A stretch of 64,000 nucleotides of DNA from positions 21,702,001 to 21,766,000 of the forward strand of contig NC_087250.1 of NCBI RefSeq assembly GCF_037042905.1, given 5' to 3'. The DNA comes from Lytechinus pictus. Its lineage: Eukaryota. The translations under genes and the position numbers were made by a program. Positions 1-64,000 of this stretch are shown here, one piece after another. How positions within the stretch are numbered: the first letter of the stretch is position 1; the number at the start of each line of letters is the position of its first letter. Under the pieces are notes generated by a model. The model had not been told where the DNA came from, ran no database searches, and saw only the letters and a list, made by a program, of their open reading frames with translations.

Positions 1-42
1 ATGTGTGGAACTTTGTGTGCGCTTGACCATTTGGAGTACATT

Positions 43-337
43 CTCGGTTCCCACAGTCATTGAAAATCCTGGAAAAAATTTGTGGTCATGGAAAGTCAGG
101 GAATATGGAAAATTTGTGAAAACTCATGGAATTGCATTTACCTCTTGGTTATGGGAGCTTTCCAGTTTGCTGTGTCTCGCAAGACGCAACTCTCATACTC
201 TGCTATTATAATTGGTGTTCATGATATTTATTTTTCCCAGTTTTGTGACTTCCCAAATTCTACATAACTCCCGGGAAGTCATGGAAAGCAGCAATTTAGT
301 CATGGAATTCTGTTTTCGAATTTCTGTGGGACCCCTG
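43..337. mobile_element. hAT-like MITE with 5-bp TSD ACATT
   Basis: Imperfect TIR CTCGGTTCCCAC / GTGGGACCCCTG; ACATT at 38-42 and 338-342; internal GTCATGGAA repeats. Confidence 0.6.
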
Positions 338-484
338 ACATTTAAGACCATGTAGCTATTGCTATCAAGCTGTTGATGTCGGTGGTACACACCAGGAAAA
401 AAATATTTCTACAGGTGCCATTCGGCTGTATTCTTGTACGGACACATATGTCCAACCATAATAGGAAACAAATAAAAATATTAG

Positions 485-1071
485 AGGAGAATGAAACCCT
501 TGAAACCAGCTGAATCCATATCAAAGAGAAAAATCAAAGAAACATATTGTTGAAAGTTTGAGGAAGATTGAATGAATAATAAGAAAGTTATGAGCATTTG
601 AATATTGAGATCACTAATGCCATGTAGTTCCTCCCATTGGCAATGCGACCAAGATATGTGATGTCACACACGTACAACTCCCTCATTACTTTAGTACTTA
701 TTTCACTTATATTCTCACTTTTATAGAGTCTATCACAAGGTGAGGTGTTCTCTTTATGAGAGGACAAGTACAGAGGTTTCACAACATTATATCATTGATG
801 AATCGTTTGTCATATGATTAGAATGATGAGCAAAAAGAGATGTTTTTGGGTATATTTTCAGTGTCCAAAAGGGGAGAGTTTTTCATCTGTGACATCATAG
901 ATCTTGGTCGCATTGCCAATGGGAGGATCTCTATAGCATTAGTGATCTCCACATTCAAATGCTCATAACTCTTTTATTGCTAGTCCTATTTTACTCAAAC
1001 TTTTGTTGATCTTATTCTTTGATTTTTCTGCTTTCACAAAAGCTAACTTGCTCCAAGAGTTTCATTCTCCT
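485..1071. mobile_element. Kolobok/T2-like palindromic MITE
   Basis: AGGAGAATGAAAC...GTTTCATTCTCCT, flanks TTAG/TTAA, long internal inverted arms. Confidence 0.75.
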
Positions 1072-1186
1072 TTAAGATGCAATTTACTCATGGCTCACTC
1101 CAGTGTCAAAATCTTTACAATTTATTTTCCTGTTTCCAGTAACTTCTCTCAAAATTGTAATTGTGTATTTTTACTTCTATTTTCAG

Positions 1187-1259
1187 TCGACGAGCCCACG
1201 ATCCTGACTGCTACCCAGTGACGTGTGAGGTGTCGCCTTTATTATCTTACGCAGGAGAG
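1187..1259 (+). CDS. UAP1: UDP-N-acetylglucosamine pyrophosphorylase, penultimate coding exon (gene starts upstream of the window)
   Basis: Acceptor ttttcag ends at 1186 and donor GAG|gtaaaa follows 1259. After 1 nt the exon reads RRAHDPDCYPVTCEVSPLLSYAGE, matching the conserved UAP1 C-terminal motif CE(I/V)SPL(I/L)SYAGEGL. This frame is not in the ORF track. Confidence 0.9.
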
Positions 1260-1599
1260 GTAAAATCACTTGTATGATGGTGTGCTTGTATCAAATATGG
1301 CATGGTTAAGGGTTGCTTTCTGTTTGCAAAACAGTTGTATGCTGAACAGGGGGGGGGGGGGGCTTTTCGTCAACATTTTTCGTCCGACAATTTGTTAGAT
1401 CTGACAATTTTCCTTGATTTTAATTGGCTGAGAAGCAGTCCCTATTGTTAACTCTTGGATAAAATCGTGAGTCATTTCACTGCATGAACTAACCTATCAT
1501 GATATAAAACAAATATTGACTGCAAATATTATACTCATGCACCAGAAAAATCTGTCAAATTTTGACTAGATAAGGGAAGAGTTTACCTCATGGTTTTAT

Positions 1600-2581
1600 T
1601 TTTGTCTCACCTGCATAGCAGAGTGAGACTATAGGCGCCGCTTTTCCGACGGCGGCGGCGACGGCGGCGGCGACGGCGACGGCGGCGGCGGCGTCAACAC
1701 CAAATCTTAACCTGAGGTTAAGTTTTTGAAATGACAGCATAATTTAGAAAGTATATGGACCTAGTTCATGAAACTTGGCCATAAGGTTAATCAAGTATTA
1801 CTGAACATCCTGCCTGAGTTTCATGTGACATGACCAAGGTCAAAGGTCATTTAGGGTCAATGAACTTAGACCATGTTGGGGGAATCAACATCAAAATCTT
1901 AACCTAAGGTTAAGTTTTTGAAATGTCATCATAACTTAGAAAATATATGGACCTAGTTCATGAAACTTATACATAAGGTTAATCAAGTATCACTGAACAT
2001 CCTGCATGAGTTTCACATCACATGACCAAGGTCAAAGGTCATTTAGGGTCAATGAACTTTGGCCGAATTGGGGGTATCTGTTGAATTACCATCATAACTT
2101 TGAAAGTTTATGGATCTGATTCATGAAACTTGGACATAATAGTAATCAAGTATTACTGAACATCCTGTGCAAGTTTCAGGTCACATGATCAAGGTCAAAG
2201 GTCATTTAGGGTCAATGAACTTTGGCCAAATTGGGGTATTTGTTGAATTACAGCCATAAATTTGAAAGTGTGTTGGTCTAGTTCATAAAACTTGGACATA
2301 ATAGTAATCAAGTATCACTGAACATCCTGTGCGAGTTTCAGGTCACATGATCAAGGTCAAAGGTCATGTAAGGTCAAAGAACTTTGGCCACGTTGGGGGT
2401 ATTTGTTGAATTGCCATCATATCTCTATAAGTGTATTGGTCTAGTTCATAAAACGTGGAAATAAGAGTAACCAAGTATCACTGAACATCTTGTGCGAGTT
2501 ATAGTAGTTTTCAAAATCAGCACTGCTGCTATATTGAATCGCGTGATGCAGGTGAGACGGCCAGAGGCATTCCACTTGTTT
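1600..2581 (+). mobile_element. Helentron-associated non-autonomous element (HINE/DINE-1/Tsp-like)
   Basis: Inserted in a T-run. Subterminal inverted repeat GTCTCACCTGCAT (1604-1616) / ATGCAGGTGAGAC (2546-2558); (GGC/GAC)n microsatellite near the 5' end; about five tandem units of roughly 162-190 bp. Confidence 0.75.
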
Positions 2582-2621
2582 ACTATTGCCCTCTCAGCCT
2601 CTCACATTTGTATATACAGTG

Positions 2622-3150
2622 TTATATCCTACATAGAGTAAATCCTGTATAGTGATTGGTTCAAGTAGCATCATGTGACCTAATATATTTCAACTATGAT
2701 GTTGCGTGACGTCAGACCTCGATATATTTTTGGATATACCAATATTATGACGTCATTATTTCACAAAACTGGATATCTCGGCGCACCGCTTGCGCGCTCT
2801 CTCTCCCGGGTGCGCAAGTCCAGCGCAATGCGTCAGTGCAGACACTAATCTGCGTTCCGCTGAGCGCGGTGGCTCGGAGAAAAGTAGGTAATTCAACGCA
2901 AGTAACAAGACTTTGCATGCTCAGCGCATAGATTTTGGTTATAAATTATTAAAAGTAGGATATAAAACAAATATATCAGGCGTTTCATTCGAAAGCATAG
3001 TGGGAATTATTAATCCTCGGTTGGACTGGCAAAACTACTATATTTCCCTCGGGGCTTCGCCCCTCGGGGAAAAATAGTAATTGCCAGACCAACCTCGGAT
3101 AAATAATTCCACTATACTTTCTCAAAGCCTGATATATTTGTTTATTATAT
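2622..3150. mobile_element. Crypton-like non-autonomous element with terminal long hairpin
   Basis: TTATAT direct repeats at both ends; hairpin of about 185 bp at 2962-3146 centred on GGGGCTTCGCCCC; boundaries fixed by the empty paralogous site near 3612. Confidence 0.55.
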
Positions 3151-3665
3151 GACTGTTTGGTGATTACGCACTATATTTTCTTTTGCTCTAGATTTTTTAA
3201 CAGGATTACACAAGCAAAAGTCAAAGATCGGCGTTGTTCCAATGATACATGTATGTCATATCCGTTGCGCGCACTTGCGCAATAAGCGCGTAAATGCGCA
3301 AATTGTCTAAAACTTTCGATCAAATCGCGCGGATATTTATGGTATCCGCAATCACCGCAGAAAGCAAAGAAATGGGGATATCAGCCAAATTTTGCTATGC
3401 CCGTCGTTAAGGGGCGGGTCAGGGAGCAACAGCGAGAAATCTTGTTAACTATGCCTGTTGCCCTCTGGTATCACCTTAGTTTGTTGTTTTGCAGGCATGG
3501 TCGTTTACATGACCCCACTTTTGACCAATCAGAGGAACGGATTATTCGACATTCTTAAATAGAGGTTTATAATTTGTACTATTGCCCTCTCACCCACTCA
3601 CATATACAGTATTACATGACTGGTGATTACATACTATGTTTTCTTTTGTTCTGTTATTGTTGTAG

Positions 3666-3767
3666 GGACTTGATAAGATTTGCAATGGGAAGAAGTTCTG
3701 TCCTCCAATCCTCCTCAACCAGGCAAATGTAATAGCAGAGAAGCAAGATACGATCAACACCCAATAG
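3666..3767 (+). CDS. UAP1: UDP-N-acetylglucosamine pyrophosphorylase, last coding exon
   Basis: Acceptor ttgttgtag ends at 3665. The phase-0 join completes SYAGE|GL and reads GLDKICNGKKFCPPILLNQANVIAEKQDTINTQ* (TAG 3765-3767), resembling vertebrate GLESYVADKEFHAPLII. AATAAA occurs at 4021 and about 4338. Confidence 0.88.
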   Translation, partial: GLDKICNGKKFCPPILLNQANVIAEKQDTINTQ

Positions 3768-4556
3768 ACTGGTGAACAAACACAATTCAGGTTCAATTTT
3801 AAAGTATTGCTATCATCAGCTTTCATGAGAGATTTGGTAACATTCGCAACTCTTGGGTATGCAAATAGAAATCCTCTTCCATGAAATCTGCTGGTAAAAT
3901 AATGTCTTAACTTCAATCAGGGTACTTATTTAATCCATTCTCTACTCATTTCCTCAATTCCAAGCGCAAGAACCAAGAATTTGTTGAAAATGACATGCTA
4001 AATCGTTCAAAATATTGTCAAATAAAATGGACCAATTTTAAAATGCTTTTGTGAGTTATATTTCAACATTCATATCACCATTTCCATTTTGTTTTATTAT
4101 ATCCTGAAATAATGTCAAGAAATTTTAAAATTGGTTAATCTTTCCCATGCTGAATGCTACAATTTGCAATTTAGTAATTGACTAAAAAAAAAAAGGATAA
4201 GTCTGTAACTTTTTTTTTTGGGGGGGGGGTGGCTTCTGTTGAACTTATATGTACATGTCAGATATTATATTTATGAAAAAATATGTATTCTTAAAATGCT
4301 GGAGTTATGTAATATTGTAAATAATATTATTGAAGAAAATAAATGTATTGTGTAAGTCTTACTAATACTATAACATTGTATCAATAGGAGTTTATAGTTT
4401 CAATGAAACTCTCTTCCACCTGTATGTATGAACAGTCATTTTTGTGTGTATTTTTGTTTTAATGATGCTGCTATAAACATGTATGTTTTGGGATAATGTT
4501 AACAGTCTTGCTGAAGAAACTTGTAAGCCGAAAGCTAGATTGAGTATATGAATATA

Positions 4557-5169
4557 CAGTTGAGACCAAAAGTTTATATACACCCATGGAATTCGGTGAA
4601 ATTTGTTTGCTTGCCAAACATTGTAAAATTTACTCTTCAGAAATATGAATACTACCATGACGAATTTGGTATCAATTGAAGGAGCGTATTAAAGTTCTTT
4701 CAGATGATTTAAATGCCGTTGGGATTAACATACATGTATATTTCAGGTGGAATTATTTTTGAAAAAAAAGTAATACTTGTGCCAAATGTATTCTATTGTT
4801 TATTATATTTTCAAACATCATTTCATATAGATATATAAATATCAAATCTATGATTTATATTACATTTTCTATCATGATATGTCACCACTGAACATTAAAG
4901 TGTAATAATGAAATGTTTGTGTTGAGAAGTAACTAGCACAAATATATGTTTTTGTCAAGTTTTTATTTTTGATTTGTCTAAAATATGAAGATTTTTTGGG
5001 GAAAAATGACACCTAAATATTCTCAGCTCCTGATGACAAAGCAATGTGATGAAGGGGCATGACATACTCATGTGTTTGATATCAACTCTGTCATGATAGC
5101 ACAAACATTATATAAGATACAGTAAATTTTATGATGTTTGGCAAGTGTCAACTTTTCTGGCCTCAACTG
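4557..5169. mobile_element. Tc1/mariner-type non-autonomous element
   Basis: TA|CAGTTGAG...CTCAACTG|TA. Confidence 0.75.
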
Positions 5170-5265
5170 TACATGTTTAAAGAATGACCCAAGTTCATAT
5201 CTTGGCTAAAATTAATATTTTTGCTGATGCATGAACCTATTTTGAGTGTAATAATTCAAATACTG

Positions 5266-5532
5266 GGCCATGTCTTCCAAAGAGTTATGATTGATCCAAT
5301 CAACTACAACTATGGACGGCCAGCAACATCAACATCTAAAATGCAAATCTGTTCAAAATATTTTCTATTATGTATATTCATACATTCATCGTTCTCTTGA
5401 AGATTCAGTGTGATTCTTTCTGTTTACCAAGGAGATTGTGCACATTTCCTGTATAAAAAAAATTATGGCATGGATGGATTTCCATGAAGTTGGATTGATT
5501 GGATCAACTGTAACTCTTTGTAAGACGGGGCC
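5266..5532. mobile_element. Harbinger-like MITE of about 270 bp (family with many local copies)
   Basis: Consensus TIR GGCCCCGTCTTACAAAGAGTTA; CTG flanks here. Other copies near 6491 (partial), 26185-26430, 27444-27700, 28706-28971, 30800-30907 (partial), 34516-34787 and 34830-35013 (partial). Confidence 0.7.
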
Positions 5533-5735
5533 CTGATATTCCCGCTTTAAGTTTCCCCAAATCAAATGAAAAACTAACCAAATTCAAATTTTACTAATAA
5601 GAGTTGTAAATTTTTCTTTACTATTTTCTTCTCTACTAGAAATGATTTCTCTTGGAGTATAGTAATTCATGCACTCATTTCTCTTGCTTAGAAAAGAAAC
5701 AGATATGTCATTAAATCTATTTGAGAAGATTTAAC

Positions 5736-5971
5736 GGGACATGGTGGCTCAGTGGTAGAGCGTCCTCATGAACGGGAGGTCGTGGGTTCGATCCTCGGCC
5801 GAGTCATACCGAAGACTTATTGGACCTTCTGCCTTCTTGCTAGGCACTCAGCATTTAGATTGGAGAAGGGTAATAATAACATATTATGTTATGCAGGGCC
5901 CGCTGGTAAAGCAGTTTCCTAACTGAAGTGGCTACCCTGGGTAAATAAAACATTATTATCATTATTATTAT
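5736..5971 (+). mobile_element. tRNA-derived SINE (Meta-domain-like body)
   Basis: A box TGGCTCAGTGG, B box GTTCGATCC, body GGCCGAGTCATACC..GACTT..GCACTCAGCATT, AATAAA and (ATT)n tail. Confidence 0.75.
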
Positions 5972-7327
5972 AACTCTCCAAGTATTCCAAATTTAATACT
6001 TATTCATTTGTGGGATGGTTTGGTGCTCTTTAGCAAGAGAGAAAACAATTATTTGAGTCTTGTATTCATGTAACCCATTGATACCAGAATCAATGGCTTC
6101 TTCTTAAAATGTTAGTATCTTGAAAGACTTTGAAAAATACTATTTATTCATTTTAATTTATTAATTTTAATACACCATTCTTAATGTTGTTTGAATTGTA
6201 TCCCCAAGATATGCTCACATAGCTGGATTTACAAGACTACATTTTCTGTGATATTTTGTCTTATTTTATTTAGTTTTAATTTTATTTAAAAAAAAAATCT
6301 TTGAATGTATACCTTGTAGACAATTCTAAACACTTGGTGCAACTATCATATAATTATATTTGTAATGTTTTTTTTCAATTTTGATTATTCAACTTAAGTT
6401 ATGATACAGTCTTTTTCTTGAAGAGTATATATTTATCAAAATTGTACCAATTACTTGTAATTTTAATAATTCCTTTTTAATTGTATCTGTGGGCCCCGTC
6501 TTACAAAGAGTTATGATTGATCCAATCGATCTCAACTGTATTGAAATTCACCCATACCATAATTTTTTTTTCTACAGGAAATTTACACAATTTCCTTGGT
6601 AATTTCCTTGTTGATTTTTGTGATGTTGATATTTTCTATTAGTTTGAGTTACATTGTGCCTTAATTTCCTATTTTTTGTGGGACGTAACTATGAATATTA
6701 ATGCCTTAATTGTTATAAGTTTGACATTCCTTTTCAATGAAAACTTCATTTCAACAATTCCTACAGGCCAAAGAATAGTCGACGCATTAATTTAATGATT
6801 TGTGATAATTTCTTGATAAAGGCCCTTTATTGTAAACAAAATTGTGAATATATTTACAACTCTATGCTTTAACAAGATACATGTATATGCCTCCTGTGGA
6901 AGCATATTGATTCATTATGTTTGAGTTATATTTTGTTAGTTTCTTTGATTGGGAGAAATTTTTAGATTATATTACTAGTACCTCTTTTGGATCACTATTT
7001 TTTGTCTGAATTTGTTTCTATTGTTCAGCAAATGCAATGTCAGACATAGTGAGCCTAGTATATTGCTGGACATTTCAAATGAAGCACATGATGATAAACC
7101 TCATACCATTCCATTTTTTTTTTTTTTGGGGGGGGGTAAAATTTTGTGGTTATATTGTCTAAACAGACACAAATGTGGGGAAATCACAGTTTTACTGGCT
7201 GTAGTCATGATAATTGTATCCTGAAGTTTGTTGGTTCTACAATCATTTGTAATTTTATATTATAATTATTTTTTTAATGTGATGATTCTGGGTCTGGGAT
7301 GTGTGTTAAAATCACTGTGATACTTAC

Positions 7328-7950
7328 TAATAGACCAGTTCGTAGTTACCTCATGGACAATTTTGGTCAAATGACCTTTCATTTCTTTCATTAATACCAC
7401 GGTCACATTTGATCTACGGCGGCCGTACGGCGAGTCGAAAACAGCAGTTTTATTCATTTTTATTCAAACCACCTATGTATAGCTGGTACGAAAAAATGTT
7501 AAAACGGCTGTTTCCGACTCGCCGTACGGCCGCCGTAGAGTGAATGTGACCAAGGTATCAGATAGGCAGATTTCAAAGCAATATATTACGTAAGCTTGCC
7601 TTACATAGCAGGATGAAGAAATTGAATAGACCAGGTGACTAGAATAGCACACCAATGAACACTTTATGAAGGTATTTGTTGCATTCCTACTTTGAATGCA
7701 TACCATAGCATGTTGCACAATGTACTTGGCAAACTGTGAAATACCAGTCGTTCGTGGACGCATTGTTGTTTTTTTTTAATGTAATTGAAAACCTCTATTC
7801 AAAAGAATATATGAATAATCAAGACGTCAAAGTTGGTGCTTATCTCATTAGATTTTAAACCACCATGTCACTTTAGTACAAATGACCTTCCTCTGATCAT
7901 GCGTAGAATCTTTTGATCATGCGCAGAAAGGAACTACGAACTGGCTTATT
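7328..7950. mobile_element. TIR element carrying a nested small palindromic MITE (about 7395-7558)
   Basis: Outer AATAGACCAGTTCGTAGTT / AACTACGAACTGGCTTATT; inner ATACCACGGTCACATT..CTACGGCGGCCGTACGGCGAGTCG with its inverse. Confidence 0.6.
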
Positions 7951-8188
7951 GGAACTCATTATTATGTGCATGCCTTTAAATTTTTATTTGTGGAGGCTTT
8001 TTTTTACAATTGAAATTAAATAAAAGTCTTTCAAATGGTATATTACAAATTGTGTGAGCATATTTTCTTTTTTGTTTGTTTAATATTCAGTTATACTAAT
8101 GTATGTTACTTAATTATTTTTAAAGCGCTTAGAATCACCTTGTATTAATCACTGATCTCTCCATTAGTGGAGAGATCAGGGGTATTAA

Positions 8189-8943
8189 CCCTATCTTAAC
8201 TGGGCTATTTCGGACCAGTATATACTGGGGGGGGGGGGGTCAATTTGACCCCCTCAGATCTCGGCCGCTGATTGCGCAATCGCCGCGAAAATTTGCAAGC
8301 GCGTAGAGCCGGATTTAAACTACAAGATTGTATAGTAAAATTTTTTCTAATATTTTTTATTAATTATTCAAATAAGCATATTAAATTTGCCGTAATTTTT
8401 TTTTTTTTTTTGTATGTATTTGCCTTTAATTTATAAAGCTAGTAGAATGCTAATTTTTGGTGGGAGTATCAATTATTACATTTCTAACAAATATCTACAA
8501 AAAATAGCAAAAATATAATTAATTTCTTATGTATTTTATTGTTTTTTAAATTCTTATGTATTTCTTTGTTTTTATGGTTTTTCCCGATGAACTTGAGGAC
8601 CCTTTTGCGATCATAAATAGCATAAAATAAATCCATTTAAACCAACAAAACTAAAAATAATCATACATTTATGATTTTTGGTTGAAAAACACAATTTGCA
8701 TTGACTTTTTACACGGAATCACGTTTTTGAGCAATTTCTGGTCTGACATACACTTACAAAACGTTGCGTGATTTTGGAACCGCGTACCCGGGCGTCGCAA
8801 ATTTGGTCTCAAAAGATGCGCAAGACTTGAAAGTAAAAAGTCAGTGAGCGGCACAGTCAAAAAAATTCGTGCGACGGCGTAGTGACAAAATTTGTTGAGG
8901 GGGGGGGGGGTCAAATTGACCCCCCCCCCTAGTTTAATAAGGG
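8189..8943. mobile_element. piggyBac-like MITE
   Basis: TTAA|CCCT...AGGG|TTAA; same family at 38989, 43993 and 47952. Confidence 0.8.
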
Positions 8944-9271
8944 TTAAGCGGTATATACATGTAATTTATGATTATAATTATTCTAATACTATTTTCATCT
9001 TCGTGTGCATTAATCCGTATTAAATTATTGTGTATATATTGATCTGATTTACTATTATCTACTGTTCAGGTATAAATGATTTTAAACAGTTTTGTTTAGA
9101 TTGATCAAACAGTTTTTAAAAGACTTTTATTTAAACTCCTGAAGAAGAAGTATAATAGTCCTTTCATTTCCACTGAGAGGCTAACTGTACATTATTGTGC
9201 ATATATAATCCTTTAAAAAAAAAACATAGCACTCCTCCACCCCCCCCCCTCGTCTCGCCATTTCCTCTCTC

Positions 9272-10080
9272 TTTTTTATCTCACCTGCACAGCAGAGTGA
9301 GACTAGGCACAGCTTTTCCGACAGCGGCATCAACACCAAATCTTTACCGAAGGTTACGTTTTTAAATTGACAGCATAACTTACAAAGTATATGGACCTAG
9401 TTCATGAAACTTGGACATAAGGTTAATCAATTAATTCTGAACATCCTGCCTGAGTTTCAGGTCACATGACCAAGGTCAAATGTCAATGAACTTTGGCCAT
9501 GTTGGGGGTATTTGTTACCCTATGTAAGTGTATTGGTCTAGTTCGTAAAACTTGGACATAATAGTAACCAAGTATCACTGAACATCCTGTGCGAGTTCAG
9601 GTCACATGACCGAGGTCAAAGGTCAATGAATTTTCGCCATGTTGGGATAATTTGTTGATTTACCATCATAACTCTGAAAGTGTATTGGTCCAGTTCACAA
9701 AACTTGGACATAAGAGTAACCAAGTATCACTTAAAATCTCAGGCGAGTTTCAGGTCACATGACCAAAGTCAAAGGTCATTTAAGGTCAATGAACTTTGGT
9801 CATTTTGGAGGTAATTATTAGATTGCTGTCATAACTTTCAAAGTTTATAGATATAGTTTATAAAATGTGGATATAGGGCTATTCAAGTATCACTGACAAG
9901 TCTTAGGTCGCATGGTCAAGGTCAAATGTTATAATTGTCAGTAAACATAATATTGTATTGAAACATTTTATGAATTGTGTTTTTGTGACTAATTATTTTA
10001 TAGTCGTTTTCAAAGTGAGTACTGCTGCTATATTGAATCGCGTGATTCAGGTGAGACTGTCAAAGGCGCTCCAATTGTTT
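9272..10080 (+). mobile_element. Second, more diverged copy of the HINE-like element
   Basis: Same TCTCACCTGCA...CAGGTGAGAC ends and the same tandem units, with fewer repeats. Confidence 0.75.
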
Positions 10081-10153
10081 AACCTAAGAAAAAAATGTTT
10101 TGGTTTTGTGTGAAAAAACAAAAATTGTTGGAACTCGCAACTTGATTTTTTTT

Positions 10154-10698
10154 AGGACAAGTCTACCCCAACCAGAAGTTGATTTGAATAAAAAAAGAAA
10201 ATCCAACAAGAATAACATTGAACAATTTATCAAAATCGGATGTTAAATAGGAAAGGTATGACATTTTTAAGTTTCACTCACTTTCACAAAACAGTTATAT
10301 TCACATCCTGGTTGGTATGCAAATGAGGGACTGATGACATCACTCACTATTTCTTTTGTATTTTATTATATGAAATGTGAGATATTCCAATTTTCTTCCC
10401 GTTGTCCTGTGAAACCAAGTTTTATATTATTCCTCCCTGGACATGTGGTGTTACTATATTGATTTACCATTTTACGGTTCAGTCAAGTTGGTCGTTATTA
10501 ATTGTCAAATCTTTAAAAATTGAAATATTGCAATGTGTTTGTCACTGCATGATTTGTGCATATTTTATGAAAAATAAGCGAAGCTTTAAATTGTCGTAAC
10601 TTTATTATTTTACATCCGAATTTTGATGAAATTTTCAGCGTTATGCTTGCCTGTTTTTCTCGATTGATTAAGATCAACATAGTCTGTGGACTTGACCT
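10154..10698. mobile_element. Kolobok/T2-like MITE
   Basis: AGGACAAGTC...GACTTGACCT|TTAA; same family at 11440, 31982 and 56489, fragment at about 41860-42280. Confidence 0.75.
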
Positions 10699-11439
10699 TT
10701 AAGGAAAATCCTGAAACATCTGTAGAGGGCGTGTGTCATCATGTGAGATATTTCACAAGAATGTTCTTCCAATTCTTCGATTTCACAACAACTCGACAAT
10801 TTGGCTGGCATGGGTTTGAAACAATGCAATGAATCTGCCTAAAACGGAAGTTTGAATTTCCTTTTTGAAAAAATCCCTGAATGTTACACCGCAATCCCAA
10901 CATAGCTGATCACGTGAACTACAAGTTTTGTAGCGAGTAACAAAGGGGGGGGGGGATACTATAGGCTATAGGCCGGGGCAACCACTGATCCCTTCCCTTT
11001 ATATTATTTCCTATTGAACGATGTATCTATATAATTCACCTGTCTCTATTGAGAGAGAAAAAAAAACGTGATCTATGCCAGCACTGCCTCCAAGCAACCC
11101 CCCCCCCCCCCCCCCGATTGACCACCACTCCCGTGTACATAAACTTTAAATGCTGAAGTATATAGTACCGAAAGTCGTTTGAGACTCCCATTACTATATT
11201 TTGCACCGAGTAAGAGATTGTTGCCTAACTTCTCTATAGCTCTCTGACTCGACAGTCAACTATTATACATCGTAGTTTGTGTTCCCAAACAACACTGCCT
11301 ATTGAATCTTCTGGTGGATAATTCAAGCATTTTGTCATATCAATCGTCTGAAAATAATTGGTGTTCCGCTTTCTCTTTGATTTTCTGGGTCAATGCGTGC
11401 TATGTTGGCAGATTGAACTAAAGGCCTGGTAAGTGTTTA

Positions 11440-12318
11440 AGGTCAAGTCTACCCAGATAAAATGTTGATTTGAATAAATAGAGAAAAATCAAACAAGCAG
11501 AACATTGAAAGTTCCATTAAAATCGGATTTCAAATAAGGAAGTTATGATATTTTAAAGTTTGGCTTATTTTTCACATAACAGTCATATGCACAACTCAGT
11601 AATAATTATGCAAATGAGAGAGTCAATGATGTCCCTCAGTCACTTTTATTATTATTATTATTTGTTTGGCGTCACCTGTGCCTGGGAGGCGAAAAGCGAA
11701 CTGAATCACTATGACCCGCAGGTCTCTCCTCCCGATATAACTGATTGGGGGGAATGCAGGTGGACCACTACACCGGGGTTTCCCCCTACTCTTATACGAA
11801 TAGTACAGTGGGTTCTTAACGTGCAAAGGTGGTGACTCTCCTCTACACGGGGCCTCCATTTAACGTCCTATCCGAGGGACGGAGTGTTTTCCATTGTAAC
11901 CTAGCCTGCATCTATGACACATGGGAGAGACGTTTACACACAACGCACTGGCTTCAGTCAGCTTCTTTTTTTTTTTTTTTTTAATTGTTTACCGATATGA
12001 CAATAAGGACCAACTTGACTGAACCATAATTAAAAATGGTAATTATATCAAAGAGAACAAAATTTTATTCTACAGGACAATGAGGAGAAAATAAAATTAT
12101 ATTTCATATAATGAAATACAAAAGAAAAAGTGAGTGGGTAACGTAATCAGACACCTCATTTACGTACCAACCAGGATGTGTATAAATAATTGTTATGTGA
12201 AATTAAGCGAGAATTCAAAATATCATAATTTTCTTATTTTGCAATCCGATTTTGATGAAATGTTCAGTGTTATGCTTGTTGGATTTTTTTTTTTTTTTGG
12301 GGGGGGTAGATTTGTCCT
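11440..12318. mobile_element. Kolobok/T2-like MITE containing a SINE
   Basis: AGGTCAAGTC...TTTGTCCT|TTAA; interrupted at about 11647-11965. Confidence 0.75.
11647..11965 (-). mobile_element. 5'-truncated SINE with Deu/Nin-like domain
   Basis: Minus strand GTCCCTCGGATAGGACGTTAAATGGAGGCCCCGTG...CACGTTAAGAACCCACTGTACTATTCGTATAAGAGTAGGGGG..CCCCGGTG resembles the Deu domain; (TAA)n tail. Confidence 0.65.
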
Positions 12319-12752
12319 TTAACAAACTTGATACACAATACTGCGGTGCCCATTGGTGTGTAGAGGATCTAGTGTAAAATTTTTGGCGTTATTTCAATAT
12401 CATTCTTTAGGAGATTATTACATCATGTACCGTTGGATATCAATTTTACACCCTTTGAAATGTTCCGATCTCGATGGCAAGGCGTCATCCCTATGCAATG
12501 ATAAGGCATACAAATTTTTACTTTAAGAAATTCCCTCTTTTTCTCTCTTACCTGTAGTTTTTTCATGATTTTGTTCAAACTCTCACCAGTTTAATTGCCT
12601 GTGAAGTTATCTTTTCTTCTTAAAAAAACTTTTCTGTTGGATTGCACCCCCTTATCATGCTTACACTTTAGGGTATGTTTTTTACCCCAAAGCTTTTTTT
12701 TAAGACTAGCCAAACGTGTTTAGGGTATGGGTTTTTTCCCCGAGGTCACTTT

Positions 12753-13366
12753 GAGGCTGTTCACACCGCAAGGGGGGACCGTGGGCGGACCGTGGATCGC
12801 GCTATCGTAGCGCGATCCACGGTCCGCCCATTGGCATTCGCCGGATTCACACCGCAGTGAGATAGCGCGGTCTATCGTAGCACCCCCTTTTTTGAGAGGT
12901 CCTGTTGCCATGACGCGTGACGTAATGGGGTCAGAGCGGTCAAAGTAAAAAGTACGTTTAGTAAAGTCAGGTCCAACATTACTTACTATATTTCTATTTT
13001 TACGATGTTCCGACGCGTTTTACTCCATAAAATTAGGAGTGTTGAGTTGTACCGATTCAGATTCAGATCGCACCAAAATAGAATGAGTATAAAATTCCCC
13101 GCGTGTAGAACGATGACTTCCGGCGTGCTATCGTAGCTCGGGTTCACACCGGCAGAGATAGCGCGATCTAGCGCGCGCTAGACCGCGCTATCTCTCGTGG
13201 ACCACCCCCAAGAGGTGCTCCAGTGGCACGCCGTTTTGGCTCGCCGTGGCTCGCTGTTGAGCGGACCGAAACGACGTTGTACCACGCGTTGTACCTTCCA
13301 CACCGCAGAGATAGCGCGATCTAGCGTGCGCTAGATTGCGCTATCTCTGCCGGTCTGAACAGGCTC
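12753..13366. mobile_element. GC-rich Harbinger-like MITE with internal palindromes, nested in another repeat
   Basis: TTT|GAGGCTGTTCACACCG...CGGTCTGAACAGGCTC|TTT; 47-bp hairpin at 12783-12829. Confidence 0.6.
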
Positions 13367-14367
13367 TTTGGCGACAACTTGTTTAGGAGCCAAAATGTGT
13401 AAATAAAGCCTGCGAAAAACTTGTTTACGGGGTATTTTGCACACAGAGAAAAACTCGTTTAGGCGGTGTTCGGAAATTCCTTGGTCACGCGTGTGTACAG
13501 CAATATATTTGACTGCCCCCCCCCCCCCCCGCGGGCAGCGAAATTATTTTTCCCACCGAGTTCTGGACCGACATATGAATAATAATGACTTGCGTCTTCG
13601 GATTGAGAGTACGCATGCGCGTGGACTTGGCCTCGACCAGTGCCGATCGTAAGCATTCACGTTGCTCAGAATGAATTAGCATCGTCAAATTACCGGTACC
13701 CTTACATAGTTACATAGGCCTTATAGGCTTAGATCTATATATACAGTACATCCAATTCTTAAACACTTATCAAACTAGCTGCCATTAATGGCAAGACATG
13801 TGCTAGGGTAGGGCTAGCTTAGGCTAGCGCATTAACTTTACCTCAAATCTGGACCTGTCTAATGCCTAATACTAATAGGAATAGCCGACTAATGCCATGG
13901 TTAACTTCGAACTTGTTAATTCCGAACTTTACGTTTGATTAGGTTTGGATCAATATTAGCTTATTTGCCATGGTTTAATATGTCTAGTCCGTATACAGAA
14001 CCAGTCCTAGATCTAAAATAAATATCTTAGTTCTAGTCTAGTCTCTAGATCTAGACTCTGATCTACGCGCTATCAGCATGGAACCACTAGTGTACCAAAG
14101 GGGGGGGGGGGGGGCAGACTGCCCCCCTGACGAGTCACAATTGATCCAGGGGACGTGCCCCCCCCCCCATTGAGAAGCCAAATCAATAATTTCTAATGTC
14201 AAAATGCAACGAAAAAAGACGTATGTCCCCTCTTTTGAACGTGAATTTTTTTTTTTTTTCTTGTCAAATTTTTTTCAGCTACGAAATCCTTAATTTTGGG
14301 TGAAGACGGGGATCAAGATCACTGACGTTAATTTGTGCCTGACGTTAGAATACGTTCCATGCACGCA

Positions 14368-14687
14368 CTGGTGTACCTAGGATTTTCCAAAAGGGGGGCA
14401 ATTTTTTTAGAGGATATTTCGTCCGCGAAAAAATGTGACAAGCCCCCCCCCCCCCCAAAAAAAAAAAGGGTATTCACCCCAAATTATGGATTTCTTAGCT
14501 GAAAAAAAAATTGACAAGCAAAAAAAAAAAAAAAGATCTTTAGTTTAAAAAAGGGGACATACGTCTTTTTCATTGCATTTTTACATTACAAATTATTAAT
14601 ATGGCTTCTCAAAGGGGGCACGTCCCCTGAATCAGTTGTGACTCGTCAGAGGGACAGTCTTCCCCCCACCCTTGGTACACTACTGGT
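14368..14687. mobile_element. hAT-like MITE (related copy at about 51581-51899)
   Basis: CACTGGTGTACC / GGTACACTACTG; GTTCCATG on both sides (4 extra nt on the left). Confidence 0.6.
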
Positions 14688-14896
14688 TCCATGCTGATAC
14701 AGCGTAGATCAGAGTCTAGATATAGAGACTAGACTAGAACTATATAAGATATTTTTTTTTTAGATCTAGGACTGGTTTTGTATACGGACTAGACATATTA
14801 AACCATGGCAAATAAGCTAATATTTGTCTAAACCTAATTAAACGTGAAGTTCGGAATTAACCAGTTCGAAGTTAACCATGGCATTAGTCGGCTATT

Positions 14897-17484
14897 CAGT
14901 GTTGTAGTCAAGGCTCAAACCTCCAAGGCCAAGGCTTTAATACCCAAGGCCAAGGCTTCAATACCAAAGGCCAAGGCATGGAAACCCAAGGCCAAGGCCT
15001 GAAAACCTCAAGGCCAAGGCATTTCAAACTTACGATATACAGAACTATGAACTAACAATGTTTAGGCGGCAGACATCACACATGGTAAAATGTATGTGAG
15101 CGAGGGGACTGAGCGAGAAAAAAAATTAACCTTTGTACATTTAAAACAAAAATAATTTCATGATAGAGACATATTAAAATAATGATATAGTTACCTGTGT
15201 ACACATAATCCATAATTTTTCTATAGGCGATTTACATTGCAATAATTATTATTACCACGGTCTTCTGATCCTGGCATTCTCAACGTATGTTTTTCTCCAC
15301 TCCCTGGGACAGGGGCAGCAGAAAATTATTATGGGGGGGGGGGATGTCAACGCCAAAAAGGCACCCATTTATCAAAATGAGTTTTTTTTTGCAAACAGAT
15401 ACATGTATTTTCAAAATGAGATTATGAACTGCGTGAAGTAATTGTGTGTTTTATAGAAATTAAGTTGAGCAAAGGCCTTCTAAAATGATTTTTAATTATA
15501 AGATAGATATTTTGCTTTAGGTTTTACTTCTCAGCGAGAAAGCATTGCGAGCAAGCGGTTTTGAAAAAAAAATCAATTCTGATGTTGTAAAACTTGATTT
15601 ATGGTCAATTATGGGGCTAATCATTGTTGAAATTTCCTTGCGCGATGTTGCCAGCGCGAATCACCAGCTCAAACTTCTTGACATGTCGTGTAATAAGACA
15701 TGGAAATTATTTTATTCTGAGCTGGTTTTGTAATCATGAAAAAGATGTGTATCTAACTAAAAAATAACTTTGCGCTCGCTAATTCTTTTTATATACTGAC
15801 CAGTAAAGGAAGCAGTTAATTAAGCAGTTAATTACTGCATTTTAAATAAGATACATAACTCACCAATAAAAAATAATGCGAGCGCAAAGCGCGAGCTCAA
15901 AAATTTGTGATATTCCAACCTGAAAACTGGACATTCTAAGCATTTTTTTGTGAACGAGTACAATAATTGATGCGAGTGCAGGAAGCGAGCCAAATATTTG
16001 TGATATTTCAACCATAAAGCAACATTCTATACATTTTTGTAACCATTAGCAGTACTGTACTAAACAATAATTGATGCAAGCACGATTCAAAATCTGTGAT
16101 TTTCGAACCTAAAATGTATTATGTTTTATTATTAAAGAAGGTATTTCTTTTTTAAAAAGGGCATATTTCATTTGGAAAAAAAATCCTACAGGGATTTTTT
16201 TTTTTTGGGGGGGGGGCAAGAGAGCACAAGCGCAAGCTAAAATTTTCAAATGCTTAAACTGAAAATGAGTCATTTTTAGGACTCTTGTCAGTTTTCATAT
16301 TTTTTTGCTTACAACCACTTTTATTAAACAGTTAATTAATCATTAATTATTAATACTTATTGATAATATTAATAATTATTAATTATTAAATTATTTTTGT
16401 TAATTATTATTTCTTGAAACCATATTGACACAAAAACAAATACGTTGTTTATTTCCTTAAAACTGTAGAGAAATGAGATTCAATGTTGAACGATATATGA
16501 TTAAAAAAAGTAAACGTTTTTTCCCCTTTGTTTTGTCAATCTGACCCAAAACAAATATAAAATTTAGAAGAGAGATAGAGAGAAGAAGTCCCACCACCAA
16601 GAATAAACTTAGACAAGGGGGGAAGAGAAAGGAAAAGATGGAGTAAATGTGATATTATTTTTTACACAATCTATTGCAAAATTAGCTTTTCTTATAGAAA
16701 GAGGGGGACAAATTTTGTTCACTCGCTCGCTTCAATCGCTTTCTTCTTTTTTTTGACAGAAATTTTGCTCTACATATGCCATGCTTGGCCCCTCAAAGTT
16801 TCTGGCTCATCATGCCATTGACATAACCCATTTGGATATGACAAAATTGGAGACTGTGTTCAAGTTTACCAAATCTTTTCAGAATATCATTAAGACTTAA
16901 AACATTCTTGTTGGCCAAAGAAAATAATACAAGGAAAATCCTAATGGACTAGAAATCAACCTTGTTATCGTTCTTTAGAGTTAGCTATGTTTAAAGTATG
17001 AAAATTGTTGTCAAAAATTGCAGTCAGATGTAAAAATTATTCTTGTTATCAAAGCACTATTATCTTGATCATGGCCATTATTATTTATTGTCATTATCAT
17101 CATATGATTACAACACATTACCAATACATAATGCTATTTTTCATAACTGATGTATTCTTTGTTTGAATTTCTTGATAATGGTGACAATTACAATTGATGA
17201 CACTGCTAGTACACTTACTACTGCTGCTGCTACTGTTACTGGTGATTGGTAGCATTGACCATTAGTGTTATTAAATATATATATAAAAAAACAATTGAAA
17301 CATTTATAATTACTTATTTAAAACAAATGAAAGTACAAAATACAAAATGCCTTGAAAATGCCTTAAAATTTCAAGGCTCAAAATCCTCAAGGCCAAGGCC
17401 TTCTCGAAGCCAAGGCTTTGAAAAAGTAGCAAGGCATTAAGGCGCCTTAAGGCCAAGGCCGAGCATCAAGGCATTACAACACTG
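14897..17484. mobile_element. hAT-like non-autonomous element, 2.6 kb
   Basis: TIR CAGTGTTGTA / TACAACACTG; subterminal CAAGGC repeats; internal GCGAGCGC-type repeats. Confidence 0.7.
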
Positions 17485-17489
17485 ATTAG

Positions 17490-17616
17490 TGTCGTAGGTT
17501 TCACGACACACCATGTATCTTTCTTGGGCAGATGTTGGTCCTGAAAAGGACCACCCAATCTCGACGTTTCGACAAGTGTGTTCTTGTCGTCCTCAGGAGA
17601 AAACGACAAGAACGCG
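17490..17616 (-). mobile_element. Penelope-like element pseudo-LTR fragment
   Basis: Contains the hammerhead motif, a GGTCCTGAAAAGGACC hairpin and a short inverted copy of itself (ACGACAAGAAC). It is absent from the other arm of the local inverted duplication. Confidence 0.55.
17559..17600 (-). ncRNA. Minimal type-I hammerhead ribozyme motif
   Basis: Minus strand reads UCUC-CUGAGGA-C-GACAAG-AACACA-CUUGUC-GAAA-C-GUC-GAGA: both core boxes, 6-bp stem II, 4-bp stem I, palindromic ACGU stem III and a GUC cleavage triplet. Confidence 0.7.
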
Positions 17617-18586
17617 TAGTTTATCAAGTGTTTAAGAATTGGATATATATATATATATAGAGATCTAAGCCTATAAGACCTATGTAACTATGTAAGGGTA
17701 CCGGTAATTTGACGATGCTAATTCATTCTGAGCAACGTGAATGCTTACGATCGGCACTGGTCGAGGCCAAGTCCACGCACATGCATACTCTCAATCCGAA
17801 GACGCAAGTCATGAATATTCATATGTCGGTCCAGAACTCGGTGGGAAAAATAATTTCGCCCCCGGCGGGCAGTGGCAGGGGCGGATCCAGCCTTCGCCAA
17901 TAGGGGGGGGGGGGGGCGGAATTTGTTTTTTCAGCCATATTTTCCCCGATCGGCCGCTCGAAGATGATTTTTGCCGGGATTTTTGGTTTCTTTGAAGGGG
18001 TAATCCTAATAGTCATTTCTTAGCTTTATTCTTATGAATAAACATAAATATAATACCATAATCCTTATCTATATAATGCGAGCGCGAAGCGAGAGCTAAA
18101 TTTTTTTGGAAATCTTATGTATTTTTTCCTAAAATTTTGAACATTCTGGGCAATATGTTTGTTATCCTGAAAAAGATGTGTATGCAAATGAATAATTGCT
18201 ACGGACGTGAAGCGCGAGCAGAAATGCACTAATGGAAAGGGTACTGCTTGCAGTTAGCCATGAAGACGTTACATATTTTAAAAATCAAATAATGCGAGCG
18301 CGAAGCGCGAGCTGAACTTTTTTTTGATATTTTTACCTAAGGAATGGAAATTCTAAGCACTTTTTGTAACTGAAACAGATAATATAACAATATAACTAAA
18401 CAATTATTGCGAGCGGAAAATTTCGAGATCTAGACCTACTAAACGAGACACTTTATTCAAGTTTTGTAAATCATGAAAAGGATGAGTAAGTGGGCATCTT
18501 CCTTACATTAATCATGCGAGCGCAGAGCGCGAGCAGAAAATTTTTACATACGTTTTGAACTCAGTGATCGAAAACGTACCTGTTAA

Positions 18587-19523
18587 GGACGTTCCACAGT
18601 TAAAGTGAAATCCATGTCATTTTCACCAAACTTTGCACATAGATACTTTATAACCTTAATATTCGAAATATGCAAAAATTAACATAGGTCCATGTGCTTG
18701 ATTTTTTGCTATAGAACTTCAAAGTTCACCCAAATTGATGTTCTTAAGAATTGCGCATTCAAAAGAATTTGGCATTTTTAGACCGCCCAAGATTACTACA
18801 ATGAGTTTAAACCTCCATTACTCAGTCAAAATATATGAAAAAGTCATCAAATTTCGCAAGAGAGTTAATAATTGTATCGTTAGAATGGAGAATCTATGAA
18901 TAGTGCTATTTGTTTGCAATTTTAAGTTTAACAGCACTGCCAGTTCTTAAAAATGGCGTAAAAGATAACAAAATCCCAATCTAAAAAATGTAAAATTTCA
19001 GTAACAAACTACAAACGTACAATAAATGCTGCACTTTATTCAAAATCCATGTCATTTTCACCAAAATTTGCAGAGTTGTAGAGGAAGGTATACCTAAGAG
19101 GTACAAACATTAAAAAATAGGGGTTCATGTGCTTGTTTTTAAACTATCAGCATTTTCATTAGAGCAAATGTGCTTTTTAAAACACCAAAAATGGGCCGAA
19201 TGCTTATTATCTATGTGAAGAAAAAAATCAAAACCACTCTACCATTTATTCAAACTCGGGGTAATATTCGTAATTCTTGGCAGCACTGCAGAGTAAAGTA
19301 TTTTGAAATTGTAGAGAATATTTTTTTGAATGGTCCATGGAATAATTCAATTTTTTAGCTTCATGAAATAACGCATCGGATCTGCAGTTAAAGTGCAAAA
19401 GATGAGAAAAATCAGCTCATACCCGCAGCTAATTAATCACCTGTTCATCCATTGTGACGTCAGCGCGTAGAGTGTAAACTATGCGCAGATCATAATGCGC
19501 ACAAATATAACTGTGGAACGTCC
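18587..19523. mobile_element. Kolobok-like MITE (innermost layer)
   Basis: TTAA|GGACGTTCCACAGTTA...TAACTGTGGAACGTCC|TTAA; the neighbouring tandem units show the empty site TGTTAAGGACTG. Confidence 0.85.
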
Positions 19524-19527
19524 TTAA

Positions 19528-20375
19528 GGACTGCTTAATGCACTTAGCCATGAAGACGTTACATATTTCAACAATCAAATAATGCGAGCTGAAAAAGTTT
19601 CAAATTTCTACATAAAGAATGTAAAATTTTAATCAATTTTTGTAATTGTGAACAGGATAGGTATAATTATAACTAAACAATTGATGCGAGCGCAGAGCGC
19701 GAGCAGAAAATTTTTACATACGTTTTGAACTCAGTGATCGAAAACGTACCTGTTAAGGACTGCTTAATGCACTTAGCCATGAAGACGTTACATATTTCAA
19801 CAATCAAATAATGCGAGCTGAAAAAGTTTCAAATTTCTACATAAAGAATGTAAAATTTTAATCAATTTTTGTAATTGTGAACAGGATAGGTATATAACTA
19901 AACAATTGATGCGAGCGCAGAGCGCGAGCAGAAAATTTTTATATAGGTTTTGAACTCAGTGATCGAAAACGTACCTGTTAAGGACTGCTTGCACTTAGCC
20001 ATGAAGACGATACATATTTCAACAATCAAATAATGCGAGCTGAAAAAGTTTCACATTTCTACATAAAGAATGTAAAATTTTAATCAATTTTTGTAATTGT
20101 GAACAGGATAGGTATATAACTAAGCAATTGATGCGAGCGCAGAGCGCGAGCAGAAAATTTTTATATAGGTTTTGAACTCAGTGATCGAAAACGTACCTGT
20201 TAAGGACTGCTTAATGCACTTAGCCATGAAGACGATACATATTTCAACAATCAAATAATGCGAGCTGAAAAAGTTTCACATTTCTACATAAAGAATGTAA
20301 AATTTTAATCAATATTTGTAATCGTGAACAGGATAGGTATATAACTAAACAATTGATGCGAGCGCGAAGCGCGAG
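19528..20375. repeat. Near-identical tandem repeat, unit about 224 bp
   Basis: GATGCGAGCGC anchors near 19683, 19908, 20130 and 20355. Confidence 0.85.
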
Positions 20376-23042
20376 CGGAAAAAAAATCGAGATTTAGACC
20401 TAAAAACGAGACACTCTATTCATGTTTTGTAAATCATGAAAAGAATGAGTAATAGGGGATCTTCCTACATTAATAATGCGAGCACAAAGCGCGAGCAAAA
20501 TTTTTTTGATATTGTGATCTGAACTGGATAATGATTTAAATATAGAACAAGTTGACTATCTGAATAAACATGCATGTGCGTGTTTCATATTTAGACCTAG
20601 AATCTAGGCATTCTAAATACATCTTATATCATGAAAATTAAAGCGAGCGCGAAACGCGAGCTTAACTATTTGACATTCCGAACTGAAAAAGAGTCAATTT
20701 GAGCTCTATATTTCAAGCACTTTGTAAGAAGAAGGTGGATATGGATCGCAATTTATAAAGAACTGATATTTTTAATTATTATTACTTTGAGTTTTAATAT
20801 GGGACTGGGACATCTTTAGGACATGCGTATGAAAATGATGACTATCTTCCTATTCCTCTTGCTAAGTGCGAGATGAAACAAAAGGAACAATTCAATTATT
20901 AAATTAATATCTTATTCATTAATGCCTAATGAGGGCGCGAAATCTAATGATATTATGGCCTGAAATCTGGACATTTCAAGCACTTTTGTATTATAAATAG
21001 GATGCATCAAGTTAATATATTTTAACCATTAATGCGAACGCAAATCGCGACCCAAATTTTTTGATAAACTGTCATGAAAAGGGGATTTTAAGTAGTTTGT
21101 TGTATAATCAATATTGAGACAAACATAACTCGCCAATCAAAATGCGAGCGTGCAGCGCTAGCTGATACGTTTTGACAATCAGACCTGAAAAGGGATATTT
21201 TGAAAACTTTATGGAATACACGAAAATAATAGGTACCAATCAAAATTTGCGAGCGCGCAGCACACGCAGAAAATTTTAATATTCAGACCATAAAACTATC
21301 ATGTTTACAGAGCACTTTTTAAAAATCAATTTGTAAATCACACAAAAATTATAATGAAAGTTCGATTTCCGAGGTGAAATGTGTTTTGTATATTGACTTC
21401 CAATCTTGATATTTAAACTCCATATTGAAGAAGATATGAAAATCACCTAACAGGCAATGCGAGCGCGAAGCGCGAGTGAAAATTTTATATAGTGACATGA
21501 AAGATTCTTTTTATTTTCCAAGTCTTCCCCTCATCTTATTTTATTCACTCGTCTTCTTTTTTCTCCTCTCTTTTCCCTCCTCTTTTCCTTTTTTTTTTTT
21601 TCTTTCTTTCCTTTTTTTTTTGCTTCGCCAATAGGGGGGGGGGGGCGGGCCCCTCGGGCCCCCCTGGATCCGCCTATGAGTGGCGTACCGTGGGTCACGG
21701 CATTGGGGGGGCACCAGCAAAAATGTTGAGACACTTAGTGAGCGCGAGAAGCGCGCTCAGTTGCTAGGTATACTGACCTAATATAGACATTTTAAGTACA
21801 GTGCATTAAATGGATATGTATGTCACTGATCAAATTAATGCGAGCGCGAAGCGCGAGCTGAAAATTTTTGATATTCAGACCCAAAAAGGGACATTATAAG
21901 CAAATTTTTGTAATCCTGATACGTACCTGTCTCGCTAAACAAACAATGCAAGCGCGAAGCGCGAGCTGAAATCTTTGTATATTTTGACCCCAAACAGGGA
22001 TATTTTAAGGACTTTTTTTTAAGGAATCCATCCAAGAGTATACATATCATACCATAGTCATCTAATGCGAGTGTCAAGCGCCTGCTGATTTTGTCAAAAT
22101 TACATCTAAACACACGAAGCACTTTTTGTCGTCGTAATCATGATTATCATACGCATCTCACTAATCAAATATTGCGAGTGCGAAGCGCGACCTGAATATT
22201 TAGGAAATGCAGACCTGAAGAGGGGCATTCTAAGGCTTGTTTGTAGGAATACACTAAGACCATACGTATTTCACTAACCGAATAATGCGAGCGCTAAGCG
22301 CGAGCTGATTTTTTTTTATATTCAGATTTAACTTAGAAAAAGGGACATTTTAAGGACTGATTTTAGAAATTTATGAAGAGCAGGCATATACATGTATCAC
22401 CAATCCACTGATGCGAACGTAAGCACGGACAGGAAATGTTTTATATAAAGACATTAAAATGTGGCAATCACTTTAAGTAGTCATGAAAAAGAAGCATATG
22501 TCACTACATAAAACAATAATAACTCGAAGTGCGAGGAAATATATTTGGTGTATATTGACTTGAAAACGGGAGGTTTTAGTACTACAGGATTATATATCGC
22601 GTTAAGACATAGGCCCTGGGCAAATTATGTTTCATAAAGTTATGAAAAATGTTTTTTATGCAATATAACATAATCATTATTATAATTATAATGAGTAATA
22701 ATTTCTTCTTTCCCGCTACGTTTATTTCCTTTCTCCCTCTTTTTCTCCTTTTCCCCTTTTTGTCAGCCGATTGGGGGGGGGGGGGGTGGGGGAGGGGCAC
22801 GTGCCCCCCATGCCCCCCGTAGTTACGCCACTGCATTGGGTATCTTCCGTGGCCGGCGGTGGGGGGGGGGGGGCGAGCCCGGGGTTTATTTAATTCGAGA
22901 GAGTCATCTCTCCTCCTTTTGATTGGACCAATTATAGGTATTTTTTAAGGATATAACGTTAGGCATATTGGCAAATTCGCAGTCAAAGGCATTTGACGTT
23001 TCTGGTTTTTTTTTCCAGAGTTTTGACTACCAGACAAGATCG

Positions 23043-24929
23043 ATGGCCGAAGAGGTGACCAAAACGCCTAATTGGGATCTCATATGTCCGCTGTGTCTTG
23101 ATATTTTCGAAGATGCAACTCTTCTCAACTGTGAACACACCTTCTGTCGAAGATGTCTCGTCAAATGTGACGTAAGTCAAAGAGACAGTGTTCACCTGAC
23201 CTGTCCTCTTTGTCGGAGTACCACCAAGCTTCCAGAGACCAGAGTTCCTGGACTCTCCAGGAACCATTCCATTGCTGAACGCGTCGATGAGTACACCAGC
23301 TCCTTGGGTGGCTTGATGGCGCTTCTGGATGCCAAACAAACGTGCTCGTCATGCAACGAGGGTTCGATCGCTGTGTCATTTTGCAAAGACTGCGATGTTT
23401 ATATGTGCGAAGGTTGTCACAAGGGCCATCGGCAAATGCGATTCCTCTTTGCTAAACACCGTGTTGCTTCACTGGATGATGGAGAAGTAGTCACCCATCG
23501 GCAGTGTGATAGGTGTGCAGCGCATGAACTGCAGAGGAAAGACCTCTTCTGCGAAACATGCAAAGTTCATGTTTGTCTAAAGTGCGTCGTCGTCGACCAC
23601 CGAGGTCACGTGATAAAAAACCAGGATGATTTCGAGAAGGACATTCAGCAGAAGATAAACGACATAAACCAACAGTGCAGCCGAGAGAAGAATCGCATTA
23701 AGGAGAATATTCGGCGGATAGAGCTGGCCCGACGCGACATGCATGGTACCATTCAGAATCTCGAAGGAGCTGTTCTTAAAGAACATGACAGGAAGTCACA
23801 GCGTCTTCTAGGAACGCAGAACGCACTTGTGGACAATGTTAGATCACTAAAGGGAAGGTTCGACGAGGAACTTGATAGGTTAAAAGCCAACCAGAGAAAT
23901 AGGGTAAAGACTATAAGCAGTTTGTTGTCACTGGCGATGGTGGACAGACTGAAAAATCTAGAGGGCGATAGCTTTTCAGCTCATTCGCTCGTGTGTGAAG
24001 ACCTCCAGAAGCTTTTGAAAGAAACAGATGATGTAACCATTGCAGTGGGTCAAATTAAGAAGGCTGCAGATGGGGTCAACTTCTGCTCTGTGGACGAGAG
24101 GTTACTAGACCTGGGTTACATGCAGGTAGGAATGAGGTTGGTGAAGGAATTAGATGTTGCCTTTGATGCTTGGGGAATGGCAGCGCTGTCTACTGATGCT
24201 GTGGTACTAGTTGCAGGAAGAGACGGGAAAAAAAGCTACTTCTTATCTGGCCGAGAGGAGCCATATCTATGTGGCTGCATCAAGGAGCCCTTGCACGACC
24301 TAACTATCTTAGCTGATGGCAGACATGTCGTGTCTCGTACACCCGGGATGTGTAGCGTCTATTCCACCAGCAATGATACATGGTTTAATTACACTTGCAA
24401 GAAAGGGGAGTGGGATCTCAGGCTATGCAGAGACCATCGCGATAACGTGTACGCCGTCAACAAGAATCCAGAGGTATATATCTTCAGTGGTGAGAACCCA
24501 AATCCAAAGAAAGTCGTCCCCATTAAAATCAACCCAATAAAGGTTGCAGTTACCACGACGGGTGTAATAATCACAGGTACTTGCATCTACGCGCCGAGTA
24601 CAATCCATGTCTATGATAGAGATGGTCACTTAGGCAGTAGCATCCAAGCAGAAAAGGAAAACGAATACTTGTACGCGGCAGTAGACAGTCATGATAGAGT
24701 TCTGGTGGCCCGAGTTGAAGGTGGCTCAAAAGTCCTACGATTAGCTAGGTACCGTCTTGTAGGTGTAACCCTCATTGAGGATATGAGATTCAAGGATCTA
24801 AAACTTCCCCATAGAATCAATAGTTCATCGTTCTGGAATGCCTTTTGCTGCATGGTATCTCTGACACCCAAACTTGTTGCCATAGCAACTCATACCAAAC
24901 ATCTATACTTTATTGAACTGGGCGCTTAA
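23043..24929 (+). CDS. TRIM/RBCC E3 ligase-like protein (628 aa): RING, B-box1, B-box2, coiled coil, divergent NHL-like beta-propeller; single coding exon
   Basis: Uninterrupted ORF. RING CPLC..CEHTFCRRC..CPLC; B-box1 CSSC..CKDC..C..C..H..H; B-box2 CAAH..CETC..CLKC..H..H; heptad-rich helix; beta-rich C-terminus. First ATG is at 23043, just after acceptor tttttttccag (AG 23017-23018), so the ORF track start at 22968 is probably intronic. Confidence 0.9.
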   Translation: MAEEVTKTPNWDLICPLCLDIFEDATLLNCEHTFCRRCLVKCDVSQRDSVHLTCPLCRSTTKLPETRVPGLSRNHSIAERVDEYTSSLGGLMALLDAKQTCSSCNEGSIAVSFCKDCDVYMCEGCHKGHRQMRFLFAKHRVASLDDGEVVTHRQCDRCAAHELQRKDLFCETCKVHVCLKCVVVDHRGHVIKNQDDFEKDIQQKINDINQQCSREKNRIKENIRRIELARRDMHGTIQNLEGAVLKEHDRKSQRLLGTQNALVDNVRSLKGRFDEELDRLKANQRNRVKTISSLLSLAMVDRLKNLEGDSFSAHSLVCEDLQKLLKETDDVTIAVGQIKKAADGVNFCSVDERLLDLGYMQVGMRLVKELDVAFDAWGMAALSTDAVVLVAGRDGKKSYFLSGREEPYLCGCIKEPLHDLTILADGRHVVSRTPGMCSVYSTSNDTWFNYTCKKGEWDLRLCRDHRDNVYAVNKNPEVYIFSGENPNPKKVVPIKINPIKVAVTTTGVIITGTCIYAPSTIHVYDRDGHLGSSIQAEKENEYLYAAVDSHDRVLVARVEGGSKVLRLARYRLVGVTLIEDMRFKDLKLPHRINSSSFWNAFCCMVSLTPKLVAIATHTKHLYFIELGA

Positions 24930-25313
24930 CCATGTAACAATCGAGGTCTGGAAGCTTAAGGTGTGCATATGCATGGCTGTAGCTATAGACCCATAGGCGA
25001 TAATGTTCCCCAAAATGGGTTGGGGGTAAAATGTACGTGCGCTACATAGAGGCAAAGTATGAGCGAAGCGATCGAGTTGATTACAAAGCCATAATTCTTT
25101 TATACTTTTATCAGTGCATTGAAATGGAAAGATCTTGTGTACGCTTAGAGATGATTTTATCATTTTATTTTTCAAATCTAACTAACGACAAAATATTATA
25201 CCCCCTGATCCCCTGGTGTATATTTGTCAAAGTGCACTCTGTACAAAACACTATAAATTATGAGTACATCCTCGGAATTTAAAAAAGGGGGAACCACTGT
25301 AAGTTAATTAACC

Positions 25314-25770
25314 GGTCTACATCTTTTAAAAGAGATGATCAGATGGCAAGATCTTGCCACCTGATCGTCTCTTCTAAAAGATGTAGACAGGACGAGATCC
25401 AAGATCTTGTCATCTGATCATCTCTTCTAAAAGATGTAGACATGACGATATCCAAGATCTTTCCATCTGATCATCTCTCACATCGAATGTAGACATGACG
25501 AGATTCAAGATCTTGCCATCTGATCATCTCTCACATCGGATGTAGACATGACGAGATCCAAGATCTTGCCATCTGATCATCTTTTTTAAAAGATGTAGAC
25601 ATGACGAGATCCAAGATATTGTCGTCTGATATCTCTTTCACGGGATGAAGACATGACGAGATCTAAGATATGTCATCTGATCATCTTTCCCACGGTTGTA
25701 GACATGACGAGATCCGAGATCTCGTCATCTTATTCTTTTCCCTGGGAGATAAAGTCATGACGAGATGATT
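25314..25770. repeat. Minisatellite of about 52 bp with an inverted first unit
   Basis: GATGTAGACATGACGAGATCCAAGATCTTGCCATCTGATCATCTC repeated about 8 times. Confidence 0.85.
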
Positions 25771-26431
25771 ATATGAACATCTGGGTGGTACTTTTAAAGC
25801 TTCCATATAAAGCTTTTGGATTCCTTCAAGTTTTGATATATCTATACGGACGTACGTCATTCTAATTACTCTGAAGTAATCGCAACCAGCTCATCTGCTG
25901 ATCTATATTCTGGTGCATGGTAATTCTTTTCTATGGAACAATTAGTAGATCAATGACCCCCCCCCCCCATTGTCCTGCATCAGAATCCTTCGATGTAGTT
26001 TAAACGTGATCATCTTATGAACATTGGATAGGCCTATAGTCCCTGCATTGCACCATAATAATGATTTAACATGAACGAAGTATACTCGGGACATATTTCA
26101 CAACAAACTTAAAATGGCGCTTATGATTATAAAGACTACTGTGCTGTTGCCGTTGCTTACTGCTTGGATCAGGAAGATTTCTACGCCCCGTCTTACAAAG
26201 AGTTATGATTGATCCAATCAATCTCAACTGTTTGGAAATCCATAATATAATCTTTTCACAGGAATCTTTAGTAAACAAAGGGAATCACACAGATTCTTCA
26301 AGATAACGATGAATGTATGAATATACATCATATCTATATTTTGAACAAATTTGCATTTCAGATGTTGACGTTGCTCGCTATCCGTAGTTGTGGTTGATCG
26401 GATCAATCGAAACTCTTTGTAAGATGGGGCT

Positions 26432-29000
26432 ATGGAGAGCTCGTATTCCCAATGGTAACCATAAAAAAGCGAGTGTATCAACTGAAATCATAACGGAGAT
26501 TACTGATCAAACCACGACGGAACCTATATGAGCAAAGAACCTGAAGTTACAAGGGGATCTGATAGCACTGAAAAGGATAGTAGGTCCTACAATTATTGTT
26601 TTAATAGCACCATGCATAATCCTATACTAGAAGAGTACCATGTGACACAAGGTAATCTATCGGCATTCGAGTAGTTTAACCGATGCCATAATGGGATCTA
26701 CCATCACTCAACCAGATGTTCCAACATGTCCAATGGGATCTGATAGCCTGATACCAGAAAGCACAATGGGAAGTACTAATTACCTAAAACTTTCACCATC
26801 AAAGACATTGACAACAGATACAGAAACATCCACATATATCACTTCAGCCTTGACCAGCATGGAGAGAAATTCGGCATCACCACTTGAAAGTAATTCCCCT
26901 TCTCCATTTACAAAGAACCAAACAAGTGAAGGTTTCCCAACAGAGAATTCTGAATTCACCAGTCGTGAAAATGTAAAAACATATCCCCATTTGACATCAT
27001 CTATCTGGATAGTACGTCTACGTGTCAGTCAGGGACGTCATTGAAGATGCCAGTTTCTACCAGATCAAGACAGAACCTTATGGGCAAAGACAGGATCGTC
27101 TAAAGTCAGAACTTCACTTCCAAGGACAGGTTATTTTCAGACTGAGTCCCATGTGATGACTGGACACCTAGTCACTACGAGGAATGGATATTCTACAACA
27201 GCAATACCTTCAGGTGAGTTCTGGGCTATACGGCTAGATCGATGTTACCATAGATGATACCTCTGCAAATCTATGGGATAGCAACCTTGAATTTGAAGAT
27301 TTGTTAGGAGCAACAAGGGGCAACAATGGGCTAGAAAAGCAGTGTAGTATACAAACTTAAAAGCCCAATATGAAAACGACTTAGCAATTAAAGTATATTA
27401 CCTCAGTCAGATCTAGTCAATATATTAATTGACACGATATCTGGGCCCCGTCGTACAAAGAGTTACCATTGATCCAACCACAACTATGGAAAGTCAGCCG
27501 CGCCAACATCTGAAATGCATGTTTGTTCAAAATATTTTCTAGATATGATGTATCCTCATGGATTCATCATTGTCTTGACGTGCTCGTTTTTGTTTACAAA
27601 AGGAATTTGTGCAAAATTTCTGTAGGAAAATTATGACAATGATGGATTCCCATATAGCTGTGGTTGATCGATATATGGTAACTCTTTGTAAGATGGGACC
27701 CAGATCTGAATATATATGCAGATTACAAATGATTCTGATTAGTATGGAACTTAATGTTACAGATATCAACAGACATGACAGACTTGCTTGCATTTTGAAG
27801 CTAAAGCATCCCTGGCCACTAAGCACATGAGGTGCAATGGTCATCAATCTTTTTTAGACGGGACCCTGGTATATATTCTCTCAGTCTGCAACAGAAGATC
27901 CATCTGTATAGAGCAACTCAACATTCATCACACTCTTCTCTCTTGCTGCATCAATGATCTTCTTGAGGATGATCATGCTGGTTTTATGCTGAATCATTTG
28001 CCGCCAGATGGGGATGCCTCCAAACTGGAGGCATACAACCAACGGTTCATCTTACTTCAGATGCATGGTCTCCGTCGTGTGGGACCAAGCCCTTCTTGGT
28101 GCCAGAAGACAACCTTCAAAGACTTCCCAAAGAGTGAGGTGCTAAGGGAATCAGAGCAGAACTGGAATGAGAGAGAAACGCATGAACGAGGAATACCCGT
28201 CATCGCTTAGATTTAGGCGGTGCCAAACTATCTTCTTTTCCTTGTGGAACAACACCTCGGGATTCTTAGGGGACCAGTTCAATCTCACAAGACTTTCCGA
28301 AGAGTGGGATGAAGATGGAATAACAGAGCAGAAATGGGATGAGAGATCAGCATAGATGAGGTATATATGTCATTGCCTGGCTTTAAGAAGTCTAGGATCA
28401 TCCTAGAAACAAACCGTTTCATGAGGGAACAAGCCCCTGGGGATTCTTAGGTTAACAGCCTAACCTTCCAAGAGGGAATACGTAATAGAGCAGAACTGGG
28501 ACGAGAGAGAAATGCAGAGACGAAGAATACCTGTCATCGCCTGGCTTTCAAAAGTCTAGGATCATCCAAGAAACCATCCACTTCATGAGAAAACAATCCC
28601 TTGGAATTCTTAGCAGACCAGTCCAAAATTCCAAGACTTTCCGAAGGGTGAGATGGACAGGGAGAACATAACAGAGTAGGAATGGGAAAAGAGATACACA
28701 GACATGGGCCCTGCCTTACAAAGAGTTACGATTGATCAAATCGACCACAAATATGGAAAATCAGCAACGTTATCTAAAAAGCATGATTGTTCAACATATT
28801 TTTTTAGATATGATGTCCATTCATAAATTCAAAATTTTGTTGCCAATTTCGTACTTATCATTGTTTACAAAGGACATTGTGCAACTTTCCTGAGGAAAAA
28901 CTTAGGACATTGATGGATTTGCATATACTTGAGTTTGATCAAATCAACCACAGTTCTTTGTAAGGCAAGCCCAGGAATACGTTTCATCGCTCAGCCTTTT
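26432..29000 (+). pseudogene. Probable decayed type-I membrane mucin-like protein gene (S/T-rich stalk, TM segment, repeated cytoplasmic units)
   Basis: S/T/P-rich frame 26691-27044 with broken flanking frames; donor CAG|gtgagt after 27213. From 27885 the frame reads SATEDPSV*SNSTFITLFSLAASMIFLRMIMLVLC*IICRQ (hydrophobic run, two stops). About four degenerate 160-190 bp repeats at 28110-29000, one interrupted by a MITE. Confidence 0.5.
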
Positions 29001-31170
29001 TAACTCTCGAAACCCTGAGAAACAACCTTCACTTTTTGGGGAACCCAGGCCCTTGGGAGGTCAGCAGACAACTTTTCAAGACTGTATGGCAATATAGGGA
29101 CATAATGGGGCATTGCAAGAAACTAGCTGGCCTGCATCGTGAAGTCTTACCCTGTGCAAAACTTATATAAAGCCAGAACGTCAAAACCCAGACTTCAGTG
29201 ACCACCTTCAAGGGCAAACTTGAAAACATACTTGAGAGTGCTTTTCGATAGACATGGAGGTATTGTTCAGACATGTATTATATGTAAATAGTTTATGTTG
29301 TTCTGCTCTGAAGCGCCTTGAGCATCTAATCAAGATGGAAGGTGCACTATACAAATCTCATGTATTATTATGATTGATCCAGTAAACTTGAAAATATTAG
29401 TCAGTCAGTTATAGATCATGTACTGGAACTGGTGACTGGTGTTCAGTTCCCTCATAAAGCCAACAGTGGATGGTGAAATGTCGCAACTGTTGTAAGTTTC
29501 TTCATAGAAATTTTCAATCAATTCCAGTACATGATAAGTAATACTTTAATATTGTTTCTTATTCATATTAAATATAACCACCATGAAAATTTCACATCAC
29601 ACAATACATAAGACATATTGGTCATCAACAAGCTTGATTCCTATCTCAAATAATATACTGTATTTCATAAAACTATACTTACATTACACATACATGTACA
29701 GTATATATTAATGTAAAACTACTTGCATGTACATGTACATTATATTTCATTACAATAAAAAAACAATGCATTCCATTTACATGCAATACTACATCCTTTT
29801 CAGAAGAAAAGGATGTATACAGGAGGAAGCATTTATGTACGATGCAGGTACATTATGTAGTTCAATTAATGTTTTGTTCATATTATGTTCGGAACCTGCC
29901 GAAAAAAAATTAAAAAGCAATGCACTTCAAAATGTTAAAAAGGTCTGATTTGTCTGATGTTAGCATACTATATAAATTCGGTGACACAACCTGTGACAAT
30001 TGCTTAATATCTCAGAAGGCATAGGGTTAGAGTTAGGATTGTAAAAGTTTTTGGTTCAGAATAATGTAAAGATAAGGATTAGGGTTTATTTAGTTTTGGA
30101 GGTTAGGTTTTATGTTTCGCTTAATGTGCACCTTTTCCATTGGAGCAATTGTCGCCGGAGCGAAAGTCATGGAACCATAAATTCACAATAATGAAAATGA
30201 CAACGAAGGGATTCGTCATGCAAAGTGTTCTGATCGATCCAATTAGCTTAAACTATGGAAAGCAATGAATGTCATAATTAATTGTATAAAAATTTATTAT
30301 TTGGCCCTTTGTAAACAAAGAGGAGTATATTGAATTGTCAAGACAATAAGCCACAGGGTAAAAACACGGTTTAAAATTTTATACAATACTGTTCACTGTA
30401 TGAACCTTACACAAATATTGCTTTATTCATTGCGAATTAAATATTAAAATACAAACTTTGCTGTTTAAGATTCTAAACATTTGTTGATAACATTTAAACA
30501 AATCCTATGCTTAATCTATTGCGAATTAAAAATCAAACTCTGTTTCAGAGAAGTTCTTTAATTAATGCTTAATTTATTGAAAATTAAATATTAAAATTCA
30601 AACTTTGCTGTTTAAGATTTTAAACACTTGTTATTAACCTTTAAACAACTCCTACGCTTAATCTATTGCAAATTAAAAATCAAAATCTATTTCAGATTTA
30701 AACACTTGTTTAAAACATTTAAACAACTCCTTCAAGGTTCATTTAGTAAACAAGTGTTGTATAAAAAAAATAAACAGCATTTTTACTGTGTATGAATGAA
30801 TATTGGTCACACTTTGAACACACAGATGCATTTTAGATGACATTGATAGCTTTCCATAGTTGTGTTTGAGAGTATCAATCATAACGCTTTGTAAGACAGA
30901 GCCGAGGCTTGATCTATTTGAATGTTCATGTCTGTATTTTGTCAAATCTTTCAGCGTCCTCTGAATTTAATTCCCATTGAGTAAAATCAATTTAAAGCAG
31001 TGACAATTGACTTAGTAATCTTGCAAGTAAAATTGAATGGTTGTGGCATTTTGAAATTCAACAGATCAACAGTGACATGCATATTAACACACATTTACAT
31101 TTTTTTCATATAACAAGTCAAACCCCACCCATCCCCCACTTCTACATACATCCTAGGGATACCTATTTCA

Positions 31171-31328
31171 GGGGAGTGTTTCATCAACATTTTCATCCGA
31201 CAAGTTGTCAGATCTGACATCTTTATCTGATGTTGATTGGCTGAGAGGTACTGTTACTATGGTGACTGTCGGATAAAATGGGACTTGTTGGATAAAACGT
31301 CCGACAAGTACTTTCATGAAACGCCCCC
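31171..31328. mobile_element. Small Harbinger-like MITE (partial relative at about 1350-1470)
   Basis: CAG|GGGAGTGTTTCAT...ATGAAACGCCCCC|CAG. Confidence 0.65.
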
Positions 31329-31981
31329 CAGGTGCATCAAACTAATCATCATTATATGTTTTATAATGTGTAATTAACAAGCCATCCACATTATTAACCC
31401 TAAAAATTCTTTCTAAATTTGTTGATTTCTATTTACATTGTTAATATACTATTACATTGTTAATATACTAAGACCCTCCGTTTTACCTTAAAATACAATT
31501 GTCATACTAGGTAATTTTATTTATTGAATTGTGTTCCTTAAATCTAAGATTATGTTATGTATATTTTATTACGTCTTGCATTATTTTCGACCTTGTTTTG
31601 TTATACTTATCATGCCTATGTTGTGAAACGGAAATCAATAAATCAAATCAAACAAACTATAATAAATTTGCAATTTATCCAACGATACATGTACATGTTG
31701 AAGCAGAAAATAAAAGACAATGAAGCCCTGCATATAAAATGTGAAAGATTTAGTAGAATAGAACATTACAAAATGTAAATAAAAATTAGATCGTTTGAAA
31801 ATAAATACATTTGAGATTTTTTTCTGAACTCCTGGCACGTTGAAACAATTTTGAGGTGATAATAATGACAATTGTTTCCATGTTATTTTCTTTGAATCAA
31901 GATTTCATAGTGCACCAATGATACTAATAATTATTATATAGATGTTGTCCAAAAACTTTTGCCATTTATTAGCTTCTTTAA

Positions 31982-34267
31982 AGGACAAGTTCACCCTAAC
32001 AAAAAGATGTGAATAAAAAGAGAAAAATCCAACAAGCATGACACTGAAAATTTCATCAAAATCGGATGTAAAATAAGAAAGTTATGACATTTTAAAGTTT
32101 TGCTTAATTTCACAATTTAACAGTTATATTAGGAGTGGGCTATACATAGGTCAAAAATACTTTTTTTGTCATTTTAATATGGCAACAGTTTTTAGTTATT
32201 CCTTGTAATGTATCTCAACATGAAATGACAATATTTTTTGTCTCGGTGTGCCGGGCCAAAATCCAAAATTGCCGCCAAAACCCCCCCAAATCACAGTTTT
32301 GGCCATATCTTCTTTATTTGGTGGTCTTTTTCTCTGGTTTTGGTGTCCATTCATATGTTTTGGGGGGCAGGCAATTTGTTTTACCTGAAATGAGTACTTA
32401 AAAACCATTATTTGTAGAGTTAAACTGTGATTTTACCTAAATTTACACATTTTTAGACCCGTTTTTCAGCCAAAAATTAGGTTTCATCATCTTGTGGTTC
32501 TTGGATATTGGACGATACGAGTTCCACAATAGCAAGTAGTTTCATATAGCTATATTGCTCTTATTCCTCTACTTTGGGTTTTACGGATATTTGCGAAAAA
32601 TAATTTTAAAAAATGTTATTCATCCATAGGGGCTATACAGTATACATTGTATTGTACATACATACTGCACTGCATACATGTATGTCCATGCATGGACCAC
32701 CATGACAAGGTCTGTATATAATAAACTATAGTGTCATAGAAATGAGCTATTGAGAAATTGAAGATACTGTATGATTTGTCTGAGAAATTGAAGACATGTT
32801 TTGTAAATTATGCTCATTCAGGGGGTGGAGAGAGGAAAATATCATTAACAATGGATTATAGTCAACCCCACATTATGGCACTTACACTGGGGCTATTATG
32901 GTAACTTTGCCATCCAATGGTAACTTGCATGGGATCCTTGATTCTGATTGGTCGTTGATCAGCATTACCATGGTATCTACCTGACCCCATAAACATAGGG
33001 TTAGACCACCAGGTAAAAACAAGCCTCCTAATGAAGAAGATATGGCTAAAAATGTGATGTACGTACATGTATGTGATGTATGTACATGTACATGATGCTT
33101 ATGTGAAATTTATGTTTATCATCGGGTTACATCATGTGCATCAGCTAACAAGCAATCAAATTCACAAGTCACAATCTAATTCTACACCTCAGGAGCTCAC
33201 TACTATAACACTATAGTTTATATACAGGACTTGTTATGTCATGCTGGTCAATGCATGGATATATGCAGTGTACAGTAGTATGTACAGTACATTGTATACT
33301 GTACAGCCCCTATGGATAAATGACATTTTATTTTATTTGATAAGATGTAGGCCCTATTTCACAAATATCCGCCAACCCAATTTAGAGGAATAAAAGCAAT
33401 ATAGCTATATAAAGCTGCTTACTACTGGTCAACTAGTATCATCTGATATCTAAGAACCACGAGACGATGGAACCTAATTTTGGGCTGAAAAAAAGGGTCT
33501 AAAAATTGGTAAATTTAAGTAAAATCACCTCTTAACTCTACAAATGGTTTAAAAGTACTACTTTTAAGAAAAACAAATTGCCTGCCCCCAAAAACATATG
33601 AATAGACACCAAAACCAGAGAAAAGACCACCAAATAAAGAAGTTGTGGCCAAAATTGTAATTTTGGGGGGTTTTGGCGGCCATTTTGGATTTTGGCCCGG
33701 CACACTTTTTTCTCGGACCTGAGACAAAAAATATTGTCATTTCATGTTGAGATAAGGTAAAAGGAATACAAAAAAACTGTTAACACAGTAAAACCAAAAA
33801 TCACCCATTTATAGCCCACTCCTAGTTATATGCACATCCTGGTCGGTATGCAAATGAGGAAAGTGATAACATCACTCACTCATATCTTATTATATGAAAT
33901 ATTTTAATTTTCTCCTCATTGTCCTGTGAAACAAAGTTTTATTTCTCCCTGAACACGTTGAATTACCATTGCTTAACATTTTATGGTTCAGTCAAGTTGG
34001 TCCTTATTGTCAAATCTGCAAAAATTGAAATAATGTATAATTAAAACAAGAAAAAACAAAAGACATATTGAGTGAGGGACATCATCGATTCTCTCATTTG
34101 CATGTGACTAAATTGTGCATATAACTATTTTGTGAAAAATAAGCGAAACTTTAAACTGTCATATTTTTCTTATTTTACATCTGATTTTGATGAAATTTTC
34201 AGCATTATGCTTGTCTGATTTTTCTCTTTTGATTCAAATCAACATTTTTCTGAGGTGGACTTGACCT
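31982..34267. mobile_element. Kolobok/T2-like MITE split by a foldback insertion
   Basis: TTAA|AGGACAAGT...ACTTGACCT|TTAA. Confidence 0.8.
32130..33824. mobile_element. Foldback hAT-like element with arms of about 600 bp and 7-bp TSD
   Basis: GTTATAT|TAGGAGTGGGCTATA...TATAGCCCACTCCTA|GTTATAT. Confidence 0.8.
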
Positions 34268-35114
34268 TTAATATGAAGTTAGTGGAGAAAACTAATTATT
34301 ACGATTGTTGAATTTCATTGTACGAATGTGCGAAATTGCAACATCAGCATGCAAAGGGTTACATGTAATTCTTACTGAAAACCTGAACAAGAACATTTCA
34401 GTATTCTGGGGAGGAAATCAGTATTTTCAAAGAAATACCGTAGGACAACACATAAAACTGTAACTTTATAAATCAGTATTCTTCTCAATTTTCAGTACTA
34501 CATACAGAAAATCAGGGCCCCAGTCTTACAAAGAGTTATGATTGATCTAATCGATCGTAGCTCTATGGAATCCATCAGTGTCATATTTTTTTCCACAGGA
34601 AATTTGTAAAATGTCCTTTTGTACACAAAGGAGAACACACCAAATTGTCAAGAAACCGATGAATTCATGTAATTTACGTCATATCTAAAAAACATTTTGA
34701 ACGTTCATGCATTCTAGATGTTGACGTTGCTGGCCATCCATAGTTGAGATTGATCCTATCGATCGCAACTCTTTGAAAGACAAGGCCTAGAACTATAGAA
34801 AGCCAGCAATCCCCACACCGAAAATGCATAGGTCAGTCCAAAATATTCTCTAAATATGATTCATATTCATGCATGCATCGTTGACTTGATAATTCAATAT
34901 GTTCCTCTTTATTGTCAAATGGACATCGTGAATATTTCATTTATGAATAATTCTGACCTCTATGGCTTTCCATAGTTCATCGGATCGATCATAACGCTGT
35001 GTAAGATGGGGCCAAGGTATGGCATTTAAGTATCCGTACCATTACACATTGGCATCAATCTGTGACGTCATACTATTCAATTGGGGGGGGGATGAAACAA
35101 CAGATCGCCCCCCT

Positions 35115-35412
35115 GCTATTACTATACATGCTTGTAAAAATATTGATCTTTAGCTTGAATATTCCACCATTCTATATAACAAATGATACACAGGTTTGTT
35201 CGTGCATCAGTAGGTTTTGTGAGCATAAGGTAACTATGGAACTGTTAAACCCATAAGGCTGCGCCTCATGGTTTTAGACAACATGTAGTTTCCATAGTTA
35301 CCGCTTGCTCACTAGTCCTACTGATGCACGAACAAACCTGTGTATTATTTTTTTATAGAATGGTGGAATATTTAAGCTAAAAATCAATATCTTTATAACC
35401 ATGCATAATAAT
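35115..35412. repeat. Imperfect palindrome of about 300 bp, Crypton-like terminus
   Basis: Arms pair around AGGCTGCGCCT at about 35256-35266. Confidence 0.65.
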
Positions 35413-35765
35413 AGTGATACTAATCCGCTTTTATATAGTACATTGGAATGACGTGTCTAAGCGCTTTACAGGTATGTTATTACCGCGGTCATTGGATTCA
35501 ATCAGTCACTCCTGCACACAATGTGCGCACATCCTCCACTCCCTGGGTAGAATTCCAGTCAGTCGCCAGTGAGGCGCTCACAGTACTGGACAAGCTACAA
35601 TGACTTTCACATCCTAGTGGGGTTCGGGTACCCATTCAGCACCTGGGTCGAAAGTGGCAAAGTGTGGATCAACGCCTTGCCAAAGGACGCCAGACCTCGG
35701 ATGGAATTCGAACACACGACCCTCTGTTTACAAGGCGAGAGTCAAAACCAGTACACCACAGCTCC
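35405..35765 (-). mobile_element. tRNA-derived SINE
   Basis: Minus-strand tRNA head GGAGCTGTGGTGTACTGG...GTTCGAATTCC; body GACCCAGGTGCTGAATGGGTACCC; L2-like tail GTAAAGCGCTTAG and (ATT)n. Confidence 0.75.
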
Positions 35766-36179
35766 TACGTAATTACCGATGCATTACTGGCCATGCATCA
35801 GGTACATGTAACTTTGCCACGCATAAGCAATTACCGGACGTATAGCAAATTTACCAGATGCTGGCTGGCCATGCAATGGTACATGTAATTACTTATGCAT
35901 GATACCCATTCCATAATATTACTTTACAGATGCTCGTCGTTGTTACAGACTTTCAGCAATTGATATTTTGCCTGAAAGCCTCCCACTGGCGCCCGAGGTA
36001 GATAACAATCCACAGAATTTAAATTGTGCCATATTTCTGTTCAAAATAGTCAAAGGCTCATCCAATCAAAGTTAGTTACCACTACACATCTGCTGAAATA
36101 AGTGAGTTTGAGGGTTGATTTTAAGAGTTCAATGTCAATTTTACCGAGCAAAGAAGTCATACAAGTAACATATAAACTG

Positions 36180-36710
36180 AGAGAACTGGCATTTTTTCAT
36201 TGCTCCACTACGAGGAAAAAAAGGTTTCTCAACTGGAAAGTCCCTCAACGTCAAACTGGCTTGTTTGTTGATTCAGCCATTGGCATGTAGCTTGAAAGCC
36301 TGACACTAGTGCCAGAGTTTTCTTAAATATAAGTAAAATAATAGTGCATGCATGCAGTTTTCCATTGCTCTACTATGAGTAAAAAAATGATTATCGATTG
36401 AAGAGTCCCTGAACGTCAAATTGGCTTGCCTGCTGATTCAGCTGTTAGCATTTAAAGTATCCTGCCACTCGTCCCAGAGTTTGATCTCATACAAGAACCG
36501 TGTGCACATGCAGTGTTTCATCACTACGAATAGAACAAGGAGCAACGTCAAACTGGCTTGTCTGCTTGCCTGAAATCCTGTTACTAGTGCCCGAGTTTTC
36601 TTAAATACAAGTAAAATAACAATGCAGTTTCTCATTGCTCCACTACGAGTAATAAAAAAGCTTATCAACTAGAAAGTCCCTGAACGTCAAACAGGCTTGC
36701 TTGCTGAATC
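36180..36710 (-). repeat. Degenerate tandem repeat covering the HSDL1 stop codon and 3' UTR
   Basis: AACGTCAAA(C/T)(T/A)GGCTTG anchors near 36247, 36412, 36544 and 36683. Confidence 0.8.
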
Positions 36711-36863
36711 GACGGTAGGAGATTTCCCTGCTAACCTGCCCCTCGAGCTGGACTTCACCACCTTCAGCTTCCTCCTGACCTCGTATTGCCGTCTGAGGGC
36801 GCTGTTTAGAATGTTTGCGCCCCACAACCAGACGTCCCTGGGAATCTGCCTCGCAATCCATGA
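36687..36863 (-). CDS. HSDL1: HSDL1-like exon 7 (last coding exon)
   Basis: Acceptor follows a (CT)n tract. Reads SWIARQIPRDVWLWGANILNSALRRQ...SKPV*; the P..W.WGA.ILN..LR pattern is HSDL1-like. The seven exons sum to 1071 nt = 356 aa plus stop. Confidence 0.88.
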   Translation of the reverse strand, partial: SWIARQIPRDVWLWGANILNSALRRQYEVRRKLKVVKSSSRGRLAGKSPTVDSASKPV

Positions 36864-38192
36864 CTAACGAGGAGAGAGATGGAGAAAGGTAGAGAGAGAG
36901 AGGAATTGAGAGGGAGAGAGGAAAGAGAGAGATCAATTACTAGGGGTAGATTCTTTCAGTTTATAACTTTACGGTTACAGATATTAAAATTATGCTAATT
37001 ATGGTAACTACAAGGCTCAACAATCGGCATTAAACTAAGAATAAGGGTTTGTTGGACAGTTAACCCATAGCCTGCTGCAACCGGACAATTCCTGAAATAA
37101 AGTCTATGGGAATCTCATAGATTCAGTAGTTAATAGGTTAATCTTGTAACCACATTTTACCTTTACTAAAATTGAATGCCACTCCAATTCCAATCCAATT
37201 ATTCGTCCCGAAGTGAGATGCCCTCTTTGTAGAGAGTAACATTTGGATTGAAATACATTGAGTAGGGATGCCAATTGGAATTGATCAGAGGGCCTGAAAA
37301 TCACCTAGAATACAATATTTTGTACACAAAAATGCTAAAGCTATGGCCTGAAAATAAAGTGCCAGAGCCTGAATTCAGGCTTTTGCCTGAAAACTGACAT
37401 CCCTGATTGAGTTAGACCACAGATCATTGTATTTCAAATTTACATGTACTCAGAAAAAATTTGGTTCTTTGGTTATAGCTAAAGCGAATATGGGACTGAA
37501 AGAGGCATAAACACCAGAGGAGGGGGGGGGGGGTACTCATATCTGAACTGAAGTTGATAGGGGCTTAAGAACTAGAATGGTGTTCTGCAAATGAGGGCGC
37601 TTAGGAAACTGGAATTTAACATGAAATGGGGGTCCTCGAGAACAGACAGCTAAAATGAGGGGCCCTAGAACAGGGAAGTTAATTAAGGATATGCTTGGGA
37701 ACTACGAGCAAGGCGTGAATAGGGAGGGGGTCACTGCCATTATATGTGAAAGCCCCCACCCCTTCCCTCTGGGTAAATCTGGTAAATTGCCAATTCCTTT
37801 AAGGTCAACTCGTCCACTCATCACATAGTCTACCTTCATTTATTTCAATAACAATCTGTCCATCAACATTTCATCTAAAAACCATTTGGTCCAATCATCA
37901 CTTTGTCTAATCAACAGCTCGTCTATGACCCTTTTGTCTCATAAACAGTTGGTCCAATATCCATTTTATTTTCATTCATTTCGCCCAATCAACACTTAGT
38001 CCGATTAGACCAAATCCTATATGGACTAAATGGCAATTGGACCAACTGGTTATTAGACAAAATGGTATGTGGACAAAATGGCAATCAGACCGTGTGGATA
38101 GAGGATGAACTGATGGAAGACAAAATTATGATTGACAAGTTGGTAATTGGACGAATTAGATCAACTGAAAATAAACCGTTAAAGTCACATAC

Positions 38193-38420
38193 CTGTACAG
38201 CATGAGGCCAGTACCCCGCTGTCCTGTTAGCAATGCCAATACTAGCTACTGCATTCTTAGCATAGACATCGGCCGATGGGATTAGAAAACGAGATCTGGG
38301 CATGGTCTCGCCGAAGTCAGCCATCTTGGTTGCTACGTACGACGGGAGGAGAGTCTGAACGATGATTCCATGATTTCTGTATTCGTACTCCAGCGCTTGG
38401 GAGAATACATCTAGGTATGT
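38193..38420 (-). CDS. HSDL1: HSDL1-like exon 6
   Basis: cag|...|gtatgt, 228 nt; TYLDVFSQALEYEYRNHGIIVQTLLPSYVATKM...TAGYWPHAVQ. Confidence 0.92.
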
Positions 38421-38422
38421 CT

Positions 38423-38620
38423 GTAATGATAATAATAAGGGTGATAATAATAACGATGCTAATAATAATAATGATAATAGCAATTACTATAACAATAATT
38501 ATGATGACGAAGATGATGATGATGATGAATATCATATTTACAATTATCGTCTTCATCATCATCATTATTTTCATTATCATCATTATCACATTATCATTAT
38601 TTCTATAATTATTATCATTA
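38423..38620. repeat. (ATA/ATG/ATC)n compound microsatellite
   Basis: Trinucleotide runs abutting the exon 6 acceptor. Confidence 0.9.
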
Positions 38621-38988
38621 CCTATACAAGGCATTTCAGCAGATAAATAAATATCGTATTTCGCTCGATACTATCAATCTGAGAACAAAGGGGTAAACAT
38701 TTGCCATGTTGCCCCTCCGGGTTTTGCCCATAGGAATACTGCATAAAAACAGAGGGCAATATTGGCCATATTTCTGCTAGTGCAATTGCGCAGTAGGAGC
38801 CTATTGTGATTGCTAATTTCAGTATTTGCAAAATCTAGTTGGAACCAGCTTGTGAACCAATACATTGTAGATAATGCACGGCGCAACCAGTGCATACGCA
38901 TTCCGAGCTAATCAAACAAAGTGCAAGATTTTTGTGTTAAGTGTATGTGTGCGCCATGCATGATGCGCTGCTGCGCGGTAACAATAAA

Positions 38989-39724
38989 CCCTATCTAACC
39001 GGGGTATTTTGGGAGATCATGGCTGGGGGGGGGGGGGGCATGAGATCTCGGCAGTCGATCGCGCCAAAAATTGGCACGCAGGTTGTCTGAGACATAATCT
39101 ACATAATTGCATAGTAATATATTTCATGCAAATTGCTATTCAGTGATTATGCTAATTTATGCATTATAAGTATGCAAAATCATACTTTTTCCTCTAACTC
39201 CCTAAATAAAGGTCCAAATGTTCTAATTTTTGGTATACAAACTCTTTATGGTGTTCTCAGCAAATGTACGTGGAAAAAAATTGCGATATCCGATCAATTG
39301 TGCATGTATTATATTGTTTTTTGCAATTTCTTATGTATTTCTTCGTTTTTTGGACCATTTGTTTTTCATTATTTTTTGATGAACTTTGTCGGGGACTGTT
39401 TTGAGATCATAAACAGCATAAAGTAAATCCATTAAGACCAGCAAAACTAAAAATAATCAGATTTATGATTTTTGGTTGAAACACAAATTGTATTGACTTT
39501 GTACATAAAATCATGTTTTTGAAAATTTTTTGGTCTGACATGCACTTACAAAATGTTATGTAATTATAAACCGCGTACCTGGGCGTAGCAAAATTGGTCT
39601 CAAATGCGCAAGTCTTGAAAACAAAGTCAGCGAGCAGCGCGTTTGAAAGAGTTTGCCCGGTGAATTTATTGCCCGAATTGTCGAGCCCCCCCCCCCCCCC
39701 CCCCCCCCCCCCGCCTAGATAGGG
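38989..39724. mobile_element. piggyBac-like MITE with TAAA on both flanks
   Basis: TAAA|CCCTATCTA...TAGATAGGG|TAAA. Confidence 0.75.
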
Positions 39725-40029
39725 TAAAGTCCCAATCGCTTAGCAAGGATTGCAGCTAGTTTGTGAATATATCAGAAGTAGTAAGCAAATTGTTCTAAAT
39801 AATAGCTTGAATTACAAATTATACAGCTGTAGGTAATAATAATAATATTGACTGGCTATATTTTCGGGAAACATTGTATATATTGTGCTTAAAAGAACCA
39901 TATTGCCCTCGTCTAAAGACTCAGGCCAATATGGTTCTGTTGCTCCTTGCGAGTAACATATTTGAAGTTCCCCTCAAGGCCAGTCAATATTATACAATTA
40001 TTATCATTGTCTTCGTCATTATCATCATC

Positions 40030-40072
<43 letters not shown>

Positions 40073-40074
40073 TG

Positions 40075-40555
40075 AATAAATATTCCTACACCCTAATAAC
40101 ACCCCTCCCCTACCGGTGAGCTTGGATGAATAGATATTCCTACCCTCTATTGGCACCCTCCCTAATCCCTTTTTTCTCACCTCACATGCAGAGTATATGG
40201 CAAGCTGTGGACTAGGATTATCCTATCCCCTAGTGAAACCATCCCTAATCCCCATTTCCCACCTAACATGCTGAGTATGGGGCTAGAGTTGAGCTTGGAT
40301 GAATAGATATACTTACCCCCTAATGACAAACCTCCCAAATCTCTTTTTTCTCACCTTACACGCTGAGTATAGGGTGAGATGTGAGCTACATGTAGGATTA
40401 TCCTATCCCCTAGTGAAATCCCCCTAATCCCCATTTCCCACCTAACATGCTGAGTATGGGGCAAGCTGTGGTCTAAGATTATCCTACCCCCTAATCCCCA
40501 TTTCTCACCTTACATGCCGAGTATAGGGCTAGCTGTGGGCTAGGATGAATAGAAG
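40075..40555 (-). repeat. Degenerate tandem repeat derived from the HSDL1 exon 5/intron junction
   Basis: CACCT(T/A/C)ACA(T/C)GC.GAGTAT recurs near 40178, 40260, 40352, 40439 and 40506. Confidence 0.8.
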
Positions 40556-40625
40556 TTCCTGAAGAGACATTAACCACCACTCCGCGTCGCCTCGCTACCA
40601 TCTGAGGTAGAACAAGCTTGGTCAT
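40509..40625 (-). CDS. HSDL1: HSDL1-like exon 5 (catalytic Ser and YxxxK)
   Basis: aag|...|gtgaga, 117 nt; MTKLVLPQMVARRRGVVVNVSSGTSIHPSPQLALYSACK. Confidence 0.9.
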
Positions 40626-40968
40626 CTTCATAAAGGAGAACAAAACGGAAGAAATGTTTTACTTTAATATGCAAAACTTATCAGTAGAACTAAGCAGACA
40701 CCTCTCAGTTCATAATGATTATCAATAAGTACAATTTTTTGCAGCTTAGTAAAAAACAATATTAATGGTAGAGTAAATGAGGTATAATGTCATATTTTCT
40801 CTATGACGTGTCATAAATGTCTTTCCATGTGCTAATAATTGTTCGATTTCAAGAAAGTCTTTTAGGAAAGAGCTGCACTAAACATTTATATTTTGTGAGT
40901 ATGATTTTTTTGCAACTTCTTTGGAAAAAAAATCTTCAGGGTAAAAATCCATGAGGTATAATGTCATA

Positions 40969-41735
40969 TAGGGACAGTGATTTTCCGTTTCAAAAAATTG
41001 CCTTTTCCGTTTCAGAAAATCTCAAATTCCGTTTCAGCATGTCAGAAAACGGAAATTCCGTTGATTAGCAAAATCACAACACGCACACTCGCACTGGTCA
41101 AAATTAGTATCTGCTACTGTACCAACAACACAATAAAATCCGTTCTAATCGGATCTATGCGGGTGCATAAAATATTTTTACACACCCATTTTGCATGTAT
41201 ACATCCTCACCTTTCATATTATTAGCATTATTTCACGGTGAAATGATATTTCATCGATAATTTGGGGGGTTTTTGGACATCGTTATCATCAGTCAACGGC
41301 TTTTGCCAATCCGCCATCTTGGATTTTAAGACCACGATATCGTGCTGTTACATCTTCAAACGTAGAGGGCAGCAACACACGACCGTGTACATGTAGTTGA
41401 ACGATATATGTGTGTGCATGTGAAGCCCAACCCGGCCGGCCGCGCCGGGTACGGCTACGGTGCGGGGTACAATCGAGTGTGCTGATGTCGAGTGCAGTCA
41501 CGATGTGTGAATTGTCATGATAGTAGCGAAGTGAGATCGTGTTTTCTGGGGGTTTTGGGCCATTTAATATTCTCATTTTGTTGTGATTTTGGAGTAATTT
41601 CTGTTGCTATTCTGTGTACTTTGAGGGAAAATACATTTTCCGTGATTTTCCGTTTGAAATGCCACTTTCCGTTTCAAAAGGCCCTTTCCGTGAATTCCGT
41701 CCGTTTTCCGCGATCGCGGAAAATCACTGTCCCTA
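40969..41735. mobile_element. hAT-like element with 6-bp TSD
   Basis: GTCATA|TAGGGACAGTGATTTTCCG...CGGAAAATCACTGTCCCTA|GTCATA; TTCCGT subterminal repeats. Confidence 0.8.
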
Positions 41736-42337
41736 GTCATATATTCTTTATGTGTTAATACTGTCTTCTCTGTGTTAATTGTTTGAGTTCTAGAAAACGT
41801 TTTGAGGAAGAAGGGCACTAAAAATTAGTTTTGTATAGGGTGTACTCACTACTATTTAATATGTCGCTGTAAGAGATGATATACTATTATCTTTTAAAAC
41901 CAACTTTTATTCTTTGAATTGGCAACAATGTTATTTCAATTCAATGGATGCATTTCATTTCTTTTTTTATTTCATAAGAGTGGGTGATATTTGCACACAA
42001 TAATTTCATTTTAATCTCCCCATTTAATTTGTACTTATTTCATATTTCATATAATAAAATCCAAACTAAAAAGTGAGTGTGTGAGGTCATCACTTCCCTC
42101 ATTCAGATACTGACCAGGATGTGTACAAAGTACTACATAACTCATAGGAGAAAATAAGAAAAACTTTAAAATGTCATAACTTTTTTCTTTACTTTGCATC
42201 CTATTTTGATGACATTCCAGAGTTATGTTTGCTTGATTTGTCTCTATTTATCCAAATCAATTATTTGTTGGGAGTATGCTTGAATTCTAAAGTAAGATTG
42301 GATACAAATTTAAGTAAATAATAAGGAATGTAATTAC

Positions 42338-42438
42338 CATGGTAGCAGCTCCAATATTGATATTAATTAGTTGTCTTATACGATCGACATCCATCTCAAG
42401 AAATAGTTGAGGAAAATCCATTGCACCGACGTTATTAA
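42338..42438 (-). CDS. HSDL1: HSDL1-like exon 4 (NNVG motif)
   Basis: cag|...|gtaatt, 101 nt; VNNVGAMDFPQLFLEMDVDRIRQLININIGAATM. Confidence 0.9.
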
Positions 42439-42814
42439 CTGTAAAGCAAGTAATGAGATAAAAACATGAGATACAATACAAGAGCTGCCCAAATATATCA
42501 ACTGATTAGTTGTCTTGTATGTTCCGCATTGATCTCAAGAAATAGTTGAGGCAAAATTCATAGCACCGTTTTCAAATGTGAAGTGAGTTTTGAGATAAAA
42601 GCATGAAAGTTAAGAGAAGATCCACGGATCATAAGTTGACATGGCGATGATTAATTTCTTAGAAATACCAGTCATATGATAATTCAATGAGCCCAAGCTT
42701 ACTTGGCATAAAATAGTGAGTATGTGATATCATCAACCTAACATATGAATAGACCAGCAGGTCTTTATTAGATTTCAAAGACAAGTAAATAATTCTTTTT
42801 TACCAAAGAATTGC

Positions 42815-43082
42815 GGGCACGTCATGGTCTAGTGGTTCTGACTCTCGCCTTTCAAACAGAGGGTCATGGGTTAGAATCCTAACGATGGCATGTTTTCCTT
42901 CAGCAAGAAATGTATCCGCACTGTGCTGCAGGTGAGGTGAATGGGTACCCGGCAGGATTAATTCCTTGTATGCACTGAGCGCCAGTGATGGTAGCTCGAG
43001 CTAAAGCCGGGGTAACAATAGCAGCCCTTTGTATCCTCAGGCAAAAGGAGCTTTATAAATACAGCTATTATTATTATTATTA
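42815..43082 (+). mobile_element. tRNA-derived SINE
   Basis: TGGTCTAGTGG A box, degenerate B box, GAATGGGTACCCGG body, (ATT)n tail. Confidence 0.7.
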
Positions 43083-43843
43083 AAGATACCTGTAGATTTG
43101 GATGTCTTTTAATTTCTTTCAAAGACAGGTAAAGGAGGTATTTTTCTAAGATATGCCTCTGCACGTCTTGATCTGAGAAAGCCTATTGATTTTGAAGACA
43201 CTTAAGTAGATACCTGTAGTTCTGTATGTCTTGAATCAGTGGGTTATCAGCTCTCATGAGGAATGGATATTATTTGGTAAACCCAGACTTTGCATTGCCA
43301 ACCTGTAACAGAGACATCTTTAGGTGAAAGCAAACTCAGTGTAACACCAAGAAATTTTCGTTTCAACCATGACGGATTTGCCTCGAGCAATTGTCTGGCC
43401 AGGGGACGTGAATGTACTGACTTTGTGTGATTTATATTCAACAGGCATGATATTCCCCTCTGAAAAATAGCCAAGGGTTGCTAAGTCACCGTCGAAGTCT
43501 GAGGCGCCCGGTAGGGTTACAAGCTTTGCATAGTAAAGAAATCGAAAGTGATTTTTCAAGGTGAGTCTGTATGATAGTTTTATCATTTGACTTAAAAAAG
43601 CAGTAAAAAAAAAACAGCATGAGAATGTTCTTGGGCAAAGGATTCCACGTAAAAAAAAAAATAATTTGTCTTTTTTTTTAATAACAAAAGAAAGAAATCT
43701 GGAAAAAATAATTAAAAAAATCGGAATTACGATTTTAATCGGGAGAATATCATGCCTGATTTAAAGAGTTTCAAATTCCACATGAAAGCTGACGCCCCAC
43801 TGACTTTAATGTGATTCCAAAGAGATGACAAGGAAATACTTAC

Positions 43844-43954
43844 CTAAGATACCTATCTGCATGTCTTGTAGTTTAGTAGAGATGTCATCATATATCTCAG
43901 ATCCGAGGCTGAAGTCTGCTTTGATCACATGAGTCTTGACACCATAGAAAGACT
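43844..43954 (-). CDS. HSDL1: HSDL1-like exon 3
   Basis: tag|...|gtaagt, 111 nt; ESFYGVKTHVIKADFSLGSEIYDDISTKLQDMQIGIL. Confidence 0.9.
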
Positions 43955-43992
43955 CTAGATACAAAATAAAAATTTTTCAACAAAAGTTTTAA

Positions 43993-44743
43993 CCCTAAAT
44001 AGAATGGGCTATTTTGACGCCTAAGAAGAGTGGTGGGAGCTGATTCAGCCCCCCCTTATGATCTCGGCCGTTGATTGCGCGATCGGGACGAAAATTGGCA
44101 CGCGCGTTAGCCATGGCATTATCTACAAAACTATAATATCAAATTCTGTGAAAAATCTCATTGCTCATTAATTATGCTAATTTATGGGTAAAATCATAAG
44201 TTTGCTCTAACTAATAAAATAATGCCCCTAAAATGCTAGTTTTTGTTTCACATACTCTAGATAGGCATCTGATCAAATTTATTTTTCAAAAACTTCAACA
44301 TCACATTTATTTTCTTATGTATTCTATTGTTTTCTAAATTTCTTATGTATTTCTTAGTTTTTTGAATTTTTGTTTTTTATTGTTTTTTCAATGGAAATTG
44401 TCGGGGACTTTATTTTGACCATAAACAAGATAAAATTAATTGATTTTAAGCAGTAAAAGGAAAAAGAATGATACATTTTATGAATTTTGGCTAATTTACT
44501 ATTTGCATTGGATTTGTACACAAATTCACATTTTTGAGTAATTTTGGGCCTGCATGCACTTACAAAATGTTGCGTAATTTTGGAGCCGCGTACCCGGGGG
44601 TCACAATTTTGGTCTCAAAAGTTGCGCGAGACTTGAAAGTAAAAAGTCAGAGAGCGATGCGGTCAAGAAAATTTGAGTGGCGGATTATCGCGAAAAATGT
44701 CGAGGGGGGGGGGGCTGAATCAGCCCCCCCAGTCTTCTTAGGG
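43993..44743. mobile_element. piggyBac-like MITE
   Basis: TTAA|CCCTAA...TTAGGG|TTAA; about 38 bp from the HSDL1 exon 3 acceptor. Confidence 0.8.
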
Positions 44744-45225
44744 TTAAAAGGGTATGCGGAAGTATGGTATTCCTTGCATGCCTGGATGTTAAGAATAATA
44801 AAATCATAATTTTGATTTGAACCAAGCCCTGTTGTCGGTGTAAAGTCAAAATCAGCTTCAAGTCACAGCCGATGATATCAATATGATTTGAGTTTGAATT
44901 TGGCTTATAATACTGAATTTTGATTCAGTAGTCCTACCACTGTATTCCGAACCTCTGATCTCTAACATTTTATTGGTTGGAATGTTCATAACAAATGTTT
45001 TTATAATTTATTTGAAATATGAAACACATCGAGTCGAATAGTGTGCACCGAGCTTCGGATGTGGGTCAGAATAATAATAAAGGGATTTCATTCACATCAA
45101 GAATATTGCAATCATTGAGAATGCTTTGTGCTACATGCAGGCTTTGAGATGAAATTACAACAGATTATCTATGGGAGAAAATGTGTGCAAATCAACTCTG
45201 ATTACCAATTTGAGGAGGGTCTTAC

Positions 45226-45348
45226 CAATCTCTGTAGCTACCTTCTTGAGTTTCTCAGCAGAGCGACTAATGAGAATGATATTCACACCATTACGAGCAA
45301 GCTCCTTGGCATAAGCCTTACCAATCCCATCTGTAGAACCTGTTACAA
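45226..45348 (-). CDS. HSDL1: HSDL1-like exon 2 (Rossmann TGxxxGIG motif)
   Basis: cag|...|gtaag, 123 nt; [41 protein letters not shown]. Confidence 0.92.
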
Positions 45349-47951
45349 CTGATGAGGTAAAGAGAGGTAACAAAACAGAGGCCTGTTATTGAAGTTCTAA
45401 ATTTGACCAAGGCCTGTTGCATAAATGTTACCATTACTGGTAACTTGCATGGAATCCTTGATTTTGATTGGCTGTTGATCAGTTTTCCCATGGTAGTTAC
45501 CACTGGATGGCAAAGTTACCATAATGGTAACTTTATTAATACAATGGGGCCCTAGTACGATTCAAGTGATTTTACACCTTCTTGTGGAAAAGGATACACT
45601 CTAGATTTCCATCTGTCGTTCACAAAGTTGCTCGTAGCTTACAAACAGGTTTAAGAAACATCCACTTAAAATGTCATTTCCATATTTGTACCATGTGCAT
45701 CAAATTATACTTATAATTTTGTCTGACTTATTTGCAATCCAAAACTTCCCATGGTTTGTCAAGAGACAAGACTCATGACAGACAATAATTTTTTTTACTA
45801 TCTTTTGAAATTAAAAGCAGATTAGTAAAAAGATTCATGGCTTATCTTTAATGATTCATTATATTGATTTTAAAACAAAAGATATATAACATCAAGGTCA
45901 TCATTAATATTTGTGATTACATGAAGATGAGGACAGCTTGGTCTGGCCCTGGGGGGCTAATGCCGAAAGCACAGATTCCAAGTTCCAGCAAATATTCACC
46001 TTCTTTTGTTTGAGCTCTGGCCTCTGCCACTGCTGAAATACCAGTTGCGCATAAATTCAGCCTTTACTCTCAGCAATAACATGACCATGATAACATCAAA
46101 TTCCATGCTATTCACTAAAGTTTTTGATCCATTTAATATGGCATGTTTTAATAGATTGGATAGTATTATCTTTACTTAGTTAGATTAAAAAATCCTAACA
46201 AAAATGATCAATGCAATGAATAAATATGAATCACACAAAAAAAAGCACAAGTGAAAAAAAAAACACACACACTTGGTGACTTGCACAAAACCTATCGTGG
46301 TTGATGCATGGGGTGGGGGCTTGGACAATGTTAGAGTTGGAGCTTGTTTTATGAATGATTTATAAAGGGAAAGAGTTCCATATGCACCCCCCCCCCCCCA
46401 CCAAAAATAACAAAATTTTTTTGAGACTTCCAGGCTGTTCACTTCAGATTTTTCTATCATTTTTTTACTGTTGGCACCTTAGTTGGGACTCGAACTCACC
46501 TCGTTTTATCTGCAGTCAAGACCTGTTCCCGCTATGCTAGAGAGAAGCGCTGACACTACAAGGGGTATTTTAATGATTATCAGTCAATCAGTCAACTAGT
46601 CTTCACTAACAGACCCTTTACTGACTTAATAAACCGATGTCTATGGATTAAAGTTTAAACACACTAGAGCCTGCTCGAAATTTGACGGAATAAAGCCATA
46701 TTTTGGTATGTATTTCCACTTCCCCATCATATACATGTATGTTCTGTATTGGGTTACCGTTAGATTAGACCAATAGCTTCGGTCTCTGTTATGTTGGTTG
46801 TTCCGCTGAACCCCGTTGGCTCCACTCACCAAATACAGAGACCGAATTTCTAGCTCGATCTGTATAGGGGACTCAATCAAAGGCCATATGTTTATGTATT
46901 ATTAAAGTGCGGATAAGACAGGGAACTGAAGTTGTGCGACAGCTGAAGTAAGTCAATGTTTTTTCCCCTATTAAGCTTTTTTTTCCTGTTTTGGCGCATT
47001 TCAGGCCAAAACGGAATAATAATCTAGACTTTATTTTGGTACAGTTCTTTTTATATATTTTTATGAAATAAAGACAAAAATCAATGAACCCCGTCGGGGG
47101 GATTTTGCATTGTTAACCCCCTTATGGTGGCTGCACGATAGCGAGCTGTCTGTGTACGAGGAGAAATGTTTAAAAAAATGTTTAAAAACTCCTTGAAACA
47201 GACGGCTGCCAGCTGTCTGAATGAAACTTAACGTAAATCAAGTTTAACCAGGACAGAAAAGAATAATTAAGAGCAAAATAATTTTTGAAAAAAAAAAAAA
47301 ATCGGGCAAGCAGTTTTTTCTATCGGGCAAGCAAATTTTTTTATCACTTGCCCTGTCGGGCAAGTGATGAAAAAAAAATTTGTAGAGGCCTGCTTAACAT
47401 TAGAAATATTATTCTGAACATTCTCCATGTTTTTATTTTCAATTTTAGTGGGGGGTGCATATGGAACTCTTCAGTGGCGTAACAGGCGGGGAGGAGGCAA
47501 GCTGCCTCCCCTGGCGGAGTTCAACGGAAAAAAAAAACGGGAAAGGGGAAAGGAAAGGGAACTAAGAAAAAAAATAAAAAAGGAAAACGGAAAGAAAATG
47601 GGAAAAGGAAGGAAATAAGAACATGGGAGAAAGAACAATTCTCCCTGATATACAAATACATTAGCATGAATAGGGAAATAAATTAAAGATGACAAAAAGG
47701 CAAACAAAAGCGGGAAATGAAGGTAGAATGGAATGAGCCAAAATCTAAATTGGAAAATAAAGAAAAGGGACAAGATAACACTAACGGGCTGCCGAGGATT
47801 GAAGATAACGATCGGGAAGAAAGATGGATGTTATATAGCATAATGTCATATGAAAGTCTATCATAAACTTGCTAAATCTCCAAAGCTACCGGGAGCTCTG
47901 TCCAAGAGTCAAGACCCCGTGCAGTGGGTGCTCTTCATCTGTAACCTTTAA

Positions 47952-48727
47952 CCCTAACTAGGCTGGGCTTTTTTGGCTGTTCTGTGGCCGGGGGGGGGGG
48001 GGGGGGGGGGGTTGATTCAACCCCCCCCTGAGATCTCGGCTGCCGATCGCGCGAGCGCCGCAATAATTTGCACGCTGGTAGTGTGCGATGTAATCTACAA
48101 GGCTGTATGGTAAAATTTTCCAAAATAATGAGATTTTATTTTATATGAATTAATTATGCTAATTTATGCATAAATCATACTTTTTGCTCTAATTCACTAA
48201 ATAAAGCTCCTAGAATGCTAATTTTTGGTAACAATATTCTTTGTAGCATTCTTAACAATTGCAATCGAAAAAAACTTTGGTTTGGAAATCAATTTCTTAT
48301 GTATTTTATTGTTTTATGAATTTCTTATGTATTTCATTGTTTTTCAACCTTTTGTTTTTCTTTGTTTTTTTCACTAGATTTATTGCACAACCTTTTTGAA
48401 GCATAATTATGCCAAAATTAATTGATTTCAGCTGTTAAAAGCAAAAATAATCATATCTTTATGAATAAGATGAGAAAACTCAATTTGCATTGACTTTGTA
48501 CACAAAATCATGTTTTGGAACAATTTTTGGTCTGACATGCACTTACAAAATGTTGCGTAATTTCGGAACCGCGTACCCGGGCATCGCAAATTTGGTCTGA
48601 AAAGATGCGCGAGACTTAAAAGTATAAACTCTGAGAGTGGCGCGGTAAAAAAATTTCGCACGGCGAAATGATCGCAGAAAATGATGGGGGGGGGGTTGAT
48701 TCAACCCCCCCCCCGGTCAGTTTAGGG
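47952..48727. mobile_element. piggyBac-like MITE
   Basis: TTAA|CCCTAA...TTAGGG|TTAA. Confidence 0.8.
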
Positions 48728-50879
48728 TTAAAGGGCTCTATAACGGGCCCCTATGTGGACCCTTCCTGCATTAAGCCTTGTGTTGAAGCACTAGCCTACG
48801 GGGGGGGGGGGTCCACAGCCAAGGGGAAATAAAAGAAAATATAGGAGGCAGCAAAATGAGATGAATGAAAAAAAATATACGACACAATATTTTCTATGAT
48901 GTAAAAATCTATCACATAATTAGAATTTCAATTTTCATTTCAAAAGGCAATTCTTTTTGTGGCTCGCTTCGCTCGCTGACGACGTTTTACAAATTTTCCC
49001 ACATTTGCTATGGTGTGCCCCTAAAAAAATTTGGATGATAACGGTACACAACTGCATTGAATTTGTGTTGTGTGAAAGCTATATAAAAATACACGCAATT
49101 TGATTAAAATTAGTGGCCATCTGTAAGGTTTAAAATGGCTTTAATATCAAGAGTAATGCACTGCTGTATGGATGATTTTGGACTATGGCCCCCAAAAGAT
49201 CTACAACCAAACAAAAAAAGGAGGAAAGAAAGAAAAGAAAAAGTGCAGATCTATTATATTTTTTTGAAGATTACGTCAAAATCTATCTTCATGTTAGATT
49301 CTCATGAAAAGGTGATTTTTTTTTATCTCGCTCGCTTCGATCGGGACTTATATTAAGCTACTTCTTGCCACAGGCGCCATACTGGGCCCCTCGAGCATTT
49401 AGAGCTTTGCCCTGATGTGCACAATCATGATAAAAATCCTGTTCACTGTGGCGTACAGTGAAATATTATGATATCTTTTTAACATTCTTAATAATATTAT
49501 GTCAAAATCTAGTAGGGCCTAGTAGTATCACGATCACAAAATTCGATTTTTGCTATAAAAATATCAAATTTTTTGCTCGCTCGCATTTATTTATTTTTTT
49601 GCCCGATACACCATATCAACCCTCTAAAATTGTTTCCTAGACCTGTCCTAGTGACGCCATTGCCTGTTCCATGAATCTGACCGGGATATTAATTTTACTT
49701 TTTTAGCTCTTGCCCGCCCCACTCCTAGTACCAATGAGGTCCAAACATTACATGTATGGACCTCATAGGCGACATAAGTGATAAAACCGGTTAGACATTG
49801 CCGTTTCTATTTGCACCCAAGAACTTTGGCAAATGTACGCCTTAATACATAGTGGATGGTAACAATTTAGGTATTAATTAGTTTTAAACATGATAAGGAA
49901 ACTTCTACGACATTTGAAATTTAATGGATTGAGGTTAAACTTACATTTTCAGTCTTTTTTCTTGAATTCTTGGTGAGCGTTCCAAACGCTGTGGGGACTG
50001 ATCAACTACGATGTGATTCACGTACTGGTCAGCTGATCGGTCAGGTGATCGGTTGGTTATCTTTTTGTCAGACGTTCATAATTTATATTACAATATATCA
50101 ATCTTCAGTATCTTGATTTCAAGCATCAGTATTGCAGGGAAAAGTCATTATCGATTGGAATCAATGGCAGATCGGGGGGGGGGGGGGTTGAGCATTTCTG
50201 GCCCGTTCCACCTTTTGAGATTCATAGTCAATATTTTGGATGTAAAAAAAAAAATGACGTTCGTACAAAGTTAATTCCCCCCCCCCCCCCCCACCTCCTT
50301 ATGAGAATCACAGCAATATTTGTAATGGGGATATTTTGTTCATATTCTTTGCTCTTTTTTGTCCTTTTCTTTTTTGCTTCCCAAATTTATTTTACTTTGA
50401 ACATATGACTTTCTATATTTAATGACAAACTTTTTTAGGGGGGTGGGGGCTTGCCAAATATAACGCGCGACAAGATGACCTTCTTTTTTTAGTGACAACT
50501 TTTTTTTTATTTGTCAAATTTTACGAGAGACAAAATGACCTTCGATCATTATTAATTAAACCTTTTTTTTGGAGGGTAGGGGGCTCGCCAAATAGTGACA
50601 CACTTTTTTTTGTAAAATGTTATGCAAGAAAAAATGATCTTTAATCATTATCAGCTACCTTTCATTTTTTTTTTAGGGGGGGGGGGCTTGTCAAATTTTA
50701 CGTGGGACAAATGGAACAAAATGGCCTTCAATCATTTTTAGTTAAAACCTTTTTTTGGGAGGGGGGCTTGCCAAATATTTCACAAACAAAATGAACTTCA
50801 ATTTTAGTGACCATCTTTTTATTACTTTTAAAATTTCACGCAGGACAAAATGACCTTCACTTTTTTTTAATGGTATGTT

Positions 50880-51079
50880 ATATCGAGATTTTTTACCTGA
50901 CTGCTAAAAAAGCACGAATGCCTGTGAGCAAGCAACCAGGGGACCAACGGCTTAAGGTCCTCTCCGAGGGACCTGGTAATGAGGATAAGCCTTAAGGGCA
51001 CTAGCGCACCACTTGGGAATCGAACCCGGGTCACCGGAATCCGAAACCCCTGCTCTACCGACTGAGCCATCGCGCCTCC
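50880..51079 (-). mobile_element. tRNA-derived SINE
   Basis: GGCGCGATGGCTCAGTCGGTAGAGC...GGTTCGATTCCC continues into a non-tRNA body GTCCCTCGGAGAGGACCTTAAGCC. Confidence 0.75.
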
Positions 51080-52409
51080 GATATGTTAAACTTGGGGGGG
51101 GGGGGAGGCTTGCCAAATATTACACGGACAAAATGAGTCTTTTATTTTTAGTAACCATCTTTTCTTTTTCCTTGTCAAATCTTACGCCAGACAAAATGAC
51201 AATTTTTCTGTGATAACCTTTTTTGGGGGGGTTGTCAAATTTTACTTGAGAAATTGCACCCCCCTACTTTGGAAAATCGAAGATTAAGATCATGAGTATA
51301 TATAGCCTACATCTCAGAGGCATAAACAGATGGGGGCATGGCTGGCCATCCCCCGAGTGGATTTCACCTGAAAAAAAAACATAGGAGCAACGGAAGGAAG
51401 AAAGAAAGAAAAATGAAAGAAAGAACGAAAGGAAATTTAAAAAGGAAAGTAATGTGAGAACAAATAATCCGGGGGGGGGGGGCTACTCAGATAATAAAAA
51501 AATCTGCCATCTGTAATTAAATTGGATTAGTTAATATCCAGAGGTCCCAGGGCTACCAACATACATGTAGCGCGGGCAGTGCATGGCGTACCTAGGATTT
51601 TCCACAGGGGGGCAAAATCGGCCGCCAAAAAATTTGACAAGCAAAAAAAAAGGAAAAAAAGGCTCTTCAATGAAAAAGGTCTTCAATCGTACCAGAAAAA
51701 ATTTGACAAGCAAAAAAAAAGTCTTCAAGCTCGCCAGGGGGGGCAAAATAGGTATTCAAGCTCGTCGGGGGGGGGGGGGGCAAAATAGGTTTTCAAGCTC
51801 GTCAGGGGGGCCGGGGGGCAGAGATATGTAATTTGCATGGGTTTGTGACTCATCGGGGGGGGGGGGGCAGACTGCCCCCCCCCCCTAGGTACGCTAGTGC
51901 TCGGGACTTACATTACGTAACTTTTATCTTCCACATGCGACATGTACTATGCCCCCTCTTATATACCCCTGTTATGCCCCTGCACAGACTCGTCTACATT
52001 GATTTCGATATTTAAGCGTCATTATAAAATTATAGCAAAAAGAACGCCTTGATTAAAGGCCATTACCCCAAGAGACTCGCGAGCGTCATGTGACAACTCG
52101 CCCTGGATTTGCACGTACAGGATCCTATGGCGACAAAATCCATCGCAAGAGTTGGCCAGAAGAGGCGATGAAAACACAAAATTTGGAAAGAAAAGAACCC
52201 GTGAGTACCCGTTTTACATTATAATTATGAAATTAGTATATAATTGATAACATAGACCTAAATTTAGGCCGTAATTTTGATTAATTTGCTGGAAATTCAA
52301 GGCCAAAACGTACCCGTCTGGCGTCGACTTTTCCAACACGCGTTGGAATAGCGGTGTAGCCCCAGAGTGGCCCGCCCTCATAGCATATATACGAACCTCG
52401 TACTACTAC

Positions 52410-53091
52410 TAGGGTGTCTGAAGCCACACTGAACAGTGTCAGCATAAAACAGGCTGATTTAGGGGAAAATCTGGCACATTTTTTCGGGGAAGTTCAGGCT
52501 ACTAGAAAAATGTGATCTGAATTTATTATTAACTTGTGTTTGGCATGTATGGAAAGAGAAAATTCAGGGGCTTCTTTTGACAGTAAGGACAAGTTTATAT
52601 GATCATTTTAAATAAGGATTTAGAGATAAATTGCAAACCCTTATTTTTGTGTGTGTTGAGATTGCCATTTCTCCATGCGTTTTCTATGGGAAAATGAAAT
52701 TTCCGTTTTGCACAATTTTTTTCACTTTGTCGCAATTTTTCATTGTGATCTGGTTTCCAAATCTTTATAAAAATCATATCATCAGAAAGAGCATAAAAAT
52801 TCCTATTAGGCACTTTATGGACAAGTTTTTGGCATTAATAATAAATTTATAACAGCTCTCGGAAGCCAAAAATTTGGATTTGTGTGTGTCCATTTCCTAA
52901 CTACACAGTCTATGGCAGAGAAATGCTGAAAATTTACCTAATTTCATTCTTCTTTTTTGCAGCCAATAATTGGATTTTTTTCAAAAATGTTACATTTCTG
53001 TCAGTCTGAAGGTCATTTCTCTTCAAATTCACAAAGAAAATGTGATATTTTCTTGAAATAAGAAAAATATTTTTTTTCTCCAGACACCCTA
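52410..53091. mobile_element. TIR element inserted in a (TAC)n run
   Basis: TAGGGTGTCTG...CAGACACCCTA; CTACTAC on both flanks (TSD length ambiguous inside the microsatellite). Confidence 0.7.
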
Positions 53092-53398
53092 CTACTACTA
53101 GTGTGAGTGGCCCGCCGGCCGCCGCCCTGGCCCTCGACCCATTTTTTACGCCACTGTAGAACCCTTGCCAATTTAAGTTAAAACTAGCAATGACAAAATC
53201 AATCTTATAAAAAATTAAACTTTATAACGACGGTTATCGGATTCCACTAGCTCCGCGGCCTTCGGCGCCTCGGCTCGGCAATCGCAATTCGCATCGCCAA
53301 CGGCGCTCCGCGGACATGCATGGCGGAGGCAGCTCAGATCGCGGAGCTTGATCTAATCTAGGCCTACACAAAAATGAATGTACGGGACTGCACTGTAC

Positions 53399-53612
53399 CT
53401 GCCCACTCTCCAAATTCTCTGACAAAATCTCGTTTTGGTTTCAGCTTGGGATAAAAATGCATCCTAACCACATACTGCACCCTATAGCACGTAATAATGG
53501 CCTTCTTCGTCACATAATATGCACCGATCAAGGACAGAACATCCGAGTAAACATGAAAACTGTTTGAAATTTGACGGAGGAGAAAGTCAAAACTGTCCAC
53601 CGTTTCAGCCAT
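53399..53612 (-). CDS. HSDL1: HSDL1-like short-chain dehydrogenase/reductase, exon 1
   Basis: MAETVDSFDFLLRQI...DFVREFGEWA resembles the HSDL1 N-terminus (MAAVDSF..L.R.I). Donor G|gtacag; 214 nt, phase 1. GC-rich region with GC boxes just upstream. Confidence 0.85.
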
Positions 53613-53699
53613 GTTCACATGATACAACTTGTACGAGGGGGGCCGGCCGACCGCGCGCCGCCGCGCCGGCGCCGCGCCGCGAGGTGGGGCGGAGCGTTC
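53613..53699 (-). promoter_or_regulatory. GC-rich 5' UTR / proximal promoter of the HSDL1-like gene
   Basis: CpG-rich run at 53637-53697 with GGGGCGG box; a further GGGGCGGGGC at 55639-55648 beyond the insertion. Confidence 0.55.
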
Positions 53700-54171
53700 A
53701 GGGCACACATGAGTATTACAGACCCCCATTGACTCACGTGTTAAATCATAGCCCATCAAAAAATCATCAAAAATCAATCCCTCGATAGATTTTGCTTTAA
53801 TTCTCTGACATTAGTCACAATTAACTGTACATTAAGACCTGATATGTTAATCGGGTACTTGCCCGGCTCAATCAAAAGTTAAGTGGCCTGAAATAAGACT
53901 AACCATAATTTCGGCCAGTTCATCGCCAGAAAAACCCGAACTGCATTGTGGGTAATAATAATTAAAATGAAATACAAAAATGCAGTCTAGCCTCCCCAAA
54001 GGCCTTAATTATGAAAGAGTATGAACATGACATTGTTTCTATCATTTATATTTTGATATACAAACATTTTGTCCATTTTTAATGAATTATTTTAATCAAT
54101 AAAGTCATGTGATCTTTACTTACGCCTGTCCGACATGCTTTGCGCGCGGTTGAATTACTCTCATGTGCCCT
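53700..54171. mobile_element. 472-bp TIR element, copy 1
   Basis: AGGGCACACATGAGTA / TACTCTCATGTGCCCT imperfect TIR; no difference seen from 55164-55635. Confidence 0.8.
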
Positions 54172-55163
54172 ATACTGAGGGTCGAACAAAGAAAAGTTGA
54201 ATATTTTGGTCTCAAAAGAAAGAATGGGTTCTCCTGAATAGATTGATACCTTGCATTCAATACCTATTCTGACTAAACGCGTTAAAAGAAAAGAAAACGT
54301 CTCATTAGACGCCCCTCATTTTAATGTAAAAATACAGTGTTCCATTCATATAATTTGTGCGCTTCCTATAGGCTATGGTAATGCAGCTACAAGTTATACT
54401 TGTTTGATGTCCATCGATGGGCTAAAATATATATTGTGTGGAGTTAAAACTTCTTGTTAGCATGTTTAATTTTGTTCGAAGTGATTTATTACCTTCTTTA
54501 TTCGCATAAAAATAAACAAAGTAAATAAAAGAAAATGGATAACAAACAAAGAGTGTAAGCAATTCCACGGTGCTCATATCGCCTCTCTTCCTCATTATAA
54601 CTCACAAGCTGGAGGGGGGGGGGTGCTATAGATATATACCATCAACCCCGCCCTGCTTACAAGACAGGAGGATGAGGTATGTACCCCGACTCAGCTCCCC
54701 CCCCCCCTCGCGTAGCTTTCAACGAAGTGAATAGTATTTAAGTGCGCAATCCACATCTGACTGAGACAAGTTTATGTATTTTAATGTTTTGTTCATCTTT
54801 CTTTCTCGGCGTGCTCTAAACACTAAAATTGGGAATCCTTGATGATAATTAGTAGTTATTTATCATTTTTAAATCCTACTTATTTCATTTCACCCCCTCA
54901 AACCAACCAGATCTGATCTCCTGTTGGCAGTAGAAACTCGTATTTCTGCATGATAAATGATAATAAGCATTGAATATGCATTTGAAAGCGTCATTTCATC
55001 ATAGTAAGCGATAAATGCACTAAATGCCGAGTTATATACCGATCAACTGTTGTCAAACATAACATATTTCATTGTATAAAACTGTTTAAAGCATTCCATC
55101 ACTGATTTCTAGCAGACGACGCTCAGCCTTAGCAACGACTGTGTAGAAGTGTAGTCGCGGTAC

Positions 55164-55635
55164 AGGGCACACATGAGTATTACAGACCCCCATTGACTCA
55201 CGTGTTAAATCATAGCCCATCAAAAAATCATCAAAAATCAATCCCTCGATAGATTTTGCTTTAATTCTCTGACATTAGTCACAATTAACTGTACATTAAG
55301 ACCTGATATGTTAATCGGGTACTTGCCCGGCTCAATCAAAAGTTAAGTGGCCTGAAATAAGACTAACCATAATTTCGGCCAGTTCATCGCCAGAAAAACC
55401 CGAACTGCATTGTGGGTAATAATAATTAAAATGAAATACAAAAATGCAGTCTAGCCTCCCCAAAGGCCTTAATTATGAAAGAGTATGAACATGACATTGT
55501 TTCTATCATTTATATTTTGATATACAAACATTTTGTCCATTTTTAATGAATTATTTTAATCAATAAAGTCATGTGATCTTTACTTACGCCTGTCCGACAT
55601 GCTTTGCGCGCGGTTGAATTACTCTCATGTGCCCT
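55164..55635. mobile_element. 472-bp TIR element, copy 2 (same orientation)
   Basis: Direct repeat of 53700-54171. Confidence 0.8.
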
Positions 55636-55657
55636 TCAGGGGCGGGGCGCTATATAT

Positions 55658-56360
55658 GAAGAGTTTAGTTGCAAAAGGGGTTAGGTCCACTTTGGACCAC
55701 TCTGAGAAAAAACATGTTTTTTATTCTCACTTATTGCAATATTCTTATGAGAAACTAAATTGTCATGATGTACTACCCTATCATGTGAACATACAATTTG
55801 GTATAAAAGAAATCTACCTGCATGTCTTCATTTTTTTTCTATATTTAAAAAAAAAAATCATAACTGTGGACCTAACCCCTTTTGCAAGTAAACTGAAATG
55901 AATCCAATCTCTTTTGATTAAAAAAGTGATTTTTCTTTGCCACTTTCATTCACGTTTTCATTTGAATTTCAAATTGTCTTTGATATATCATCAGAGTGAC
56001 TAAAAATTTAGAGGTTTAGAGACAGGAAACAATAAAATATATGAAAAATGGACCTAACCCCTTTTAACAAATGAGTTCTTCAGAAGAGTTTAGTTGCAAA
56101 AGGGGTTATAGGTCCACTCCAAGAAAATAATTTTTTTAATTCTCCCATATTGCAATATTCTTATGCGAAACTGAATTTTCATGGTACCCTAACATGAGGA
56201 CATAAAATTGGGTATTTATAAGAGAAATCTACCTCTCTTCATATTTTTTAAGATACTAACCCCTTTTGCAACTAAACTGAAACGGGCCTAACCCCTTTAA
56301 AAAAAAAAAATTTTCTTTGCCATTTTAGTTCACTTTTTAATAGGAATTTCAACTTTTCTT
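55658..56360. repeat. TIR element GAAGAG...TTCTTC followed by a partial tandem copy
   Basis: GAAGAGTTTAGTTGCAAAAGGGGTTA at 55658 and 56083; inverse end at about 56050-56081. Confidence 0.55.
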
Positions 56361-56488
56361 TGGTACAGGCCAATATATATCTCGTACTTACTGTGAGAGG
56401 CCTAGCCAGCTGCAAAGGACGAGGGCGTTTCTGGAAATTATGGTATTGAACTACATTTTTTGTTTTTATCCTTTATTTTCTATATTAA

Positions 56489-57087
56489 AGGACAAGTCCA
56501 CCCCAACAAAAAATTGATTTATATAGGTAGAGAAAAATCAAACTAGCATAACACTGAAAATTTCATCAAAATCGGATGTGAAATAAGTTATGGCATTTTA
56601 AAGTTTCGCTGATTTTTCACAAAACAGTGATATGCACAACTCAGTGACATGCAAATGAGTCAGTCGATGATGTCTATCACTCACAGCTATTTCTTTTGTT
56701 TTTTATTGTTTGAATTATAAAATATTTAATTTTTTACAGATTTGACCATAGGGACCGACTTGACTGAACCATAAAGTATTAAACAATGCTAATTCCACAT
56801 GTTCAGGGAGGAATTAATCACTGTTTCACTTGACAATGAAGAGAAAACTAGAATATTTCGTTTCTCATATAATAAAATACAAAATAAATAGTGAGTGGAT
56901 GACATCACCAGTCTCCTCATTTTCATACCGACAAGGATGTGCATACTGTTTTGTGAAATTAAGCGAAACTTTAAAATGTCATAACTTCATTATTTTACAT
57001 CCGATTTTGATGAAATTTTGAGTGTTATGCCTGTTGGATTATTCTCTTTTTATCAAAATCATTTTTTTGTTTGGGTGGACTTGTCCT
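56489..57087. mobile_element. Kolobok/T2-like MITE (intact copy)
   Basis: TTAA|AGGACAAGTCCACCC...GGGTGGACTTGTCCT|TTAA. Confidence 0.85.
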
Positions 57088-57495
57088 TTAATCGACATAT
57101 TTGCATCCCCCGGTGCATGCAGCCTCTCTATTCTACCCCATCTTCATTTTTTTCCCCCTTAGTTTTAGTTCCTCTTTCCCTTCCCATTATGTTCCTTCTC
57201 TCTCGATTTCTTTTCCCCTTATTGCTGGGGGATACCAAGGGTGACATGGATAGACAAGCAAACTTACTTGATCGCTGTGCCTTTGTTGGCTGATGTTCAA
57301 CAACTATCCAATCAAACACGTTCCAACGTTGTGACGTTGTTGGCTGTCCAACAAATCTCCAACACACTATAGTTTCCAATGTTGTGCCATTGTCTGTCGT
57401 TCAAGAACTTTCCAACGTTGCCAACATTGTGTCATCGTCGACTATCCTACTGATCTCCAACCTACCAGTTTCCAACGTTGTACCAGTGTCAGTTG

Positions 57496-58221
57496 CATAG
57501 GCGGATCCAGCTTTTGGCCAAAGGGGGGGGGGGGGGGCGCACTGCCGAGCGGCGCACATATTTTTGCACTTCACCGGCGCCATAAAAGAAAATGTTGAAA
57601 AGGGGGTAAAGTCTGACCCTGTCAAATGCTCTTTTCAAAATGTAGGATTTCCAGTCGTGCCATTTTGCATGACCACACGCAGATAATATTTCCGGGGGGG
57701 GGGGCAAGACTCGAAAATTTGGTGCACATCTCACATTTGCACATTTTTCATAGTTTTCATGAAATGTTAAGAGAAAAAAAAAATGTTTTTCACAACAGCA
57801 GATCGCGAATGTGCCCCCCCTTCCCCCTTGCTGCGTACGACCATTCCCTTAAGTCCACTTAAACATATCTCATTATAACAGAAATATACATCAATTTAAA
57901 CATATAATCTTTCTAAAAACATATATAGAGAGAGATTGAAAAACTTATTAAAGAAAGAAACAAGCAAAAAGTAACACAAATTATGCATGTTATGTGCGAT
58001 TTCAAAATCTCGTGTATTAACCCTTTTATTGCGGTGAGGCCAATACTTTTGTATATTAATAGAGATACAATTTTTTTTTTACTATATGTATATATATATA
58101 TATATACACAGGGGCGTCGATCCTTTTTTTCAGATTTGGGGGGCAAAATCATTAATCAACTTTCCAAAGGCGCTCGATATCACACAAAACAAACAAACTC
58201 ACACAAACACACACACACATA

Positions 58222-58260
<39 letters not shown>

Positions 58261-59953
58261 CTCATGAGATAGAAACACATATCTCACCAACAAATTAATG
58301 CGAGCGCGAAGCGCGAGCTGAATTTTTTAGTATACTGACCTGAAAACAGGAAAAAGGTGCCTGTTTAGGACTGTTTGTAGTAACTCATGAGGAGGATACA
58401 TATCTCACTACACAGATAATGCGAGTGCCGAGGGCGAGCTGAAATTTTTTTATATTCTGACCAGAAAGCTTGATATTCTATGCATTTTTGGTACCAATGA
58501 TTAAGATGGGTATCTAAAAAAACAATAGATGCGAGCGCGAAGCGCGAGCTTAAAATTTTGATATTTCGATCTGAAAAAAATGACAGTTTAATGGACGTTT
58601 GTGATAAAGAACAAGATTATATCCAGCAAAAGATTATTGCAAATCGAAGCGGGAGTTCTTTTGACGTTTAGTCCTGAAAATTTTTATATTCCAATCTGAG
58701 AAGCGGATAATTTAAGCACGATTTTAAATAAAGAACGAGTTGTGTAGCTCAATCTCAATATACGACTGGTTGCGTAATTATACACTCCCGGTAATAGCAA
58801 CGGGTTTTAGCAAAGTTTTGGGCTAAAATATCGAATCATCTTCATAAAACACTATAGTAGCTGTCTTAAACTAAATCGAGATCTAAATCTAGATTTGGTT
58901 GGCAATAGGCCCTTCTTCATTACTCTACCGGCGCATATTTATTGGAATCAGGGGACGCTGATTATTCTTGACCGGCGCCGATTTAGAACAAGTAGTGCTG
59001 ATTATTTTTACCGACGTCACGTAAGATTCAGGCAGCGGCAATTCATAATTGACTGGCGCCGATTTAGAACCAGGAGGCGCCGATTATTCTTGACTGGCGC
59101 CGATTTTTAACCAGGTGGTGCTCATTATTCTTGTCCGGCGCCGATTTAGATTTAGGTGGAGCTGATTATTCTTGATCGGCGCCGGTTAAGACTCAGGCAG
59201 CGCCGATTTATAACCAGATGGCGCTTATTATTATTGACCAGCCCCGATTCAGATATAGGTGGCGCTGATTATCCTTGATCGGCGCCGGTTACGAACTCAG
59301 GCAGCGCCGAATTTTCTTAACCGGCACCGATTTATAAGCAGATGGCGCCGTTTATTCTTGCCCGGGGTCGATTTAGATTTAGGCGGAGCTGATTATTCTT
59401 GATCGGCGCCGGTTAAGACTCAGGCAGCGCCGATTTATAACCAGATGGCGCTGATTATTCTTGACCAGCCCCGATTTAGATGTAGGTGGCGCAGATTATC
59501 CTTGATCGGCGCCGGTTAAGACTCTGGCAGTGCCGATTTTTCTCGACTGGCGCCGATTTATAACCAAATGGCGCTGATTATTCTTGTCCGGCGCCGATTT
59601 AGATTAAGGTGGCGCTGATTATTCTTGATTGGCGCCAGTTGTATGCAGGCAGCGCACTGCTGATTATTTTTAACCGGCGAAGTTGTTGGGAAAAGGGTAG
59701 TTAAAAGAAATGATAAGGAAGATGATATGATTGTGCTTTGCTGGGGGATAGTCTTTCCTTACTGTTGCTAATATTATATCAGTGTATAATTTTTTTAAGC
59801 GGCGCCTTTTCTTTTCTTTCCTTTATTTTAAATTTTTCAAGCAGCGCCTTTTCTTTCTTTTACTTTTCTTTTATTTTTTTTGAGCGGTTCGGCGCCGCTC
59901 AAATATTAGGGGGGGCGCGCGCCCCCTGCGCCACCCCCCTGGATCCGCCACTG
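57496..59953. mobile_element. hAT-like element with 5-bp TSD AGTTG, containing a GGCGCC satellite of about 41 bp (58940-59680)
   Basis: AGTTG|CATAGGCGGATCCAG...CTGGATCCGCCACTG|AGTTG. Confidence 0.8.
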
Positions 59954-59977
59954 AGTTGTTCAACAAATTTCCATCTA

Positions 59978-61815
59978 CCCAGGACCAAAATCCAATTGAA
60001 ACCAGTTGGATTTCCAACTGGTTTCAATTGGTTTCAATTGGTTTCAACTGGTTTCAATTGGTTTTAACTGGAATTTAACAATTTCCAGTTGAAACCAATT
60101 GAAACCAGTTGGGCAACTGGAAATCCTAACTGGAACCAGTTGGGTAACTGGAAATGACTTCCAATTGGGAATGATTTCTAACTGGAACCAGTTGAGTAAC
60201 TGGAAATCCCAACTGGAACCAGTTGGGCAACTGGAAATCCTAACTGGAACCAGTTGGGTAACTGGAAATGACTTCCAATTGGAAATGATTTCTTACTGGA
60301 ACCAGTTGAGTAACTGGAAATCCCAACTGGAACCAGTTGGGCAACTGGAAATCCTAACTGGAACCAGTTGGGTAACTGGAAATGATTTCTAACTGGAACC
60401 AGTTGGGCAATTGGAAATGATTTCTAACTGGAACCAGTTGGGCAACTGGAAATCCTAACTGGAACCAGTTGGGTAACTGGAAATGACTTCCAACTGGAAA
60501 TGATTTCTAACTGGAACCAGTTGAGTAACTGGAAATCCCAACTGGAACCAGTTGGGCAACTGGAAATCCTAACTGGAACCAGTTGGGTAACTGGAAATGA
60601 CTTCCAATTGGAAATGATTTCTTACTGGAACCAGTTGAGTAACTGGAAATCCCAACTGGAACCAGTTGGGCAACTGGAAATCCTAACTGGAACCAGTTGG
60701 GTAACTGGAAATGACTTCCAATTGGAAATGAATTCTAACTGGAACCAGTTGGGCAACTGGAAATCCTAACTGGAACCAGTTGGGTAACTGGAAATGACTT
60801 CCAACTGGAAATGATTTCTAACTGGAACCAGTTGGGTAACTGGAAATCCTAACTTGAACCATTCAGTTGTGTAACTGGAAATCCTAACTGGTACCAATTG
60901 GGTAACTGAGATGACTTCTAACTGGAAAGATGGGTAACTGGAAATGAATTCTAATTGGAACCAGTTGGGTAACTGGAAATTATTTCCAATTGGTTTCCAA
61001 TTGGAAATTTTCCAGTTACCCAACTGGATCCAATTGAAACCAGTTAATTTGCATATTATTTGCCAGTGTGCACAGATTAATGTTTTATGAGATTAATCAT
61101 CATTAACAATGTATCTATTTAATTCTTTACAATTTCAAGTACCACACTTTTTAAAGATTAGTATTTAGAATACTTAGCAGTGAAAACCATGTTCATAAAT
61201 GTTATAGATTATAATTAAAACAGATTAAAGGATAATTAGTACACCACTAACTGTTACCAAATTACATCAAATAAAAGTACATATATTTGAAGATCTTCCA
61301 TATAAATATATATACATGAAAGTCTGTATTTTATCAATGCCCTTTACATTGGTATTAATAGACATATAACACTGCTTCTGTGTTGGCATGAGAAATAGTT
61401 ACTGCAAATGCTAATTAATTTGTAACTAATTAAGTTCGTTCCAACTGGAAGTTCCAATTGGATCCAGTTGGAAACCAATTGGTTTCAACTGGTTCCAGTT
61501 GAAACCAGTTGCCTCCAATTGGTTTCAACTGGAACCAATTGAAACCAGTTGCCTCCACTTGGATTCAATTGGTTTTAATAGGGAAATTGGAACAACTGGA
61601 ACCAATTGACAACAATTGCCAACTGGTTCCAGTTGCCCAATTGGTTTTAACTGGAACCAATTGGCAACTGGTTTTCAATTGGTTTTTAACTGGAACCAAT
61701 TGGCAACTGGTTTTCAATTGGAACCAGTTGTTCCAATTTCCCTATTGAAACCAGTTGGCCAACTGGTTTCAATTGGTTTTGCCCTAATTGGTTTTAACTG
61801 GATTTTGGTCCTGGG
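59978..61815. mobile_element. EnSpm/CACTA-like (CCC-ended) non-autonomous element packed with AACTGG repeats
   Basis: TA|CCCAGGACCAAAATCCA...TGGATTTTGGTCCTGGG|TA; removing it restores the host satellite unit TTTCCATC(T/G)AACTAGTTTCC. Confidence 0.75.
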
Positions 61816-64000
61816 TAACTAGTTTCCAGCTTTATCAACGTTGTGTCATGGTCTACTATCTAACTAATCTCCAATCTACCAGTTTCCAACGTTGTGCCAT
61901 CGTTGACTATCCAACAAATCTCCATCGAACTAGTTTCTAGCTTTGACAACGTTGTGCCATAGTTGGTTTTTCAACAACTTTCCATCGAACTAGTTTCCAA
62001 CGTTGCCAACCTTGTGTCTTCGTCGACTATCCAACGAATCTCCAACCTACTAGTTTCCAACATTTTGCCATTGTCAACCGTCCAACAAATCTCCAACAAA
62101 CTAGTTTCCAACTTTGTCAACGTTGTCTCATTGTCGGTTGATCAACAAATTTCCATCGAACTGGTTTCCAACGTTGCCAACGTTGTGTAATTGTTGGCTG
62201 TTCAGCAACTATCCAATTAAACATGTTTCCATCGTTGTGCCATTGTCGACTGGCCAACAACTCTCCAACTAACAAGTTTCCAACGTTGCGAACGTCGTGT
62301 CATTGTTGATTGTTCAACAACTTTCAATCGAACCAGTTTCCAACGTTGCCAACATTGTGCCTTTGCTGGCTGTTCAACAACTATCCAATCAAACGTGTCT
62401 CCAACGTTGTGACATTGTCGACTGTCCAACAACTCTCCAACTTACTAGTTTCCAACGTTGTGCCATTGTCGACCGTCCAACAAATCTCCAACAAACTAGT
62501 TCCAACTTTGTCAACGTTGTGCCATTGTCGGTTGTTCAACAACTTTCCAGCGAACTAGTTCCCAACGTTGCCAACGTTGTGCCTTTGCTGGCTGTTCAAC
62601 AACTAACCAAGCAAACGTGTTTCCAACGTTGTGACAATTTGCCATAAATGGATTTTTACACATTTCTATCAATAAAAATGATAGAATATGATGACAGTTA
62701 TTTTTGGAAAGAGTATCTTCAACAGCATTCATCGTTTCACGGTTCAATGAACATTTATTGAAAACAAAAAATACGATTTTCAAATATCATAGGCAAGTAT
62801 TGTTTCATTTTGGTAACTGAAAATGATATTTTCTCAACTTTTTCGTTATGTTCATGACCAATTAACATGCTTCAATGATTGAAAGGCGTTTAATTAAACA
62901 TTCACGCTTGTTTGAACATGTGGAATGTGATTAGCTCTTTTTACGTTATTGGAAAAATGCAATTTGTAACCATGGATAGCTGTCACAAACCTCCTTGCAT
63001 AGTTCATTTTATTTTATTTTTAAGAAAATCCCGATGTTTAATGCATCAGTGAGCACACAATATTCGAAAATTATGCAAATGAGAAGAAAGTTCAAGGCCT
63101 TGGCCTCACTTTGTGCCGTATCGAATGGTTATTTTGGTGTGCGCGCCTTTTGGATAGTGTTACTCTGAAGCAATGTGCGAAGTTTCATGAAATAACTGTT
63201 AGCAGAACTAAGTAACAAACACCGTCCATGAAACAAACCCTCATTTCATATTTGTTAAAATTTTTTACTTCCTCTCTCATAGACTTGTGTACATTATGGG
63301 TGCAAATGTTTGAGAATAAGTAACCCCTTATTCAATATGGTGGAACTTTTTTTCAAGGCTGTCTTTAGTAATGTCATTTGGCAGTAATGTTTATCAACCC
63401 ATGGGCAGAATTCCGTGCAAAAATGAAATCGATTTGTTTATTCATGGATGAGTGAGCACGCATCAAAGTGGGAAAATTTGTATTTTCAATGTCACAGACT
63501 CATTTTAAAGGGTAATAAAGTGAATATTTGGGGCAAATTTGGTTTCAAATGTAACTTTAATTGCTGTTGTTTTTATCATCCATCATTTCTATCACCACAC
63601 ACTTTCCGAACTTTAAACATTTTCATGGTTGAGCGAGCACATTCGAAAACTTAGGAATGAATACTCTTTATACTGCATAAATGTATTCTTTTCCTAACAA
63701 TTTCTCATGATCAGTTTACTTTATGGACAAATCAGTGGTGGATCCTGAATTTTAAAGTGGGGGAGAGGCCTATAATCGGGGGAGCCACCAACATTTTCAA
63801 ATTTTAATGTGATCTAACAAGTTGTAGAGGATACTACCATAAACCCCTATGATGATACGTCACAATACAGGGGCGGGGGAAGGGTTTTAAAAGTGGGGGG
63901 GGGGGGGGTCTGACCATGCAAAAAATCGCAATCGTATGGTAATTTTTACATTTTTGTACATGAGTAGTTAGGGGTTAGACCTCATCCTAATTGACCTTTG

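Follow-up and report, generated by a model that had tools for sequence, protein, structure and literature searches.

The window analyzed here, a stretch of 64,000 nucleotides, contains the beginning of the HSDL1 gene and, directly upstream of it, an insertion that is bounded by long direct repeats (Table 1). Translation of the first coding exon of HSDL1 is 93% identical to HSDL1 of Lytechinus variegatus and 77% identical to that of Strongylocentrotus purpuratus (three hits among 17 candidates), which marks the host as a sea urchin near Lytechinus. The first G of the inserted element is located 88 bases from the HSDL1 ATG; the distance of 87 bp given in the preliminary description of this DNA is correct for the boundary used there, but not for the true first G.

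Several other features are present around the insertion and elsewhere in the window. Intron 1 of HSDL1 contains an inverted-repeat element (52410-53092) with ends GGGTGTCTG..CAGACACCC that lies within TAC/TAG triplet runs. A small element with AGTTTAGTTGCAAAAGGGGTTA inverted ends is present at 55658-56365, directly past the displaced GC box, as a tandem pair whose copies have diverged (70%). A MITE at 56484-57092, with 103-nt inverted arms (87%), is located between TTAA sites and has AGG..CCT ends, which is the classic Kolobok-type signature; pieces related to it are found near 11436, 31978 and 34271. Clustered complex tandem arrays with periods of ~41, 103, 114 and 51-60, and multiples of these, occupy 58945-62636, and a single, apparently intronless open frame of 663 aa on the plus strand (22938-24929) encodes RING and B-box zinc fingers and is TRIM-like.

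Table 1. Positions in the window of the insertion, its parts and the adjoining HSDL1 features
Feature	Position	Strand	Basis
HSDL1 first coding exon	53399..53612	-	ATG at 53612; GT donor after 53399; protein similarity
GC box GGGCGG beside HSDL1	53687..53692	+	sequence; promoter function inferred
Left TSD TTCA	53697..53700	+	exact match to 55635-55638
Left LTDR, 470 bp, GG..CC ends, imperfect TIR of ~20 bp	53701..54170	+	identical to right LTDR; high summed depth in 4/4 runs
CCCCATTGACT motif, LTDR position 24	53724..53734	+	twin at 55188; GTTAAA at position 40
INT, 994 bp, TATA start, TACA end, non-coding (the "cargo" of the preliminary description)	54171..55164	+	frame, Pfam and Rfam scans; depth
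Right LTDR, 470 bp	55165..55634	+	identical to left LTDR
Right TSD TTCA	55635..55638	+	exact match to left TSD
Neighbouring GC box, displaced past the insertion	55640-55645		sequence; promoter function inferred

Structure and boundaries of the element

Comparison of the window with itself revealed that the two direct repeats are identical, with a maximal exact match of 473 nt (53699-54171 and 55163-55635) and no differences. This pair ranks first among the 111 self-hits of at least 150 nt, the runner-up having an identity of 96.7%. For the choice of the boundaries, six boundary pairs were compared at flank lengths of 2-9. Ends at GGG..CCC, which give repeats of 470 nt, place TTCA on both outer sides, and none of the other five pairs gives an exact outer match of more than 3 nt; the chance that a random 4-mer matches is ~0.005, before allowing for the number of boundaries tried. 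With these ends, the inner flanks are TATA after the left repeat and TACA before the right one. The unit thus measures 470 + 994 + 470 = 1,934 bp, has a TSD of 4 bp, and follows the layout LTDR-INT-LTDR, in which the LTDRs are the long repeats in direct orientation and INT is the interior. Each LTDR has imperfect TIRs of its own, which match at 7/7 terminal positions, 12/15 and, without gaps, 15/20. The absence of differences over 470 sites sets the divergence between the left and right LTDRs below 0.64% at 95%.

These results bear on several statements of the preliminary description. Its identical direct repeats stand, although with boundaries that were one base off and hence a length of 472 bp, and its imperfect TIRs on each copy are confirmed. 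It was also right that the flanks of each single copy do not match, the left LTDR being flanked by TTCA/TATA and the right one by TACA/TTCA. The outer flanks do match, but the TTC or TC proposed for them are parts of the longer TTCA. An assignment to Tc1/mariner with TA flanks (element 53699-54172) was rejected, because the flanks are TA/TA on the inner side but TT/CA on the outer side. BLAST and pattern scans found neither a third copy of the LTDR nor a second copy of INT in the window; in these 64 kb, no other complete unit bordered by a separate TSD was observed, and the motif CCCCATTGACT occurs in them only in the two LTDRs.

The interior is non-coding. Its longest stop-to-stop frame is 78 aa, and Pfam searches with ten INT frames of 39-78 aa gave no match at the cut-off and three below it, none of which was a transposase or His-Me nuclease. 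Six Rfam matches, with E-values of up to 5, were all far below the gathering scores, and a scan for the hammerhead core gave no match. The exact 23-base pattern of the LTDR start was found at no locus in viral contigs and at none in metagenome contigs.

INT and LTDR are repeated sequences

Contigs of four of the 20 listed public runs (X1, X2, X15 and X16) were mapped on positions 53150-55200, which cover HSDL1 exon 1, one LTDR, INT and 36 letters of the second LTDR; a 31-letter rule defined whether a contig bridges a junction. In the three runs that cover HSDL1 exon 1, the median summed contig depth, which is not a copy number, was higher over INT than over the exon by factors of 29 (X15), 18 (X16) and 407 (X2), and the same measure, read with the same limit, was higher over the LTDR by factors of 101, 116 and 2,028, respectively. 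Such high depth ratios presuppose many copies of both LTDR and INT. The LTDR exceeded INT 3.5-fold in X15, 6.3-fold in X16, 2.8-fold in X1 and 5.0-fold in X2, in contigs in which solo and right-hand LTDRs are indistinguishable. Run X1 has INT pieces of ~98% identity at a median INT depth of ~24, whereas HSDL1 exon 1 is not covered by any of its contigs; this gap is uninformative and supports no claim of horizontal transfer.

INT is joined to the LTDR in contigs of two runs, which carry two organism labels. Record 8 of X1 (54830-55194; seven other letters and one gap in 366) runs from INT into 30 letters of the LTDR, and record 16 of X15 (55005-55191; 21 other letters and one gap in 188) into 27 letters, both falling below the 31-letter bridging rule. 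The left LTDR-to-INT junction was bridged by none of the 32 pieces listed of 1,979. Loose ends at 53700 and at 54174-54175 in X15 and X16 showed several other flanks, with TATA adjoining LTDR ends (19 of 272 rows listed). LTDR-INT-LTDR is therefore a repeat family, and the view that the interior is 992 bp of unique DNA had to be given up: it is 994 bp long and multi-copy by depth, though no second copy lies in the window.

This finding bears directly on the proposal of the preliminary description that about 1 kb of cargo was captured here in a one-off cointegrate, formed either when a circle of unique host DNA with one MITE integrated or when two solo MITEs came to bracket host DNA. Such an event would fit the geometry, the identity of the repeats, the lack of another INT copy in the window and the low INT depth in X1. 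However, the depth of INT is 18-407 times that of HSDL1 exon 1 in three runs, and its linkage to the LTDR recurs in other animals, which characterizes it as a repeated family sequence. Furthermore, neither joints between INT end and INT start, as in a circularly permuted cargo, nor joints between the HSDL1 flank and INT, as in native upstream DNA, were seen among the 15 of 18 joints listed, and the inner TATA and TACA ends are a trait of the family described below, as far as the consulted parts of its description go. We therefore consider a unique capture event very unlikely. An assembly artefact, in which one repeat would have been falsely duplicated around collapsed sequence, could likewise yield two copies without differences. 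It would leave unexplained, though, the exact outer TSD, the family-typical inner ends and the presence of the INT-to-LTDR junction in independent runs, and polishing could at most remove small differences between the LTDRs; we regard such an artefact as hardly conceivable.

Some further observations were made on these contigs. No empty allele was seen among the HSDL1 contigs listed or the 19 of 272 loose ends; these contigs end at 53619-53620, before the GC-rich insertion site, on a mapped stretch that does not include the right flank. In X15 and X16 the HSDL1 contigs stop matching at 53399, the GT donor of exon 1, and these contigs, of 2,051 and 2,057 nt, match HSDL1 in exon 1 only, so that both runs look RNA-derived. 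Relative to these contigs, the LTDR depth is ~100-fold and the INT depth 18-29-fold, which read-through from many copies would explain. In X2, two contigs fuse an LTDR end to an LTDR start (54173 to 55164/55165) with spacers of seven letters (depth 56) and four letters (depth 22), the shorter sides being just 25 and 21 letters. Since these depths are near that of the HSDL1 exon (51-53), the contigs probably represent chromosomal head-to-tail pairs rather than rare circles. An LTDR-LTDR structure was not found among those described in the consulted parts of PMC9587614.

The element is probably a non-autonomous member of KolobokP

The LTDR-INT-LTDR layout has been described, under the term "composite-like", for the KolobokP elements (Kojima and Bao 2022, Mob DNA 13:24, PMC9587614; the comparisons below draw on parts of this paper and of its supplementary files). 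KolobokP LTDRs measure ~450 or 660 bp, each with a short perfect or imperfect TIR, the ends are 5'-RR..YY-3', and the TSD is 3-5 bp. Solo LTDRs, multimers of the form (LTDR-INT)n-LTDR and non-autonomous families have been reported, from hosts in seven animal phyla that include the sea urchin Lytechinus pictus (PMC9587614). The 11 rows for echinoderms in Table S1 all have LTDRs of 428-483 bp and a TSD of 4 bp (4/5 in one of them), and the echinoderm INTs start with TATA or TTTA and end with TATA, TACA or TAGA. Two of the published families come close in dimensions: KolobokP-N2_LyPi has 1,904 bp, LTDRs of 465/464 bp and a TSD of 4 bp, and KolobokP-2N1_PaMi has 1,771 bp, LTDRs of 470 bp and an INT that runs from TATA to TACA. 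In addition, file 2 contains a published monomer with TTCA on the outside and TATA/TATA on the inside, cited here without its family heading, whose INT ends fit 1_MeMe (PMC9587614).

The element upstream of HSDL1 agrees with this description in its layout, the size class of its LTDRs, the imperfect TIRs that each LTDR has of its own, and its GG..CC ends, which are of the RR..YY type. Like the echinoderm elements it has a 4-bp TSD, and its INT ends, TATA..TACA, are those of 2N1_PaMi-I. It also shares the CCCCAT[AT]GACT..GTTAAA motif near LTDR position 23-25, a non-coding interior and an echinoderm host. According to a count by eye, all nine hits of CCCCAT[AT]GACT in file 3, which comprises 1.06 million characters and 222 LTDR records, are located at positions 23-25 of KolobokP LTDRs, four of them as CCCCATTGACT and five as CCCCATAGACT (PMC9587614). 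For two variants and three positions, and with a motif that was chosen after viewing the published LTDRs, the chance of such a placement is ~7e-7. Kolobok-type repeats in general may carry this motif. For this reason, and because of the way it was chosen, this 11-base sequence supports the Kolobok superfamily more than the KolobokP lineage in particular.

There are differences as well. Apart from the motif, the published KolobokP LTDRs and INTs are by eye unlike this element, and the four Lytechinus pictus LTDRs listed start with GGT[GC]TCACGCGCG. The left and right LTDRs are identical here, whereas their lengths differ in several of the listed families (PMC9587614). Neither gggcacacatgag nor ctcatgtgccc gave a hit in any of the four supplementary files of that paper, and four further end motifs, reverse ones included, gave none in file 3, in searches in which line breaks could hide matches. 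As the ends of the element are missing from the published consensus file, the family is probably unlisted in the 2022 paper, judging by these sequence searches, and it may already have a name in Repbase.

Two other assignments have to be weighed at this point. The first is that the element belongs to a non-autonomous LTR retroelement of the TRIM or LARD type with unusual ends, whose repeats would be equalized by reverse transcription in each cycle. Identical repeats that share rare letters (see below), the 4-bp TSD, the excess of the terminal repeat over the interior and the high depth in two runs of RNA-derived appearance (X15 and X16) could all be read in this way. However, the ends are GG..CC, and are neither TG..CA nor CG..CG as in Troyka (PMC12440569); inspection by eye of the INT ends in both orientations revealed neither the TGG start of a primer site nor a purine tract; the LTDRs carry TIRs of their own, which LTRs lack (PMC9587614); the hammerhead scan found nothing; and the element has both the motif and the INT ends of KolobokP. 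The statements of the preliminary description that there are no TG..CA ends and that no primer-binding site was seen thus hold, and it would be most surprising if the element were a retroelement. The second assignment keeps the composite layout but places it on a different superfamily that has G-rich ends and 4-bp TSDs, for example Sola2. Sola2 was the first family guess, made from the GGG..CCC ends and the 4-bp TSD, and it was dropped once INT had been shown to be multi-copy. The ends of Sola2 elements, GRG..CYC, would fit the termini found here. Sola2 TSDs, moreover, are 4 bp (PMC3627910), as is the present one. Against this, the LTDR length, the motif at position 24 and the INT ends all fit KolobokP, and among the literature matches, at the level of titles and abstract openings, the layout is described only by the KolobokP paper (PMC9587614), so that we see little prospect for an assignment to Sola2 or a similar superfamily.

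Taken together, we consider it highly probable (about 90%) that the insertion is a young copy of a non-autonomous KolobokP family, LTDR-INT-LTDR and 1,934 bp in length, that recently inserted upstream of HSDL1. With a 994-bp INT that is non-coding, the assignment is to a non-autonomous element only. It is a new member of a class that is itself already known, and an ordinary repeat family rather than a one-off capture of foreign DNA. The composite-transposon geometry recognized in the preliminary description is that of these "composite-like" elements; this geometry, there called unusual for animal MITEs, has been described in seven animal phyla (PMC9587614).

Possible mechanism and re-synchronization of the LTDRs

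Based on what has been reported for the family (PMC9587614, in the parts consulted), the following course of events is the most likely. A DDD/E transposase, encoded by an autonomous KolobokP located elsewhere in the genome, would bind the two outermost TIRs and, supplied in trans, move the whole unit, which would be joined at a 4-nt staggered cut in TTCA in the GC-rich region upstream of HSDL1. The inner TATA and TACA would be inherited interior ends that resemble target sites, and they might allow a single LTDR to be excised or to stay behind as a solo element. Single LTDRs that were cut out or left solo would explain why the LTDR depth is more than twice that of INT. The near match of the inner flanks, TATA/TACA, had been correctly observed before, but the meaning given to it, namely swapped target-site duplications of a donor, is not supported: these are fixed interior ends, alike in 2N1_PaMi-I (PMC9587614), and the near match stems from fixed TATA-like ends and a TATA-leaning target rather than from a record of a donor site.

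A feature that this scheme leaves to be accounted for is the complete identity of the LTDRs. Both have a C at 53753/55217 and at 54074/55538, where T makes up at least 98% of the depth in all four runs (two of the 16 LTDR rows listed). INT has four private sites of the same kind (of the 23 rows listed), a density similar to that in the LTDR; in all, 40 of 228 rows were listed for this analysis, and 11 were picked by eye. If the LTDRs had changed separately, about four differences would be expected between them, and the probability of finding none would be 0.018, or 0.135 if two were expected. This implies that the LTDR pair was re-synchronized in this lineage, or that differences were erased by polishing, or that the copy belongs to an unsampled subfamily. 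A re-synchronizing step or polishing comes into consideration because cut-and-paste alone offers no way for a change to pass between the two LTDRs. The same rare letters on both LTDRs suggest that, in the ancestry of this copy, one LTDR may have served as the template for the other, through gene conversion, unequal crossover or re-integration of a circle. Unequal crossover, circle re-integration and nuclease-induced repair have been proposed for KolobokP, the circle step as a proposal untested there (PMC9587614), and the nuclease model still awaits experiment according to a 2026 review (PMC13565253, consulted in part). The words "cointegrat", "replicative" and "homogeniz" are absent from the main text of PMC9587614.

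A circle-based step is thus possible, on the present analysis, as a general mechanism of the family. It can be speculated that each move of a KolobokP unit, or a step close to it, rebuilds the unit from a single LTDR: a circle of LTDR and INT would integrate replicatively, as in an IS26 cointegrate. Rebuilding would predict identical LTDRs, inner ends that stay fixed and an outer TSD that is new. It would agree with the shared rare Cs, with 0 differences in 470 LTDR sites against four private sites in INT, and with the LTDR-end-to-LTDR-start junctions with 4- and 7-letter spacers in X2. On the other hand, distinct left and right LTDR lengths have been kept in several published families (PMC9587614, from the parts consulted), and the sequences would look no different after ordinary gene conversion or unequal crossover, in an unsampled subfamily, or as a result of assembly polishing. 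We therefore regard regular rebuilding as an unlikely, though not negligible, extension of the assignment to KolobokP. If true, a eukaryotic DDE transposase would be carrying out copy-in transposition, and the cointegrate idea would be saved as a mechanism of the family.

Significance and comparison with known systems

The direct value of the assignment to KolobokP is modest: it adds one more non-autonomous KolobokP family to sea-urchin repeat libraries. It is also a reminder that identical direct repeats together with a short TSD need not indicate an LTR retrotransposon. A non-coding family of such high copy number, with an LTDR at ~2,000 times the exon depth in X2, offers material for studying how KolobokP keeps its LTDRs alike. 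Moreover, the young insertion places 1.9 kb between two GC boxes, 88 bases from a start codon, and is in this sense a naturally occurring variant of the promoter; its effect on HSDL1 would be measurable if an empty allele exists.

The structure resembles two kinds of known systems. On the one hand, bacterial composite transposons and the IS26 pseudo-composite transposons and translocatable units, as far as they are treated in the consulted parts of PMC9587614, likewise have mobile ends in direct orientation and a TSD on the outside only. In contrast to these, the ends of the present element are non-coding, the sequence between them is constant in the family rather than a captured gene, and a circle has the status of a proposed intermediate. 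On the other hand, TRIM and LTR retrotransposons, including Troyka (PMC12440569, consulted in part), likewise have long identical direct repeats, a short TSD and surplus terminal repeats. Unlike them, the element upstream of HSDL1 terminates in neither TG..CA nor CG..CG, its INT ends showed neither a primer site nor a purine tract, and it carries TIRs within its repeats.
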